Below the pieces are notes generated by a model. The model searched no databases. It was not told the DNA's origin and saw nothing but the letters and a program-made list of their open reading frames with translations. Shown here in pieces: positions 1-64,000 of a DNA stretch of 64,000 nt. Origin of the DNA: a virus; IMG/VR virus record IMGVR_UViG_3300027969_000042, positions 113,546 to 177,545 of that record. One strand, written 5' to 3'. Numbering within the stretch: the first letter of the stretch is position 1; every line of letters starts with the position of its first letter. The position numbers and the translations under genes were made by a program.

Positions 1-2049
1 AGCACCACTCCATTTTTTTGTACCTAAGTTGTAACCCATACCGAATAAACTCCATGGATATTTAGAACCATCGTCACCCCATTTTATTACTTCTTGCCAT
101 ACTGTAGAATTATTTAAAGATAAAACAATTTTTAGTTCTTTTTCTAAGAAACTTTTAAATTGATCATCACTTAATAATCTCTCGTTAAAGGTGCTTTCTT
201 TGTTATATCTTTCAATATTTACATTTTTAAGAGTAAACCTAAAAATTTTATCTATATTATTATCATAAATACCAGTTATTTCAACATAGTTAAACCCAGT
301 TATCTGTGGTTCAGTTGTGACTGGAGCTACAGCTGGAGTTGGTGTAACAGGATTTGTAACTGAATCAATAGTCGGTGTGGCTGTTGTAGCCGCAATAGTT
401 GGTGTATCAGGTGTATCAGGTGTAGTAGGAACAAAATTATCAAACTCACTTTGTTTACAAAGAGTATAAGTAAATGTTTCTTTTTTGGCAATAGTAACTT
501 GACTTTCACATAATGTTATAAATTGATCCCACTGTGATACTGTTTTAAATACTTGAGCACCACCAGAATAATTAAATACATTTTCTGCAGATCCTACATC
601 ACTTGATTTATGTAGTAAAACAATTGATTTTATATTTATTTTCTCTGATTTATAATTATAAATTTTTGTAGAGTCATTTATATGTATAGTAGCCTCGGCA
701 ATTTTTAAACACTTATCATTTTTAGGAGGAGTTGCAGTAGGATCTGATATATAAGTATCTAACTTACATTGATCATTATATTGTCCTAATGCTAATAACC
801 CAACACCCTCTGGTAATAATTCAGTTTTCGGGAAATAACCTGGCATTGTTGTTATTTGATATTCTAATAATTCCCAATTTCCATTTTGATTTTTATAGAA
901 TACGTTTAATGTATCATCAAATTTATTTGATATACTACCATCGTCTTTTTTAGATGATTGGAATGCGACAATATTTAATATCCCAATTTGATCAAATGTT
1001 CGGTAACCCTTAGACTTTAAGAAACTAATCAATTTATCTATCTTTGGATTAGATGTTGTTGATGATAATGGATCGGCAGGTGGATTAGTATTTATAGGAC
1101 CTGCTACACCATTTGCCACACTTGCACTCGCAACAGTTGTCGAAGTAACACCATTAGTACTTGCACTCGCACCTTGTCCAGTTATAGGGGCAGTTGTAGG
1201 AGTATTTATTGAAGGTTCTACGTGTTTATCATTATACTCTGGTTTAGGACCATCTACTGGTTTGAAATTCTCATTAGTCTTTTTAGTTAGATTATTTTCT
1301 TTCTTTGTAGAGTTCCAAGCATCTCCAAGTTGTGCAGTATCTTCTCTATGGGTATTTTTAACAGTTGAGACTTTATTATTATCTACAATATTTACGTGGT
1401 GTGATAAGAAAACAGGATCTCTTAATTGTTTATATTTCATTAAAACTTGTATCATAGCAGGGTTAGTAACAACAGGTGCACCTAAGTTACCTAAATAAGG
1501 TCCTCCTTTATTTCCCATTAAATTATCAACAAACTCATCAAACCAATCCATCCAATGGTTTCCTAAAATTGCTTGTTGTCCTGCAGTTGCATCTCCAATA
1601 TTTACGTGTCTATTATTGTCCTTTAAATTAAGGTCAATTGTATTGTCTGTAATATTGATATTATTGAACTTATGATCTATTTTTAAACCTTCTTTATCGT
1701 TTACGTATATTTGAGTTTTATGATCAAATATAAGAGACTTCATAGAAACATAATCAGTTGCTGATAATGATGTTAGTTTTTTTTCTAAATTTACATTATA
1801 GTGATCTGCAGATATAAACTCTGGTTTGTGTTCATCACCTGAATCAAATACAACTAAAAGTACTTTACCTTTCTCAGGTACATTAAACTCATTACCATTA
1901 AGATCCTTCCACGGACTGGCCCATGGAATTGCACTAACTTCAATATCATCAAATACATCTAAAACTCTAACTCTTGCACGACCTAATTTTAATGGATCAT
2001 TATTATCTTCAACAATACCAATATATGTTTTATTTGCTTCTACTCTCAT
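1..2049 (-). CDS. gp5: T4 gp5-like baseplate hub/spike protein with OB-fold N-terminus and a downstream peptidoglycan-enzyme-like domain; runs off the window start (absent from the ORF track)
   Basis: Manual translation from ATG 2049: MRVEANKTYIGIVEDNNDPLKLGRARVRV...IPWASPW...VPEKGKVLLVVFDSGD.HKP, the gp5/VgrG OB-fold motif. Frame was open in the segments checked, down to position 1. Confidence 0.8.
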   Translation of the reverse strand, partial: MRVEANKTYIGIVEDNNDPLKLGRARVRVLDVFDDIEVSAIPWASPWKDLNGNEFNVPEKGKVLLVVFDSGDEHKPEFISADHYNVNLEKKLTSLSATDYVSMKSLIFDHKTQIYVNDKEGLKIDHKFNNINITDNTIDLNLKDNNRHVNIGDATAGQQAILGNHWMDWFDEFVDNLMGNKGGPYLGNLGAPVVTNPAMIQVLMKYKQLRDPVFLSHHVNIVDNNKVSTVKNTHREDTAQLGDAWNSTKKENNLTKKTNENFKPVDGPKPEYNDKHVEPSINTPTTAPITGQGASASTNGVTSTTVASASVANGVAGPINTNPPADPLSSTTSNPKIDKLISFLKSKGYRTFDQIGILNIVAFQSSKKDDGSISNKFDDTLNVFYKNQNGNWELLEYQITTMPGYFPKTELLPEGVGLLALGQYNDQCKLDTYISDPTATPPKNDKCLKIAEATIHINDSTKIYNYKSEKINIKSIVLLHKSSDVGSAENVFNYSGGAQVFKTVSQWDQFITLCESQVTIAKKETFTYTLCKQSEFDNFVPTTPDTPDTPTIAATTATPTIDSVTNPVTPTPAVAPVTTEPQITGFNYVEITGIYDNNIDKIFRFTLKNVNIERYNKESTFNERLLSDDQFKSFLEKELKIVLSLNNSTVWQEVIKWGDDGSKYPWSLFGMGYNLGTKKWSGA

Positions 2050-2055
2050 AATTTA

Positions 2056-4287
2056 TTACTTTTTAATAAAGTTAGTAGCACCATTTAAAACGTTACTAAC
2101 TGCACCACCTGCAAAGTCTGCCAATTCATTTCTAATATCATAAAAAAATCTATCAGTTGTATTTGTTAGTGCAATACCCATTGGATCTTGTGGACCTACA
2201 TAGATATTTTGTGGTGGACTAATTCCTTTTTTTCCAACAAAGTCAATTAAAAGTTTATTTATTGTTCTTGATAATAAACTAACTCTACCATTTACTAATG
2301 TTGCTAATTCTTGTTTAGCACTTTTTATAGTTTTATCTTTTAATCTTTCAATAAAGTTACCAATATTAGTATCTGCTTTTTTGTTAGTTAGCTCTTTTAA
2401 AGATGTTGGTATTCCAATTGTTTTATTTTTCTCAGTAAAGTTTTTTATGGCAGACTCTGCACTATTTTTTAATAATGTTTTAGGATTATTTAATAACTCT
2501 AATTTTTTATTTTGTTCTTTAACTAATTTACTTAGATCTGCACCGATCGCAGTTTGATCTTTAGCATACCTTTTAAATTTATCTAAGTCAAATTTATCTT
2601 CTTCATCCTTTGTTTGTAAATCATCTATCTTCTCATCAATTGAAAATCCTAAAGGGTTTTCTGGTAAATTAACACCAAATCTATTTAATACTGCTGGTGA
2701 TTTAACACCATTGTTATTAGTTGTATTAGTACCTGATGTGAAAAATCTAGGTAAAGAAGTATCGCTTGTAGTTGATTGTGTTCCACCTCTTTGTACTCTT
2801 GCACCCGCGTTACCGATTTTCCAAATAGCACCACCATCATATCCAATATATTTACCGAAATTTGCAGATGGCATAAATTTTTCAAACTTAACTGTAGAAT
2901 ATTTATAATCAAACTGAATACCATAAGTATCATATGTTGCAATAGCAGCCATATCAATATCAGGATTGTGAGGCATTGTATTAAAAAAGAACTGACATTC
3001 TTTTAAAGAGTAAACATATCTAGATAAGTTATCTTTAATAACCTCTAAATCACCGTTATCCATAGCTTTTCTAACTCTATTAAAATTTCTACACTCAGAA
3101 ACTATAATATCACAGTTAAATCTTAGTAGATTTTCAGGTACTATACTTTTACCATTTGGTTTAGACCAATATAGTAATTTATATAAATGTGCTAAAGTAC
3201 CCATTGTCAGTGATACATCCTCTGTAAAATCAAGTGTAATAACATCCGTTCTATAATCAACCAGAAATTTTTTCTTATCTGGAGTATTTGATTCTATTAA
3301 ATTTCCTAATCCACCAATTTTTTTAAGATAATAACTCATATATGATGTTTTTCCACCTCTAAAAAGATCTTTAGAACTATCAGTATTTGCATAACCAGGT
3401 TTAGTTTTACTCATTGATACTTGTTCATCATTTATATTTACAGTAGTTTTAGTTCTAAATAGTTTTACAAATTGTTGTTTAAAATCCTCATAGACCGGAA
3501 TTTTATACTTTATCTCATCAACCCCACTATAAATCTTTAAAAAATCAAGTACAGAACCATTTAATAATGGAGAGGATATATCATCTATTATAATCTCAAA
3601 TCCAAACATAACAGGGTCGTTATTCTCATAAGGTGTTTGTTGAAATTGTGATAAACGTAATTCTGATTTACCATTTTCTGGATTTTCAATAGGAGTTAAA
3701 TTATCAATTATTTGTAAACCATGTTTAAAATAATCAGTTCTTGTATCATTAAATAATAAGTAATAATCACGTGTACTATAGGGAGATGATTTCAAATCTT
3801 TTGGTTTTTTAGGTAAATTTTTACTCTCACTAAACCTCTCATCAGTATCTAAGATAGTAGAATTTGCACCCGGCTTTATTAGTTGTCCCAACCAATCAAC
3901 ATACTCATACTCTCCTACTTTAATTTGATTTACTGTATTAGGAGTTGCTTCTAATTTATTTTCAGGACTAGTAGTATTAGTATCACCATTCGCATATTGT
4001 TCGGTTGACTTTGGAGTACTACCATATCTAAAATCTTTACTAGGTCCTATAAAATATGGAGACAAAAATCCTTTATCAATACTTGCCTGTGGCCAAGGAT
4101 TTCCATTTTTAATAATATTATCAATATTTGATCTCAAATCACCTTTAAGCTTATTAAGTTCAATAGTTTCAATTTGTCCAGTTTCTTTGTTAAAGATAGT
4201 ATAAGTTCCTGCTTTATACGAGTATTTAGGAGGAGTACCAACAATTGATTCAGCACTAGTAGAAGTAGACAGTTTACTTAGATCCAT
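2056..4287 (-). CDS. Hypothetical protein, probably virion structural (743 aa)
   Basis: Long ORF in the baseplate cluster with a late-promoter-like site upstream; no recognisable motif. Confidence 0.5.
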   Translation of the reverse strand: MDLSKLSTSTSAESIVGTPPKYSYKAGTYTIFNKETGQIETIELNKLKGDLRSNIDNIIKNGNPWPQASIDKGFLSPYFIGPSKDFRYGSTPKSTEQYANGDTNTTSPENKLEATPNTVNQIKVGEYEYVDWLGQLIKPGANSTILDTDERFSESKNLPKKPKDLKSSPYSTRDYYLLFNDTRTDYFKHGLQIIDNLTPIENPENGKSELRLSQFQQTPYENNDPVMFGFEIIIDDISSPLLNGSVLDFLKIYSGVDEIKYKIPVYEDFKQQFVKLFRTKTTVNINDEQVSMSKTKPGYANTDSSKDLFRGGKTSYMSYYLKKIGGLGNLIESNTPDKKKFLVDYRTDVITLDFTEDVSLTMGTLAHLYKLLYWSKPNGKSIVPENLLRFNCDIIVSECRNFNRVRKAMDNGDLEVIKDNLSRYVYSLKECQFFFNTMPHNPDIDMAAIATYDTYGIQFDYKYSTVKFEKFMPSANFGKYIGYDGGAIWKIGNAGARVQRGGTQSTTSDTSLPRFFTSGTNTTNNNGVKSPAVLNRFGVNLPENPLGFSIDEKIDDLQTKDEEDKFDLDKFKRYAKDQTAIGADLSKLVKEQNKKLELLNNPKTLLKNSAESAIKNFTEKNKTIGIPTSLKELTNKKADTNIGNFIERLKDKTIKSAKQELATLVNGRVSLLSRTINKLLIDFVGKKGISPPQNIYVGPQDPMGIALTNTTDRFFYDIRNELADFAGGAVSNVLNGATNFIKK

Positions 4288-4330
4288 TAAGTTAAATTAT
4301 ATTTGTAGTATATATAAATATTTTACTTTT

Positions 4331-6475
4331 CTATGCGACTTGTACTCCCGTCAATTTAGCGATTTTTTTACCACCTTGTGCAATTAATGAAGCCGATCTA
4401 GAACCTAGACTTTTACCAGTTCCTAATTTATACATTCTATGACCACCATTTACTCTTTCAATAACACTAGATTTTAATAAAGATTCTGAATCTTTCTTAC
4501 CAGAATTATACTCTTCATTTATTACCTTTAATAATCCTTTAATCCATCCAACTCCATTCCACTGTGCATAAATGACATTAAACATTAATCTACCATCAGA
4601 CTTAATAAGTGCTTGTATATTTTTATCAGGACAATAGTTGTTTAGACTACTATTAAATTTTGGTTCCATCACACCAGCGGCAAGTTTTACTAATTGACTA
4701 TATAATGGTTCTTTTGGCATGTGATTCCATCTCCATTTACTTCTTGCACCGGAACTATCAATTGCAGACCAAAAGTTTTTTGCAGCAGTACTGGTACTAT
4801 CTCCTTGTTTTCTATCTAAACCAAACATGGTTTCACCACTAGTACTATATCTACTATCTTTAACCCTACCATCCTTTGTCATATCTGGATGAAAATATCC
4901 TCCCTCTAAATTAGAAATAACTGCCTCTGTAACTTGTGTAAAAGTCATCGACTTTGTCAGCTTACTTGGTTTTAATTTGGCACTTGCTTCAAAATTTCCA
5001 GCCCCATTATTACCTGAAACAGAGTCAGATGTGTCATTAAGTCTTGCCTCAGCCATATCCATTTGTACTTCTGCCAACTCTTCCATTTGTTCTAATGCAA
5101 ATTCATCTTGACCAGCAAACTCATCCTCAACATATTCACTACCATAAACATCTACACCATCATCATATAATAAAGTTTCATCTTCTTGACCAATAATGAA
5201 TAAATTACCAAAGTCTGCATTTGAAAATATATCCAACTGTTCTACATTAAAAGTAAACTCTTGTGTTCCAATTGTACTTGTAGTTGGACCAGGAATCGAA
5301 CTTTCTGATGCCCCAGTTACGGTACTTGCCGATGAACCCACTGGTAAATCACTTGGTGGTACTACTGGAGGACCATCTGGTTCTGTATATTTAAGATAAA
5401 TTGATAAACCATAAGTACCTTCGATTATATTTTGTAAAGCAAGAATTGCATCAGTTGCAAGATTATTTTTAGTCGAAGTACTTTTACCACCATTAAATGT
5501 AATAGTTCCAGAATTATTTGGTACTACTACTTTAGTCTTTGGATTTGTCCATGGATTTGGTAATCCATTTAATGTACTATTAGGTATTATGTAATTTCCA
5601 CTTTCAATAAAAACTATTTTACCTTGTACTTTCTTCTCAATATCACTCAATGGATTTATTACACTCAATATATAATCAGTGTTTGTACCGGATTGTGTTC
5701 CAGACTGTGTTCCAGAAGTTTGAGATGGAAAAAAACCATCACCTGCTTCTAAAACTGCCAGAAAATATTTAGATTGTTCAGCAGTACCTAAAGGTAACCG
5801 AGTACCTGTATGATAATAACCTTTTAAATAATCATCAGTCAACTCATCTTCAATTCTCATAAAAATACTAGAGTAGTCTTTATATTTTAAATTTGATACA
5901 GATATTTTTGTATTATATATAACTCTATATAAAGAATGCATCCAAAAGTCAAACCAAGCTTTACCACCTAAGTTTTTTAGTTGTTTATATGATTTCAAAC
6001 TTTCAAAACTACCATCTTTAGTTCTTAATATATTATATAAATCCTGGTGTGTTTTAAGACCTGTTTCATATTGTTCTGCCAAGTATGACATAGTTGCGTA
6101 AGTATATCCTTCGGTGTATAAAGAGGTTGGAGTTATTAGATTATCATCTCTATCATATTTTCTATCGACATAATCTTCTACAATCTCAGGGTTTGACCTA
6201 TAATTATTATATTGGATACTATAGTTTTTAGGTCCACTTGCAGGATAAGACCAGTCAAATAATTGACCTAATGTTGTTACATCAAATCCGTCTATTGTAA
6301 ATTTATCAGTGATACCTAAAACATCCATTTTTGGCATCTTTAGTGTAAAGGGATCCGTAAGTGCAATTGCAGTTTGTCTAGCTGCTAAGTAAGCATCTAC
6401 CTCACTTTGTGCATTTGCTATCTCTACATCTACTGCAGTATTCCATGCATCAATAAGCTCTTGTATCTTTGACAT
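4331..6475 (-). CDS. Virion-associated protein with a C-terminal GH108-like (lysozyme-fold) domain
   Basis: C-terminal AVISNLEGGYFHP...SGETMFGLDRK resembles the GH108 EGGY...G.T..GI motif; N-terminus is paralogous to 6482..9436. Confidence 0.6.
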   Translation of the reverse strand: MSKIQELIDAWNTAVDVEIANAQSEVDAYLAARQTAIALTDPFTLKMPKMDVLGITDKFTIDGFDVTTLGQLFDWSYPASGPKNYSIQYNNYRSNPEIVEDYVDRKYDRDDNLITPTSLYTEGYTYATMSYLAEQYETGLKTHQDLYNILRTKDGSFESLKSYKQLKNLGGKAWFDFWMHSLYRVIYNTKISVSNLKYKDYSSIFMRIEDELTDDYLKGYYHTGTRLPLGTAEQSKYFLAVLEAGDGFFPSQTSGTQSGTQSGTNTDYILSVINPLSDIEKKVQGKIVFIESGNYIIPNSTLNGLPNPWTNPKTKVVVPNNSGTITFNGGKSTSTKNNLATDAILALQNIIEGTYGLSIYLKYTEPDGPPVVPPSDLPVGSSASTVTGASESSIPGPTTSTIGTQEFTFNVEQLDIFSNADFGNLFIIGQEDETLLYDDGVDVYGSEYVEDEFAGQDEFALEQMEELAEVQMDMAEARLNDTSDSVSGNNGAGNFEASAKLKPSKLTKSMTFTQVTEAVISNLEGGYFHPDMTKDGRVKDSRYSTSGETMFGLDRKQGDSTSTAAKNFWSAIDSSGARSKWRWNHMPKEPLYSQLVKLAAGVMEPKFNSSLNNYCPDKNIQALIKSDGRLMFNVIYAQWNGVGWIKGLLKVINEEYNSGKKDSESLLKSSVIERVNGGHRMYKLGTGKSLGSRSASLIAQGGKKIAKLTGVQVA

Positions 6476-6481
6476 TATTCA

Positions 6482-9436
6482 TTAAATATTTTTTATAGTT
6501 GCTTTTACTTCTTTACCATTTGTAGAAACTTCAGTAATTGTCAATTTAAACGCTTTACCAGAATTGTTCTGAACAAGGAATACCTGACCAACTTTATAAA
6601 CACTATTTGGTGGTACGGCAGTTGATAATATAGGTTGTGTTTGACCCGGTACTACAGGATTTTCGTTATTCTGTGTATTTGTTTCTGCATTTGTAGGTGC
6701 AGAATTTGCATCTTTTTTCAACTCATCATCTGTTTTACTAAGCTCTTTTCTAACAGCGGTAACTTTTTGAGTTAAATTGCCTTGTGTCCAAGTATATGAT
6801 ATATCAATAATAACCCATTCACCTGTTAAACGTTTTTGTGAGATCTCATCATTATTAACAGAAGTTTTCATATTTATAAAGTTTAACTGTATCTTCATAA
6901 ATTTATATAAATTGAAATTTGCGTTAGGAAGTTCTAAATCAACAGAAATTCTAGCCATATTATCAAAGTTTACTTTATTCTGTGTTTCTGAATAATAGTA
7001 TTGTTTATGTACATTCTCAGTATCCATTTTACCAGAGTATCTTGTACGATAATTATCTTTAATACTTTTATCATCAGACGGAGAACCTTTTAGTATAATA
7101 CTTTTTGATCCATCTGATGTCTGTGAATCAACATCAAATACTAAAAATTGCTTTTTTAAACTATCATATGTTTTTGATACTGTGAAGTGACCATTATTAA
7201 GAGAAGTTTGTGTTGAATTATTATTTACTCTATACCTATTAAAGAAAAATGAACTACTATTTTGACTTAAATCATTACTCAATTGTAATTTTACAACCTT
7301 TTCACTTTCTTCTTTTGTATTTAAGTGATTTAAACCTCTCGAATTTATACCAACATCTTTAGATATATCTCTAATCCATTCTTTTTCAATATCTACATAA
7401 TTGAAACAATAATAAAAGTCTACATAACCTATAAGAAATGTTTTATCTGAAATATATGAATGTGAAATAATATCAGTAATAAATGTTCTAAATAGCTTAC
7501 CATTATTTACCCAGGTCATACTATCAGAAGTATTTGTAATATTAGAATTAAATCCTATTCCCAACTCCTTACACATTTTTTGCAATGTCTCAAATGAAGT
7601 TCCTTTATAACTCTGAAATCTTATTTTATAAAAATCTTGAAGGTCTAGTGTACCGACTATTGTATAAGTTTTACTTTTATTTTCTTGGAAATTATTTAAT
7701 TTAAACTTTAGATGTATTGATTTTAGATTCTTTGAACCAGAATTTAAAAATATCTCAAATTTACTATCATCAAGTGGAAATCCATCTTTTTTCATAACTC
7801 CCATTGAGTCAACAAAAACAATAGATACCATAGGTACTAGACCATCATAATATAAATTCAGTGAGTTTATATATCGTTGATCTATCTGAACACCAGAATA
7901 CCAGAAAAATGGAGTAAATCCAAGAGCACCTGCTACTTCTGCATTATCTTTATTATTTTGTAATGCATCAAATTCAATAGGTTTTAGTTTAATTGTTGGT
8001 TTATCTATCTGTGCAATTATTGGACGTGTGCCTTGTATATCTTTTGGTTCTTGTTCACCACCTCTTGACTTATCTTGTGCTATAACATCATCTTCTGGTA
8101 AAACTTTTATTGTAACTTCAGATGTTTCTATAAGATTTGAATCAGGTATTACCGAAATAACATAATCACCAGGTGCATCAAATTGAATACCTGCAAAATT
8201 CACAAAACCATCTTTAACTGTTTGTTCTACTTCACCTATTAGTTCACCAGGACCACTTTTCTTTTGTAGCTTAATCTTTATTCCAGTTGCATCAAAAGTA
8301 CTTTGAGTCATACCAGATTGAGTTGCAGTTAAAGGTGCAGAAGACTGAGTACCAGATTGAGTACCAGATTCAGGTCCGGATACTAAAGAAGTGTCAGATG
8401 GTGTATATTGTAACTTTAATTCTATTCCCCAGTGATAATCTATAAGATTTTGTAGATTTCTAATTGCATCATCTGCTATTATTGTATCACTTAAATTACC
8501 TGTATTATTAAGAGGTCTACCATCATATGAAATAGTACCATTTTTATCAACTTGTTTATCTGTCTTTGGATTTTTCCATGGATTCGGTAAGTTATTTAAT
8601 ACAGATTTTGCAATTCTATCTTTTCCTTGTTCAGAAAATTTAAGTGTACCTTCTATCTTTTTATCATTATCACTTTTTGGATCTTTTACTGATATTTTAT
8701 ATTCTACATTAGGTACATTAGATTGTGTAGTAGATTGAGTACCAGATTGAGTACCAGATTGAGTACCAGATTGAGTCGCAGCTACAACACCAGGTGGAAG
8801 TTGATAGTTATCGCCTGCTTCAATAAAAGCATCGTAAAGAATTGGAAGTGTAGTAATCCAACTTGTTGAAACATCTGCAATATCACCATAATTATATTTG
8901 AATTCTGAAATAAAATCACTATAATCATCAGTAAACTCATCAGAATTTTTATAATCTGATATTGATTTTTTCTCATCTTTTAAAAATTTAAGTGCAGATG
9001 ACATGAACGCATCAAACCATTTTTGTGCACCATATTTTCTAAGGTCATTAATAAATTTTACTTGTAGTGAAGCTCCATATGTTTTTTTAAGAATATCTTC
9101 TAGTGGTTTTGCTCCAGTATCTTGATCCTTAAGCTCTGCAAAAACATCACCGAGACTAGTAGGATCATTTCCACTAGGAAACCATCTTTCACCACCTTCT
9201 GGATTATGATAGATATACTTAAATAGATCTCCAACTGTACTTACAGCGGGATCTCTACGATAAACACCATCACTATCTGGTTCTTTCTTATAGGGCCAAG
9301 AACAAATTTTACCATAGGTTATTGCAATAGCAGACGCTCTTGCAGTTTTATATTCGGCTACTTTACCAGTATAAAAGTTAAGTTTTGCTAAAGTGAGAGT
9401 CTCAAAATTATCAATGAAAATTTGTATTTTTGACAT
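6482..9436 (-). CDS. Putative baseplate hub protein (gp27/late-control-D-like C-terminal half) with an accessory N-terminal module
   Basis: C-terminal half has hub-like architecture (GTSFETLQKMCKELGIGF...FITDIISHSY...YVDFYYCFNYVD...LTGEWVIIDISYTW); lies in the baseplate cluster. Confidence 0.5.
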   Translation of the reverse strand: MSKIQIFIDNFETLTLAKLNFYTGKVAEYKTARASAIAITYGKICSWPYKKEPDSDGVYRRDPAVSTVGDLFKYIYHNPEGGERWFPSGNDPTSLGDVFAELKDQDTGAKPLEDILKKTYGASLQVKFINDLRKYGAQKWFDAFMSSALKFLKDEKKSISDYKNSDEFTDDYSDFISEFKYNYGDIADVSTSWITTLPILYDAFIEAGDNYQLPPGVVAATQSGTQSGTQSGTQSTTQSNVPNVEYKISVKDPKSDNDKKIEGTLKFSEQGKDRIAKSVLNNLPNPWKNPKTDKQVDKNGTISYDGRPLNNTGNLSDTIIADDAIRNLQNLIDYHWGIELKLQYTPSDTSLVSGPESGTQSGTQSSAPLTATQSGMTQSTFDATGIKIKLQKKSGPGELIGEVEQTVKDGFVNFAGIQFDAPGDYVISVIPDSNLIETSEVTIKVLPEDDVIAQDKSRGGEQEPKDIQGTRPIIAQIDKPTIKLKPIEFDALQNNKDNAEVAGALGFTPFFWYSGVQIDQRYINSLNLYYDGLVPMVSIVFVDSMGVMKKDGFPLDDSKFEIFLNSGSKNLKSIHLKFKLNNFQENKSKTYTIVGTLDLQDFYKIRFQSYKGTSFETLQKMCKELGIGFNSNITNTSDSMTWVNNGKLFRTFITDIISHSYISDKTFLIGYVDFYYCFNYVDIEKEWIRDISKDVGINSRGLNHLNTKEESEKVVKLQLSNDLSQNSSSFFFNRYRVNNNSTQTSLNNGHFTVSKTYDSLKKQFLVFDVDSQTSDGSKSIILKGSPSDDKSIKDNYRTRYSGKMDTENVHKQYYYSETQNKVNFDNMARISVDLELPNANFNLYKFMKIQLNFINMKTSVNNDEISQKRLTGEWVIIDISYTWTQGNLTQKVTAVRKELSKTDDELKKDANSAPTNAETNTQNNENPVVPGQTQPILSTAVPPNSVYKVGQVFLVQNNSGKAFKLTITEVSTNGKEVKATIKNI

Positions 9437-9479
9437 TAAATATAATAAATTTTATCTATTATATATAAAGATAGTGTCG

Positions 9480-11093
9480 TTACAAATTAATTTTTATTAT
9501 CTTATATGGGTATTTTCTTTTATTATAAAATCCCTCTCTTTCTTTAAAATGTCTATAAAGTATATTAGACATATCATTTGGATTGAATATATCAACTAAA
9601 TCAAAGATGTTTACTTTATCTTTGTCAGTGTGTAAACGAAGTCCACGACCAATACTTTGAATAATAATCTGCTCTGATTTGAATGAGTCAGTAAATATAA
9701 CATTGAAAATAGCATTTATACTCACACCGGTAGAAAGTGTTCCAAAAGAAGCTACAAGTACTTTAACTTTATCAGAAGTTACCTCCATCAATTTTTTAAT
9801 CTCTTCTCTTTTCCTACCACTTATCTCACCATCAATATAATAGAATTCTTTATCTGGTAATTCATCTTTTAATTTCTGAAATATTCTTTGTCCATTTTCA
9901 ATAGTGTGAAATAATAATAAAGTATTATTAGTACACTTTTCAACAATCTTTCTAATAAAGACTAATCTTTTCTCAGATTGATGAGCATAAGCTTTCTCTA
10001 AATCAAATGCTGCCTTACCATCACCACTCTTTCTTATCAATTTCAATCTTTCATGAAACTCTAAGTCATTATGGTTCATTATAACGGCCTTTATTTCCAT
10101 TGGAGTAATAATACCCTTCTTCTTTAATTCATCCGCAGAAACCTCTGTTATTTTAGGTCCTAAAACGGCCTGTATATTAAGTATCTCACAAGTATCATCT
10201 GTCGGAAAAGTACCAGATACTCCAAATCGACAATAAGCATGTGTAAATGTACTTTCTAGAATAGATGAAATTGTTTTTGCTTTGGCGCCGTGGGCTTCAT
10301 CGGTCGCAATTGTATGAAATTGTTGAAAGAATTTTTTAGGCCACTTCTCTAAAGATTGATAAGTACCAATATAAACATTAGGATTTTCTGTACCAGAAAA
10401 CTTTCTTGGTCTGTCAGACATTACTTCTTCTACTCTAACAGTACAAGGTATATGTCCATTATTTAGATCTTCAAATTTATCAATTTTACTTTCTCTCATT
10501 TGCAGAAGGTTATTCAAACCATAGTTATACTCTATAATATTATCATAAAACTGTGTAACTAAAGTAATTGAAGGAACGATTATTAGAAATTTTGCATCTG
10601 GATCAGTATGTTTTAAAGTATAAAACATAACTATTGATATGATGAGTGACTTACCACCTGAAGTTGCTACTTCTGCCATACAAAATCTATTCTTTAAAAT
10701 TTTATAAGCCGCTTCAATTTGATGGTCGTATGGCATAAAAGGAACTATTTCACCATCTTTCTTCATTTTATGAGTTTTGAAGAAGTCTTTACAGAAGTCT
10801 TGAACTTTTTCTAAAGTAACATCTCTATTGATTGGAAAATCTTCTTTATTTTCAACTATAAAAGGAGCATCAATTTCTTTACAACCTCGCATAGCTTCTT
10901 TCCACAAACCTAAGTTTATTTTACCATCTCTAAAGTAAGATTTTTTACCATCCCATACTCCCATTTTCACCGCTGGTTGGTATCTCCAACCTTTGACATG
11001 ACGAGTTAACCACAGTGATAACTGATGATATTCAACTCTACTTGCTTCTGTGACTACTAACTCTTCTTTATCTTTATCATATCTAAGTTTCAT
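9480..11093 (-). CDS. uvsW: UvsW-like SF2 DNA helicase
   Basis: ATSGGKS Walker A, DEAH, GVSGT and QSIGRGLR motifs; start MKLRYDK at 11093 preferred over the ORF-track start. Confidence 0.92.
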   Translation of the reverse strand: MKLRYDKDKEELVVTEASRVEYHQLSLWLTRHVKGWRYQPAVKMGVWDGKKSYFRDGKINLGLWKEAMRGCKEIDAPFIVENKEDFPINRDVTLEKVQDFCKDFFKTHKMKKDGEIVPFMPYDHQIEAAYKILKNRFCMAEVATSGGKSLIISIVMFYTLKHTDPDAKFLIIVPSITLVTQFYDNIIEYNYGLNNLLQMRESKIDKFEDLNNGHIPCTVRVEEVMSDRPRKFSGTENPNVYIGTYQSLEKWPKKFFQQFHTIATDEAHGAKAKTISSILESTFTHAYCRFGVSGTFPTDDTCEILNIQAVLGPKITEVSADELKKKGIITPMEIKAVIMNHNDLEFHERLKLIRKSGDGKAAFDLEKAYAHQSEKRLVFIRKIVEKCTNNTLLLFHTIENGQRIFQKLKDELPDKEFYYIDGEISGRKREEIKKLMEVTSDKVKVLVASFGTLSTGVSINAIFNVIFTDSFKSEQIIIQSIGRGLRLHTDKDKVNIFDLVDIFNPNDMSNILYRHFKEREGFYNKRKYPYKIIKINL

Positions 11094-11216
11094 CTCATTA
11101 TTATATATAAAAACCTTGTGTTTGTTTAGTTTATGAAGCATTTGTCGTTTTTTTGGGGTTTTTTACAAAGGGGAAAGAGTAAATTGAATATATAATAAAA
11201 AAATAAATTAAATATT

Positions 11217-11528
11217 ATGGGATTATTCAAATTCTTAAAAGGAATTTTTGGAGCAAAAGAGACAGAAACTTGTCCAACTCCAGAAGTAAAAGTACCAGTT
11301 GTAAAAGCTGAGGAAATTAAAAAAGAAGTAGTAAAAGAAGTACCGGTACAAGCTGTGGAAACTAAAGTAACTGCTAAAGAGATTAAAGCAAAAAGAACAC
11401 CTGCTATTAAGAAAACTGAAGAGGTTAAAGTAGAAGAGGTTTCAACAGAAGTTGTTGCTGAGAAAAAAGCTAAACCACGTAGAAGAAGAAAGCCAAAAGC
11501 TAAACCAGAAAACGGAGATCAAGCATAA
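11217..11528 (+). CDS. Hypothetical Lys/Glu-rich protein with a basic C-terminus
   Basis: ORF followed by a terminator; low complexity. Confidence 0.6.
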   Translation: MGLFKFLKGIFGAKETETCPTPEVKVPVVKAEEIKKEVVKEVPVQAVETKVTAKEIKAKRTPAIKKTEEVKVEEVSTEVVAEKKAKPRRRRKPKAKPENGDQA

Positions 11529-11530
11529 TT

Positions 11531-11560
11531 AAAAAACCACTCATATGAGTGGTTTTTTTT
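11531..11560. terminator. Bidirectional intrinsic terminator
   Basis: A6-CCACTCA-TA-TGAGTGG-T8 between convergent genes. Confidence 0.85.
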
Positions 11561-11562
11561 AT

Positions 11563-12024
11563 TTAAAAGAATCCTATATTATTATCCAATAAATCATCTA
11601 TTTTCTTTTCACGCTTAATCGCTTTTAAACGTAGATCATCTTCAAATTTATACAATCTTATATTATATCTTTTACTATTAGGATCATAAGTCAAATCATA
11701 AAATCCAATAACTTCAGTATCTTTTAAATAACCAATAACACTTTGTGCTAAATCATCTAATGTAGAGTTTTGTGATGTCGCCACACTATAGGTATTTTGC
11801 AAAACTTGACTACCTACAATTTTACTAAGAACACCATTAGGTGCATTTAAAATTTTAGTTGTTCTATCAGAAATCTTTTCAAAGAATGATTTAAGTTCAG
11901 AATCCGAAATTTCATTTTTTGGAAATAAAGTATTACTCACACTAAATACACTAAACTTATGTTTTACGTCAGCTACTAACTTTTGAACTTTTTCATCATC
12001 CGATAGAAATGTTATATCTTCCAT
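11563..12024 (-). CDS. Hypothetical protein
   Basis: ORF directly downstream of clpP; ends in the REKKIDDLL motif. Confidence 0.65.
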   Translation of the reverse strand: MEDITFLSDDEKVQKLVADVKHKFSVFSVSNTLFPKNEISDSELKSFFEKISDRTTKILNAPNGVLSKIVGSQVLQNTYSVATSQNSTLDDLAQSVIGYLKDTEVIGFYDLTYDPNSKRYNIRLYKFEDDLRLKAIKREKKIDDLLDNNIGFF

Positions 12025-12029
12025 TCATA

Positions 12030-12689
12030 TTATTTTCTTTTTAATATTATCTCATCGATAATTCCATACTTTTTTGCATCTGGTGCAGTCATCCAATAAT
12101 CTCTATCACCATCTTTAGCAACTTTATCAAAAGCTTGTCCAGATTTATCAGAAATTATTTCATAAAGTTCTTTTTTCAAAGAGTTTATCTCTTTTACTTC
12201 AATCTCTAAATCAGATGCTTGTTGATATCCAGCATATGATAATGGTTGATGTATCATTGTTCTACTTCTTTTAAGAGCCATTCTTTTACCTTTTGTACCA
12301 GAACATAGAATTACCGCAGCCATTGATGCAGCAAGCCCCGTATTGATTGTAACAATGTCTGGTTTAACAAAGTCCATTACATCAAGTAAACCTAATCCAG
12401 TATAAACTGAACCACCTGGAGAATCAATATAAATTGATATGTCATCATCACTTTCGGATTCTAAATAAAGAAGTTGTGCTTTGATTATGTTTGTAACATA
12501 CTCATCAACTTCAGTAGATAAAAAGATAATCCTGTCATCTAATAACTTTGAGAAAACATCAACAGACATACCATTATCCTCTAATAACATAGGAGTGCTG
12601 TTTTTTCTTTGTAAATGTTTAAAGTAATTGTCTTGAAAGGTACTTGAAATAGATTGACTTCGTAGAAATTTTTGTAAGTCGTTTTTCAT
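12030..12689 (-). CDS. clpP: ATP-dependent Clp protease proteolytic subunit
   Basis: DRIIFL, YIDSPGGSV, GLAASMAA (catalytic Ser), MIHQP (His), DRDYWM motifs. Confidence 0.96.
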   Translation of the reverse strand: MKNDLQKFLRSQSISSTFQDNYFKHLQRKNSTPMLLEDNGMSVDVFSKLLDDRIIFLSTEVDEYVTNIIKAQLLYLESESDDDISIYIDSPGGSVYTGLGLLDVMDFVKPDIVTINTGLAASMAAVILCSGTKGKRMALKRSRTMIHQPLSYAGYQQASDLEIEVKEINSLKKELYEIISDKSGQAFDKVAKDGDRDYWMTAPDAKKYGIIDEIILKRK

Positions 12690-12749
12690 TTATGGGTATT
12701 ATTTTTTGTTTTTATTATAAAATAGAGTAAAAGTTTAATATATACTAAT

Positions 12750-13400
12750 ATGAAGTATTTAAAGATTTTTGAAACATTTGATAGAAATAATACACTATAT
12801 GTATTCGACTTTGATGATACACTTGTAAACACACCAGAGTTTGAAGAGTTTGTTATTGAATACTTAACAGAAGACGTTTCTATAAAAGAAATAGTTGATA
12901 AATCAACTGCAAGTATTGGAGTAAATAAGTCAGACTTAAAATGGCAAGATGGTAGAATTTATGTAGAAGATCCAGGTGAGAACATTGAAGTTAAAGGAAA
13001 CTGGGTTAGAAAGGGTAAAAGGGTTTATCTTATGTCACCAGATATATTTGGTATGACTGATTTAAGTTTACCAACTGAAGTATTAGAATTGGCAGAATTT
13101 TATAATTCAATTGAGAATAAATGTATAGTAACTGCTCGTTCAGAAAAGATTAGAGATAAAATTGAAAAAGTTATGAAAGAGTTAGGATTAGAATATCCTA
13201 AATATGGACTTCATATGTATCCTTATGAAAATCACTATAATGCAGGTGGTTGGAAAGGTGAAAAGATTGTTGAACTGGTTGAGAAAACTGGATTTAATAA
13301 GGTTATATTTTACGATGATAATATAAAGTATTTAAAAGGTGCTACTAAAGTCATTAAGAATAAACTACCGAATCTTGATTACAAGTATGTAAAAGTGTAA
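12750..13400 (+). CDS. HAD-superfamily phosphatase-like protein with a capsid-targeting-like N-terminus
   Basis: FDFDDTL motif I, VTAR, YDDN motif IV; starts MKYLKIFETF. Confidence 0.75.
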   Translation: MKYLKIFETFDRNNTLYVFDFDDTLVNTPEFEEFVIEYLTEDVSIKEIVDKSTASIGVNKSDLKWQDGRIYVEDPGENIEVKGNWVRKGKRVYLMSPDIFGMTDLSLPTEVLELAEFYNSIENKCIVTARSEKIRDKIEKVMKELGLEYPKYGLHMYPYENHYNAGGWKGEKIVELVEKTGFNKVIFYDDNIKYLKGATKVIKNKLPNLDYKYVKV

Positions 13401-13447
13401 AAAAGAGGTTTAATAATTTAATATATAATAAAAAAATAATAACATAT

Positions 13448-13756
13448 ATGAAAACTAAAGTTGAAGTACTTGGATATGAAATCGAAATTGAAGAAGTTGA
13501 TGGTGTTGTAACTGTTAAAGCTGAATTAGATGGTGAAACAGTTGAGGAATTCACTCTTGAAACTCCTGAAGAAGGACAAGGTCAAGATGAAGAATCAGAT
13601 GACGACGTTAAAGGATTTAAAGATTTTGATGGTCAAGACGAAGAAGAAGATTTCGGAGACGAAGAATCAGAAGGTCAAGAATCAGAAGAAGAAGATGAGG
13701 ATGAAGACGAAGGTCAGACACTAGAATCTTTTCAATCTTTTTTCAATAAAAGATAA
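13448..13756 (+). CDS. Small acidic hypothetical protein
   Basis: ORF with a TAATATATA site upstream and a terminator downstream. Confidence 0.65.
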   Translation: MKTKVEVLGYEIEIEEVDGVVTVKAELDGETVEEFTLETPEEGQGQDEESDDDVKGFKDFDGQDEEEDFGDEESEGQESEEEDEDEDEGQTLESFQSFFNKR

Positions 13757-13761
13757 ATAAG

Positions 13762-13787
13762 AAAGAGGATTTAGTCCTCTTTTTTTT
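13762..13787 (+). terminator. Intrinsic terminator
   Basis: AAAGAGGA...TCCTCTTT plus a T tract. Confidence 0.8.
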
Positions 13788-13828
13788 ATAAATAAAATTT
13801 AATATATAATAAAAAATATTATAATACT

Positions 13829-14983
13829 ATGTTATTAAAATTTAATAATTTCATCAAAGAAAGTGTTTCTGGTAAAGGAACTTTACTTTTTTATGCATTT
13901 GATTGGGATGACAATATACTAAACATGCCAACTGAAATTATGGTACAAACCGAAGATGGTGAAGAAGTTGGTATGAGTACCGCAGACTTTGCGGTTTATC
14001 GTTCTAAAATAGGAAAAGAAGATTTTGAATATGATGGGAAAACTATTGTTGGTTTAGACTATAATACAGCATTTAGAAACTTTAGAGATATTGAAGATCC
14101 AGAAATATTCAAAAAAGATGTTGCCAAAGCATTACAAATGGAGGCATTTGCACCTGCTTGGGAAGATTTTATTGAATGTTTAACTAATGGTTCTGTATTT
14201 GCTATTATTACTGCAAGAGGACACGAATCAGAAGGTATGAGAAAAGGTGTTGAATATATTATTGATAGTTTAGATCAACAAGATAAAGAGAAAATGCATG
14301 ATAGTTTACTTATGTTCCTTCAACTTTTTGGTAAATCAAGAAATGAAGAAAGTTATGAAAGTATTACAAATTTCTCTCAAAGTGAATTAGTTAAAAACTA
14401 CTTAGATTTATGTCACTTTGTTGGTGTTTCTGCACCTTCAAGAGGTGGTTCACCTGCTAATCCAGAAGCAGCAAAAGAAGATGCTTTAAGAGAATTTATT
14501 ACTGATGTAAATGGATATGCAGAAAAAATTGGATTTGTTGCAAAAGTTGGTTTCTCTGATGATGACCCAGGAAATGTTAAACATATGAAAGATGCTCTTT
14601 CGAGTGAAGACTTAGATCATGAAGAATTATGGCCATTCATTAAAGAGTTTATTATTAAAGATACTAATAAACCCGAAAATGTAGTTAAGACTAATATACC
14701 AACAAGAAGAGTTAAATCATTTGGTGATTTTAATGAGAGTCAAAGTCAAACTACAGGACTACAAAGTTCTACTATTTCTATGCAACCAGAAACTAATCTA
14801 ATGATTATGGCTGGTAAGACTGATGATTTCAGTGCAAATGGTGATGAAACTCGTCAAGATCCTTATGGTAATAGATTAAAAGCACAAGCAAGAAGATTAG
14901 GTAATCAAGAATGGTGTGCTTGTTGTGACAACTCAAAGGCCGAATGTGATTGTGGTGACGATTGTGACTGTGATCGTAAATAA
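13829..14983 (+). CDS. HAD-like protein with a Cys-rich C-terminal tail
   Basis: FDWDDNIL, ITARGH and FSDDD motifs. Confidence 0.7.
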   Translation: MLLKFNNFIKESVSGKGTLLFYAFDWDDNILNMPTEIMVQTEDGEEVGMSTADFAVYRSKIGKEDFEYDGKTIVGLDYNTAFRNFRDIEDPEIFKKDVAKALQMEAFAPAWEDFIECLTNGSVFAIITARGHESEGMRKGVEYIIDSLDQQDKEKMHDSLLMFLQLFGKSRNEESYESITNFSQSELVKNYLDLCHFVGVSAPSRGGSPANPEAAKEDALREFITDVNGYAEKIGFVAKVGFSDDDPGNVKHMKDALSSEDLDHEELWPFIKEFIIKDTNKPENVVKTNIPTRRVKSFGDFNESQSQTTGLQSSTISMQPETNLMIMAGKTDDFSANGDETRQDPYGNRLKAQARRLGNQEWCACCDNSKAECDCGDDCDCDRK

Positions 14984-14985
14984 TA

Positions 14986-15016
14986 AAAAAAAATCCTCTT
15001 TTTAAGAGGATTTTTT
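14986..15016 (+). terminator. Intrinsic terminator
   Basis: AATCCTCTT...AAGAGGATT plus a T tract. Confidence 0.8.
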
Positions 15017-15052
15017 ATTTAAACTTAGTAAGCTTTTTACAATATATTCTGT

Positions 15053-16249
15053 ATGGATAAAGTCTATATTAAAAATATTCTTCAAAAAATTCTTAACAAA
15101 GAGTTTGCAAATGTTCAAAAACGTAGAGTAAATGATTACTCAGACCGTTTGAACTTTGCTTGTCCATTTTGTGGAGATAGTCATCGAAATAACCATGCAA
15201 AACGTGGTAATCTTTATTTTAACCGATTAGTTTTTATTTGTTTCAATTGTGATAAGAAAACCACATTCGATAGAATGTGTAAAGAATTTAATGAACAAAT
15301 TGATCCTGATAAGAAATTAGAAATGATTGAACACTTAGATTCAATTATGACTTATAATGATTACCAAAGTGAATTTACTGATGCAAAATTTGATAACTTA
15401 ATCGATTTAACTGATTTAGAAAAATCTATTGAACTAAATCTTACTCCATTTTCTGACTTTAAGCCGATTCAAGTAAACGGTGGTATCTACAAGTACCTAA
15501 TTGGTCGTGGTATAGAACCAGATAAACATAAAAATATCTACCAAGCAAAGTATTGGAAAAATGAAGATGAGTCTGAATGGATTATAATAATGCTTAATCG
15601 TAGAGATACTAAGTTGTTAGGAATGCAAGTTCGTAATCTTAAAGAAGGTCGAAAAAGAATGTTTAAAATCTATAATTATGAAAATATATTAGAGTGGGTA
15701 AATCTAGCTAAGGAAGAACCTAAACAAGTTGATATAAATGAGTTAGTTATTTATAACAAGTTATCTTATTATTTTAATATACTTAATGTTGACTTCGATA
15801 GAATGATTACTGTTTTTGAAGGTTACTTAGATTCATTATTTTACCCTAACTCAATTGGTTTAGTTGGGGTAAATACAGATTTTAGATTTTTAGAAAATAG
15901 TGGATTTGATCTACAATACTTTTTCGATAATGATGAGGCCGGATTTAAGAAGTCAGAAGAGAAGTTAAAAGAAGGATATACAGTATTCTTATGGAATAAA
16001 TTATTTGAGAGTATTGTTGACCAAAAGAATTCTAATGATCCTTTTAGTTTATTACATAGAATTAGTAAAGTAAAAGATATAAATAAATTATGTCAACTAA
16101 CACCAGATGCGTTTAAAAAGTTAAAACTTCCATTATTTTTCAGTAAAGATACGTTGGATGTAAAATGGATTCCTAAATTCAAACGTAAGAGAAATAATAA
16201 AGAAGAAGTTGATTATAATAAAAAATTTGAAGAATTTAAAAAATTATAA
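15053..16249 (+). CDS. gp61: DNA primase (T4 gp61-like)
   Basis: CPFCGDS...CFNC zinc ribbon; TOPRIM FEGYLDS and FDNDEAG. Confidence 0.9.
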   Translation: MDKVYIKNILQKILNKEFANVQKRRVNDYSDRLNFACPFCGDSHRNNHAKRGNLYFNRLVFICFNCDKKTTFDRMCKEFNEQIDPDKKLEMIEHLDSIMTYNDYQSEFTDAKFDNLIDLTDLEKSIELNLTPFSDFKPIQVNGGIYKYLIGRGIEPDKHKNIYQAKYWKNEDESEWIIIMLNRRDTKLLGMQVRNLKEGRKRMFKIYNYENILEWVNLAKEEPKQVDINELVIYNKLSYYFNILNVDFDRMITVFEGYLDSLFYPNSIGLVGVNTDFRFLENSGFDLQYFFDNDEAGFKKSEEKLKEGYTVFLWNKLFESIVDQKNSNDPFSLLHRISKVKDINKLCQLTPDAFKKLKLPLFFSKDTLDVKWIPKFKRKRNNKEEVDYNKKFEEFKKL

Positions 16250-16309
16250 GCTATTTTATTTATTTTTTTGTGTTTTTTGTTTTAATATATAAAATAAAAA
16301 AGACTTATT

Positions 16310-16633
16310 ATGGCAGAACAAGTTAAAAAGAAGTTAGGATTCTTTGGAAGTATCAAATGGTTCTTCACAGAGATTATGAAAATCTATTCCACACAAGATT
16401 CTTACTTTTCTAAAAAAAGAGTTGAGTCAGGTATTGGATTTGTAATTGCAGAGTGGGGAATGATATTTTTCCTATTAAGCAAATTTGAAACAATGACTAT
16501 GATTGAGTTTGGTGGATGGGCTTCTATTCAGTTTCTTGTAGCAGGTTATATGGTTAGCCAAATACAAAGCGAAAAGAAAGCATCAGACGTTAGTAATTCA
16601 GCAGATGCAACGGTTGAGGAAAATCAACAGTAA
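16310..16633 (+). CDS. Small two-TM membrane protein (holin candidate)
   Basis: Two hydrophobic segments and a late-type promoter upstream; the holin role is inferred. Confidence 0.5.
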   Translation: MAEQVKKKLGFFGSIKWFFTEIMKIYSTQDSYFSKKRVESGIGFVIAEWGMIFFLLSKFETMTMIEFGGWASIQFLVAGYMVSQIQSEKKASDVSNSADATVEENQQ

Positions 16634-16636
16634 AAC

Positions 16637-16664
16637 AAAAACCACTCAAATGAGTGGTTTTTTT
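16637..16664. terminator. Bidirectional intrinsic terminator
   Basis: CCACTCA-AA-TGAGTGG flanked by A and T tracts. Confidence 0.85.
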
Positions 16665-16679
16665 ATATCTATTAAAATA

Positions 16680-17222
16680 TTATTTTAATCTTCTTTCTCT
16701 TCTTGAGAATTTATAACTTTTAGCTTCAAATTCAGGATCAATTCTGTCTTCTTCTTCTAATCTAGGAGCAACTCTTTCAGAACCACCTTGTAAATAAGAA
16801 ACAACTTGATCAACTGTATCAAATTTCTTTCTATCAACGTGGAACTTTTCAGTTTCAGAAGGAAAAATAATTTCTTTTCCATCAAATTCTAATTTGTTGT
16901 TTTGAACTGCATCCGATTCTAATCCTAATGCTTGTGCCAATTCTTTTAATCTACTAGAATAAACATCTTCTTGTTCTTCTTCTTCACCACCTTCAAACTC
17001 TTGTTCAAATGGATTATTTTTAGCCAATGGATTATCTTGTTCACTTGGAACATCATCTGGGATAACACCTGGTCTAGTTGGTCTAGGAGCAGTAGGTCTA
17101 TCTGTATCTGGTCTAGATGGAGTTTCCGTTTCTCTTCTTGTAGGTGCAGGAGCTTGTTCAGGTCCAGCAGTAAACTCTTCATTTATTTTGTCATCTACGA
17201 ATTGATTATACTTTTTAATCAT
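16680..17222 (-). CDS. Hypothetical protein with a capsid-targeting-like N-terminus
   Basis: Starts MIKKYNQF...INEE; Pro/Glu-rich. Confidence 0.65.
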   Translation of the reverse strand: MIKKYNQFVDDKINEEFTAGPEQAPAPTRRETETPSRPDTDRPTAPRPTRPGVIPDDVPSEQDNPLAKNNPFEQEFEGGEEEEQEDVYSSRLKELAQALGLESDAVQNNKLEFDGKEIIFPSETEKFHVDRKKFDTVDQVVSYLQGGSERVAPRLEEEDRIDPEFEAKSYKFSRRERRLK

Positions 17223-17270
17223 ATCAAATAATTATTTTTTTATTATATATTAAATTTAAAATACCTGTTT

Positions 17271-17744
17271 TTACTCTAATTCTTGAACCACATAGTCTAT
17301 AAAGCTATCTAATTCATATTCTAATCCACCACAAAACTCAAAAACATCATATTCCACTACTTTACCCTTATCATTTACAACTTTTAAAAAATCAAGTGAA
17401 TAAGCACCGGTATTATAAAGTATTATTTTACCTTTTAAGTTTCCTTCTATTGTTTTATGTGATTTTTCTAAATCTGGTACATATAAAGTACCAATATATT
17501 CAATACCATCTTCTTCATACTTTATATCATCTAATTCAAATTTAAAGTAATCATCCTCAAAAATAGTATCAGTACTTAAAATCCTCATCTTAGTTTTAAC
17601 TGCTTCTTCATCACCTAAAGAAACTGCGTCTAAAAAGTCTTTTTCATGTATAGTCAAAGATATTATGCCATACTTAGATATTTTATCCAGTAATTCATCA
17701 GTCTTTTCTTGACCGGAAAATTCTTCTGTTACTATACTTTTCAT
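17271..17744 (-). CDS. Hypothetical protein with an N-terminal DUF6576-like motif
   Basis: DELLDKISKYGIISLTIHEKDFL. Confidence 0.6.
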   Translation of the reverse strand: MKSIVTEEFSGQEKTDELLDKISKYGIISLTIHEKDFLDAVSLGDEEAVKTKMRILSTDTIFEDDYFKFELDDIKYEEDGIEYIGTLYVPDLEKSHKTIEGNLKGKIILYNTGAYSLDFLKVVNDKGKVVEYDVFEFCGGLEYELDSFIDYVVQELE

Positions 17745-17759
17745 ACAACTATATATTGT

Positions 17760-17966
17760 TTATATATCATTAAAAAGATCATCAATCCTCTTATCTCGCT
17801 TAAATTGAAGGGAGAAGTCTTTATCATTTTCAAATCTATACTTAAAATCATTAAAAGCACTTTCACTAATTCTTAGTAGAGAAAATGAACCTCTACTTAA
17901 TTTACCTTCCGTAAGTCTGTTATCTAAATGTTTTAGATAATATGGATATATTTCATCTTCTTTCAT
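17760..17966 (-). CDS. Small hypothetical protein
   Basis: 68-aa ORF ending KRDKRIDDLF. Confidence 0.55.
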   Translation of the reverse strand: MKEDEIYPYYLKHLDNRLTEGKLSRGSFSLLRISESAFNDFKYRFENDKDFSLQFKRDKRIDDLFNDI

Positions 17967-17997
17967 ATTTTATATATTATTTTTTTATATATACATT

Positions 17998-18726
17998 ATG
18001 AAATGGATAAAATTAAATGAAAGCTCCTTAAAATTAGGGAACGTAATGACTAAGAAATATGGTGAATTTAACTCAATAGATTGGTTAAATGGTAAAATCA
18101 AGGAATATATCCAAGAGGTATATGAGCCATTTGGTTTTAAATATGGAGTGAATCAAGATTTAAACATAGAAGGTCAGATTATAAGTAGCGAATATATCAG
18201 TAAAATGGTAAATAACTATACGGTATTCAAATCAATAATTAGAGAAAACTCTATTAGAACAGAAGCCGCATTCTATCACTATATGACTAATAATATGAAA
18301 GAGATATATCACTGGAAAGGTAGATACTTTAAACGTATTACTTTACCTGTTTTAATCAATACCTCCAGAAGAGGAAATGTAGGAGAACAAGATTCTTTAA
18401 GATTTTTTAAACAATCTTTACAAGAAAAGAAAGGAATATCAGTAAACTTTATTACACCAACAGTTGAAGAAGATATTTCTGGAATTGATGGAAAATTTAT
18501 TTACTTAGGTAAAGAAGTAACTATTCAAGTTAAACCTTATGATAAAGCAGTTATTAGCGAATCAACAAGAAAAGTGAAAGTTCACTCACAAGGATCATTA
18601 TCGTTGAATACAGACTACCTAATACTTTATAAAGGACAATCATTTATTATTGTAAGAGGTAAAGATGTTACAATAGAAGGAAATTTCTTCACATTTCAAG
18701 AAGATAAAGTAGTAGCAAAAACATAA
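17998..18726 (+). CDS. Putative PD-(D/E)xK nuclease-fold protein
   Basis: GNVGEQ...EDISGIDG...TIQVKP pattern. Confidence 0.5.
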   Translation: MKWIKLNESSLKLGNVMTKKYGEFNSIDWLNGKIKEYIQEVYEPFGFKYGVNQDLNIEGQIISSEYISKMVNNYTVFKSIIRENSIRTEAAFYHYMTNNMKEIYHWKGRYFKRITLPVLINTSRRGNVGEQDSLRFFKQSLQEKKGISVNFITPTVEEDISGIDGKFIYLGKEVTIQVKPYDKAVISESTRKVKVHSQGSLSLNTDYLILYKGQSFIIVRGKDVTIEGNFFTFQEDKVVAKT

Positions 18727-18733
18727 AGTATAT

Positions 18734-19045
18734 ATGAAAAGAATTGATACATTTAATAAGTTTAATGAAAGTGAAGACAATAAAAGGTTTGTAGGTCCTA
18801 ATGGAGAGTTTCAACCTACTGAACAACCAAAAGAAGGAACTACTACTATAAAATTTATGGAAGAACTACTTGAATGGATATATTATCATGATAGCATGCC
18901 TTTTGAAGAAAAAATGAAATTCATAACTGGTATTGAAGAGCAGATACAATTACTTCTAAATGGTGATGGAGGTGGTGCACCATTTGGCATGCCAATCAAT
19001 TATATACCAACTTGGTCAACAAAACTAAAAAAAGATTTAAAATAA
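18734..19045 (+). CDS. Hypothetical protein with a capsid-targeting-like N-terminus
   Basis: Starts MKRIDTFNKFNES. Confidence 0.6.
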   Translation: MKRIDTFNKFNESEDNKRFVGPNGEFQPTEQPKEGTTTIKFMEELLEWIYYHDSMPFEEKMKFITGIEEQIQLLLNGDGGGAPFGMPINYIPTWSTKLKKDLK

Positions 19046-19074
19046 AAATCCTCTCAATATTGAGAGGATTTTTT
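19045..19074. terminator. Bidirectional intrinsic terminator
   Basis: Palindrome ATCCTCTCAATATTGAGAGGAT. Confidence 0.85.
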
Positions 19075-19075
19075 A

Positions 19076-20527
19076 TTAGAAGCCTCCGAAGATGTCCATC
19101 ACGACCGACAACCTTTTAGTTATTTCAGGTAAACCTAATGGTTCAATAATTGAATTGATTGGAGAAAGTATAGCTTTCGCGAACTGTTCGTCATAATCTA
19201 TCTCTGGAGCGAACTCATGAGGGTATGAACCTCTCATATAAGCAAACTGATCATTCACAGTTTTATCCTTACAAACATAATACTTAATCTTTGTACCCGA
19301 TTTAATAAATTCATATTTCTGTTGTGCTGCTCTATCCAAATTTAATAAGTAATTATGATAAGCAGCTGCTTTGACTGCGAAGTGAGCACCATTTACATAT
19401 CTCAAAGGTAAAACCTTATCATCAATAATTTTAGCATCATAGTTAGAACAAGAAGACTGCATTGCAATATCATCAATATCAGCTAGCTCAAACTCTTTTC
19501 TAAGATTTTTAACTAACTTCAATAATTCTTTTATGTTGAATGTATCTGGATTAGAAAATAAGTATCTTACAATATCTACAATCTTATCTCTTGCAAATAA
19601 AGGTGTAGATGATCTTACAAGTTCAACTCCTTTAGGGAATATGTAAGTCATAGGATCAAAGTTGATACCATCTTCATGTACAATATGCTGAATATATTTC
19701 TTTTTAGCAATATTGATAATTGATTCAGAAATCTTTTCTAACTCAAAGTCTTCTTTATTCTCTACTCCAAATGAAGCAGCATAATCTTCTAAACATTGTT
19801 TGAAATATCCACCATACCTAAAATGGTCTAAGCCTTGAATTAGTTCTAATTCACTAGTCCAATTCCATTTTATTTCTGATGTAAATACACCATCATTTAT
19901 CATACCATTAAGATTTCTATCTTTAATAAAATACCCATCAAATACTAATAGGTCATACGCATTACAAATTGTATCTTTTAATTCACTAACTGAATGAACA
20001 ACGGCAACGCAGTTTGGATTATTATGTCTTACTTTTTCTTTTGAAAGAACAATAAACTTTTTATCAATCTTATCAACTTCACTTAAAACTAAATTCTCCC
20101 AATCACAATGATCAATTGCTGGTTTAAATGATACAAATAATGAGTCAGTATCAGCATAAATACTAACATGTTCATTTTTATCAATTTGAGTAACATTTTT
20201 TATTCCTACTTTATCGTGTACTTCAAAATCAAGATGCCATTGGTTATACCAATAATCTTCATTTACTCTATCCATTGTTTTTGTAAGATCACGACCTTGT
20301 GCCGTTATTGTGCCTGCTACGTGATTATTATATAATATGAAGTAGGCCGTTGCGAATGCTCCGCTAATTTCCCCCACCACATAACGTAGTGGGGGCTAAG
20401 CATAGGAGCCATTAAGCACAAGCTTCAATGCTGTCTGCATTGCGTTATAGTATTCAACATCTTTTTTTAGTTGTACTGCTTGTATCTTTAATGACTCTAT
20501 TTTTAATTTTTTTTCTTCTCTTGTCAT
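19076..20527 (-). CDS. gp43: Family-B DNA polymerase, C-terminal subunit (fingers-palm-thumb), interrupted by a 39-nt insertion with an in-frame TAG
   Basis: ATG at 20527 is in frame with 19076..20380. Motif B reads ALKLVLNGSY|GAFATAYF once 20363..20401 is removed (470 aa). Motif C YADTDS and AKKKY are present; motif A and the exonuclease domain are absent. Confidence 0.9.
20363..20401 (-). other. 39-nt GC-rich hairpin insertion (coding gap or mini-intron candidate) in polymerase motif B
   Basis: GCTTAGCCCCCACTACGTTATGTGGTGGGGGAAATTAGC lies between TAT (Tyr) and GGA (Gly); stem CCCCCAC/GTGGGGG; TAG at 20396..20398. Confidence 0.85.
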
Positions 20528-20531
20528 AAAT

Positions 20532-20558
20532 ATTATATGAATATATATATAAAAGTTT
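20532..20558 (-). promoter_or_regulatory. Putative early/middle promoter AAACTT-N15-TATAAT (polymerase subunit)
   Basis: The same architecture recurs upstream of replication genes. Confidence 0.5.
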
Positions 20559-20591
20559 TAAAGGAACATATGGGGCTTTAATATATATGTT

Positions 20592-21455
20592 ATGATAAAG
20601 AATGACAAAATTAAAGTAAATATTTCATATAGGAATATTACACATTATATTAAATTAGGATATAATCCTATTTTAAATAAAGAATTAGAAATCGAAACTA
20701 ATCATTTATCAACATCATCACATGTTAAGATTGATGTTATATGTAAAATATGTGGAATCGAGAATAATATTATGTATTATAAATATATTGATAATGTTGA
20801 AAGACACGGTTTCTATGGTTGTAGAAAATGCTCCAGACAAAAAGCGGCAATGACATCATTAGAGAAATATGGAGTTGATAATTATAGTAAAACAAATGAA
20901 TGGAAGGATAGAGTTGAAAAAACAAATATTGATAAATTCGGTTATAAAACAAATTTATTATCACCTGATTATAAAGAAAGTATATCAAATATATTACTTG
21001 ATAAATATGGTACAAAAAATTGGTGGGAGATAAGAAATACTAATAAAAAATCAAAGTTAGTTATAATTGATAATATTATTAAAAATGTAATAATATATTC
21101 CGAAGATTTATATGATAACGGATTTATAAATGATAATTACCTTCTGTATAGAAATGAATGTAGAAGAATAACAAATTCTAATATTAAAAATCTAATGATT
21201 GAATGGAATGGTACTGATTACTATACTAAAGAGAATATATCGAATAATTTTACTCTACCACATAATGATCCTGGGTACCCAACAATAGATCATAAAGAAT
21301 CGGTTTATTTTGGATTTACTAATAATATAAGTTCCGAAGATATAGGTTCACTAGAAAATTTATGTATTACAAAAAGAGGTATAAACTCAACAAAAAGAGA
21401 TTTATGTGAATTGGAGTTTTTAGAAAAGTTTTTAAATAAAAAAGAAGAACATTAG
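20592..21455 (+). mobile_element. Free-standing HNH homing endonuclease with a Zn-finger/KYGVDN-type DNA-binding N-terminus
   Basis: CKIC...CRKC, KYGVDNYSK and a C-terminal PTIDHK...ENLCITKRGIN HNH motif; late promoter upstream. Confidence 0.75.
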
Positions 21456-21985
21456 TTCTTCTTTTTTGGTTTTAATATCATAAGCCATTTACTAGACTCA
21501 AGTTTTGGTATATTTTCGGCAGATCCAAACTCGTCCAACATTGTGGCAAATTTTAGCATTACTAGTTGTCCTCTATCTGGATTACCTTTTTGTCTTCCTT
21601 TTAATTGAATAACACATTTTACTTTATCATTATCCAAAAGGAACTCTTTACCCTTCTTAGCTTTAATCTCTAAATCGTGATCTGAAATCTCACAAGAAAG
21701 TTTTATTTCTTTTAATTCTGATTTAATTGCATTTTTCTTTTGTTCTTTTAACATTTTCTCGATGTTATAAAGGAACTTACCATAATCTTCAATTTTGGCA
21801 ATAGGTGGATCTTGATTCTCATTTATTAAAATAAGATCTTTTCCTTCTTCATCTGCAAGACGAAGTGCGTCTTTAGTTCTGATTATTTCTGGTGCTGCAC
21901 CGGTAACGATTAGTCTAACTTCAAATGACTTAATGTCGTCATTTATTTTATGTTTTCTTTTATTATTTGGTTGTTTTTTATTCAA
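21452..21985 (-). CDS. infC: Translation initiation factor IF-3
   Basis: INDDIKSFEVRLI, DLILI...PPIAKIEDYGKFLY, KEIKL...HDLEIK...DKVK..I...GRQ. Confidence 0.95.
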   Translation of the reverse strand: MNKKQPNNKRKHKINDDIKSFEVRLIVTGAAPEIIRTKDALRLADEEGKDLILINENQDPPIAKIEDYGKFLYNIEKMLKEQKKNAIKSELKEIKLSCEISDHDLEIKAKKGKEFLLDNDKVKCVIQLKGRQKGNPDRGQLVMLKFATMLDEFGSAENIPKLESSKWLMILKPKKKN

Positions 21986-22187
21986 TGTTGAATAGCTTTA
22001 TTATTTTTATTTGTCTGTTTATATATTTGTTTTTAAAATCGTAAGAATTCTTTTTCCAGATTTCCCACCATTTGTTTTTTGATTTCAGTGATTCTAGTGG
22101 TATTTTGATTACTAATCTTTGATCGTTACCAATTATATTCCAATCCCAAGTCATTTTATTACTCATCGTCGTCCAGCATCTGTTCAA
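21978..22187 (-). CDS. Small hypothetical protein
   Basis: ORF filling the gap between the clamp gene and infC; true start may be about 22154. Confidence 0.45.
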   Translation of the reverse strand: MNRCWTTMSNKMTWDWNIIGNDQRLVIKIPLESLKSKNKWWEIWKKNSYDFKNKYINRQIKIIKLFNIE

Positions 22188-22941
22188 AGCTCAACATTAA
22201 ATTTGAGTTATTGTCTTTTATAAGCATGAAATTTTCAAAAATAAGGAACTCTATATTTTCCATCTTATCATTTATACAACTTAAAAATCTTTTATTTAGT
22301 ATCAAAGTTGCGTTTCTATCATCGTTTAAATTATCTACTTCTAATTCCCAAGAAGATTTCTCTGATAAAGTAACAACTCCTTTAACAACGTCCATATTTA
22401 TGATTCTCTCACCATTTATACCAGATAACTTTTTAATGTCTAAGAAATCACTATTAGGAATATTAAAAGTCCATTTTTTATTTCTAACATCTAATCTAGT
22501 TGCCAGTGCTACTTTACCAATATCTCTTATTGTCCCACCTTCACCACCTAACCAGTTTACTTTAAATTTACCAGAAGATATTTGAAGACCTCTTGCAATA
22601 TATAATGAATCATCATCTGGTGATTCTTTATAAGAAACATCAAATCCTATTTTATCCATATCTTTTATGAATGCCAAGTTTTTAACGAACTTTTTAGCAG
22701 AAGGTATGATAATATCTAATGAAAAATCTTCCATATCATTATCAAAGTACTCTTTTGTAGGTAAAAGAAAGTTTTTGAATGCCAAAATAACATTACCACC
22801 ACCTAACATTGCATACATTAAAATATTTTCATTATCTATCTTTAATTTAACGGTGTCATCAATGGATGCTACGGTATTTAACTTCTCGATGAAGTCACTA
22901 AACATACTTGGTACTACTTTTAACTTTACTTTTCCTGCCAT
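22159..22941 (-). CDS. gp45: Probable DNA sliding clamp (gp45/PCNA-like)
   Basis: 260 aa with a two-domain beta/alpha pattern (LKIDNENILMYA...LILNKRFLSCI...IEFLIFENFMLI); replication context. Confidence 0.55.
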   Translation of the reverse strand: MAGKVKLKVVPSMFSDFIEKLNTVASIDDTVKLKIDNENILMYAMLGGGNVILAFKNFLLPTKEYFDNDMEDFSLDIIIPSAKKFVKNLAFIKDMDKIGFDVSYKESPDDDSLYIARGLQISSGKFKVNWLGGEGGTIRDIGKVALATRLDVRNKKWTFNIPNSDFLDIKKLSGINGERIINMDVVKGVVTLSEKSSWELEVDNLNDDRNATLILNKRFLSCINDKMENIEFLIFENFMLIKDNNSNLMLSFEQMLDDDE

Positions 22942-23011
22942 ATTTAATTTAATTATTAGAGATTATATGAAAAAGTTGATTTTTTGTTTAATAGTTTTTA
23001 ATATATAATTT

Positions 23012-23983
23012 ATGATTAAAAACTGGAACCAATTTATCAACGAGAATGTCACTAACCCAGATAGTTATTTAGACATGAGAATGCAAGAAATCAAAGATTT
23101 ACTTGACAACACTGAAAATAGTGATACACTTATATATGAGTGGGAGAATAAAGATGACCATGAGTTGTTTATAAATTTCTCAGCAAATGGTATGAATGTT
23201 AGATATGAATTTGACATTGATGATATGAAAGTTACTAAAATTGCAAATGATGTACTTGACTACGAAGAACAAGTTGAATCAATGGAAGCAGGAGTTGAAA
23301 TGATTGAAAAAGATATTCACTCTATATTAGGTATATCTGAAAGTAAAGTAAATGAAGCAATCGTTGATTATAAAAATGAGGCAGTAGATGGTTTAATGGG
23401 AGAAATCAATACATATCCGAGACATCATAGATTTCAAATACCAGAATTGACTGCACTCGGAGCAGAGTATGATATAGAAATTGTAGATTATAATACTTTT
23501 TTAAATGATTTACCCGAAAGAGATAAAGCAACTGCACCTCCAAGATCGGCTCAGTTTTTTGCTTTAGTAAATCCGGTTACTAAAAGACCTAGAATTGTTT
23601 TAAATTTACCAATGCCTTTTATACCAAAAGACTTCTTTGATCAAGTTCCACTTGGTGACATACTTAAACATGAACAAATTCACGTAGGGCAACATTCTAG
23701 AAGACCTAATATAGATATGGCATTACCAGAACCAAAAGATCAGAAAAAATATTTCTCTAATAAAGATGAAGTTATGGCGTTTGCCTTCTCAGTTGCTAAG
23801 GAAATAGTTACTATGTTTCCAACAATCACAACTCCTAAAGAGGGAATAGATAAACTTACTCAAAACCCAGGTAGATTTAGACTATATGGTGATATTAAAA
23901 GAAATGTTGATCCATTTATCTTAAAAAGATACCACAAATATATATACTTATATTTAGAAGACTTATTGAAAACAGAAGAATAA
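23012..23983 (+). CDS. Two-domain protein with a C-terminal HExxH zincin-like domain
   Basis: LKHEQIH...YFSNKDEVMAFA; N-terminus MIKNWNQFINE. Confidence 0.6.
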   Translation: MIKNWNQFINENVTNPDSYLDMRMQEIKDLLDNTENSDTLIYEWENKDDHELFINFSANGMNVRYEFDIDDMKVTKIANDVLDYEEQVESMEAGVEMIEKDIHSILGISESKVNEAIVDYKNEAVDGLMGEINTYPRHHRFQIPELTALGAEYDIEIVDYNTFLNDLPERDKATAPPRSAQFFALVNPVTKRPRIVLNLPMPFIPKDFFDQVPLGDILKHEQIHVGQHSRRPNIDMALPEPKDQKKYFSNKDEVMAFAFSVAKEIVTMFPTITTPKEGIDKLTQNPGRFRLYGDIKRNVDPFILKRYHKYIYLYLEDLLKTEE

Positions 23984-24249
23984 TGAAACACTTAAAATTA
24001 TTTGAAGAATTCAATTTTGATATTGAACCATTTGATGTTCATGGTAGTGAACTTGAAGTTTTTATTGATGACCAAGAATTCTCATTTAAAGTAATAAATG
24101 GAGAAGTTAGTTTCTCAAGTGAAGATGACTTTGAAAGAGCATTTGAAATTGGTATTGAATTAGATGATGAGTTAAGATCTTATATACTTGATGAGTATAA
24201 TAAAATGTTAAGTAAAACTAGAATGAAAAGATTTGGTTTCTTTAAATAA
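23983..24249 (+). CDS. Small hypothetical protein with a capsid-targeting-like N-terminus
   Basis: Starts MKHLKLFEEF; start overlaps the upstream stop codon. Confidence 0.65.
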   Translation: MKHLKLFEEFNFDIEPFDVHGSELEVFIDDQEFSFKVINGEVSFSSEDDFERAFEIGIELDDELRSYILDEYNKMLSKTRMKRFGFFK

Positions 24250-24576
24250 TTAAAGCATTTCATTTACATTCTCTCTTATAAACTTTTCTATTTCCTTTAA
24301 TTTCTTTCTTGATGTTTTTACATCAAGTTGTATTCTCCAATTACCTACTTTATTTTCATCATCTTCAGTAATTTCTCTTACATCTAATTTTAATTCAAGT
24401 AACTCTTCAAATAACTCAGGTTTTGAAAGTAAATCTTCTTTAGTAAATGTTCTACTTATTTTAGGAAATACATAATCACCATTTTCATTAGGTTCAGTAA
24501 TATCTCCTTTTTGTAGAATTATTTCTTCACCAAATCCGGTATTTAATATAAAGTCGTTTATTAGTCTAAATTTCAT
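24250..24576 (-). CDS. Hypothetical protein
   Basis: 108-aa ORF filling the gap. Confidence 0.6.
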   Translation of the reverse strand: MKFRLINDFILNTGFGEEIILQKGDITEPNENGDYVFPKISRTFTKEDLLSKPELFEELLELKLDVREITEDDENKVGNWRIQLDVKTSRKKLKEIEKFIRENVNEML

Positions 24577-24658
24577 AATGATTATATCAAAGTTGATAAC
24601 TTTGTTTAAACTAATTTACATTTTCATGTATAACATAAGAACATTAAAAATATCTAAA

Positions 24659-25729
24659 ATGAAATTAAACAAAAAGTTTTTAAAAGAGTACTTGAATAGT
24701 ACTTCTCCAACAGGTTTTGAGTATGAATTAGGTGGACAAAAAGTTTGGATGGACAATATTGAAAAATATGTCGATTCTGTTGAACTTGATAATTATGGTA
24801 CTGCCTATGGTGTTACCGGTAATTTAGAGTCTGACTTTAAAGTTGTTATCGAAGCACACTCTGATGAAATCAGTTGGTTTGTAAACTACATTGACTCAAA
24901 AGGATATATTAGAGTTATCAGAAATGGTGGCTCTGACGTACAAATTGCTCCTTCTATGAGAGTAAATCTATGGGGTGAAAAGGGTGCCGTTACAGGTGTC
25001 TTTGGACATCCAGCGATACATATCTCTGATAGAAAGAAAGAGGTTGATTTAAACTCAATTTTTATCGATATTGGTGCTTCTTCAAAAGAAGATGTTGCTA
25101 AAATGGGTATTAAAGTTGGTACAGTAGTTACTTTTAAAGATGAGTTGATGAAACTTGGTAATGATTACTACTCTGGTAGAGCACTTGACAATAGAATTGG
25201 TGGTTTTATGATTGCCGAGGTTGCAAGAAAATTGAAAGAGAAAGGTAAAAAACTACCATTTAAACTTTACATTGTTAATTCAGTTCAAGAAGAAATTGGA
25301 TTACGTGGTGCTGAAATGATTGCACACACAATTAAGCCAAATGTTGCTATTATAACTGATGTTTGTCATGAGACATCGTCACCTTGTTATACTGCAAGTA
25401 AACAAGGCGATCATATTGCTGGTGATGGAGGTGTTATTACAAGAGGTCCTGCAGTTCATAATAAATTGAGAAAATTGATTTTGGATACCGCAACGGCTAA
25501 AAAAATCCCTCACCAGTTAGCAGCTTCTTCGAGATCAACTGGAACAGATACCGATGCATTTGCTTATGCGAATGGTGGTACTCCTTCTGCACTTATTTCT
25601 TTAGCACTCAAGTACATGCACACAACTTGTGAAACTGTTCATAAGGAAGATATTAAAAATGTTATAGAGTTGATTTACGAAACTCTTCTAAATATTGAAG
25701 AAAATCATGACTTTAAATACAACTCTTAA
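24659..25729 (+). CDS. M42-family (TET-like) aminopeptidase
   Basis: AHSDEI, RALDNR, VQEEIGLRGA, TDV and YMHT metal ligands; start MKLNKK at 24659. Confidence 0.9.
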   Translation: MKLNKKFLKEYLNSTSPTGFEYELGGQKVWMDNIEKYVDSVELDNYGTAYGVTGNLESDFKVVIEAHSDEISWFVNYIDSKGYIRVIRNGGSDVQIAPSMRVNLWGEKGAVTGVFGHPAIHISDRKKEVDLNSIFIDIGASSKEDVAKMGIKVGTVVTFKDELMKLGNDYYSGRALDNRIGGFMIAEVARKLKEKGKKLPFKLYIVNSVQEEIGLRGAEMIAHTIKPNVAIITDVCHETSSPCYTASKQGDHIAGDGGVITRGPAVHNKLRKLILDTATAKKIPHQLAASSRSTGTDTDAFAYANGGTPSALISLALKYMHTTCETVHKEDIKNVIELIYETLLNIEENHDFKYNS

Positions 25730-25733
25730 AAAC

Positions 25734-25762
25734 AACCCATCTTTTAAAAAGATGGGTTTTTT
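25734..25762 (+). terminator. Intrinsic terminator
   Basis: AACCCATCTTTT...AAAAGATGGGTT plus a T tract. Confidence 0.8.
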
Positions 25763-25778
25763 ATTTAATATATAGTTT

Positions 25779-26228
25779 ATGAAATATATTAAACATTATG
25801 AAGGTTTTATACCAAAAGGTGGGTTATATGGTGCAGAGAAGGGTACGAAAGTACCATTATCACAATATGGTGGTATGTTATATAACTCTGAACAAGAAGC
25901 TAAAAAAAGAGTTGCTGTTGCAGACTTAAAAATTGGTGATAAAATTAAATTTATAAAATCTACATCATTATTTAGAAGATTGATGCCATCATTTACTCAC
26001 AAAGTGGCTGGACACGGTGAAGAATATTTCTTAAAAAATGAAGTTTATGAATTTGTTAATTATTGGAGTGATTTTGCAAGAGATTCTGGTTGGGATTATG
26101 ATGAAACTATAGCAATGGAATTTGAATGTTTAGAGTCTGCTAAATCAAATAGGATAGGAACTACATTTGTTTTTTCACTAAGACATTTTCACGAATACAA
26201 AGACGAAGGTAAATTTATAATAATATAA
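25779..26228 (+). CDS. Hypothetical protein with a capsid-targeting-like N-terminus
   Basis: Starts MKYIKHYEGF. Confidence 0.6.
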   Translation: MKYIKHYEGFIPKGGLYGAEKGTKVPLSQYGGMLYNSEQEAKKRVAVADLKIGDKIKFIKSTSLFRRLMPSFTHKVAGHGEEYFLKNEVYEFVNYWSDFARDSGWDYDETIAMEFECLESAKSNRIGTTFVFSLRHFHEYKDEGKFIII

Positions 26229-27292
26229 TGATTAGCAAGTATAACCAATTTTTAATAAATGAATCTAAACTTATACTAGAAGCATTTTTAAGTGCAGATA
26301 CAAGTTTCTTATCTAAATTAGATAAAATTTCAAGACAGTCAAATTTTTCATCTACAATTGCACATATGCTTTTATCTAGAATTAATGATAAAGACTGGGT
26401 TTCTGAGATAGATTTAAAACAAGATTTCTTTAAAACAACTGATGATAAAGATAAAGTATCTTTTATTCAAACAAACAGAGTAAAAGATGATGTAGATCCA
26501 TATACAATGGCTGGTAGAAGTGATCTTAAAGTTGGTAGAGCAATAAAATACATAGCAAAAGATTTATATGATATTAAGATTACTGATAAACAAATAGAAG
26601 ATTTTGTAAATGTTTATAAATCAATTGCAGATGAAGGAGAAGCAGATTTTCAATTTTATGTTGGAGAAGAAATAAAATCAGGTTATGCTGAAGAGAATTA
26701 CTTTGATAGAAACTTAGGAACTCTGGGTAGCTCTTGTATGACTGGACACCCATCATTTCTTAAAATATACGCTAAAAATGAAAAGAAAGTTAGATTACTA
26801 GTTCTTCTCGAAGATGGTAAAATATGTGGTAGAGCATTAGTTTGGAAATTAGATAAATCTCCTTGTGATGCAGAATATTTTATGGATAGGGTTTATACAA
26901 ACCGTGATTATGAAGTAAATAAATTTACACAATATGCTGAGAAAAATGGATGGTTATACAAACAAAGTATGACTTGTGGTGATTCTGCAGCAGTAAAGTT
27001 TAAATATAATGGAAAAGAATTATTAGGAGAAATATCTGTTAAGATAGATGGTAAACATTCCAAATATCCTTATATGGATACTTTATTTTGTTTAAATAAA
27101 GATAAAGATGAACTTTCTAATGTTCCTTCTTGGAAATGTTATAGATTATGGGACACCGATGGTGATCGCGAAAGATGTGATGACTGTGAAGGTAAATCAA
27201 AGAATAAGAATCTATGTTATGGTTGTTCAGAAGGTGTAATGGTTTTAAAACAATCAGGTATTGAAATAGACGTTGAGAAGGGAAGAGGTTAA
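26228..27292 (+). CDS. Conserved phage protein of the SCM/GRALVW/DRVY type, paralog of 39451..40590
   Basis: GSSCM...GRALVW...MDRVY...YPYMDT; C-terminal CxxC/CxxC. Confidence 0.7.
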   Translation: MISKYNQFLINESKLILEAFLSADTSFLSKLDKISRQSNFSSTIAHMLLSRINDKDWVSEIDLKQDFFKTTDDKDKVSFIQTNRVKDDVDPYTMAGRSDLKVGRAIKYIAKDLYDIKITDKQIEDFVNVYKSIADEGEADFQFYVGEEIKSGYAEENYFDRNLGTLGSSCMTGHPSFLKIYAKNEKKVRLLVLLEDGKICGRALVWKLDKSPCDAEYFMDRVYTNRDYEVNKFTQYAEKNGWLYKQSMTCGDSAAVKFKYNGKELLGEISVKIDGKHSKYPYMDTLFCLNKDKDELSNVPSWKCYRLWDTDGDRERCDDCEGKSKNKNLCYGCSEGVMVLKQSGIEIDVEKGRG

Positions 27293-27374
27293 ATTATAAA
27301 TATTCTTATTATTATTTCCATTCTCTTATATCGTCTTAATACAGTAGCCATTAAAAATGGATTTACACTAGTCA

Positions 27375-27869
27375 TTATTTACCTAAGTAATTCATCAACT
27401 CAATCATATTCTTAACTGCAAATCCTAATGATTCAAGATTTTTAACAGTATCTCTCATATAAGAAATATAAGCTTCTATAATTTCCATTGCTCTATCATT
27501 TTCTGCTAAATGCCCATCAATTAAAATACCCTTTTCTCCCATATTTGTTTTGATACCAAATCCAGTTGCATAAAAAACAAACTTATCTTGTTTAAGTTTT
27601 TTAATTTTAGTCATTTCTCTACTTCGTTTATTTAAAAAGAAGTTTATTTGCTCATTTAACATTTGTCTATATGAAAGTGCAATAGCTTGAGTATCTAATA
27701 TTACTTTAGAATTTGCAGGATTTACTAAATCTAATGATAATGATTTAAAAAGTGGATCAACATTTTTACTCCACTCTGATCTTTTATCATTGAAGTACTC
27801 TTCTAACTTATCGTTAGTTTCTTTAGCTTTAGTAATTCTATCTATTTCTTCTTGACTAAATAAATTCAT
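27375..27869 (-). CDS. uvsY: UvsY-like recombination mediator
   Basis: Helical protein ending VKNLESLGFAVKNMIELMNYLGK, similar to the UvsY C-terminus. Confidence 0.55.
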   Translation of the reverse strand: MNLFSQEEIDRITKAKETNDKLEEYFNDKRSEWSKNVDPLFKSLSLDLVNPANSKVILDTQAIALSYRQMLNEQINFFLNKRSREMTKIKKLKQDKFVFYATGFGIKTNMGEKGILIDGHLAENDRAMEIIEAYISYMRDTVKNLESLGFAVKNMIELMNYLGK

Positions 27870-27870
27870 A

Positions 27871-28272
27871 TTAAATATCCATTTTTTTTAATTTATAACC
27901 TCTTAACAAACCTTTTTGATTAGTATTTGTGAATGTATTATTTATTAAATCTCCAACCGTCTTTTCGAGATTATCTTGAATATATTCCTCAAAAATATTT
28001 GTCCATTTTTCCACTAATTCAGTATCTTCAACTACGATAGTATCCATATTAGAAAAAATATCAATACATTTATTTCGATTATCTATTACAATTGTAAAGT
28101 CTGATATATAAAGTCCATTTTTTGAGAAACTAATTTCTGTCTCTTCTTCTTGTTCAACTTTGATATTTAAGTAGTAATGTCTGTAGCCATATTTCATCTT
28201 TTTTAATAAAGAAATATCTTCACTCTCGATATTATTGAAAAGATGTGTTAAAAAGCTGTCTAATTCGTTCAT
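27871..28272 (-). CDS. Hypothetical protein
   Basis: ORF upstream of the uvsY-like gene. Confidence 0.6.
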   Translation of the reverse strand: MNELDSFLTHLFNNIESEDISLLKKMKYGYRHYYLNIKVEQEEETEISFSKNGLYISDFTIVIDNRNKCIDIFSNMDTIVVEDTELVEKWTNIFEEYIQDNLEKTVGDLINNTFTNTNQKGLLRGYKLKKMDI

Positions 28273-28352
28273 TCATAGGCCATTATTTTTTAATTCCTAA
28301 TTAAGGAGTTAAACTTCAACTTATATGAAATACTAACATGTTAGTTTAAAAG

Positions 28353-28381
28353 AAAAAGCCTCATTTTTAGTGAGGCTTTTT
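28353..28381 (-). terminator. Intrinsic terminator
   Basis: AAAAAGCCTCA...TGAGGCTTTTT. Confidence 0.8.
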
Positions 28382-28383
28382 AA

Positions 28384-29073
28384 TTATTTTGTAAAGAAAC
28401 TTTTCAAATGGGTCATTGGATTAGAATCATTTTTTTCAGAATCATCACCATCAAAACTACCATCATGTGTAGCAAGTCCAAAATCCTCTTCTGGATTATT
28501 GTGTCCTGCAATAAAATCAAATACTTCTTCAATATCATCTTTAGAAGATGTAATATGATCAGAAGCCCAATCATGTTCTGTTAGCATTGCATCGATTTCT
28601 GATTTATCCATTTTTAATAATTCATCAACTAATCTTTTGATAGTTTCTAAATTACTAAAAAACATATAATTCTCTTGTTCACTATGTTCTTTAACTGCTT
28701 TAAGTTTACTTAAAGTTTTTGCCAACTCTAATCTTCTTTTTTTAGTAGCATCTTTTTTATCTAATTGAGTACCCGGTTTTTTCTTATCTTTATCCTTAGC
28801 TTTTAATTTAGAAAGTTCTGAGTCTATTTCTTTCTTAGAAATCTTTTCATCATCTTTTTTACCTAAAGATTTTTTTAATGCACCAGGATGTTTAATTGCA
28901 TCTTTGATCCAATTTTTCTTCTCATTGAATTCTTCTGAGTTTTCATCAGTTAGTTCATCAGTTAGTTCATCTGTTTCCTCATCTTTTTCACCATAACACA
29001 TACAATGTTCAATTGGATCTTGACAATTCATACACATTTCCTCTTTATCGAAATTCTCAAATTTCTTAATCAT
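28384..29073 (-). CDS. Hypothetical protein with a capsid-targeting-like N-terminus and a Lys-rich KNWIKDAIKHPGAL segment
   Basis: ORF with a late promoter upstream. Confidence 0.65.
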   Translation of the reverse strand: MIKKFENFDKEEMCMNCQDPIEHCMCYGEKDEETDELTDELTDENSEEFNEKKNWIKDAIKHPGALKKSLGKKDDEKISKKEIDSELSKLKAKDKDKKKPGTQLDKKDATKKRRLELAKTLSKLKAVKEHSEQENYMFFSNLETIKRLVDELLKMDKSEIDAMLTEHDWASDHITSSKDDIEEVFDFIAGHNNPEEDFGLATHDGSFDGDDSEKNDSNPMTHLKSFFTK

Positions 29074-29103
29074 AACTTTTTAATTATTTTTATATACTAT
29101 ATA

Positions 29104-30009
29104 TTAAAGTTTTTTATCGAATAAATATAAATCATATAAAGCATTACCTTTTACATTCTTAATACTTTTTAAAACATCACCAGTTATAGAATCAAGTACT
29201 TTAAAAATACCTAAATTTACTTGCTTATCAGTTAAAACTCTAACTGTATTACCAGGTTGTCCTAATGCACCTAATACAGCAATATACTTATTACCATAAA
29301 TACTTTTTAAGAATGATATTCTTAGACCCGCCATATCTTTATTGTTATTTACATAAACATTTTCAAATGGTTTCATTAAGTCTAATTTAGATTCTTCTGT
29401 TTCTTTAACTTGTATAGAAGCAAAAGTTTTATCTTTTTCACCAATAGTAACTTCTTCTCTGTTTTGAATTTTGTTCTGATTTACAAGTGCTTGTTGATTT
29501 CTTCTAATTTCATTGAAATCTGCTCTAACAACAATACCACCTCTCATACCTTTATCATTCATATTATAACCTGTGGGAGGCAATCTATAGAACGATCCAG
29601 TAAAAGTCATAGAAAGTATCCTATCTGTTCTAAAAAGTCTCCAAATCTTATTTATATGTCTTCTTTGAGATACTGACCATCCATTTAAGTGCCAACCTCT
29701 CAATAACATCTTACCTTTAGATGAACGTCCAAGTACCATAGGGTATATAACTCTCTCGTGACCAGCAAAGTGTTTATCTTTTTCTCCTTTGTAGTTTAGT
29801 AAAAACATCATACCATATTTGATGGCTTTAGTCATTATTTGATCAGAATATTTAATCGGTTGATTGATAGGTATATTCGCAATATCCTTAACATTCTTTA
29901 ATGAAAAACGTGGAATATACTCATTATCTTCTATTAAGTTATAATGTTCTTTAAGAACAAACTCAACAGGTTTATTATTATAAAAGTCTCTAAGTTGTTT
30001 TAAATTCAT
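29104..30009 (-). CDS. WYL-like domain protein
   Basis: LNYKG...ERVIYPMVLG...LLRGW...WRLFRTDRI. Confidence 0.6.
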   Translation of the reverse strand: MNLKQLRDFYNNKPVEFVLKEHYNLIEDNEYIPRFSLKNVKDIANIPINQPIKYSDQIMTKAIKYGMMFLLNYKGEKDKHFAGHERVIYPMVLGRSSKGKMLLRGWHLNGWSVSQRRHINKIWRLFRTDRILSMTFTGSFYRLPPTGYNMNDKGMRGGIVVRADFNEIRRNQQALVNQNKIQNREEVTIGEKDKTFASIQVKETEESKLDLMKPFENVYVNNNKDMAGLRISFLKSIYGNKYIAVLGALGQPGNTVRVLTDKQVNLGIFKVLDSITGDVLKSIKNVKGNALYDLYLFDKKL

Positions 30010-30042
30010 AAACTATATATTAAATACATAATTCCTAAAAAC

Positions 30043-30074
30043 AAAAAAGAGAAACATTTCTGTTTCTCTTTTTT
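30043..30074 (-). terminator. Intrinsic terminator
   Basis: AAAAAAGAGAAACA...TGTTTCTCTTTTTT. Confidence 0.75.
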
Positions 30075-30118
30075 CACATCAAACAAAATGATTGAAAAAT
30101 TGTCAGTGTTTTTTTTGA

Positions 30119-30307
30119 TTACTTAACTACTTCAGTAGTTTTAGTAGTATCAACAGCAGTTGAATCTAAAGCAGTTGAATCAACTTTAGTAGTGTCAACA
30201 GCAGTTGAATCAACAGTTGTTGTAGTTGCATCTACAGTTTCAGTTTTTTTGCAAGATGTTAAAGAAATTGCAGTGATTGCCATTACAGCGAATAATACTT
30301 TTTTCAT
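30119..30307 (-). CDS. Small Bacteroidota-type lipoprotein
   Basis: Signal MKKVLFAVMAITAISLTS-C, then KKTE and DSTAVDTTK repeats; start at 30307. Confidence 0.85.
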   Translation of the reverse strand: MKKVLFAVMAITAISLTSCKKTETVDATTTTVDSTAVDTTKVDSTALDSTAVDTTKTTEVVK

Positions 30308-30425
30308 AGTTTTTTTGTTTTTTAATTTTTTTACATGATTATATATCATGAAAATTATCTTTTGTTTAGTAAAAAGTGAAAATATTTTTTTAATATATAG
30401 TTCTAATAAAAAACACAATTAAATA

Positions 30426-31148
30426 ATGTCAATAAACAGTAGAGAGGATGCAAATAAATATTATCAAGTAGTAAATAAGCTAGTTGATGAGTATATTGAT
30501 AAGTGGAAGATTAAACCTACTAATTTAAAAAGATATTTAAAGAATGGTTCTGATAAATTTGAAAAGTTTATAGATAGAAATGGTTTAAAAGATATAAATG
30601 GTATTAAACAGGTTATAAATGATGTTATTGAAGATAGAGTTCATATGGAATCAGATGGAGTTTTAACATTTGAAAGATTTAAAGTGTTTGAGTCAGATGA
30701 ATTTAAAATTACTTCAATTATTCAATGTCTTTATAAAGGTATTGGTAAAACTGATATTAAAGCTGAGAAGTTTTTAGCAGATCATTTTGATGCAAATTTA
30801 AGTCAGATAGATATAGTTGATACAGATAAACATATGTTTAAAATTAGTAATTGGGAAAATGAAGATCTATTAGTAATTGTTTACAATAAAGATGAATTTG
30901 ATATTATTAAAGAGAATATTAAAGAGTATTTGTATGATGAACTTCTTAAACAACAAATTGATCTAATTGTTGGAGTATCTTTAAAACTAAATACAGTTGT
31001 GGATAAAGATAAATTCGATACAGATATAGAATCTAAATTGACTGATAATTTAATAACTGATTTAATAAATGATTCTCTTGAGATGAACTATACAAAGTTT
31101 GACTTTGAGAAAACGGATGATTATTATCTTTGGATTAAGAAACAATAA
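30426..31148 (+). CDS. Hypothetical late protein
   Basis: ORF between a late promoter and a terminator. Confidence 0.65.
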   Translation: MSINSREDANKYYQVVNKLVDEYIDKWKIKPTNLKRYLKNGSDKFEKFIDRNGLKDINGIKQVINDVIEDRVHMESDGVLTFERFKVFESDEFKITSIIQCLYKGIGKTDIKAEKFLADHFDANLSQIDIVDTDKHMFKISNWENEDLLVIVYNKDEFDIIKENIKEYLYDELLKQQIDLIVGVSLKLNTVVDKDKFDTDIESKLTDNLITDLINDSLEMNYTKFDFEKTDDYYLWIKKQ

Positions 31149-31150
31149 AT

Positions 31151-31177
31151 AAAAAGAGAGTTTAACTCTCTTTTTTT
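31151..31177 (+). terminator. Intrinsic terminator
   Basis: AAAAAGAGAG...CTCTCTTTTT. Confidence 0.75.
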
Positions 31178-31198
31178 ATTATTATGAAAATAATATTT

Positions 31199-31207
31199 TA
31201 ATATATA
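31199..31207 (+). promoter_or_regulatory. Putative late promoter TAATATATA (tail-fibre operon)
   Basis: Lies between a terminator and the ATG at 31228. Confidence 0.6.
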
Positions 31208-31227
31208 CATAAAAACATTAATTATAT

Positions 31228-32247
31228 ATGTCATTTTTATACAAATATGGTACTGCGAGTAATTACGAATCTAAACGTTGGTCAACCGTACAGAATTTAT
31301 TAGATCAAATAAAAGATAATAATGCGAATTTGATTTTTGCAAATCATGTAAGAGATGCAGTATTTACTTTATGGGAGAGAGTAAGTGATGTTGAAATAAC
31401 TGTGGCATCTGCTTCATTAGCTTCGCCATATTTTCAAAATCCAAATCCCACAACTATTGGAGTTGGTGGTATTCCAGAAGGAACAACATTCTCTACTCCA
31501 CACACGATACAACAAATGTTTGATGCTCTTTTATATCCATATGCGGCACCAATATTAAGTTTATCTACTATAGCCAATAAAGAATATGGTCAACCTCTAA
31601 ATTCTACAATAACTTGGAGTGTTATTAAAAAGTCTAATACAATTACATCAATTAATGTTGATGGTCAAATAATATTTCCAGTAAATGGTGGTGATCAAAG
31701 TGGAACAAAGGTAGTAACAGGAACATGGAGTACTCCAGCGGTTTCTACTCCAAATACTTTTACAATGACAGTTAGTGATGGATCAACAACGACAACAAGT
31801 ACATCGTACGAGTGGATGAATAAAATATATTGGGGAAGATTAGATCTGACATCAATATTAAATCCAGACTTATCAGATCCTATTACACGTAATTCACGTA
31901 TAGCAACAATAGTATCAAATTTTTTCCCTACATCTAATAGTGGAAGTTTACTAATTCGAGGATTGACCGGAGCAGGTGTTTCTCCAGGTAATATGTTATC
32001 TAAAGTAAAGAATAAAACTTATGCCAATATAAATGGTGCTGGTGGATATTTATTATTTGCTTGGCCAAGTAATGTTCCAAATGCAACAACACCTGCATTT
32101 TCAGTAAATGGACTTACAAGTACGGGTTTTAGTAGACTATTAACTGGTTTTAGTTTTATAAACACACATGGTATTATAACAAACTATGAAGTTTGGATAT
32201 CAAATACTGCACAGAATTCACCATTGAATCCTGTAATAATAAGTTAA
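31228..32247 (+). CDS. Putative virion/tail-fibre-associated protein
   Basis: Thr/Ser/Gly-rich, beta-rich; directly upstream of the tail fibre gene; late promoter. Confidence 0.55.
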   Translation: MSFLYKYGTASNYESKRWSTVQNLLDQIKDNNANLIFANHVRDAVFTLWERVSDVEITVASASLASPYFQNPNPTTIGVGGIPEGTTFSTPHTIQQMFDALLYPYAAPILSLSTIANKEYGQPLNSTITWSVIKKSNTITSINVDGQIIFPVNGGDQSGTKVVTGTWSTPAVSTPNTFTMTVSDGSTTTTSTSYEWMNKIYWGRLDLTSILNPDLSDPITRNSRIATIVSNFFPTSNSGSLLIRGLTGAGVSPGNMLSKVKNKTYANINGAGGYLLFAWPSNVPNATTPAFSVNGLTSTGFSRLLTGFSFINTHGIITNYEVWISNTAQNSPLNPVIIS

Positions 32248-32265
32248 AAAAAATATAGAATATAA

Positions 32266-35200
32266 ATGTCACAAAATATAGGAACTTTAGTATCATCCGC
32301 AATTCGTCCAAATGATTCATTAGATCAAATTGCCTCAGCATTTGCCAATGAAATAAAAGGTGGTGCTCACGGGTATGAAACGTATGATGATATGAATAAC
32401 ATAATAGAAGCGAGAAGAGAATGGGGAATGTTAGTAACTGTTTATAATGATTCCGATTCTGATCTTAACGGCACATATCAGCTTAAATATGGTAATACTA
32501 ATAACAATGTGTTCGATATATTAGATAATTCAAATTGGGTAAAACTCAATTTAGGTGATAATGCATCAACTGAATGGGTTGACTCAGTAATTTCAATTCT
32601 AAGTATTGAGCCTACATTAGAACCTTTTCCAGGTGACAGATACTTATTAGCAACTATACCAAATTTACTTCCATCAGGTACAAACTGGGATAATTATTCA
32701 TACGGAACAATAATTGTAGAGTATAGTAACATAGGTACATGGAAGCTTACTATTCCAACTAATGGTATGACTGTTAGAGTTGATAATGATGATAATTCAA
32801 TTTATAAATATGAGGGTAATTATCCTACTGGAATATGGAAACAAGAGAAGACAACACAAGTATTTTATATTGAACCAACTTCAATAGGTGGTTTAACCTA
32901 CTCAGTAAGTACAGATCCAATATTTAATGCATATAGTAGAGACTTAATATTTTTAACTAAATTTAATACTGCTAATACTGGTACTGCATCAATCAATATA
33001 AATGGATTAGGATATAGAAATATTAAAATTGCAACTAAAAATGGAGTAAGAGATCTTATAATAAGTGATATTGTAACAAATGGTATTTATAGTTTAACAT
33101 ATAATGGAACTTACTTTCAAATGACTAAACCATTTCCATCAGATAGTTATAACATCGAGTATTATATTGGACCAGGTGAGGTTGTTACTGTTCAAGAATA
33201 TGAACAATATTGGGTTTATGGTGATTTAACAATAGACGGGGGTGTAATGCAAAACTATGGTCATGTAGTTGTGGCAAATGGTTCAGTAAATCTTGTAAAT
33301 AGTGGAGTTTTTAATAATAATGGGTCAGGTGAGTTGATTTTAGTTGACTTATTTAACACTCCTATTTTTAATACAACAGATACTATTCAATTATCATCCG
33401 TGATGACCATAAATGGTCCTTCTGTTTCTGCAATAGTTTTAAACAATAGTTTAACACCGTCACATATAAATTCGGTAAATACTGCAACTGCAAGTTGGAT
33501 TCTTTCTAATAATGGAAGTTCATTTGAGTGGGTTTTACCAACATCAGTTAGTGGTACAGTAAGCCAAGGAGTAACAGGTGCAACAGGACCTCAAGGAGCA
33601 ACAGGACCTCAAGGAGCAACAGGTTCACCAGGAGAAATGGGTGCAACAGGACCTCAAGGAGCAACAGGTTCACCAGGAGAAATGGGTGCAACAGGAGCAG
33701 GTGTTACATCTTCATTTTATTTGAAAGGAACATCTAACTATTCATATGATACAACATCTGATATTTACAGAACTGGATCAATAAATATTGGAACAGGAAC
33801 TGCTACTGATGGTAGATTTGTTGTTTCATCTTCTGGTGGTACGACTTCACTAGTAGTTGATGAAAGTGGAAATATTTATAACTATAGTATTAATCTTAAT
33901 ACTAAGTTTGGTTATCAATCATTAAATTCTGTAACAAGTAGTTTCATATCTATGGGTCAATTTAATGTAGCAATTGGTTATCAATCATTATATTCCACTA
34001 CATCTGGTGCTAGTAATACGGGACTTGGTGTGATTTCATTATATTCAAACACAACTGGATATAATAATACTGCTCTTGGTTTTATTTCATTAAGTCAGAA
34101 TACAACTGGATATAATAATGTTGCGATTGGAAGTAATACATTAAGTAGTAACACAACTGGATATCTTAATACTGCACTTGGAAACGCGGCATTATTTAAA
34201 AATACAACTGGATATTATAATATAGCACTTGGTTTTTATTCGGGTAGTACTATATCAGGAACAGGAGATATAAATACAGGAATTGGTGTAACAAACTCAA
34301 ATAATTCTATCTTTATAGGTTATGATACAAGACCTTCTGCAGGAAATAATACAAATGAAATAGTAATTGGACATGGTGCCACAGGAAATGGTTCTAATAC
34401 AGCTACTTTAGGTAATAATGATATAACAAAAACGTATCTAAAAGGCACAATAAATGGAGATTCTTTTGTAAAAAATGGTGGAACTTCATCTCAATATTTG
34501 ATGGCCGATGGTAGTGTATCATTAGGACCAAGTTTTTCAGGATTGCCTCTTTCAGGAGGAACATTAACAGGTCCATTAAGTGGAACTAGAGCATCTTTTT
34601 CACAATCATCATCTTTAGATACATTATTTGCGTATAATGGAACAACTAATGCAACGGCTATTAGTGGTGGTGCTGCTAATGGTATTAGTGGATATTTTGC
34701 AAATAATTCAACTACAAATCCTGTACTGAAATTATTAGGTTTATCTTCAACTACACTGATTGATGGTAGAAATACTAGTGATGTAACTACTTTTTCTGTA
34801 ACATCAGCTGGTAAAGTAACCGGAACTTCTTTTGTAAAAAGTGGTGGAACTTCATCTGAATATTTGATGGCCGATGGTTCAACAACTATAGTAAATAGAT
34901 TGTTTAATTTCTCTTCTAATACTTACCAAACTGTTTCTGGAACTGTATCAGCTACTTCCTCTGTAATGTCTTCAAGTATATTTAGTACTGGTGATGTATT
35001 AAGAGTGCAAAGTATAATTACTTTAAGTGTTGCTTCTACAGCTACTGCATCAATTTCATACTTTATAAATTCCACCGAATCACTTATTGGTGCCACACAA
35101 ATAGCTACTTATGATGGACCAGTAGGTAATAGATTTATATGGACAGATAGAAATTTCTGGTCAGTAGGAGGAACGTTTAATTCAAGAAATTTTGGAAACT

Positions 35201-35340
35201 CATCACAGACATCGGTATCTAATAGTAGTGCGTCATTAGGATCAGTTGCAATACCAAGTACATTTTATATATTAGTAACTGTAAAAACAACTGGAACTGA
35301 TTTGGCATGTATATCCTCAGTTGTAATACAAAAATTATAA
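32266..35340 (+). CDS. Tail fibre / receptor-binding protein
   Basis: Collagen G-X-Y segment, NTTGYxNTALG repeats and duplicated FVKxGGTSSxYLMADGS motifs. Confidence 0.75.
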   Translation: MSQNIGTLVSSAIRPNDSLDQIASAFANEIKGGAHGYETYDDMNNIIEARREWGMLVTVYNDSDSDLNGTYQLKYGNTNNNVFDILDNSNWVKLNLGDNASTEWVDSVISILSIEPTLEPFPGDRYLLATIPNLLPSGTNWDNYSYGTIIVEYSNIGTWKLTIPTNGMTVRVDNDDNSIYKYEGNYPTGIWKQEKTTQVFYIEPTSIGGLTYSVSTDPIFNAYSRDLIFLTKFNTANTGTASININGLGYRNIKIATKNGVRDLIISDIVTNGIYSLTYNGTYFQMTKPFPSDSYNIEYYIGPGEVVTVQEYEQYWVYGDLTIDGGVMQNYGHVVVANGSVNLVNSGVFNNNGSGELILVDLFNTPIFNTTDTIQLSSVMTINGPSVSAIVLNNSLTPSHINSVNTATASWILSNNGSSFEWVLPTSVSGTVSQGVTGATGPQGATGPQGATGSPGEMGATGPQGATGSPGEMGATGAGVTSSFYLKGTSNYSYDTTSDIYRTGSINIGTGTATDGRFVVSSSGGTTSLVVDESGNIYNYSINLNTKFGYQSLNSVTSSFISMGQFNVAIGYQSLYSTTSGASNTGLGVISLYSNTTGYNNTALGFISLSQNTTGYNNVAIGSNTLSSNTTGYLNTALGNAALFKNTTGYYNIALGFYSGSTISGTGDINTGIGVTNSNNSIFIGYDTRPSAGNNTNEIVIGHGATGNGSNTATLGNNDITKTYLKGTINGDSFVKNGGTSSQYLMADGSVSLGPSFSGLPLSGGTLTGPLSGTRASFSQSSSLDTLFAYNGTTNATAISGGAANGISGYFANNSTTNPVLKLLGLSSTTLIDGRNTSDVTTFSVTSAGKVTGTSFVKSGGTSSEYLMADGSTTIVNRLFNFSSNTYQTVSGTVSATSSVMSSSIFSTGDVLRVQSIITLSVASTATASISYFINSTESLIGATQIATYDGPVGNRFIWTDRNFWSVGGTFNSRNFGNSSQTSVSNSSASLGSVAIPSTFYILVTVKTTGTDLACISSVVIQKL
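33568..33702 (+). repeat. Collagen-like tandem repeat (GATGPQ / GSPGEM units)
   Basis: Tandem ggagcaacaggacctcaa-type units visible in the DNA. Confidence 0.9.
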
Positions 35341-35353
35341 ACAATAGAAATCT

Positions 35354-36094
35354 ATGAAGAAATATTTTGAATTTGTACAAGCTGATTTTGAACCAGTAAA
35401 ATCATTTCATTTAAAAGATGAATTGAATCCTAAATTATGGACTGATTTTGAACTTGATCAAGAGGTTAGAGAAGATTTATTAAGAATTGCACAAGACTTT
35501 TATAATTCTACCGATTTAAACGTAGATGTTAAAGATGTCATTCTAACAGGTTCATTATCAAACTATAACTGGTCAGAAAAATATTCTGATTATGATTTAC
35601 ATATCTTAATAAACTTCAATGAAGTAAGTGAAGATGTTGAACTAGTTAAAAAATATGTTGATGCTGCGAAAAACAACTTCAATAAAGATCATGACATTTT
35701 AATAAGAGGTTATGAAGTAGAAGTTTATATACAAGATGTTTCAGAACCACATAAAGCAACTGGAATGTTTTCATTACTCAACAATAGATGGATTGTAAAA
35801 CCAGAGAAAGTTGATTTTACACCTGATGATGATGAAATCAGAGAGAAAGGTAAGTCAGTAATGATGCTGGTTGATGATTTAGAAGATGAAGTAGACGAAG
35901 ATAAGTACGAACAATTTAGTGAAAAGATTAAAAAAGTTTGGGAGAAGATAAAAAACTACAGAAAAAGTGGTTTAGATAGTGAAGGTGGTGAACTTTCATT
36001 AGGTAATTTAGTATTTAAACTACTAAGAAGAAATGGGTATATTGAAAAAGTTATGAAACTTAAAAGATATGCTTATGATAAACAATTTGAATAA
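35354..36094 (+). CDS. Pol-beta-superfamily nucleotidyltransferase
   Basis: LTGSLSNYNW...SDYDLH (GS and DxD), plus EVEVY. Confidence 0.8.
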   Translation: MKKYFEFVQADFEPVKSFHLKDELNPKLWTDFELDQEVREDLLRIAQDFYNSTDLNVDVKDVILTGSLSNYNWSEKYSDYDLHILINFNEVSEDVELVKKYVDAAKNNFNKDHDILIRGYEVEVYIQDVSEPHKATGMFSLLNNRWIVKPEKVDFTPDDDEIREKGKSVMMLVDDLEDEVDEDKYEQFSEKIKKVWEKIKNYRKSGLDSEGGELSLGNLVFKLLRRNGYIEKVMKLKRYAYDKQFE

Positions 36095-36096
36095 TT

Positions 36097-36801
36097 ATGA
36101 ACATTAGAATATCAGAGATAGAAGAAGCATTTAAAGAGATTTTCAGTGAAGAAGAAGGTGTAGTTACATCAATCGACACCGTTTATGAAAAGTCTGATGA
36201 TGGGCAGTTTTTAAAACTTGTAATTTGTTTACACGGTTTATCAACTGAAGACATATCTATTATACACACCAAATTTATATTTAAAACTGATCTAAATAAA
36301 AGAAATATTATAGATAATTCATTTATTTACTTATATGATATAAACTGTGTTTATCATAAAATAGAATTTACTAGTATTATTGATATGAAAAAGAAAATTG
36401 ATGATATTATTGAATCAAATAACTTTGGAGAAGATATACAAATACTTTCCGACTTTATTGAAGCACCTGCGATGTTCTTAAATTACTATATGAAAAGAGC
36501 AAAGATTACCGAGTATTCAGTATTTGAAGTTGAGTATGAACCTAAGTTTAAAATGGTTTCTTGTGATAAAACTACATTCGACTTTAAAGTAAATATAAAT
36601 AATAGTTATGATATTGAATTATCAATACATAAAATTGATAAAGACATTACAGAAGATCCAGAAGATCAGGATAAATATAAATTCCAATTTAGATTTATGG
36701 ATGAAATAGAAACGATTGAAGTTGATGGAATAAAAAACATTCACTATTTAATTGGTTCAAATATTGCCAAATTATTAGATAGAAAATTAAAAAATCAATA
36801 A
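36097..36801 (+). CDS. Hypothetical protein
   Basis: Co-directional ORF in the same operon. Confidence 0.65.
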   Translation: MNIRISEIEEAFKEIFSEEEGVVTSIDTVYEKSDDGQFLKLVICLHGLSTEDISIIHTKFIFKTDLNKRNIIDNSFIYLYDINCVYHKIEFTSIIDMKKKIDDIIESNNFGEDIQILSDFIEAPAMFLNYYMKRAKITEYSVFEVEYEPKFKMVSCDKTTFDFKVNINNSYDIELSIHKIDKDITEDPEDQDKYKFQFRFMDEIETIEVDGIKNIHYLIGSNIAKLLDRKLKNQ

Positions 36802-36806
36802 AAAAT

Positions 36807-37508
36807 ATGAGTAGAATTAAGAAATATGAGGACTTTCTAAACGAAGGTAAAATTACACAATTTGTATTAAAAACATTACTTAATACAAGTGGATATATCC
36901 AATCTATTATTAAAAGAATAAAAGGTACTTATATACCATTTACTTTCAAAGATAAAAAGGTGGAAAATGATTTTGAAAATAAAATGTTTGAACTATTTGA
37001 TTATTCAGTATTTGATACTATTAAATACCATTTTACTAAAAATCAAAAAGAAATGGCAAATAAAACATCACTTTCTGATTTAATCAAATCGAGAACTGGT
37101 GTTGATGTTTATCAATTATCGGACTCTATTTTAGGTCTATTAAAAATAGAGAATATTAAAGTTGCAGAAGGTAAGGAAGAAGAAGCAAATAAAGTATTAC
37201 AAAATGCAATAGATACCACTAAGAAAATGATTTCATTTATTAAAAAGATTGATGATGAAATTGAGGATGATAGACAATTTATGAAAGATCTTAAAGATTT
37301 AGGAGAATTATTTAAAGGATTAGATCCAAGAACTTCAAATCTAAGAGATAAAGATGATACTTTAGCTGCGTTTGATAAAGTTGGTAGTAAACTAGATGAT
37401 ATGCAAGAACCAAAAGAATTAGATGATATACTTGATAAGATAAGTAAATTCGGTATGAGTTCTTTAACTGAGAAAGAAAAAGATGATTTAGAGAAGTTAA
37501 GTAAATAA
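36807..37508 (+). CDS. Hypothetical protein with a C-terminal DUF6576-like motif
   Basis: LDDILDKISKFGMSSLTEKEKDDL; N-terminus MSRIKKYEDFLNEG. Confidence 0.65.
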   Translation: MSRIKKYEDFLNEGKITQFVLKTLLNTSGYIQSIIKRIKGTYIPFTFKDKKVENDFENKMFELFDYSVFDTIKYHFTKNQKEMANKTSLSDLIKSRTGVDVYQLSDSILGLLKIENIKVAEGKEEEANKVLQNAIDTTKKMISFIKKIDDEIEDDRQFMKDLKDLGELFKGLDPRTSNLRDKDDTLAAFDKVGSKLDDMQEPKELDDILDKISKFGMSSLTEKEKDDLEKLSK

Positions 37509-37510
37509 AT

Positions 37511-37537
37511 AAAAAAGAGGATTATAAATCCTCTTTT
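37511..37537. terminator. Bidirectional intrinsic terminator
   Basis: AAAAGAGGAT...ATCCTCTTTT. Confidence 0.8.
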
Positions 37538-38487
37538 ATTTCTTCTTTGATATTTAACATTTTTCCAGTTTCTGGATCATAATTCATAATCAGTAATTCA
37601 ATACCCTTTTCCTTATCAACTCCCTCTACTTTATTCTTAATAACTGCAGATGGTCTATGAAACTCTTTTGAAGTCCAAAGATACTCGTCTCTTGGTAATA
37701 ATTCTTCTAATAAAGGAAAATAGTAATATGATAATGACCATCTACTTTTAGAACTCTTTAATAATTCTAATAAACGTCTATGTGAAGAAATCCCAAAGGT
37801 GTTCTCTGTGTCACAACCATACCAAAATAATCTTCTACCATCATCATCATTTTTTAAGTCGTTAAAACGAGCGTAAGGTGGGTCTAAATACATGTATGTA
37901 TCGTCTGCATCATACATTGTGATAACATCTTCAAAGTCTAAATTATGAAAGTCTGTAATTTTTTGTAACCTTTCAGTGTATTTGTTTTTTTCTAATTTAT
38001 TGATTAGAATTAAAAGATTTAATTTGTTTGTTTTTTTCTTAAATCCAGTAAAACCACCGCCTCTTGGATAAACAGAACTAAAGCTTGATGTAATTAGGAA
38101 TGCGTAAATCGCGCCTACTTTAAAATCACCAATCTCAAAGTTCATATCATCTAAGAAATCATTAGTAACATAAGTTCTATAAATAGCTTTAAAGAAATCC
38201 CATTTTTTATCTAATTCAGTTTCAGTAGTGTAAAGTAAACCACCTGGTGCTAATAAAGATTTAAGTTCTACTAAAAAATCTTGTGGTTGAGAACAACATT
38301 TCATTAGATTCGCTTGATGTCTGTTTCTATCATTAAATACAACATTAGTAAACTCTAAATTAGAATCTAAATATATTGCGAATGAACCAGAAAATGGTTC
38401 GATGTATGTTTTACAATCCGTTGGAATGTTAGGTGTGATAAAGGATTGAAAGTTTGCCTTGCCCCCAAAATAGCTTATGACGCTCAT
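37522..38487 (-). CDS. dam: DNA adenine methyltransferase (Dam/D12 class)
   Basis: YFGGK, YIEPFSGS, FNDRN and YLDPPY motifs. Confidence 0.9.
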   Translation of the reverse strand: MSVISYFGGKANFQSFITPNIPTDCKTYIEPFSGSFAIYLDSNLEFTNVVFNDRNRHQANLMKCCSQPQDFLVELKSLLAPGGLLYTTETELDKKWDFFKAIYRTYVTNDFLDDMNFEIGDFKVGAIYAFLITSSFSSVYPRGGGFTGFKKKTNKLNLLILINKLEKNKYTERLQKITDFHNLDFEDVITMYDADDTYMYLDPPYARFNDLKNDDDGRRLFWYGCDTENTFGISSHRRLLELLKSSKSRWSLSYYYFPLLEELLPRDEYLWTSKEFHRPSAVIKNKVEGVDKEKGIELLIMNYDPETGKMLNIKEEIKEDL

Positions 38488-38502
38488 TTTTTTTATTATT
38501 TT

Positions 38503-39336
38503 TTAAGATTTTCTATATTTAATCTTTGTTTTACTTATAGAGATTGCTCTATCAAAAGTTTCTTTTTTTCTATCTAAATAAATAGTTGCATCTTTATAAA
38601 AAAATTCATAAAATCTTTCTATGTCACTAAAAGATCCCCAGTCTATAACACTATATGTTCCTTTTGGACATCTTATCTTATTCTTTTTTATTCCACAATA
38701 ATTCACTAATTTATCAACATAGACTTCTATAAAGTCTTTACTACCTGAACATATATTTACTTGACCTCTATCAGTTGTATCTCTGGAACCTTCTCTCTTT
38801 TTATGTATGGATATACATCCATCACCATCAAATACACCTCTCATAAAGTGACGTTCTAAATTTTTAGGTATTTCAGGATATCTAACTATCATTGTTTTTA
38901 CCGGATAAATACCTAAATTAAATAAATCACTTTTCATTTTTTCGGATGTGACGGTCAAACTACTACAATTACTACCGTCATTTTTAGTAAAAATATTACC
39001 TTCAAATTTTATATACTCTTTAAACTTATAAAGTATATCAGTATCTTTTTGTATTATACTAACTTGTGGAGTTCTACTATTGATATTACCATCTGCAACT
39101 ATAAATCCTAAAAAGTATGCTTTGTCTTCTGTATCTATATTTTCAAAGTAATCTTCATTTAGATTGTACTTTTTAACTTTATTTTTTATAATGTCACCAT
39201 TATCAATAATTACTTTTTTATAATGTCTATCTGAAATACCATATTCATTTATTATGTCCTTTCTTTTAATACCATTTTGTCTTTTAAAAACTATCTCTAG
39301 TTCTTCTTCCTTTGTAAGTTCTTTTAATTTTCTCAT
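38503..39336 (-). mobile_element. Free-standing LAGLIDADG homing endonuclease
   Basis: AYFLGFIVADG and HFMRGVFDGDGCI motifs; N-terminal HTH-like segment. Confidence 0.85.
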
Positions 39337-39397
39337 ATATTATATATAAAAATTGTTTAGTTCCCTCCAAAGTAATTTGATAATTTTCATAATTTAT

Positions 39398-39428
39398 TTT
39401 GGTATATAATTTTTTTTTATTACTTTTG
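39398..39428 (+). promoter_or_regulatory. Bacteroidota housekeeping-sigma promoter (-33/-7)
   Basis: TTTG (39398-39401), 19-nt spacer, TACTTTTG (39421-39428), 22 nt upstream of the ATG at 39451. Confidence 0.7.
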
Positions 39429-39450
39429 TCAAGATAAAAAATAGAAAAGT

Positions 39451-40590
39451 ATGCTTATATATAAAGGGATTGAATACAAACCGGGTAGTAAAGTAATTGC
39501 AAATGTAGATGGTATCCAAATTGAAGGTAAAATTCAACAAGAGGACCCATACTACTATATTTGTCATAATGAACCCGAAAAATCAGGAAATCAAGCCCAC
39601 GATAGACTAGGATATAGTTACTCTTGGGCATTTAAGCAAGAAGGTGATGGAACACTTACCGATGGTGTTGTTATATTAGGTCTAAATGGTGTTGAAAACT
39701 TAAAAGATAAATTTGAAATATCCCAAAAGTTACTTACTTTTTTTCAAAGTAAAAGAATTGATATTCTTTCGATAGAAGATAAAAGGATGTTTCCAGATTA
39801 TAATAAGTTTGATATATCAGAAACCAAAGGAATGATTAAATTAGTAGATTCTACAAAAAATAGAAGTACTGATTTAAAATTTGGAAGATTTTTAAATTCA
39901 TTCTCTAAACAATATAAAGACACATTTAAAATGGAGTCTTTATTTGATAATAAAAAAGTAGAGAAAACTCATAATGATTATGTATCATATCAAACTGGTG
40001 ATCACATTAGAGTAGAGTATTTAACAGGTAAACAAATCTTAGAAGGGTATAAAAGAGAAAATTATCAAGCATCTAAATCATCATTAGGTGGTTCTTGTAT
40101 GACAGATAAACTAAGTTATCTAGATCTTTATACAAAAAATCCTAATAAGGTAAGTATGGTTGCAATTAAAGTGTTTGATAAATTTGTTGGTAGATGTTTA
40201 GTATGGACTACTAATTGTGGGCAAAAGATAATGGACAAACCTTACATTTGTGATGAATGGGTTTTATCTAAATTTGACGAAGTTAGAGAAAAAGAAGGAT
40301 ATTTATCATTTCAAGATGTTATAAACTCATCAATAAAATTATTTATTGATTTGGATACCACTGATATTGATGAATGGCCGTATTTAGATACATTTATGTA
40401 CTTAACTTTTCATCAAAAGAAAGTTATTGTTGAACAACCAGTAGAAGTTCTTACATTAAATCTATTTAATCGTAAAACAGAGGTGTTAGAAGATGATTAT
40501 TCTAAAGGTATATTACAATCTTATCCACCAAACGGTTATTCTATGAGACTTAGAGCAACTAATGGTAGATATGAAGATAATAGAAATTAA
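39451..40590 (+). CDS. Conserved phage protein of the SCM/GRCLVW type, paralog of 26228..27292
   Basis: GGSCM...GRCLVW...MDKPY...WPYLDT. Confidence 0.7.
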   Translation: MLIYKGIEYKPGSKVIANVDGIQIEGKIQQEDPYYYICHNEPEKSGNQAHDRLGYSYSWAFKQEGDGTLTDGVVILGLNGVENLKDKFEISQKLLTFFQSKRIDILSIEDKRMFPDYNKFDISETKGMIKLVDSTKNRSTDLKFGRFLNSFSKQYKDTFKMESLFDNKKVEKTHNDYVSYQTGDHIRVEYLTGKQILEGYKRENYQASKSSLGGSCMTDKLSYLDLYTKNPNKVSMVAIKVFDKFVGRCLVWTTNCGQKIMDKPYICDEWVLSKFDEVREKEGYLSFQDVINSSIKLFIDLDTTDIDEWPYLDTFMYLTFHQKKVIVEQPVEVLTLNLFNRKTEVLEDDYSKGILQSYPPNGYSMRLRATNGRYEDNRN

Positions 40591-40619
40591 AAAAAGCTTA
40601 GAGAAATCTAAGCTTTTTT
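40590..40619. terminator. Bidirectional intrinsic terminator
   Basis: AAAAAAGCTTAG...CTAAGCTTTTTT. Confidence 0.8.
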
Positions 40620-41117
40620 GTCTTTAAATAAAACATCAAAAAGATTTGGTTTTTTAACACCATTTAATTCACTTCTTATATCCATTAGAAGTTTACCTAA
40701 TTTATTTTTACCTTTACCAACACACTTTTCACAAGTACATTGACCCCAGAAATTATCGTGCCAATAATTTCCCTCAATAATAGTAACATCACCGGTTGAA
40801 AGTAACATTTCTTTTAATGCTTCATCTTTGAACTTTTCTTTAACTGCCCATTCCATAAATCCAAATTTCTTTGAATCCCACTCTGAACGTACTTTTATAA
40901 CCTTACCTAATTGTTTTGCCTTACCAGGTGCCATATTAGAAACTAGTTCTCTAAAATCAGCAGATGTATAGTATTTACCATCAATCATTTGATCATTGTT
41001 ACACTTCATTGCAACATAATATGTCTCAACACTATTATAAGTAATACCTTGGTATTCTATTTTACACGGATAGAAGTTTGATAGAAATCCATATCTACCA
41101 TCAAATTTTGTTATCAT
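40608..41117 (-). CDS. NADAR (YbiA-like) family protein
   Basis: FLSNFYP, VETYY.A.K, DNFWG...GKNKLGKLLM. Confidence 0.88.
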   Translation of the reverse strand: MITKFDGRYGFLSNFYPCKIEYQGITYNSVETYYVAMKCNNDQMIDGKYYTSADFRELVSNMAPGKAKQLGKVIKVRSEWDSKKFGFMEWAVKEKFKDEALKEMLLSTGDVTIIEGNYWHDNFWGQCTCEKCVGKGKNKLGKLLMDIRSELNGVKKPNLFDVLFKDKKA

Positions 41118-41133
41118 AATTTTATATATTTAT

Positions 41134-41164
41134 AAAAAAACCCACTCATTGAGTGGGTTTTTTT
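41134..41164 (-). terminator. Intrinsic terminator downstream of the tmRNA
   Basis: A7-CCCACTCA-T-TGAGTGGG-T7. Confidence 0.85.
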
Positions 41165-41168
41165 GTTG

Positions 41169-41545
41169 TGGAGATGACGTTGTACTGCCCAACGTGTCTT
41201 TCTCAGTTAAAAATAACTATTCGTTTACAGGTTTAGTAAGTTTTTCTAAGTCTTACAAAATAATTAGTTTTTGAATCTCAAACTACTAATAAAAAGGTTT
41301 CACTTTTAAACTGGTGACCACAGCTGTAGAATTTTTGGTGTATTAGTCTTATTTGATTAAGCTACTACTAAATCTCTATTAGAGATCAAATTGTTTTGTA
41401 AGCAAGCTACTAAATCTTCACTTGTTCCTACTTGATTAACGTTGCCGTTTAAAATTGTATCAACTAATTTATTAATCGGTCATTGTAGACCACCCGATAC
41501 CTGCATAATCACTCTTAGTCCGCAAATCAATTCTGAAACACCCCC
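41169..41545 (-). ncRNA. ssrA: tmRNA (CCA not encoded)
   Basis: 5' GGGGGUG pairs with 3' CAUCUCC-A, including G3.U70; D-loop-like UUUCAGAAUUGA; T-arm ACGUUG-GGCAGUA-CAACGU; tag ORF 41357..41446 ends LVVA-stop; late promoter at 41560..41568 and terminator at 41134..41164. Confidence 0.9.
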
Positions 41546-41559
41546 AAGTTGTTATTGTT

Positions 41560-41568
41560 TATATATTA
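41560..41568 (-). promoter_or_regulatory. Putative late promoter TAATATATA (tmRNA)
   Basis: 14 nt upstream of the tmRNA 5' end. Confidence 0.55.
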
Positions 41569-41612
41569 GATAAAAAAAGCCAAAAAGTTTAGTTTTTGAC
41601 TTTATTTTTTTA

Positions 41613-42890
41613 TTATTCCAGAACGTTATCAGTAAACCACTTAATAACTAGTTCTTTTGGTATCACATCACCATAATACTCTGTATATTCTTCACCACCT
41701 TTTTTAATGACATATGATGTATCATCGGTGTTTATACTATCAAAGTATTTAACATACTCTTCAAAGCTCTTAAAACGCATCCCTAATACACTGACCGAGT
41801 CGTCATTAAAGATCATCATCTTATAATCATCTGGACTAATATCAATACCAAATAGGTTACCTAAATATGTATTTAATTTCTTAACATCTTTAAAATCAAA
41901 TCTAACATCTTTCTGACCTTCGATTTGAACTAAAATATCATCTAAAATTGTTACTTTAATATCAACATCTTCAAACCAAGTATTAAATACAAGTGTATCT
42001 GTATTATATGTATCATACTCTAATGTATTTGTGTGAAGTAAGTCATATTTATTTAAAATACTTTTAACTTCTTTTACAACACTCTTATTAGAGAAACGAT
42101 GTCTTGGTGCAATTTTATATTTTGGTTCAAAATAAGTTACTTTTCTTTCAGTTGGTAGGTTCTCCCAATCAATTTTACAAGCAGCTTCTGCAACTTTTTT
42201 AGTATAAGATAAATCTACATACTCTGTTTTATAGTGTTCATTCCATCCACCTGCACTAATATTAGTACATTCTGGAATAATATCTAAGAAAGTGGCAGTA
42301 TCTGTATAATAAGCATTTGGGTCTGGTTTAGACTCAACACCTAAATTGGTTAGTTCATCTGATAAAGCATCTGCAAAATCAATAGAACAACAAAATCTAC
42401 CTTTCTGTCTTAGAACAACAGAACCGGTTTGTTTTCTATCAAATGCAACTGCTCTTTTAAATTTTTTGAAGAATTCTGGGTTTGCTTTTAAAGCATTTTG
42501 TGACCCCCATAAACCACCACTTAAAATTGGCTCTTCTCCTAAGAAGAAATAATAAGTTCCAGGTATTCCTTTAGAAATCATATATAATAAAATAGACATT
42601 CCTAATTTATTATCACCACCTAATATGGTTGTTTCATCAGTTTTAATAATATCACCTTCAATAACGTGATTTACCTTTTCATATTTAGTACAATAAGTAT
42701 CTAAGTGAGTTGTAAATAATGTTTCTGAATTACCTAGTTGAATATAATAGTTGCCAATAGAATCTTTTTTATATCCTTTTGGTAGATATTTTTCTAATTT
42801 GGTTTCATCACCATAAGGAATTGTATATTCAGTTAGTTTCAAAAAAGTATCCTTTATATCTAAAGGATTTATACTTTCATTTTTTGCCAT
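41613..42890 (-). CDS. M28/M20-like zinc peptidase (copy 1)
   Basis: THLDT, LGGDNKLG, GEE, AFDR, TDTATF and GGWNEH. Confidence 0.8.
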   Translation of the reverse strand: MAKNESINPLDIKDTFLKLTEYTIPYGDETKLEKYLPKGYKKDSIGNYYIQLGNSETLFTTHLDTYCTKYEKVNHVIEGDIIKTDETTILGGDNKLGMSILLYMISKGIPGTYYFFLGEEPILSGGLWGSQNALKANPEFFKKFKRAVAFDRKQTGSVVLRQKGRFCCSIDFADALSDELTNLGVESKPDPNAYYTDTATFLDIIPECTNISAGGWNEHYKTEYVDLSYTKKVAEAACKIDWENLPTERKVTYFEPKYKIAPRHRFSNKSVVKEVKSILNKYDLLHTNTLEYDTYNTDTLVFNTWFEDVDIKVTILDDILVQIEGQKDVRFDFKDVKKLNTYLGNLFGIDISPDDYKMMIFNDDSVSVLGMRFKSFEEYVKYFDSINTDDTSYVIKKGGEEYTEYYGDVIPKELVIKWFTDNVLE

Positions 42891-42920
42891 AATTGTTTAA
42901 TTTTTTACAAATATACAAAA

Positions 42921-43508
42921 TTAAAATGGACTTTCATCATCTTCTCCAAAATCTTCATCAGTATCATCATTTAATCCTTCATCATAATAGAATCCAAATT
43001 CTAAGGTTTGACCTCTTTGATTTTCCCACATATCAAATTCTGAATCATATTGAGGTAATATATCCATTTTTAATTTATTTAAAAGATCAAAAACATTTAT
43101 TACATCACTTAATCTTTCTCTATGACCCATAGAACATCTAATAGATAAATCTAAATTATCATTAGTAATAGATACATTTTCAATACCTTTATTTTTAAAC
43201 ATACCTCTTAATAGATATTTTAAGTGTTCCATATCATCATCTTCAATATCTTCATCACTTAAATCTGGATCTCTATCACCATCTTTATTATCATAATGAT
43301 CAAAGTTATGAGCTATTCCACCATAATACTCACTATCATAAAAATCTTCATCATCATCAGATATTTCACCAGACATATCAAAACGAGATGGTAAAGAGTT
43401 ACTCTTTTTTCTAGAACCACCTGCCCAATCATCATTCCAATCTTGATCTGTACCTTCCCAGGCATCATCATCAACTCTTTCTATAAATCTTTTATACTTT
43501 TGTATCAT
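42921..43508 (-). CDS. Acidic hypothetical protein with a capsid-targeting-like N-terminus
   Basis: Starts MIQKYKRFIER. Confidence 0.6.
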   Translation of the reverse strand: MIQKYKRFIERVDDDAWEGTDQDWNDDWAGGSRKKSNSLPSRFDMSGEISDDDEDFYDSEYYGGIAHNFDHYDNKDGDRDPDLSDEDIEDDDMEHLKYLLRGMFKNKGIENVSITNDNLDLSIRCSMGHRERLSDVINVFDLLNKLKMDILPQYDSEFDMWENQRGQTLEFGFYYDEGLNDDTDEDFGEDDESPF

Positions 43509-43509
43509 A

Positions 43510-44886
43510 TTATTTTAATTCTATTTTGATGGTTGTTTCGTCAAAAACAACGTAAGGGTCTGCGGTTCTGTGCTTATATAATAAACCTTGTACTTGTGAT
43601 AATGTATCAAAGATAGTTTTAACATCAGCAAGATCTAAATCTATTTTAATAAATATTTTATCTTGAACACCAACTACTTTAACATCTAAACCAAATATAG
43701 ATTTTTTAACAGTATCAATTAAAGTTTTATGTTTTCTTAATAATTCTTCATTTATACCTACTTTTCTTACAGCTGGTAATTGTGACCAATTTACTTTTAA
43801 AGAAGCTTTTGCCAATTTCTCTAAATAAGTCATATTTTGTATCTCTCTAAATGTATGCTCGTTATTATATCCAACCGATACGTTAGTACATTCTGATATA
43901 TCATCAATAAATGATGCAGAATCCGTAAATACTCCCGTTGGATCAGTAGATAAATTTAATCCACTTTTATTATATTCTTTACAAAGTGCGGTAGCAAATT
44001 CATTTGAACAACAAACTCTACCATATTGAGAAGTAATAACCGAACCGGTTTTTCTTCTATCAAAAGAAACACATTTTTTAACATTTTTTAGAAACTCAAA
44101 TGAACTATATTCACTTGCCAAATCTCTTGAACCAATACCACCTCTTTCTTCCCCAATAAAGAAGTAATAAATACCTGGTATTTTGTTTTCCATCATATAT
44201 AACATTACTGCTACTCCTGCTTTATCATCTGCACCTAATATAGAAGTACCATCAGTATAAATATACTCATCACCATCTTCTATTTTTGATAATAATTTAG
44301 TAGGTAATTGAGATCTATCTGCAGTATCTAAGTGAGATGTAAACATTGTAGTATCATCTCCTGCGATTACTTTATAATAATTACCAAATTTATCTAATTC
44401 TAGGTCTGGTAAAAACTCTAAAACCTCAGTTTCGTGACCCATAGGATAAGTTTTTGTTACCAATGATAAGAATGTTGAACGAACATCTTTAGGATTATAA
44501 ACAAATGGTTTATGTTCAATTGGTGTACCAACTGGTTGTACTGCAACTTTTACTCCTTTTTTAAGATTTACAATTGTAGTAGAGAATTTTCTAATACTTT
44601 CTTCATCATAAACACCCGGAAAATAACTTCTCAAAAATGTTCCAATTTTGATATATTGTCTTCTTCCACCTATTATAGCATCAAAGAAATAATCTGAATC
44701 AGAGATATCCAATCTTGATATATTCATATCATTCGCATATTTAGACCTAGGATCTGCCATCCAGTTAAGTTCATATGCAATATAATCATCATGATCATCT
44801 TCCATTGTAGTTAGAAGTTTTACTAACCTAGCAGAAAATGCAATCTTTATTTCATCTTCATATTTCATTTTATAATCATTTGCCAT
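43510..44886 (-). CDS. M28/M20-like zinc peptidase (copy 2) with an extra N-terminal domain
   Basis: SHLDT, LGADDKAG, GEERGGIGS, SFDRR, TDSASF and VGYNNEH. Confidence 0.82.
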   Translation of the reverse strand: MANDYKMKYEDEIKIAFSARLVKLLTTMEDDHDDYIAYELNWMADPRSKYANDMNISRLDISDSDYFFDAIIGGRRQYIKIGTFLRSYFPGVYDEESIRKFSTTIVNLKKGVKVAVQPVGTPIEHKPFVYNPKDVRSTFLSLVTKTYPMGHETEVLEFLPDLELDKFGNYYKVIAGDDTTMFTSHLDTADRSQLPTKLLSKIEDGDEYIYTDGTSILGADDKAGVAVMLYMMENKIPGIYYFFIGEERGGIGSRDLASEYSSFEFLKNVKKCVSFDRRKTGSVITSQYGRVCCSNEFATALCKEYNKSGLNLSTDPTGVFTDSASFIDDISECTNVSVGYNNEHTFREIQNMTYLEKLAKASLKVNWSQLPAVRKVGINEELLRKHKTLIDTVKKSIFGLDVKVVGVQDKIFIKIDLDLADVKTIFDTLSQVQGLLYKHRTADPYVVFDETTIKIELK

Positions 44887-44919
44887 TTAAAATGTTTTTA
44901 TTTTTATTATATATTAAAA

Positions 44920-45312
44920 TTATATAGTGACTTCGTGTGCATTTTTATAATCAACCATAACTTGACCATCATTCATACCTGGTTTTTTACTAACAAATCT
45001 ACGTTTACAGTAAACTACAGTTGCTTTATCAGTACCTTTTGCCTTACTATTATCTTTTGCAATTTCAGCAAATCTTCTAATTAATTCAGGAGTTGGTATA
45101 TTATCTCTAACAATGATAACAACATGACTTCCAGGAACACCTTTTACGTGCATCCATATATCGTCATTATCAGCAACATTAAACGTTAGATGGTCATTAG
45201 ACTTTGCATCTTTACCCAGATGTACTAAAAATCCATCAATTTCCATCTTCTTAATATTTGGAAACTTATCTTTCTTGGATTCATTAAACTGTGAATATTT
45301 CTTTAATCTCAT
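44920..45312 (-). CDS. Stand-alone NFACT-R (DUF814) RNA-binding domain protein
   Basis: GKDAKSNDHL...DIWMHVKGVPGSHVVI...VVYCKRRFVSK; start MRLKKYSQFNES at 45312. Confidence 0.85.
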   Translation of the reverse strand: MRLKKYSQFNESKKDKFPNIKKMEIDGFLVHLGKDAKSNDHLTFNVADNDDIWMHVKGVPGSHVVIIVRDNIPTPELIRRFAEIAKDNSKAKGTDKATVVYCKRRFVSKKPGMNDGQVMVDYKNAHEVTI

Positions 45313-45337
45313 AATGTATATATTATTTATATAAAAC

Positions 45338-45365
45338 AAAAAAAGACCCAATTGGGTCTTTTTTT
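45338..45365 (-). terminator. Intrinsic terminator downstream of the major capsid gene
   Basis: AAAAGACCCA-AT-TGGGTCTTTT. Confidence 0.85.
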
Positions 45366-45384
45366 GAAATATTATAACTAATAA

Positions 45385-47112
45385 TTAGTTAAGTAATCCT
45401 AGTGAATCAGAAACTTGGATAGTCATGAACTGTTTTTGTGGGTACCAACCAACTTCAGTTACTGCATATCTTGATCTAAGTAACATTCTTGGTGCGAATG
45501 TAGCCTCAGAGATGATGCTAATTGACTGAGCCATTAAGTAAGGTACGAAAATAATACCTGGTTGATCAGGATTATTTTTTCTTCCTAAAACGATTCTGTT
45601 ATCGTTATATCTCATGTATGGATCAACATAGATAGAGATGTCTCCGATTGAACCTACTGGGTACAATTGACCTTGAGAGTTCATTTTAGATTTTAATGGA
45701 TTGATAGTATAACCTGCAATATCTTGTAATGCTGCAGCAAGACCCCCGTTTGTGATTAAGTATTGAGCTGGCCCAACACGTCCTTCTGTTGCGATGTAGT
45801 TAGAAGCATGAGCAATTTTCGTGATCAATTTTCTTTGTACAGCGTGAGTAGTCTCACCACCAACAGTATTTGCACTTCCTGCATATTTAGTATCTAAGTC
45901 AAAGATTGTTTGACCAGAAATAGCAGATGAGAAAGTAGTTCCAGCTGCAGGAGCAGATTGTCTATTTAAAGCACCCATTTCAAAGATTTTGTTAACAATT
46001 TGTTTAGAAATTGTTTGAGACAATTCATTAACAAGGATTGATTCCATTTTTTGAACGATATCCATACCTGTGTTAGCTTTAATGTCCTCAATTTCAGTTC
46101 TTCTAAGTGCAGAAGATACTTCAATAGTACCAACAGCAACTGTTTTAGAAGAGATTTTTGGTCCGATAACACCAGCATAACTATCATCATCTGTTTGTCT
46201 ATCCATTGGATAAGCACCAGCTGCTGATGAAGTTGGTCCATACCAGTTTGCAGAGAAACCAGGAATGTGATCTTCTAAAGCAGAAACTAAAGAGATTGCC
46301 TTAGTTCCTGAAACTGTTGCACCAGCAAGATTACTGATAGTCTCAGTCATTGCTTGAGTTGCTCCAAATGTATTTTTTTGAACATCAAAAGCCCATGCAT
46401 TTGTGTTTTGAACACCAGCGTTAATACCTGCAGCAGTATTATTTTGTCTATATGCTTTAAAGATTGGTAAACCATCAATACGAGAAAATCCTAAGAATTC
46501 AAGTTGATTAGCTTTATTTGATGGTTCTGCTTGAACATACCATCCTGTTGCAGCAGCAGTATTTGTAGTAACCCATAGTCTACCACCATATAAACCACCT
46601 TGTGTTTCTGTGATACCAAGATTTGCAAATTGTGCTCTTAAATTAGTAATAATAGTAGAAATATTATCACAGCTAAATTTGAAAACTTGTGGTCTCTCAT
46701 CAGATGCACCTAAACGTGTACCGTCATATGCGAAGTCGATATATAATAAATCGATTTTCGGACCTGGTGTTGGTTTAACAGCAACTAAGTCAAGACCAAT
46801 TGTTTGAGCAGCAATTTTCATTGCAACTGGTAACAAGTTTTGACCAACATCACCTGAACCAATTGTTCCTGCTGTTGTAAGTGTAGCTAAACTACCACCT
46901 ATTGTTTGTCCTGCATAAGCAGCTGGTTGAGCAGCTAAAACTGAACCCATACCTGCAACGTTTGAAGCGTTCACGTATGCGTTTTCGTTGATTGAGTGAA
47001 ATTCAGCATATTCTGACATCCATTCTACTCTATCACCTGTAACTCCCATGTTTTCCAACACTGGAGACCATTTTTTCATGGCTTTTTGATTATCTATTCT
47101 AATGTGTGACAT
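45385..47112 (-). CDS. gp23: Major capsid protein (T4 gp23-like)
   Basis: KKWSPVL, DLVAVKP, ELSQTISKQI, VYVDPY-like IYVDPY, GIIFVPY and PRMLLRSRYA. Confidence 0.93.
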   Translation of the reverse strand: MSHIRIDNQKAMKKWSPVLENMGVTGDRVEWMSEYAEFHSINENAYVNASNVAGMGSVLAAQPAAYAGQTIGGSLATLTTAGTIGSGDVGQNLLPVAMKIAAQTIGLDLVAVKPTPGPKIDLLYIDFAYDGTRLGASDERPQVFKFSCDNISTIITNLRAQFANLGITETQGGLYGGRLWVTTNTAAATGWYVQAEPSNKANQLEFLGFSRIDGLPIFKAYRQNNTAAGINAGVQNTNAWAFDVQKNTFGATQAMTETISNLAGATVSGTKAISLVSALEDHIPGFSANWYGPTSSAAGAYPMDRQTDDDSYAGVIGPKISSKTVAVGTIEVSSALRRTEIEDIKANTGMDIVQKMESILVNELSQTISKQIVNKIFEMGALNRQSAPAAGTTFSSAISGQTIFDLDTKYAGSANTVGGETTHAVQRKLITKIAHASNYIATEGRVGPAQYLITNGGLAAALQDIAGYTINPLKSKMNSQGQLYPVGSIGDISIYVDPYMRYNDNRIVLGRKNNPDQPGIIFVPYLMAQSISIISEATFAPRMLLRSRYAVTEVGWYPQKQFMTIQVSDSLGLLN

Positions 47113-47199
47113 AAAATTTTATTTTTTTTTTAGTTTTTTTACAATACTATATATATCCTTGTTTTTACTCGTTTTTCACAAGTATGGATTTTTTATAGA

Positions 47200-49392
47200 T
47201 TATATACTTTTGAATCTTTCCATTATTGCAGTCATCTCATTATCAGACAATTTGTCTTCTTGGATTAAAGCTTCGTGTGCTACTAATTTCTTAGTTGTAG
47301 ATTCATTTTTTTTGATATTTCTAGTTCCCCAGAAATGCTCAATTTGATTTTCAGTTTTTAATACGTCTTCTGGATATAATCTAGCTTGTGACAAGATAGA
47401 TTTTTTAGCAGACTCGTTTAACTGACTCCAGATTGGCTTAATGTTTTCCGGCATCAATCTGATTACTCTTTCTTCAAGAGATTCATTCTTTGTTGATAAT
47501 GACTCTGCAATCAATGTAAGAACTTCTTTCTGTGTAAAATAACTACTTTCGTTTATGTGTAGTTTCACATTTTCTTGTTCTTCGTCTGATAATGCATAAA
47601 AGCTATCAACTTGTGATTTGTTTAAGAACTTTAAAAAGTTCAAATCACTGCTTTCAGAAACTTTACGTTTTTTAGCTTCTTCAATTAATTTATTTATTGA
47701 TTCAGAAAGTTCTGAGTCTTCTTCTCCCATAAATTGAGATTCAAGACCTTGACCTTCTTCACCTTCTAATTCTTCATGTTCTTCACCTTCGTGTCCTTCA
47801 CCTTCGTGTTCTCCAGCAAACTCTGCAGCATCTTCAGCAAACTCTTTAGCTTCTTCAGCAAATTCTTTAGCCTCTTCTGCAAATTCTTCGTGTCCTTCGT
47901 GTCCTGTGAATTCTTCATCTTCTTCTTGTCCTTCTAATTCATCTTCATTTTCTTCAAAACCAGCGTCTTGTAATGTAGGGAATTGAGCTTCATCACCTTC
48001 TTCAGTAGATTCATTTAATTTAAAACCACCATTTAATCTTTCAACGATCATTCCTTGATAAGAGATAGATTTATCTAAACTTTCAGCAACATATTCTGAG
48101 TAAGCGATGTTATCATCTAAATGTTCAGCAATGTATTCTGAGTAAGCAATGTTACCTTCTACGTGTTCTGCTAAATATTCTGAGTAAGCAATTGAGTTAT
48201 CAACATTCTCAGCAATATATTCTGAGTAAGCGATGTTTTTGTCTAAGTTTTCAGCGATATATTCTGAGTAAGCAATATTCTTATCTAAGTTTTCAGCCAA
48301 ATATTCAGAATATTCAATGTTTTTGTCTAAGTTTTCTGCTAAGTATTCTGAGTAAGAGATATTTTTATCTAAGTTCTCAGCAATATATTCTGAATAATTA
48401 ATGTTTTTGTCTAAGTTTTCTGCTAAGTATTCTGAATACTCAATGTTTTTGTCTAAGTTTTCTGCAACATATTCAGAGTAAGCAATAGCTTTTTCTAAAT
48501 TTTCAGCTAAATAGTCATTGTGTTTAGCTAATTTATCAGTTGTATCTTTTAATGATTTATTTTCATTAACTACAACTTGAATTTTGTCAGCTAAATAATC
48601 TAAATATTTAGCAACTTGTGAATTAGTATTATTTAATTCTTCATAATACTCTAACAATTGTTCCAATTTCTGTGGGCTCATATTACCTTTTGAAATTGCG
48701 CTTTTCACTTCACTCTTTGTTGAAGCAATCTCTTTAACCAAATACTGTGAATAGTCACTTAACTGTTTCTTGGTTACAAATTCATCTTTGTTCATATTGA
48801 ATAGTTCATTTATTTTTGACTCGTCAGATAATTCATATATCCTAAAGTTATTTTTTTCGATTTGTCCTTCTGGGCAAAAACCTAACGATTCATTTAATAC
48901 TCTAACACTCATTTTTGCTGATGCAAATCCAGGATCTGCAACAATGTCATAAGTAAAAAGTTTTTTTAATGATACTGAACCATCTGATTCTGTTATACCA
49001 GCTGCTCTTGATGATACAAAAACTGGACATCCGTCGTCAACTAATGATTTAGCTTCCTTACCCCAGTAAGTACTTAGCAATTTTATTTCTCCAGCAACAA
49101 TGTTCTTTTCCGCAACAAATTCTGCTTTTGTAATAATGTGTGATGCTCTTGATAACGAAGTATCAAAAACATCCGGGTGATCGAATTCACCATAAACAAC
49201 ACCTAGGCTGCTCATTCTTTCATTCATTTCTTGTAATGCTGGTAAAAATTTCTCAGCTTGATATATCCTCTCATTACGATTCTTTACACCAAACTCAGTA
49301 AAAGTACCACCCAATACATACTCCTTATTAGTAGAGGCTGACTCTCTAATAAGCGAACTTGTTGAATTTTCTACTATTAAAACCGGTTTCAT
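47200..49392 (-). CDS. gp21: Prohead protease (gp21-like) fused to a scaffold/core-like coiled-coil domain
   Basis: KNRNERIY, GEFDHP, VSSRAAG and YDIVADPGF, followed by about 500 aa of acidic coiled coil. Confidence 0.9.
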   Translation of the reverse strand: MKPVLIVENSTSSLIRESASTNKEYVLGGTFTEFGVKNRNERIYQAEKFLPALQEMNERMSSLGVVYGEFDHPDVFDTSLSRASHIITKAEFVAEKNIVAGEIKLLSTYWGKEAKSLVDDGCPVFVSSRAAGITESDGSVSLKKLFTYDIVADPGFASAKMSVRVLNESLGFCPEGQIEKNNFRIYELSDESKINELFNMNKDEFVTKKQLSDYSQYLVKEIASTKSEVKSAISKGNMSPQKLEQLLEYYEELNNTNSQVAKYLDYLADKIQVVVNENKSLKDTTDKLAKHNDYLAENLEKAIAYSEYVAENLDKNIEYSEYLAENLDKNINYSEYIAENLDKNISYSEYLAENLDKNIEYSEYLAENLDKNIAYSEYIAENLDKNIAYSEYIAENVDNSIAYSEYLAEHVEGNIAYSEYIAEHLDDNIAYSEYVAESLDKSISYQGMIVERLNGGFKLNESTEEGDEAQFPTLQDAGFEENEDELEGQEEDEEFTGHEGHEEFAEEAKEFAEEAKEFAEDAAEFAGEHEGEGHEGEEHEELEGEEGQGLESQFMGEEDSELSESINKLIEEAKKRKVSESSDLNFLKFLNKSQVDSFYALSDEEQENVKLHINESSYFTQKEVLTLIAESLSTKNESLEERVIRLMPENIKPIWSQLNESAKKSILSQARLYPEDVLKTENQIEHFWGTRNIKKNESTTKKLVAHEALIQEDKLSDNEMTAIMERFKSI
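48058..48519 (-). repeat. 11 tandem 42-nt (14-aa, SEYxAENLDKNIxY) coding repeats
   Basis: Counted in the translation of 47200..49392. Confidence 0.92.
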
Positions 49393-49578
49393 TTAAAATA
49401 ATTATTTTTTGTAGTTATTACGATGGTATATATTTAACCTGGAAAACAATAAAATTTTAAAGGTGGATTCTTTATAGTAAAAATCTTTTTTTAATTTTTA
49501 TTAGGTATATCTACTGGATTTTTTATCTTTGTGAAAATTTTGGAGGAGAAACGCTATATTTAATAAATACTTAAAAAA

Positions 49579-49986
49579 ATGCGGTTTTTTATGATCCTAT
49601 CAAGAGAGATAAATGTAAAAATCACTGAGTCAAATTACAACTATTATGATGATTTAGGATATGATGTATATATAAGTGAAGAAATTATAATTCCGGTTGA
49701 ATTATTACCAAAAGGATCACATTACAAAATCAAGTGTAAATGTGACAGTTGTGGAATTGAAAAAGAAGTAATCTATAAGAACTACTTAAAATATGATAAT
49801 GATTGGGGAGATTATTATTGTAGAAAGTGTTCCGAAGTTAAAAGAAAAGAAACATTAAGAAAAAATTTCGGAGTTGATTATCCGATACAGAATAAAAAAG
49901 TTTTAGAAAAAATGAAAAATACATTAGTACAGAAGTATGGAGTAGATAACATTTCTAAAAACAAAAAAAAATTAAATAATGAATAA
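49579..49986 (+). CDS. Zn-finger/KYGVDN DNA-binding module without a nuclease domain (homing endonuclease remnant)
   Basis: CDSC...CRKC and KYGVDNISK; similar to the N-terminus of 20592..21455. Confidence 0.6.
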   Translation: MRFFMILSREINVKITESNYNYYDDLGYDVYISEEIIIPVELLPKGSHYKIKCKCDSCGIEKEVIYKNYLKYDNDWGDYYCRKCSEVKRKETLRKNFGVDYPIQNKKVLEKMKNTLVQKYGVDNISKNKKKLNNE

Positions 49987-51862
49987 AATTAAAGAAGATA
50001 GTGTTTTTGAGGGCACTATCGATTTCGCAAACAGCGGAAATGCCTCAATAAATATAGGAGATAAAAATCTCTTCATATTTAAGAAAAATACACTTAACTC
50101 ACTTAATGGTGATAAAGTTAAGGTTAAAACGATAACTAAGAACAATAAAATTGAAGCCGAAGTTATTGAAGTTCTTGAAAGATTCAGAACACAATTTGTT
50201 GGTAAAGTACAAATAAATAAAGAAAACAAAAGACTAATCTTTGTAGTACCAGACAGTCAGAAAATAGGGGTCGACTTTTATATAAAAGGAGAAAACGATG
50301 CACTACAAGATCAAAAGGTTCTTGTAGAACTAATCGACTGGGAACCAGGAACAAAATCACCAAAAGCAAAAATAGTAGAGATACTTGGTAGTTCAGGTGA
50401 AAATAATGCAGAAATGAACTCAATTATGTATGAGTACGGTTTACCAAACAACTTTCCTTTAATGGTAGAAGCCGAAGCGGAATTGATAGACTTCACAATT
50501 CCCGAATCAGAAATCAGTAATAGACGAGATTTAAGAAATATCACAACATTTACAATTGACCCAGTCGACGCCAAAGATTTTGACGACGCTCTTTCGGTTA
50601 ATATACTTGATGATAATACAGTAGAAGTAGGCATACATATTGCAGACGTTTCACACTATGTTAAAGAAGGTGGGATAATTGATGAAGAAGCTATTAAAAG
50701 AGCAACATCAGTTTACTTAGTTGATAGATGTGTACCAATGTTACCAGAAAGATTGAGTAACGGTGTATGTTCATTAAGACCTAATGAAGATAAACTTTGT
50801 TTCTCAGTTATAGTTAAGTTAGATAGTGAAGGAAAACTATTAGATAAATGGTTTGGAAAAACTATAATACATTCAGATAGAAGATATTCTTATGAAGAAG
50901 CTCAAGAAATAATTGAAGGTAAAGAAGGAGATTTCAAAACCGAAATATTACTATTAGATACTATTGCTAAGAAGATGAGAAAACAAAGAATCAACGATGG
51001 TTCTATTGAAATGGGTGGTATAGAAGTTAGATTCAAATTAGAACCAACTACTAAGAAACCTATCGGAGTTTTCTTTAAAGAACAGAAAGATGCAAATAAA
51101 CTAATTGAAGAGTATATGTTACTTGCAAATAAATTAGTTGCGAAACTTCTTTATGATGCTAAGTATCACAATGTCTATAGAGTACATAGTACTCCCAATG
51201 TTGAAAAGTTAGAAGCACTTTCTTTAATATGTAAAAACTTTGGTTATACTTTAGATGTTGTTGAGAATACACAAGATTTAAAAAAATCTATAAATGAACT
51301 GGTTGCTGACATAAAAGGTAAACCAGAAGAAAATATGATTGAAACTTTAATTACAAGATGTATGTCTAAAGCAAGCTATACAATAGTAAACTCTGGACAC
51401 TATGGATTAGGATTTACTCATTATTCTCACTTTACATCACCAATTAGAAGATATCCTGACTTAATTACTCATAGAGTTCTATTAGACTTTTTGAATAAGA
51501 AGTCAAATGGAAGTCCTCAAAAGATTGAAGGTATGGCAAAATGGTGTTCTGAAAGAGAAATCTTGGCAGCAAAAGCTCAAAGAGACTCTATTAAATATAA
51601 ACAGATTGAATTCTTAGAAGATAAAATCGGACAAGTATTTGATGGAATTATATCAGGAGTAACTGATTGGGGAATGTATGTTGAGCTTATTGAAAGTAAA
51701 TGTGAAGGTATGGTTAGATATAATGGTAATCATAAAGTAGATGCAGAAAACTATACAGTGAATTTAAAATCAGGTGGATCAGTAAGATTAGGTGATGAAG
51801 TAAAAGTTATTGTAAAAGCAGTTGATCTAGACAGAAAACAAATCGATTTTGAATTGTTCTAA
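49979..51862 (+). CDS. rnr: Ribonuclease R (RNB family)
   Basis: Cold-shock domains, TIDPVDAKDFDDALS, HFTSPIRRYPDL and a C-terminal S1 domain. Confidence 0.95.
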   Translation: MNKIKEDSVFEGTIDFANSGNASINIGDKNLFIFKKNTLNSLNGDKVKVKTITKNNKIEAEVIEVLERFRTQFVGKVQINKENKRLIFVVPDSQKIGVDFYIKGENDALQDQKVLVELIDWEPGTKSPKAKIVEILGSSGENNAEMNSIMYEYGLPNNFPLMVEAEAELIDFTIPESEISNRRDLRNITTFTIDPVDAKDFDDALSVNILDDNTVEVGIHIADVSHYVKEGGIIDEEAIKRATSVYLVDRCVPMLPERLSNGVCSLRPNEDKLCFSVIVKLDSEGKLLDKWFGKTIIHSDRRYSYEEAQEIIEGKEGDFKTEILLLDTIAKKMRKQRINDGSIEMGGIEVRFKLEPTTKKPIGVFFKEQKDANKLIEEYMLLANKLVAKLLYDAKYHNVYRVHSTPNVEKLEALSLICKNFGYTLDVVENTQDLKKSINELVADIKGKPEENMIETLITRCMSKASYTIVNSGHYGLGFTHYSHFTSPIRRYPDLITHRVLLDFLNKKSNGSPQKIEGMAKWCSEREILAAKAQRDSIKYKQIEFLEDKIGQVFDGIISGVTDWGMYVELIESKCEGMVRYNGNHKVDAENYTVNLKSGGSVRLGDEVKVIVKAVDLDRKQIDFELF

Positions 51863-52281
51863 TGGACTATCTATTTGATGTTATATTAGCAGATGATTTA
51901 GAATTTGATGATTATAATTTAGCACTTTCTAATTATCCTACTTGGAAATCTATATATCGAGAGATAAAGTTAAACTTTCTTTTAGAGAGTGGTAAAAAAG
52001 TACAATTTGATATTGATGATATTCAGAAATATATTACACTTGATGATGTTCATCAACATCAAGTATCTTTAAAAAAGGTATGTTGTTCTATAACCGGAAT
52101 GACATTTATTTTAAATGATAATAAAATTAATAAACTTACTTTAAAGTCTAAAATACTTGATACCGAATGTGGTAAAATAGTTAAATCAATTGTTGATTCA
52201 GGTATAGAAATTAAAGTAAGTCAATTTCTATACGAAAAGACTTTAAACTTTATAATAGAAGCACCAAAAAATGCAGCATAA
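51862..52281 (+). CDS. Hypothetical protein
   Basis: ORF coupled to rnr and followed by a terminator. Confidence 0.55.
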   Translation: MDYLFDVILADDLEFDDYNLALSNYPTWKSIYREIKLNFLLESGKKVQFDIDDIQKYITLDDVHQHQVSLKKVCCSITGMTFILNDNKINKLTLKSKILDTECGKIVKSIVDSGIEIKVSQFLYEKTLNFIIEAPKNAA

Positions 52282-52309
52282 AAAATCCTTTCAATTGAAA
52301 GGATTTTTT
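52280..52309. terminator. Bidirectional intrinsic terminator
   Basis: AAAATCCTTTCA-AT-TGAAAGGATTTT. Confidence 0.85.
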
Positions 52310-52316
52310 ATTTATA

Positions 52317-54080
52317 TTAGAATTCAAACTCACCACCACCTTCTGGAGCAGCAGGTGCTTCAGGTGCGGCTTGAGGTGCGGCTTGAGCACCACCACCTTC
52401 TGGAGCGGCTTGAGCACCACCTTCTGGAGCAATTTGACCACCACCTTCTGGAGGTGCACCACCTTCGGCAGGCATTCCAGCACCACCTCCACCACCTTCT
52501 GATGGCATACCAGGTTCACCAGTCGCACCGGCCGCAGCGTTCATCGCATCTTTATCCCAGTATTTTTGATTTTCTGCTTTTTCCTCTGGACTAAGTTTAA
52601 AGATATTATCCATAATCCACTCAATATGAAAATAAGGTTTCTCACCATTCATTACACCAAGCATTGTACCAACAATACCTGCTTTCTTTTCTAAATTATT
52701 TAATTTCTTCCATTCTTCAAATACTTGATTTGAGAAGAAAGTAATATCAACTCCATTAGTAAAGAATTCATCTTCTATAAACTCAGGGAACTCTATCAAC
52801 ATTTGTAGTCTCAATGGTTTAACAATCAATTCTTTGAAATTTGCTCTTAACCTACTAATAAAGTTATGAAATTTAATCTCATCTCTTGTCATCTCAGCGG
52901 CATCAGTAACTAAATTACCACCACCATTATCACTTTCAAATCTTGACATTGGAATCTTAGAAGATCTTTTCAATGCTTTGAAGAACCAGTCTAACATTGA
53001 GTCATCATTTAAGTTATGTCCCTGTGGAGAAACTAATTCCATATTAGGAGTACCACCATCTCCATCAGGAAACCAAATTTGCTTGTTATATGGTAAGTGT
53101 TTAGAACCATTGATAGTCATCGTACCCAATGATTCATCCCATTCTACTTCTTCTGAATAATCATGTATCAATTGACCTATTTGTTCTTCAGCTCTTTGTC
53201 TAGACATCCCTTTAATCGGAATAGTAAACTTTTGATAAACAGTAGCATTGATAATGTTAAACATTATTCTCGTCTGTTGTAAAATCTTTAATTGATTATA
53301 AGGTTTAATTAAACCCTCTATGTATGATGTTTCAGAAAATTCGTTTTGAGTTGAATATGAAATATAAACTAATTGTGAATCTAAAAATATTCTTCTTAAT
53401 TGTGGATCTTCAGGAAACTGAATCCATAAGTGTCCTATACTTGGTTCATATGCAGGAACCACGGTCTCTGGTCTAATTCTATTAAATCCAATAATATTCT
53501 TCTTTTTATCATCATAAATAATCTCGAGTGCCAAATATCCATCAATCAAGAAATCCTTCATCATGTTCCAAGCAGTGATATTATCTGCAAATCCAAACTT
53601 GTTATAAATTCTCTCAAAATACTCTTGGTACTTATCTTGTACTTCTTGTGAATAAGACGTTGGAAGTGCCGTAACAGAACAGAAATCTCTCTCATCATTA
53701 TACACTATACATTCGTCTGCAACAGTGCTTATAAAGTCTCTAATTTCATCTTTAACTGAATACTCTCTTAAAATTCTTCTTTTATCTGCGTAAGCTTTAT
53801 CTAAATAGGGAATAGACTTTCTGTTTAATACTGATGCAACGGCTCTAGAACTAAAGAAATCATACATCGAATTTCCTTTAGCAGCATACGGATCCTCATT
53901 GATACCAATACCTACTTGATTTCTTACAATCATATCATCAAAGTTCATACCGTATGATGACAAGTTTCTCAAAATCCTACTAAATAATCCTTTGTTCTCA
54001 ACTCCAGATGAATTTACCATCGCAAAGTTTGACCCAACGTTATTTTGATTCTCTTGACTGAAATTATTATATGACGCCAT
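52317..54080 (-). CDS. gp20: Portal protein (T4 gp20-like)
   Basis: RLFYID-like LIDGYLALE, KPYNQLKILQ, PKGKAEQY-like SRQRAEEQI and RDEIKFHNFISRLR; Gly/Ala/Pro-rich tail. Confidence 0.92.
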   Translation of the reverse strand: MASYNNFSQENQNNVGSNFAMVNSSGVENKGLFSRILRNLSSYGMNFDDMIVRNQVGIGINEDPYAAKGNSMYDFFSSRAVASVLNRKSIPYLDKAYADKRRILREYSVKDEIRDFISTVADECIVYNDERDFCSVTALPTSYSQEVQDKYQEYFERIYNKFGFADNITAWNMMKDFLIDGYLALEIIYDDKKKNIIGFNRIRPETVVPAYEPSIGHLWIQFPEDPQLRRIFLDSQLVYISYSTQNEFSETSYIEGLIKPYNQLKILQQTRIMFNIINATVYQKFTIPIKGMSRQRAEEQIGQLIHDYSEEVEWDESLGTMTINGSKHLPYNKQIWFPDGDGGTPNMELVSPQGHNLNDDSMLDWFFKALKRSSKIPMSRFESDNGGGNLVTDAAEMTRDEIKFHNFISRLRANFKELIVKPLRLQMLIEFPEFIEDEFFTNGVDITFFSNQVFEEWKKLNNLEKKAGIVGTMLGVMNGEKPYFHIEWIMDNIFKLSPEEKAENQKYWDKDAMNAAAGATGEPGMPSEGGGGGAGMPAEGGAPPEGGGQIAPEGGAQAAPEGGGAQAAPQAAPEAPAAPEGGGEFEF

Positions 54081-54137
54081 ATTCTAAATTATCTTTCTTT
54101 ATATCTCTGTTTATTTTACTACAGAGTGGTTGCAAAT

Positions 54138-54146
54138 TATATATTA
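54138..54146 (-). promoter_or_regulatory. Putative late promoter TAATATATA (portal gene)
   Basis: Recurrent motif upstream of late genes. Confidence 0.6.
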
Positions 54147-54151
54147 AATTT

Positions 54152-54307
54152 CTAACATTTATTATCTTCATTAGACTTTTTATTTTTTTCAATATAAATG
54201 TATCTACCTGTTGGAGTAAGTTCTATATCGATTACACCTTTTTTAACCCAGTTACTTAGTGTTCTTCGGGTTATATTATATTTTTCCATTACATCTTTTG
54301 CTTTCAT
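54152..54307 (-). CDS. 51-aa MerR-type HTH protein resembling the IS607 TnpA N-terminus (below the ORF-track cutoff)
   Basis: MKAKDVMEKYNITRRTLSNWVKKGVIDIELTPTGRYIY...; TAATATATA at 54312..54320. Confidence 0.7.
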   Translation of the reverse strand: MKAKDVMEKYNITRRTLSNWVKKGVIDIELTPTGRYIYIEKNKKSNEDNKC

Positions 54308-54366
54308 ATAGTATATATTAAAAATGTGTTACCTCTTTTTCTACATTATACATATTTTTCTATATT

Positions 54367-55062
54367 TTATCTCTTTCCATACTTGGTAAGACTGGTCTGC
54401 AGACGTTTTATATGATCTCTCATAACATTATATTTGTCTGATATTTCGTTATTTACATCATAGAAGTCACTTAGAATAGATGAGATTACTTCTTTATGTC
54501 TTTCATTTCTACTAGAAAGTTTTGCTTGCCAGATTTGTACTAGTTTTTGTGGATCATATTTATTGATAGGATGTTGTGAGTAAAGAAATCTAGGTAGTAG
54601 TTCTAAATGAATTCTATGAACCAAAACTAGTTGTACTGCATTAAACTCCATTAAAGCATATTCAAATCCAGAATTTAACAATTCTTTATACATTCCTTCA
54701 TAATTTACTTTTAAGAAAGTATTATTCTCAAAGTCTTTTGGTAGTATATACTTATCAAATATCTGAGCTCTTATCTCCATTGGAATAAAATTAAAGTTGA
54801 CTGCAAATAAAATTACTTTATCTTCAAATTTCTTAAAATCAACAACAAATACTGGTGCAAATCGCATCCAATTAGAATCATCTTTATATGTGAAGAAATA
54901 GAAACCACCAGGATAAATATCTCTTATATTTATAGATTCAACATCTTTATCAGATTTTTGATACTTTTCATAAAAAAAAAGTGAATTATTTTTAAAATTC
55001 TCAACAATTCCATTTCCATTATAAAGTAAACTTAATTTTACACGTTCTAATAATTCTCCCAT
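54367..55062 (-). CDS. gp2: DNA end-protector-like protein (T4 gp2-like)
   Basis: PGGFYFFTY...FAPVF...AVNFNFIP..IR pattern; head-gene context. Confidence 0.55.
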   Translation of the reverse strand: MGELLERVKLSLLYNGNGIVENFKNNSLFFYEKYQKSDKDVESINIRDIYPGGFYFFTYKDDSNWMRFAPVFVVDFKKFEDKVILFAVNFNFIPMEIRAQIFDKYILPKDFENNTFLKVNYEGMYKELLNSGFEYALMEFNAVQLVLVHRIHLELLPRFLYSQHPINKYDPQKLVQIWQAKLSSRNERHKEVISSILSDFYDVNNEISDKYNVMRDHIKRLQTSLTKYGKR

Positions 55063-55964
55063 AACTCTTGACTAAGTATTTTTTCTATCTTATTATAATC
55101 TTTATAACTTATTCTTAAAATTTTAATATTATTATCTAGACAATATTTATTTTTAATATTATCTTTTATTTTAGTTAATTTTAAAGTATCATCTCCACCA
55201 AAAAAATCAATTGACCTTGAATGTTGTTTACCGTCAAACTCAATACACATATTTTTTTCTTTTAAATAGAAATCAAATGGTAAACATTTTTTATATAAAC
55301 AATCATCAAATTTATATTCTCTATTAAATATAATATCATTATTCAATAGATAATCTTGTATTCTTAATTCACCTTTACTACTCGAACACTTGGGACATCC
55401 AGAACCATTAACGTGTGTATTTGGTTGTTGGTTAAAAATACCATGTTTCTCACATATTATATTTACTTTAATCTTATCTGATATATAATCAACTTCCGAA
55501 TAGTCATATTTATTATTATGTATTATTTTTGATTGTTCTATAAATTTATTTTTATTTAATTTTAATCTATCTATCTTGGAACACTGATTACAACCGTTTC
55601 TATTTAGGTGATTTACCGGTGTTTCCATAAATTCTCCGTGTACTGGACAAATTATTACCACCTTAGTATTTCTATTTATATAATCAACTTTCGAATAATC
55701 AAATTTGAAGTTATATTTCATATTCGATTTTTCTATAAATTCATTATTCTTCCTTTGATTAAAAGAAACCAACTTACTTGAACACTTTTTACAAATATTT
55801 CCCTGTATATGATTAAGAGGGGTTTGTTCAAATTCACCGTGTACTGGACAAATTATAACTACCTTTTCCATACAATTTATATAAATAGTCTTTGAATAAT
55901 CATAAGTATCATTATGTACTTTCTTACCCTTTAAAATGAATTCTTCCTTTGTTAATTTTTTCAT
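55047..55964 (-). mobile_element. Free-standing homing endonuclease with repeated CPxHG zinc modules and a C-terminal PD-(D/E)xK (DUF559/Vsr-like) domain
   Basis: Three YDYS..Y....V.IIC..HG.F...P..H..G..C..C units; SKGE...FDFYL...IEFDGKQH. Confidence 0.8.
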
Positions 55965-56034
55965 ATATTATATATAAAAATTATCCATCCCTGTAATGAA
56001 TAATAAGGGAATTATTTTTATTTATATATAAAAT

Positions 56035-56562
56035 ATGATAAATTCAAAACCAAATAATAAGAACTACAATCAGGGAAATTTCATCCCGGTAAATAAGGAT
56101 AAAGTAATGAAACTAAATACTAATGGTGGAGTTTACTTTAGAAGCTCTTGGGAGAAGAGAATAATGACTTGGTTAGATAATAACTCAAGTATTTTAATGT
56201 GGGGTGCAGAGTGTCTTAAAATACCTTATCAAATGACTCATTTTGACAATGGTGATATGAAAGTTAAAGAACATTGTTACTATCCCGACTTTTATTATGA
56301 GATGCAACTTGCAGATGGAACTAGGAAAAGAGTTGTAGTTGAGGTAAAACCAATGAAAGAATACCAAATGGTAATTGATTTAAAAGAAGGTAAGATGAAT
56401 GTTCCTACAAATGGATTAAAGAAGTTAAAAAACTTCGAGTATGACCTCAAAATGGCTTATAAGAATAAGAATAAGTGGGAGACTATGATTTCTTGGTGTG
56501 ATAAGAAGGGTTATGATTTTATAATCATAACTGAACAACACTTAAAAAAGTTTGGAATATAA
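56035..56562 (+). CDS. gp4: Head completion nuclease (T4 gp4/TnsA-like)
   Basis: FRSSWEKR..WLDNN...WGAE..IPY...YYPDF...EVKP. Confidence 0.88.
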   Translation: MINSKPNNKNYNQGNFIPVNKDKVMKLNTNGGVYFRSSWEKRIMTWLDNNSSILMWGAECLKIPYQMTHFDNGDMKVKEHCYYPDFYYEMQLADGTRKRVVVEVKPMKEYQMVIDLKEGKMNVPTNGLKKLKNFEYDLKMAYKNKNKWETMISWCDKKGYDFIIITEQHLKKFGI

Positions 56563-56871
56563 TAAGATAAGTAGAATAATAATTGTTATATGAGGATATA
56601 AATAAGAAAATATTTGATATATTTTTTTATTTATATGATACAAAGGAAACTTTAATAGGTATGTTATAGTTAAGATATAGAAATATAACTTATACTCAGT
56701 AAATAAACCAATAAATACAAAGACATAGTATAATAGATTTATATAATAATATAAAACATCTAGTAATCTAATATTAGTTTTTTCAGAAAATCTCGTTTGT
56801 AAATAATCTCTATTTTTAAGAAAATAAATATTATTTATTATAAATAATAAAATTACTAAACTAACAATCAT
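56542..56871 (-). CDS. Small membrane protein
   Basis: Several hydrophobic segments. Confidence 0.55.
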   Translation of the reverse strand: MIVSLVILLFIINNIYFLKNRDYLQTRFSEKTNIRLLDVLYYYINLLYYVFVFIGLFTEYKLYFYILTITYLLKFPLYHINKKIYQIFSYLYPHITIIILLILLYSKLF

Positions 56872-57160
56872 TTGGTATTATATCTTTTAATTGTATTAGA
56901 TTATTAAATTCGTTTTGTAATAATCTAATTGTTTTGTCTATCTTTATTAGGTTGTAAACATCATCGTTTACCAAGACCTCAACTGGTTCACCAACTGCAG
57001 AATCATAATCATTTGGTATTTTTAAATTTTCTCTAAATTCATAGATTGATTTTAAATATTTTTGATTTGATTCTAGATCGATATGTAGTGAACATCCATC
57101 AGGTCTTGTTCCTTCATTACTAATTGACTCTTCCCAGATTTGAAGATAAACTTTATTCAT
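56861..57160 (-). CDS. Hypothetical protein
   Basis: 99-aa ORF with a realistic composition (WEES...RPDGCSLH). Confidence 0.6.
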   Translation of the reverse strand: MNKVYLQIWEESISNEGTRPDGCSLHIDLESNQKYLKSIYEFRENLKIPNDYDSAVGEPVEVLVNDDVYNLIKIDKTIRLLQNEFNNLIQLKDIIPNDC

Positions 57161-57186
57161 AAAAATTTGTTTAAAAGTATTCTATA

Positions 57187-57330
57187 CTAAAAATTAAATA
57201 AGTTTTTTATTCTTTTCTTTCTTATATAATTCTTAGGAACAAAATTTGCAGTTGTGAACCCAGGATCTGAGACTAAATCAAATGTTTGTATATTAAATTG
57301 AGTGTAATCCATTTCCATCGTTGGCACCAT
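57187..57330 (-). CDS. Possible 43-47 aa ORF overlapping the 3' end of the gp55-like gene
   Basis: MVPTMEMDYTQFNIQTFDLVSDPGFTTANFVPKNYIRKKRIKNLFNF. Confidence 0.4.
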   Translation of the reverse strand: MVPTMEMDYTQFNIQTFDLVSDPGFTTANFVPKNYIRKKRIKNLFNF

Positions 57331-57658
57331 TTATTGAGATAAGTTTAATTAAATGTTCATTATCTCCTTTCTTTTTATAAAGGTCATTCCATCCTTTAGC
57401 CAATCCTCTTTTAAAGATTTCTGTAAAATAAGCAAATGCGTTGATTGATTTGTCTTCGTTAAAATTGAACCAGTTTTGAAACATATCTAGTAAACCACTT
57501 TGGTAGCAATCTAACTTGTCATCATTTGACCAGTATCTCATTTTTCTTATTGTCTTTTTTGCTAGTAACTCTAGCATTTTCTCCGCATTTCTTGTTAGTC
57601 GACCTTGTGCCTTTGACACAATGATCTCGATGTATAATTCTTTATTATTTAAGTACAT
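57293..57658 (-). CDS. gp55: Late-transcription sigma factor (T4 gp55-like)
   Basis: YLNNKEL...DDKLDCYQSG...NFNEDKSINAFAYFTEI. Confidence 0.8.
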   Translation of the reverse strand: MYLNNKELYIEIIVSKAQGRLTRNAEKMLELLAKKTIRKMRYWSNDDKLDCYQSGLLDMFQNWFNFNEDKSINAFAYFTEIFKRGLAKGWNDLYKKKGDNEHLIKLISINGANDGNGLHSI

Positions 57659-57736
57659 ATATAGCATTTATTTTTTTCAGAGTTGAACTCTGTAATGCTA
57701 TTCATTCATGTTATATATATTTGTTAAAAAAAGTTT

Positions 57737-57772
57737 AAAAAAAATACCCAAACTTTCATTTGGGTATTTTTT
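57737..57772 (-). terminator. Intrinsic terminator
   Basis: AAAATACCCAAA...TTTGGGTATTTT. Confidence 0.8.
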
Positions 57773-58427
57773 ATTCTTTTTTCTCACTGGCATATTTAAC
57801 ACCCATGATTGTACCTACAATAGAAAAAGCATTAGTAAGAAGTATTCCAAACATATTACTCCAAGTTGAACCAATAATTTGTGTATCTGCACCACTGAAT
57901 AAAGCAATTGCATACATTATTGTTGTTGTTACACCGACACCCATAATTACATAAAGAGCAACCTTTACAATTGTACTTATAAGTTCTGTCTGAGATTTCT
58001 TTTGTACGATTTCCAAATCATCTAATGCGGCATCTTTAGCATCCTCAGCCAGTTTTTTAGCTAACTCAGTAACTTCTAATGCAGTCTTTAACTCTTCATT
58101 TATTCTTTCATTTTCAATCTGTGAAGCAAGAAGATCTTTATTTGCTAACTCTATAACTTCCAATGTTTCTTTTAACTCTTCATTGATTCTTTCATTTTCT
58201 ACCTGTGATTCAAGAAGATCTTTATTTTGTATTTGTACTTGTTTTGTAATATCAAGTCTTCTTCTTCTCGTTTCTTTATCTTTATCGAGACAATCTTTAA
58301 TATATTTAGAAAATTCATCATCACCAGGTTCTGCCTCAATAATTTTTAGAATATTACCTTCAAGAAATATTTTTTTTAATTTCTTAATATCTAAGAGTAA
58401 GTCTCTCGTAATTTTATCTACTTTCAT
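57771..58427 (-). CDS. Coiled-coil protein with two C-terminal TM helices
   Basis: 28-aa tandem duplication followed by two hydrophobic helices. Confidence 0.65.
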   Translation of the reverse strand: MKVDKITRDLLLDIKKLKKIFLEGNILKIIEAEPGDDEFSKYIKDCLDKDKETRRRRLDITKQVQIQNKDLLESQVENERINEELKETLEVIELANKDLLASQIENERINEELKTALEVTELAKKLAEDAKDAALDDLEIVQKKSQTELISTIVKVALYVIMGVGVTTTIMYAIALFSGADTQIIGSTWSNMFGILLTNAFSIVGTIMGVKYASEKKE

Positions 58428-58521
58428 ATTTTACATATATCTTTAATTGAACATTGCTGACCTCATGACCCGAAGGTATTAGAAATCAGCAATGTTATGA
58501 ATAATAACTTATTTAGTTATC

Positions 58522-59805
58522 TTATCCTTTTATTCTTTCTTTATATTGTAATTCTTTAACTGCACTTAATTCAGTAGAAAGATTAGCTTGTCTTTTTTCT
58601 AAGTTAGATAAAGCAGTTGTTAAAACTTCTGATTCACCAATCATTTTTAAAGAACCTTTAACTTTATCAATATTAAATTCAACATCTTCTAATTTAAGAG
58701 AAATTTCTCTTTCTTTATCTTCAAGTTTTCTTTTAACAATTAATTCTTTACTTAATTTATTTTCGTAGAAATAAGTTAAATCATAGTTTAATTCATTTCT
58801 TACTTCATTTACTAATTCCAAAGCTGATTCATATTTAAAAAATGAGTTACCATATCTTTCATCACATCTGTAAACAAAAGTATTATTTTTGTAATTGAAT
58901 GCAAATACTTCTAAATAAGGATTTACTAAGTTATTAACTCTTTTTACAACATCTAATTCAACAAATTTATCTAAGTTTTTAGAAGTTTCTAATAAAACTG
59001 GATAAAAGTTTTTGTTAACGATAGGAATAATTGGAGAGTTAAATAAACTTTCTAATGTAGTTTCTTCATTTAATTCGTCATCATTGATGAATAATCCACT
59101 TTTTTTACCAACTGATAAACCAATTGTTAGATATTCTGAAATTCTAAAGTTAATTCTACTTTCAGTAACAGTTGAGTATTTCATTGCAGTTTCTAAAGTT
59201 CTTAAACTTCTTAATGCAGTTTCATCTTTAATATGATTTTCTAATAATGTTTTTTCAATTGAATTTTCAGTCAATAAAAACCAAGAATCTCTAACTAAAG
59301 CAACATGCCCTTCTTCAACTTGTTCTACAACAGTAAAGATTGACTCACCACTACCACCACTTAAAAGATTAGATCTTTTTTCTGGAGATTTTGTTAAGTT
59401 ATGAACAAATACTTTAATTTCTGGAACCCAGTCATAAATAGCTAATTCATTAAGAATTTTTGACATTCTATCTTGATCTGATTCAAGATTAATTGTTTGT
59501 AATAAAACGTTTATAGGTTGTCTGTAAAGTTCTCCTTGATTTCTTGTATTAAGAACACCATATAGATTTTTCAATTCGTATAGTAATTCAAATGCAGCCA
59601 TATCATCATTAAGACCTTCTAATAATACCTTCACACCTTTATCATAAGTATAAGGTTTTAATCTTTCATTAAGAGAAGTAATTATAGTTTTCTCTGAATG
59701 TTGATTACAAGCATTCATATGTCCTTCTACAATCGTAGATATTTCTTCTTGATCAAGAGAAAGATCCTTTTTGAAGTTAAACAATTCAAGTTTAAGATTC
59801 TTCAT
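58522..59805 (-). CDS. Hypothetical late protein, probably structural
   Basis: 427 aa with a C-terminal coiled coil; late promoter at 59835..59843. Confidence 0.55.
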   Translation of the reverse strand: MKNLKLELFNFKKDLSLDQEEISTIVEGHMNACNQHSEKTIITSLNERLKPYTYDKGVKVLLEGLNDDMAAFELLYELKNLYGVLNTRNQGELYRQPINVLLQTINLESDQDRMSKILNELAIYDWVPEIKVFVHNLTKSPEKRSNLLSGGSGESIFTVVEQVEEGHVALVRDSWFLLTENSIEKTLLENHIKDETALRSLRTLETAMKYSTVTESRINFRISEYLTIGLSVGKKSGLFINDDELNEETTLESLFNSPIIPIVNKNFYPVLLETSKNLDKFVELDVVKRVNNLVNPYLEVFAFNYKNNTFVYRCDERYGNSFFKYESALELVNEVRNELNYDLTYFYENKLSKELIVKRKLEDKEREISLKLEDVEFNIDKVKGSLKMIGESEVLTTALSNLEKRQANLSTELSAVKELQYKERIKG

Positions 59806-59875
59806 ATTTCTAATTTATTATTTTTTTATATTACTATATATTAAGGGAAAAAAGCCATTTTTTTCCTTTTTTATT

Positions 59876-60769
59876 TTATTTCTTATTATTTCCCAAATCA
59901 CCGTTAGGATTATCATATCTTCTAGAGCTTTGTTCTCTAGCTCTTAGAATATTATTAAACCAACGTGTTCTTTTAGGCGTTACAAAAAATCCAGAATTTG
60001 GTTCTCCAGCAGTACTTCCACCTCGAACATTATTAAAAAAGTCAGAATAACCACCTTCTAGTGTATATCCATTCATATCTGACATACCACCATTTTCTTT
60101 TGTATAACCAGGGAAGTCTACTCTATCTCTTCTAAAAGCAGGATAGTATGTTTGTACTTCAAATGATACAGTCATTTTTATAGAATTGTCAGATGTTAAA
60201 TTTTTATCTCTAGTCATTTCAATAGAATTTGAATCTGGCATTAGAATAACTGCATCTATATTCATAAAGTTATGTTCAAAATACATAAATTTATATATCC
60301 ATAATGTATCCATAATAGCTTGACTACATTTAAAACTATCTATCTCACTTGATAATGTAATTACTAAGTCATAACTAACTGTTACAGGAACTGCTCTAAT
60401 TCGGCCTAAAACTTTTTTTATTTCAACTTCATTCTCAACAACAGTTCTTAACCAAACATTTGGATTTGCAAATTCATCTGAACGAATTGCAAATGACTTC
60501 ATAGTTAGATGTCCTCTTGGTATAATATCTGTATTTAATTCAAGATACCTACCATTTCCAGTAGAATCGCCTGAAACTATATCATCAGTAAATGTATCTA
60601 ACAAAAATCTTTCATCACCAGTCATTGAATAGTAGAAAGGAACTTCTACAAATTTATCACCAGACGTAAATCTATTTACCCACTTTACTTGACCCTCTAA
60701 TGTATCTAATACACATACTGTCAAATCTCTAAAGAATACATCTTCAAAATTAAATCTATCTCCAATCAT
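59876..60769 (-). CDS. gp15: Tail terminator / sheath stabiliser (T4 gp15-like)
   Basis: FFRDLT...EVPFYY...ERFL...IPRG...AVPVTVSYDLVI. Confidence 0.7.
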   Translation of the reverse strand: MIGDRFNFEDVFFRDLTVCVLDTLEGQVKWVNRFTSGDKFVEVPFYYSMTGDERFLLDTFTDDIVSGDSTGNGRYLELNTDIIPRGHLTMKSFAIRSDEFANPNVWLRTVVENEVEIKKVLGRIRAVPVTVSYDLVITLSSEIDSFKCSQAIMDTLWIYKFMYFEHNFMNIDAVILMPDSNSIEMTRDKNLTSDNSIKMTVSFEVQTYYPAFRRDRVDFPGYTKENGGMSDMNGYTLEGGYSDFFNNVRGGSTAGEPNSGFFVTPKRTRWFNNILRAREQSSRRYDNPNGDLGNNKK

Positions 60770-60817
60770 AAAAGTATATATTAAAAAATATAAGTCTCTA
60801 ATTTAATATATAGATAT

Positions 60818-61615
60818 ATGAAGTACTTAAAAATATTTGAAGATTTTAATAATGATTTTCCTGATGTATTTAATGGAACATTAGTAAGAGGTGTTAAAAT
60901 TGATAAAGATGAATATATCGATGATCCTAAATTGCGTACAGTAAGTTCTGGAAATTCAATTGATGAAGATTATATTGAGTTTATAAATAATTATTCTAAC
61001 TTGGGAATTCCACATCCTTTAAAATCAGTGCATATGTATTTTAGACCAAATCCAGATAGTTCGATTAGTTGGTATGGAACAGCATTTGATATTATTCCTC
61101 AAGAAGGTGCAATCTTTGGTTTTAATAAAGAATTAAGAAACGGTGGATTAGGAAGTACTTGGTTCTCTCCAGAGAGAACTGCACAAGATTTCTTAGATAA
61201 AAAAGTTGAAAAATTTCCAGATTACTATGAAGATAAAGATGGATTCATGGAAGAAATTACTAAATACCAGAAAATGCTAATTGATGGTGGTGTAATCGGA
61301 ACACTAACTTATGATGAACTACTTAAAATGTCTAAAGAAGAAGGAGAAACATTACAAGTTTGGACAGAATCACCTTGTCATCATAAAAAACATATAAAAG
61401 TAAAAGAACCTAAGGAAAATAAACCATATAAAAGTGAAACTATACTAACCGATGATGATTTTATGGAATTGGGTATTGATAATAATGGTAGAAATGAATT
61501 TTACAAACAATACGGCAAAGAGATCAATAGAACAGATCTTGTTATACCAATTGGACGTAAAAGAAGATTAGCATTAGACTTATTAAAAAAATGGAAAGAG
61601 AATGAATTACATTAA
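60818..61615 (+). CDS. Hypothetical protein with a capsid-targeting-like N-terminus
   Basis: Starts MKYLKIFEDF. Confidence 0.65.
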   Translation: MKYLKIFEDFNNDFPDVFNGTLVRGVKIDKDEYIDDPKLRTVSSGNSIDEDYIEFINNYSNLGIPHPLKSVHMYFRPNPDSSISWYGTAFDIIPQEGAIFGFNKELRNGGLGSTWFSPERTAQDFLDKKVEKFPDYYEDKDGFMEEITKYQKMLIDGGVIGTLTYDELLKMSKEEGETLQVWTESPCHHKKHIKVKEPKENKPYKSETILTDDDFMELGIDNNGRNEFYKQYGKEINRTDLVIPIGRKRRLALDLLKKWKENELH

Positions 61616-62156
61616 ACTATTTGAAGATTTTACATTCTCTGATTTATACGATAAGAATAAATGGGTTGAACTTTCTATGGAAGATAGAAAAAAACTAAAA
61701 AAAGAGATATGGGAAATTGTTGACCTAGCATATAAACCACTTGGTGGTCACGTTAGAATATCAAGTCCTGATGCAGTAGTAAATGACCCAGACTTAACTT
61801 TTTGGACTGCAGTTGATATAGATAAAGATCCTAATGCGGATGTTATTATATTTTCAAGAGAATCTCACGGACATAAAATTTCTGGTTGGGGTCACGATGG
61901 TACAAAAGAAGCTAGAAAAGAACTAATGAAACAATTGATTATCCTATTACATAAAGAAGGATTTTGGATTGAAGTTTCAGGAAGACCAGCAGAGATACTT
62001 ATAGGAGCAGGTTGTAAATACTGTGATAAACAAACTGTTAGTAAAATTTTTCCTCACTCAGAGATAAACTGGATAAGACAAGGTCTTTACACAAGAACTC
62101 TCCCGGACCATACTATAACAGAAGAAGAATATCTAATTGGACGTCCAAAAGTATAA
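61602..62156 (+). CDS. Hypothetical protein with a capsid-targeting-like N-terminus
   Basis: Starts MNYIKLFEDF. Confidence 0.65.
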   Translation: MNYIKLFEDFTFSDLYDKNKWVELSMEDRKKLKKEIWEIVDLAYKPLGGHVRISSPDAVVNDPDLTFWTAVDIDKDPNADVIIFSRESHGHKISGWGHDGTKEARKELMKQLIILLHKEGFWIEVSGRPAEILIGAGCKYCDKQTVSKIFPHSEINWIRQGLYTRTLPDHTITEEEYLIGRPKV

Positions 62157-62182
62157 ACTTTTTTGATAATTTTTGATATACT
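62155..62182 (+). promoter_or_regulatory. Putative early/middle promoter AAACTT-N16-TATACT (clamp loader)
   Basis: The same architecture recurs upstream of replication genes. Confidence 0.5.
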
Positions 62183-62202
62183 CATGAGAAAATGAGATAA
62201 AT

Positions 62203-63174
62203 ATGTCAGTAAATAAATTATTATTATGGGAAAAGTGGCGTCCGAAAACTATCGACGACATTATATTACTTCCAAGAATTAGAAAAGAATTAGAAAGTGG
62301 TGTAAATCAACACTATATCTTCCACGGTCACTACGGAACCGGTAAAACTAGTTTAGCTAGAATACTAATTGGTAGATACTCAAAAGAAACCCCTTACTTA
62401 GAATTAAACTGTTCAATGGATACATCAATTGATGTTCTTAGAACTGAAATTGATAACTTCTGTAAGTTTACTCCAATGATGGATACTAATTCAGATATTA
62501 AATATGTATTCTTAGATGAGTTTGAAAGAGTTTCAGCAAACTTCCAAGATGCTTTTAAAGCATTTATAGAAAGATATAACAGAAACGTTCGTTTTATCAT
62601 TACAACGAACCATATAAACAAAATATCTGATGGACTAAAATCAAGAATTAAACAAATTGGATTTGATTGTCAAGGAGTAGAAGAAGAAAAATATCTTAAA
62701 CAAGAAATTTATAAAAAGATTACCAATGAAATTCTTCCTAAAGAAGAATCAGAGATACCAAAAGAAGATTTAGTCAACATTATTACTAAAAAGTTTCCAG
62801 ATTTTCGTTCAGTATTAGTTGAAGTTCAAAGTTATTTAGAAACAGGTTCTATAAGTGATGGAACAGGTAATGTTTCTGCAAAAGTGAAGTTAGAACTTTA
62901 TAATGCTTTATATGAAGATTTAGACTTTGAGAAAACATATCATTTTCTAATGTCAAACTTTGGAGCTGAGAAAATTGATGTGATGATTAAATTATTAGGG
63001 AAACCCTTTATTGATTGGTGTATTACAGATAAAAAAGAAAGTGTCAATAAATTATTTGAAACTGCTTATGTAATTGCAGATTATACTTCAAAGTTAGAAG
63101 GAGCAACTGATCCTCTTATATTAGGGATCACAATTATAGGAAAATTTAGAGATATATTAAAAAACCCAGTTTAA
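62203..63174 (+). CDS. gp44: Clamp loader AAA+ subunit (T4 gp44/RFC-like)
   Basis: WEKWRPKTIDDI, GHYGTGKT, FLDEFE and LKSR. Confidence 0.92.
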   Translation: MSVNKLLLWEKWRPKTIDDIILLPRIRKELESGVNQHYIFHGHYGTGKTSLARILIGRYSKETPYLELNCSMDTSIDVLRTEIDNFCKFTPMMDTNSDIKYVFLDEFERVSANFQDAFKAFIERYNRNVRFIITTNHINKISDGLKSRIKQIGFDCQGVEEEKYLKQEIYKKITNEILPKEESEIPKEDLVNIITKKFPDFRSVLVEVQSYLETGSISDGTGNVSAKVKLELYNALYEDLDFEKTYHFLMSNFGAEKIDVMIKLLGKPFIDWCITDKKESVNKLFETAYVIADYTSKLEGATDPLILGITIIGKFRDILKNPV

Positions 63175-63188
63175 AACTGGGTTTTTTT
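63159..63188. terminator. Bidirectional intrinsic terminator
   Basis: AAAACCCAGTTT...AAACTGGGTTTT. Confidence 0.85.
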
Positions 63189-63190
63189 AA

Positions 63191-63550
63191 TTATTGTATT
63201 TCATTTACCATAATTGGATTCATAAAGGATGGTTTCTCACCATTTTTGGTAGTTCCTTTTATAGTAACTTCTTGTCCGTCAAATTCAGTTAAATCCCAAA
63301 CCATTACATCACCAGATAATACCGAAGTACCATCTATAGTTTTATTCATACTTCTAATTTTAATAACTGGAGTTTTTGATGAACCATCTTGTACTTCTAA
63401 CTTACCACTTACTTCAAAACTATCATCATTGAATTGGTCTTCTACTTCAGTACCACGTCCAAATTTAGAACTAATACTAGAACGAGTTTTATCTACTTCA
63501 GATCTAACATCATCTAAAATACCTTCATTAAATTTTTTTAAATATTTCAT
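63191..63550 (-). CDS. Hypothetical protein with a capsid-targeting-like N-terminus
   Basis: Starts MKYLKKFNEG. Confidence 0.65.
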   Translation of the reverse strand: MKYLKKFNEGILDDVRSEVDKTRSSISSKFGRGTEVEDQFNDDSFEVSGKLEVQDGSSKTPVIKIRSMNKTIDGTSVLSGDVMVWDLTEFDGQEVTIKGTTKNGEKPSFMNPIMVNEIQ

Positions 63551-63581
63551 TTTAAAACTTTATTTTTTATTATATTATATA

Positions 63582-63953
63582 TTATTTATCAAAAATGATT
63601 TTCACTTCTGTTACTGGTAAATCAATAATAGTATCTCTCTTAACAGAAAAGAAAATACCACTTCCCTTAATCTTACAAGACATTCTATATTTATATCCTT
63701 TATTCTTCATATAATCCAATAACATAAAAACTTTATCTTTAATTGATTCAAAATCAATCTCATTATATATGAAGTCTCTCCTATTATCATTATCTACAAT
63801 ATCGACTGGTAATTTAATAGAAACCTCTAAAGCCCAAGACTTATCAGTTATTTCTACCATATTATTATCCATTAAATCGACTAAAATACCCTCTATACTA
63901 TCTATTATATCAGATGGAGATTGACCTTCATTAAATTTCTTTAAATATCTCAT
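63582..63953 (-). CDS. Hypothetical protein with a capsid-targeting-like N-terminus
   Basis: Starts MRYLKKFNEG. Confidence 0.65.
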   Translation of the reverse strand: MRYLKKFNEGQSPSDIIDSIEGILVDLMDNNMVEITDKSWALEVSIKLPVDIVDNDNRRDFIYNEIDFESIKDKVFMLLDYMKNKGYKYRMSCKIKGSGIFFSVKRDTIIDLPVTEVKIIFDK

Positions 63954-64000
63954 TAAGTATATATAAAATTTTAATATATAATTTATGGCGAATTTTAATT

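Follow-up and report, generated by a model that had tools for sequence, protein, structure and literature searches.

The window analysed here is a stretch of 64,000 nt from the 177.5-kb record of an uncultured, T4-like phage, and it carries part of a family B DNA polymerase (PolB) that is encoded by two genes. The gene for the C-terminal subunit lies in the window on the minus strand, 41 kb from the gene for the N-terminal part. It begins with a short leader ORF (20402..20527, minus strand; Met1 to Tyr42), which runs from the second fingers helix to the tyrosine of the YG pair in motif B. The rest of the subunit is encoded by a downstream ORF of 428 codons (19076..20362, minus strand), which opens with GGA, the codon for the glycine of the same YG pair, and covers the palm and thumb. 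This downstream ORF matches Pfam DNA_pol_B and positions 525-839 of phrog_262. Its 428 codons showed 52-98% identity across 74 loci, and no cultured relative closer than ~27% identity was found.

The two ORFs are separated by a GC-rich insert of 39 nt (20363..20401, minus strand), which breaks the YG of motif B between Tyr42 (TAT) and the glycine (GGA). Read in the coding direction, the tyrosine codon TAT (20404-20402), a candidate take-off codon, is followed by GCT (20401-20399; Ala43), an in-frame TAG (20396..20398), a 10-bp hairpin with its core at 20371..20395 (CCCCCACUAC, loop GUUAU, GUGGUGGGGG), a tail of AAATT and AGC (20370-20363), and GGA (20362-20360), the candidate codon for resumption. 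The TAG is the second codon after the take-off codon and directly abuts the stem. A stop-containing 39-nt hairpin within the YG of motif B had been reported in a first-pass annotation of this sequence, and its presence was confirmed. The in-frame stop after the leader also stands, but it follows 43 codons rather than the 42 that were given, Ala43 being encoded by the insert.

The insert forms an island of ~50% GC in DNA of ~25-30% GC, in a genome that averages 29%, and its hairpin has no second copy in the window or elsewhere in the 177.5-kb record. None of 200 shuffled sequences was equally stable (z -2.8). Pairing between the flanks (GCUCC/GGAGC), also described previously, is present in the predicted fold, but related inserts at this site do not conserve it, and it is therefore not a feature of the family. 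No Rfam match was found at the insert, either at E<=1 or at the gathering threshold. Removal of the 39 nt yields KLVLNGSYGAF, the very sequence that the closest relatives, L004 (98%) and L007 (94%), carry without interruption at an empty motif-B site. An assembly artefact could be ruled out, as an identical stretch of 51 nt, comprising the insert and its junctions, is present in an independent strain (contig Ga0209084_1000337, L083), whose backbone is 94% identical to that of the window strain.

TAG is an ordinary stop codon in this genome, where it ends 15 of the 134 long ORFs. ARAGORN detected no tRNA genes in the record, and hence no suppressor tRNA. An alternative genetic code or a suppressor tRNA was rejected on these grounds, together with the presence of related inserts in all frames. 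An intact second copy of the polymerase, which would have offered another way out, was not found in the record, which is estimated to be 74% complete. Gene starts of this phage showed no enrichment of Shine-Dalgarno (SD) sequences.

Upstream of the polymerase gene, 64 nt from its start and in divergent orientation, lies a free-standing gene for a protein of 287 aa resembling HNH homing endonucleases (20592..21455, plus strand). The protein matches PHROG homing-endonuclease families and DUF7487, and contains the invariant residues D233-H234...N256...N265. Its HNH domain was not recognised by Pfam or NCBIfam, and phmmer searches against PDB sequences, carried out for this protein and for the read-through product of the polymerase gene, returned nothing useful. 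The AlphaFold model (mean pLDDT 78) gave no significant match with Foldseek alone. When VIA-align was used, residues 176-285 of the model aligned to the Gme HNH nicking endonuclease 4h9d with a Z of 8.6 and an rmsd of 3.1 Å over 91 of 97 residues, and the next matches were other HNH nucleases. The protein thus has the HNH (beta-beta-alpha-Me) catalytic motif, as shown by the invariant residues, and the corresponding predicted fold.

To place the insert in context, 48 insert-bearing loci (47 related loci and the window) were compared with 23 empty loci. Homologues of the endonuclease gene were found upstream in 26 of the 48 insert-bearing loci, and in none of the 23 empty ones. In the window, the gene belongs to a mobile cassette, or co-conversion tract, of ~1.1 kb (20344..21443), which consists of the HNH gene, the intergenic promoter region, the leader, the insert, and ~20 nt beyond it. 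Relative to L004, the cassette is ~20% divergent or absent, whereas divergence is ~1% in the next 330 nt. Relative to L083, only 3 mismatches were counted in ~1100 nt of cassette, compared to 4-10 per 100 nt in the backbone. The presence/absence polymorphism and the co-conversion tract show that the cassette is passed between strains. The flanks of the insert do contain the GC-rich synonymous codons that the first-pass annotation had remarked on; these are explained by the co-conversion tract that came in with the cassette. The suggestion that the insert serves as a switch for replication found no evidence; rather, the data give the insert a selfish-element rationale, as it forms one mobile cassette with the HNH endonuclease gene.

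A search of relatives for the insert and for covarying stems, one of the checks that had been named at the outset, recovered 34 distinct inserts of 36-48 nt (36, 38, 39, 40, 41, 42, 43, 44, 46, and 48 nt), which occur in all three frames and at six sites within 11 codons of motif B. The inserts share a common design: a take-off codon, 5-6 nt that usually contain a stop, a covarying hairpin of 9-16 bp, and a purine-rich tail. In 28 of the 34 inserts, the first two codons past the take-off codon include a stop, which either directly follows the matched codon (4 inserts) or comes one codon later (24 inserts, including that of the window); in the other 6, a stop is absent or late. The stem begins 5-6 nt past the take-off codon in 28 inserts. 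Between the G-rich 3' arm of the stem and the landing codon lie 4-8 nt. Tails measure 4-8 nt in 30 of the 34 inserts, consist of 57% A and 25% G, and contain no premature cognate triplets. Among the stems, 26 distinct 5' arms were counted, with all pair types represented at the six pairs nearest the loop; compensatory changes have preserved the hairpin. The loop is GNRA or UUCG, both of which are RNA-stabilising tetraloops, in 11 of the 34 inserts.

Each genome carries one copy of the insert, always in polymerase motif B, and 505 kb of related loci yielded no copies other than those at the polymerase site. A dispersed mobile hairpin of the byp or MITE type was rejected, given that no further copy exists in the genome or in these loci. 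Three or four independent metagenomes contain identical inserts, and no description of this element was encountered in the literature searched. The coding sequence on both sides of the insert is under purifying selection in dozens of lineages. The leader ORF is unbroken in all insert-bearing loci, and its pN/pS is 0.25 in insert-bearing genomes versus 0.28 in insert-free ones. That the insert is not simply translatable, as had been claimed for the window, holds more widely, with neither a single-frameshift nor a stop-free route through 23 of the 34 inserts. In addition, 25 of the 34 have no in-frame ATG, GTG, or TTG start for the downstream part.

The codons at the edges of the inserts separate the window's site class (class E) from the others. 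In each of the 25 inserts outside class E, a duplicated codon at the 3' edge wobble-matches the take-off codon, so that the landing codon matches the take-off codon at five of the six sites. The pairs are CTT, CTG, or CTC with CTA; GCT with GCT or GCA; GTT with GTT or GTA; TCT with TCA; and GGT with GGT. Matched codons differ at the wobble position only, and all belong to the four-codon boxes CUN, GUN, UCN, GCN, and GGN. Class E comprises 9 inserts from six lineage groups, none of which has a cognate landing codon: the landing triplet is AGC in the window, and AAC (four inserts), UAA (two), CAA, or GAC in the others, none of them TAY. The absence of a matched codon pair, originally noted for the window's insert, thus holds for all nine. 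We agree that landing from GCT on GCA would delete the glycine, and this candidate was rejected, as were landing from GCT on GCG, which is in the wrong frame, and Ser or Gly codon pairs, which would delete the essential tyrosine. NGSYGAF was restored by none of the alternative take-off and landing pairs tried for this insert.

We propose that the ~1.1-kb mobile cassette includes a programmed translational bypass element, with the 39 nt as its coding gap. The sequence features point to a cassette that is probably gene 60-like, non-homologous to that of T4, and protects the phage from its own nuclease. On polymerase alleles without an insert, the endonuclease would cut the conserved motif-B DNA or a site close to it, and the cassette would then be copied in by repair. 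The insert would disrupt the nuclease target and make its carrier immune, comparable to T4 MobA/gene 60. Since the insert sits in an invariant catalytic motif, a precise skip would be needed to produce the polymerase. In the window, the ribosome would translate 42 codons and stall with peptidyl-tRNA-Tyr on UAU, due to the stable hairpin 6 nt downstream and the adjacent UAG. The tRNA would unpair, the mRNA would slide by 39 nt, and decoding would restart at GGA to give ...NGSY-GAF.... The junction peptide expected from bypass in the window would contain ...LNGSYGAFATAYF... and LVLNGSYGAFATAYF....

The need for a precise skip in an essential gene and the comparison with T4 gene 60 were both part of the first-pass annotation, and are supported. 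The bypass reading is strengthened by the 34 variants in all frames, the covarying hairpin, the stops close to the take-off codon, the wobble-matched codons at five of the six sites, and the linkage to a homing endonuclease. For these five site classes, the tRNA would re-pair with the wobble-matched landing codon. In the window's class, landing may take place through near-cognate pairing or through the geometry of the hairpin and the short purine-rich tail, since the tRNA cannot re-pair with AGC. One tentative option, which we regard as possible yet doubtful, is that class E inserts are bypassed without cognate re-pairing, with the folded hairpin (10-16 bp) skipped as a unit and the frame set by the geometry of the hairpin together with the purine-rich tail (5-14 nt). 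If true, class E would represent structure-guided bypassing in a non-SD host, distinct from the scanning and re-pairing of T4 gene 60. The mini-SD that aids landing in T4 is probably inapplicable here, as this phage does not use SD sequences.

Several observations count against bypassing. Neither the window's insert nor any other class E insert offers a cognate landing codon for tRNA-Tyr. A sense codon lies between the matched take-off codon and the stop in 24 of the 34 inserts, unlike in T4, and an early stop is missing from 6 of the 34. The hairpin starts 5-6 nt past the take-off codon instead of at it, and occupies most of the gap.

The unmatched landing codon of class E would pose no problem for splicing. 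In this alternative, an endoribonuclease of the phage or the host would recognise the hairpin and cut it out as a protein-assisted "mini-intron" and an RNA ligase would seal the ends, so that the frame is restored in the mRNA. Variable lengths in all frames are explained equally well by such excision, and the insert, which is little more than a hairpin with short flanks, would lend itself to recognition as a unit. T4-like phages, moreover, often encode RNA ligases and polynucleotide kinase. However, inserts of 36-48 nt (39 nt in the window) are far too short for self-splicing, there is no Rfam match, and no such system is known in phages. Excision also leaves unexplained why all 25 non-E inserts have a wobble-matched second codon, why these codons of family boxes differ at the third position only, why stops lie within two codons of take-off in 28 of the 34 inserts, and why the tail is free of cognate triplets. 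Viral contigs yielded no allele with the window's flanks from which the insert had been precisely removed, a result at the DNA level that is uninformative on RNA. We consider RNA excision unlikely, and the mini-intron put forward in the first-pass annotation is left with no positive evidence. The matched codons are equally unaccounted for if the polymerase is assembled non-covalently from three pieces, with a 43-aa helix peptide released at the TAG and separate initiation of the remaining 428 aa. The enzyme does tolerate fragmentation, as it is already encoded by two genes 41 kb apart, and selection on the leader would also fit a trans-acting peptide. The window's insert even contains in-frame GTG codons in the 3' arm, but these are buried in a very stable stem; 25 of the 34 inserts have no in-frame ATG, GTG, or TTG at all, and in more than 10 a stop in the landing frame stands immediately 5' of the landing codon. 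Breaks would moreover fall at six different points inside a catalytic helix, one of them between Y and G. We regard a three-piece enzyme as very unlikely.

Motif B would gain ~13 residues if the insert were traversed by stop read-through or frameshifting. With its 39 nt and single TAG, the window's insert keeps the frame and would be read as AxPPLRYVVGEIS on suppression of the TAG, and 11 of the 34 relatives have a formal single-frameshift route. No such route exists in the other 23, and L050 has two in-frame stops. The inserted peptides would be unrelated between variants and would lie within an invariant YG, and TAG is a normal stop in a record in which ARAGORN found no tRNA gene and hence no suppressor. 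One mechanism shared by the whole family, whose members are clearly homologous, is more parsimonious. We regard read-through or frameshifting as the most improbable of the alternatives. Short direct repeats flank most inserts, and palindromes flanked by repeats are deletion-prone in DNA; RNA polymerase or the replisome might jump the base of the hairpin between such repeats. These repeats, however, consist of 2 nt plus a wobble position, and a mismatch at the 3' end of the nascent strand disfavours template switching, while wobble is what tRNA re-pairing tolerates. The allele could also be dead, with another polymerase in use, given that the record is only 74% complete. Against this stand the purifying selection on both ORFs in dozens of lineages and the absence of a second polymerase from the record, and the recurrence of identical inserts in three or four independent metagenomes speaks against skipping and a dead allele alike. 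Both are highly improbable.

The closest parallel to the proposed bypass is T4 gene 60, in which a gap of 50 nt, part of the MobA homing-endonuclease element, is bypassed in translation (Huang 1988; Bonocora 2011; as summarised in 10.1101/2022.08.31.505936). Immunity to the phage's own endonuclease, conferred by the gap, was shown experimentally for T4 MobA/gene 60, and the logic of this element involves stops or hungry codons, wobble-matched codons, GNRA or UUCG take-off loops, and an AU-rich 3' part of the gap (10.1101/2022.08.31.505936). Cassettes of the gene 60 type were reported exclusively in Topo2L, and were called unique (Manning and Atkins, 10.1101/2022.08.31.505936). In both systems, an essential replication gene is divided between two ORFs, a free-standing HNH endonuclease gene lies beside the start of the downstream one, and a gap of tens of nt is located ~35-45 codons into that ORF (codon 46 in T4). 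Both also have a stop near take-off (here in 28 of the 34 inserts), a stable take-off hairpin, often with GNRA or UUCG, that shows compensatory changes, wobble-matched take-off and landing codons (here in five of six site classes), and an A/U-rich 3' part free of premature landing triplets. The endonuclease and the gap are co-inherited, and the gap is kept after loss of the endonuclease. The two differ in that the host gene here encodes motif B of a family B DNA polymerase instead of Topo2L, the endonuclease gene is divergent, and the other half of the polymerase is 41 kb away. Six insertion sites were found, compared to one or two. The gap is shorter (36-48 nt) and is mostly taken up by the hairpin, which is longer (9-16 bp) and lies 5-6 nt past the take-off codon, and there is usually one sense codon between take-off and stop. 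Furthermore, the phage does not use SD sequences, the window's class has no cognate landing codon, and the element described here is known from sequence alone. No sequence similarity to the gene 60 cassette was detected. A tblastn search of the endonuclease against T4 1-8000, the mobA region, gave no match, although this is a weak test because T4 mobA is defective.

A second comparison is offered by the byps of Magnusiomyces capitatus mitochondria, which are 27-55 nt long and number 81, spread over 12 genes (Lang 2014; Nosek 2015; as summarised in 10.1101/2022.08.31.505936). As far as that summary describes them, byps are likewise GC-rich, hairpin-forming inserts of comparable length in a genome very rich in AT, with no role for SD sequences, an AU-rich 3' part, and tolerance of imperfect matches between take-off and landing codons. 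In contrast to the dispersed, mitochondrial byps, the bacterial/phage element described here is present once per genome (one in 177.5 kb), always in polymerase motif B, and goes with a homing endonuclease instead of spreading in the manner of a GC cluster. Split genes are also known from T4-related phages, where homing endonucleases fracture or invade conserved replication genes, and where the PolB-type replicase of phages with a split gp43 (43A/43B) is made from two genes whose products simply associate. The two-gene PolB-type replicase and the involvement of homing endonucleases are features that our system has in common with split gp43 and with MobE-type cases, such as the MobE/nrdA insertion as summarised by Manning and Atkins (10.1101/2022.08.31.505936). 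In those cases, however, no untranslatable gap lies inside a coding motif.

To our knowledge, efficient long-range bypassing is represented by a single bacterial/phage example, T4 gene 60 with its Topo2L homologues, and by the byps of yeast mitochondria. If the inserts described here are indeed bypassed, they would constitute a second, non-homologous bypass family, and the association between a homing endonuclease and a bypass gap would have evolved more than once. The 34 variants at six sites, with matched and unmatched landing, would then form a natural mutational series, which could show which features (stop, hairpin position, re-pairing, SD) are essential. Genome annotation is affected as well, since interrupted polymerase genes of this kind will be called pseudogenes or fragments. 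Finally, the closest cultured relatives of these phages infect Bacteroidota, which make no use of SD sequences, and bypass in this family would suggest that the phenomenon reaches such phages.

The 39-nt stop-containing hairpin that the first-pass annotation had placed in the YG of PolB motif B was borne out. On the minus strand, at positions 20363-20401 of the window, 39 extra nucleotides lie between TAT and GGA, in the order AAT GGC TCC TAT GCT TAG, a CCCCCACTAC / GTTAT / GTGGTGGGGG hairpin, and AAATT AGC GGA GCA TTC, and uninterrupted relatives exist. The insert forms an island of ~50% GC within DNA of about 25-30% GC (29% for the record), folds into a 10-bp stem (z -2.8), and has no second copy in the window or anywhere else in the 177.5-kb viral record, of which the window covers 113,546-177,545. 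On its 5' side is a 42-codon leader ORF ending in ...KLVLNGSY, followed by Ala and then TAG. On its 3' side, a 428-codon frame starting with GAFATAYF encodes the C-terminal part of a family B polymerase (Pfam DNA_pol_B; phrog_262 positions 525-839 of 856).

The window is part of a T4-like phage genome; among its products are a Gp23-type capsid protein, a prohead protease, and a phage IF3. The polymerase is split over two genes, 41 kb apart: the N-terminal gene (508 aa) supplies the exonuclease domain and motif A, with a helical tail at its end, and the C-terminal gene begins within the second fingers helix. An intact second polymerase copy had been raised as an objection to the original proposal; no other copy was found in the record, which is 74% complete by CheckV estimate. 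Shine-Dalgarno enrichment is absent at the gene starts of the record, where upstream regions are about 90% A/T, the stops of its 134 long ORFs are TAA (118), TAG (15), and TGA (1), and its nearest cultured relatives, phages of Chryseobacterium and Flavobacterium, reach ~27%, with none closer found. Together, these features suggest a Bacteroidota-type host. The GenBank records that come nearest are metagenomic huge phages without annotation, and their sites are empty. Between the convergent polymerase gene and a 103-aa ORF (19000-19180), sub-threshold Rfam matches (STnc430, Phe_leader) cluster, most likely reflecting a bidirectional terminator hairpin rather than these families.

A scan of IMG/VR yielded 74 loci with the same polymerase C-subunit (52-98% identity). 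The motif is uninterrupted (...LALKLVLNGSYGAF...) in 23 of the 74, among them the loci closest to the window, L004 (98%) and L007 (94%), and an insert is present in the other 47 loci and the window. The 34 distinct inserts measure 36, 38, 39, 40, 41, 42, 43, 44, 46, or 48 nt, so that all three frames occur, and they occupy six sites spread over 11 codons: QLA^L (class A'), QLAL^K (class A), LKLV^L (class B), NGS^Y (class C), NG^SY (class D), and SY^G (class E, that of the window). Several inserts were found identical in three or four separate metagenomes, and the window's exact insert, with both junctions, also occurs in contig Ga0209084_1000337 (L083), from a strain only 94% identical; an assembly error and a one-off dead allele were therefore rejected. 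The inserts of L054 and L055/L056 are alike except for a run of 8 versus 7 Gs in the 3' arm (42 versus 41 nt), through either homopolymer sequencing error or true length variation, and this pair shows the irrelevance of frame to the element. The split subunit was also found on contigs of 100-200 kb and 436-483 kb (L012, L031, L069), and in "huge phage" records of 634-642 kb (GenBank LR756502.1, LR745206.1); either genome size varies widely within the family, or some of the bins are composites.

The covarying stems that the first-pass annotation had proposed looking for in related genomes were present along with the insert: there are 26 different 5' arms, with four or five invariant C-G pairs at the base of the stem and, next to the loop, six pairs in which all Watson-Crick types occur with pairing kept. 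Stems, 9-16 bp long, begin 5-6 nt past the take-off codon in 28 of the 34 inserts, and 22 inserts have a 4-nt loop; GNRA or UUCG loops, found in 11 inserts, argue for a structure acting at the RNA level. The tail between stem and landing codon measures 4-8 nt in 30/34 inserts, consists of 57% A, 25% G, and 4% C, and contains no premature cognate triplets. An in-frame stop follows the take-off codon directly in 4 inserts and one codon later in 24, including the window's; it is absent or late in 6. In more than ten inserts (L018, L021, L024, L028, L063, L071, L072, and others), the landing codon is immediately preceded, in its own frame, by a stop, usually TGA inside an AAATGA motif.

Outside class E, the take-off codon is repeated at the 3' edge in all inserts (25/25) with at most the third position different: CTT/CTG/CTC to CTA, GCT to GCT/GCA, GTT to GTT/GTA, TCT to TCA, and GGT to GGT, all from four-codon family boxes. 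Such wobble-only differences would fit the re-pairing of one peptidyl-tRNA, and are neither needed nor favoured by splicing or template switching. In one class D lineage, the GCTTAC that separates the two GGT codons has become GCCAAC, which would confirm that this spacer is not decoded. Class E is the weak point of the bypass reading. Its take-off codon is TAT or TAC, and the triplet before GGA is never TAY, being AGC in the window, AAC in L005, L008, L009, and L017, TAA in L020 and L050, CAA in L035, and GAC in L069. In 5/6 independent class E lineage groups, this triplet still allows two of the three pairs that a GUA anticodon could form (roughly p = 0.007 against tail composition, a hand estimate), a signal that is suggestive only; landing in this class may be near-cognate or set by geometry.

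On the opposite strand, 64 nt upstream of the polymerase C-gene, lies a 287-aa ORF matching PHROG homing-endonuclease families and DUF7487, with D233-H234, N256, and N265 invariant among its homologues. Residues 176-285 of its AlphaFold model (mean pLDDT 78) align to the Gme HNH nicking endonuclease (Z 8.6, rmsd 3.1 Å, 91/97 residues), with other HNH nucleases next; Foldseek alone gave no significant match for the model. Its endonuclease activity and target are putative. Across loci L008-L076, the endonuclease subfamily correlates with the insert site. Relatives of ~255-301 aa that share 43-66% identity with the enzyme of the window are paired with an insert at site C, D, or E in 6 of 7 cases; for a group at 34-40% identity (~339-389 aa), the insert is at site A, A', or B in 8 of 9 (Fisher p about 0.009, calculated by hand on lineages that are only partly independent), a hint that each subfamily may have its own target position.

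HNH homologues lie just upstream, in divergent orientation, in 26/48 insert-bearing loci, versus 0/23 empty loci. The insert distribution on the polymerase tree is close to random, with at least 22 changes of presence or site (mean of 25.0 when shuffled; 13 of 200 shuffles gave as few), and L020 (class E, without endonuclease) and L021 (class A', with endonuclease) have an identical downstream protein. Compared with L004, the window has ~860 bp extra, corresponding to the HNH gene; divergence is ~20% between the endonuclease boundary and about 20345, a stretch that takes in the insert, and falls to ~1% over the next 330 nt. The comparison with L083 shows the reverse: the backbone differs at 4-10 positions per 100 nt, and 20344-21443 at only 3 in ~1100 nt. 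The linkage and these opposite patterns indicate that HNH gene, leader, and insert move horizontally as a single cassette. Inserts persisting without the endonuclease resemble the "hit and run" cases of MobA (Manning and Atkins, bioRxiv 10.1101/2022.08.31.505936). Adjoining the cassette, an IF3 homologue with both IF3_N and IF3_C (21452-21985, minus strand) is kept in relatives; a 260-aa protein (22159-22941, minus strand) without Pfam, PHROG, or NCBIfam match stands beside IF3 and polymerase in most of them. At 20405-20440 (minus strand) and its equivalents in L008, L009, L020, L035, L036, L050, L051, L069, and L073, the Lys codon of LKLV is biased to AAG (12/14 distinct sequences upstream of inserts versus 3/14 insert-free genes, counted by eye) and adjoining codons are also GC-enriched, which may reflect shared cassette ancestry, immunity changes at the endonuclease site, or 5' structure.

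Ordinary decoding fails to restore the polymerase. No stop-free route with a single frameshift exists in 23/34 inserts, and in-frame inserts would require read-through of a stop, adding 12-16 unrelated residues within the invariant YG. TAG serves as a regular stop in this phage; ARAGORN detected no tRNA or tmRNA gene in the window or whole record, and Rfam likewise yielded nothing at gathering threshold, 41169-41545 included. Separate translation of the downstream part would need its own start, and 25/34 inserts provide no in-frame start codon. The leader ORF is intact in all insert-bearing loci and is under the same purifying selection with or without an insert (pN/pS 0.25 versus 0.28 in insert-free genomes). 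Read-through or frameshifting, a three-piece enzyme, polymerase skipping, and a dead allele are each contradicted by the family-wide features of anatomy, decoding, and mobility. Excision of the insert from the RNA is unlikely, as it would leave both the wobble-matched codons and the stops unexplained.

The closest comparison is T4 gene 60, whose published features are a stop or hungry codon, a take-off stem-loop with UUCG/GNRA loops, wobble-matched codons, and an AU-rich 3' gap without premature landing sites (bioRxiv 10.1101/2022.08.31.505936). The differences are substantial: the polymerase inserts lie in a different gene without detectable homology, at six sites, in a phage without SD usage; their hairpin is longer, offset by 5-6 nt, and occupies most of the gap, and usually one sense codon precedes the stop. 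Gene-60-type cassettes were described as exclusive to Topo2L, and the cassette as unique, in a text from which the word "polymerase" is absent (Manning and Atkins, bioRxiv 10.1101/2022.08.31.505936), and our full-text literature search brought up no description of a bypass-type gap in a phage polymerase gene. The best-supported reading is programmed translational bypass, in which the steps from stalling to landing would proceed as in gene 60, and by which a homing-endonuclease cassette would set an immunity-conferring insert in an invariant catalytic motif.
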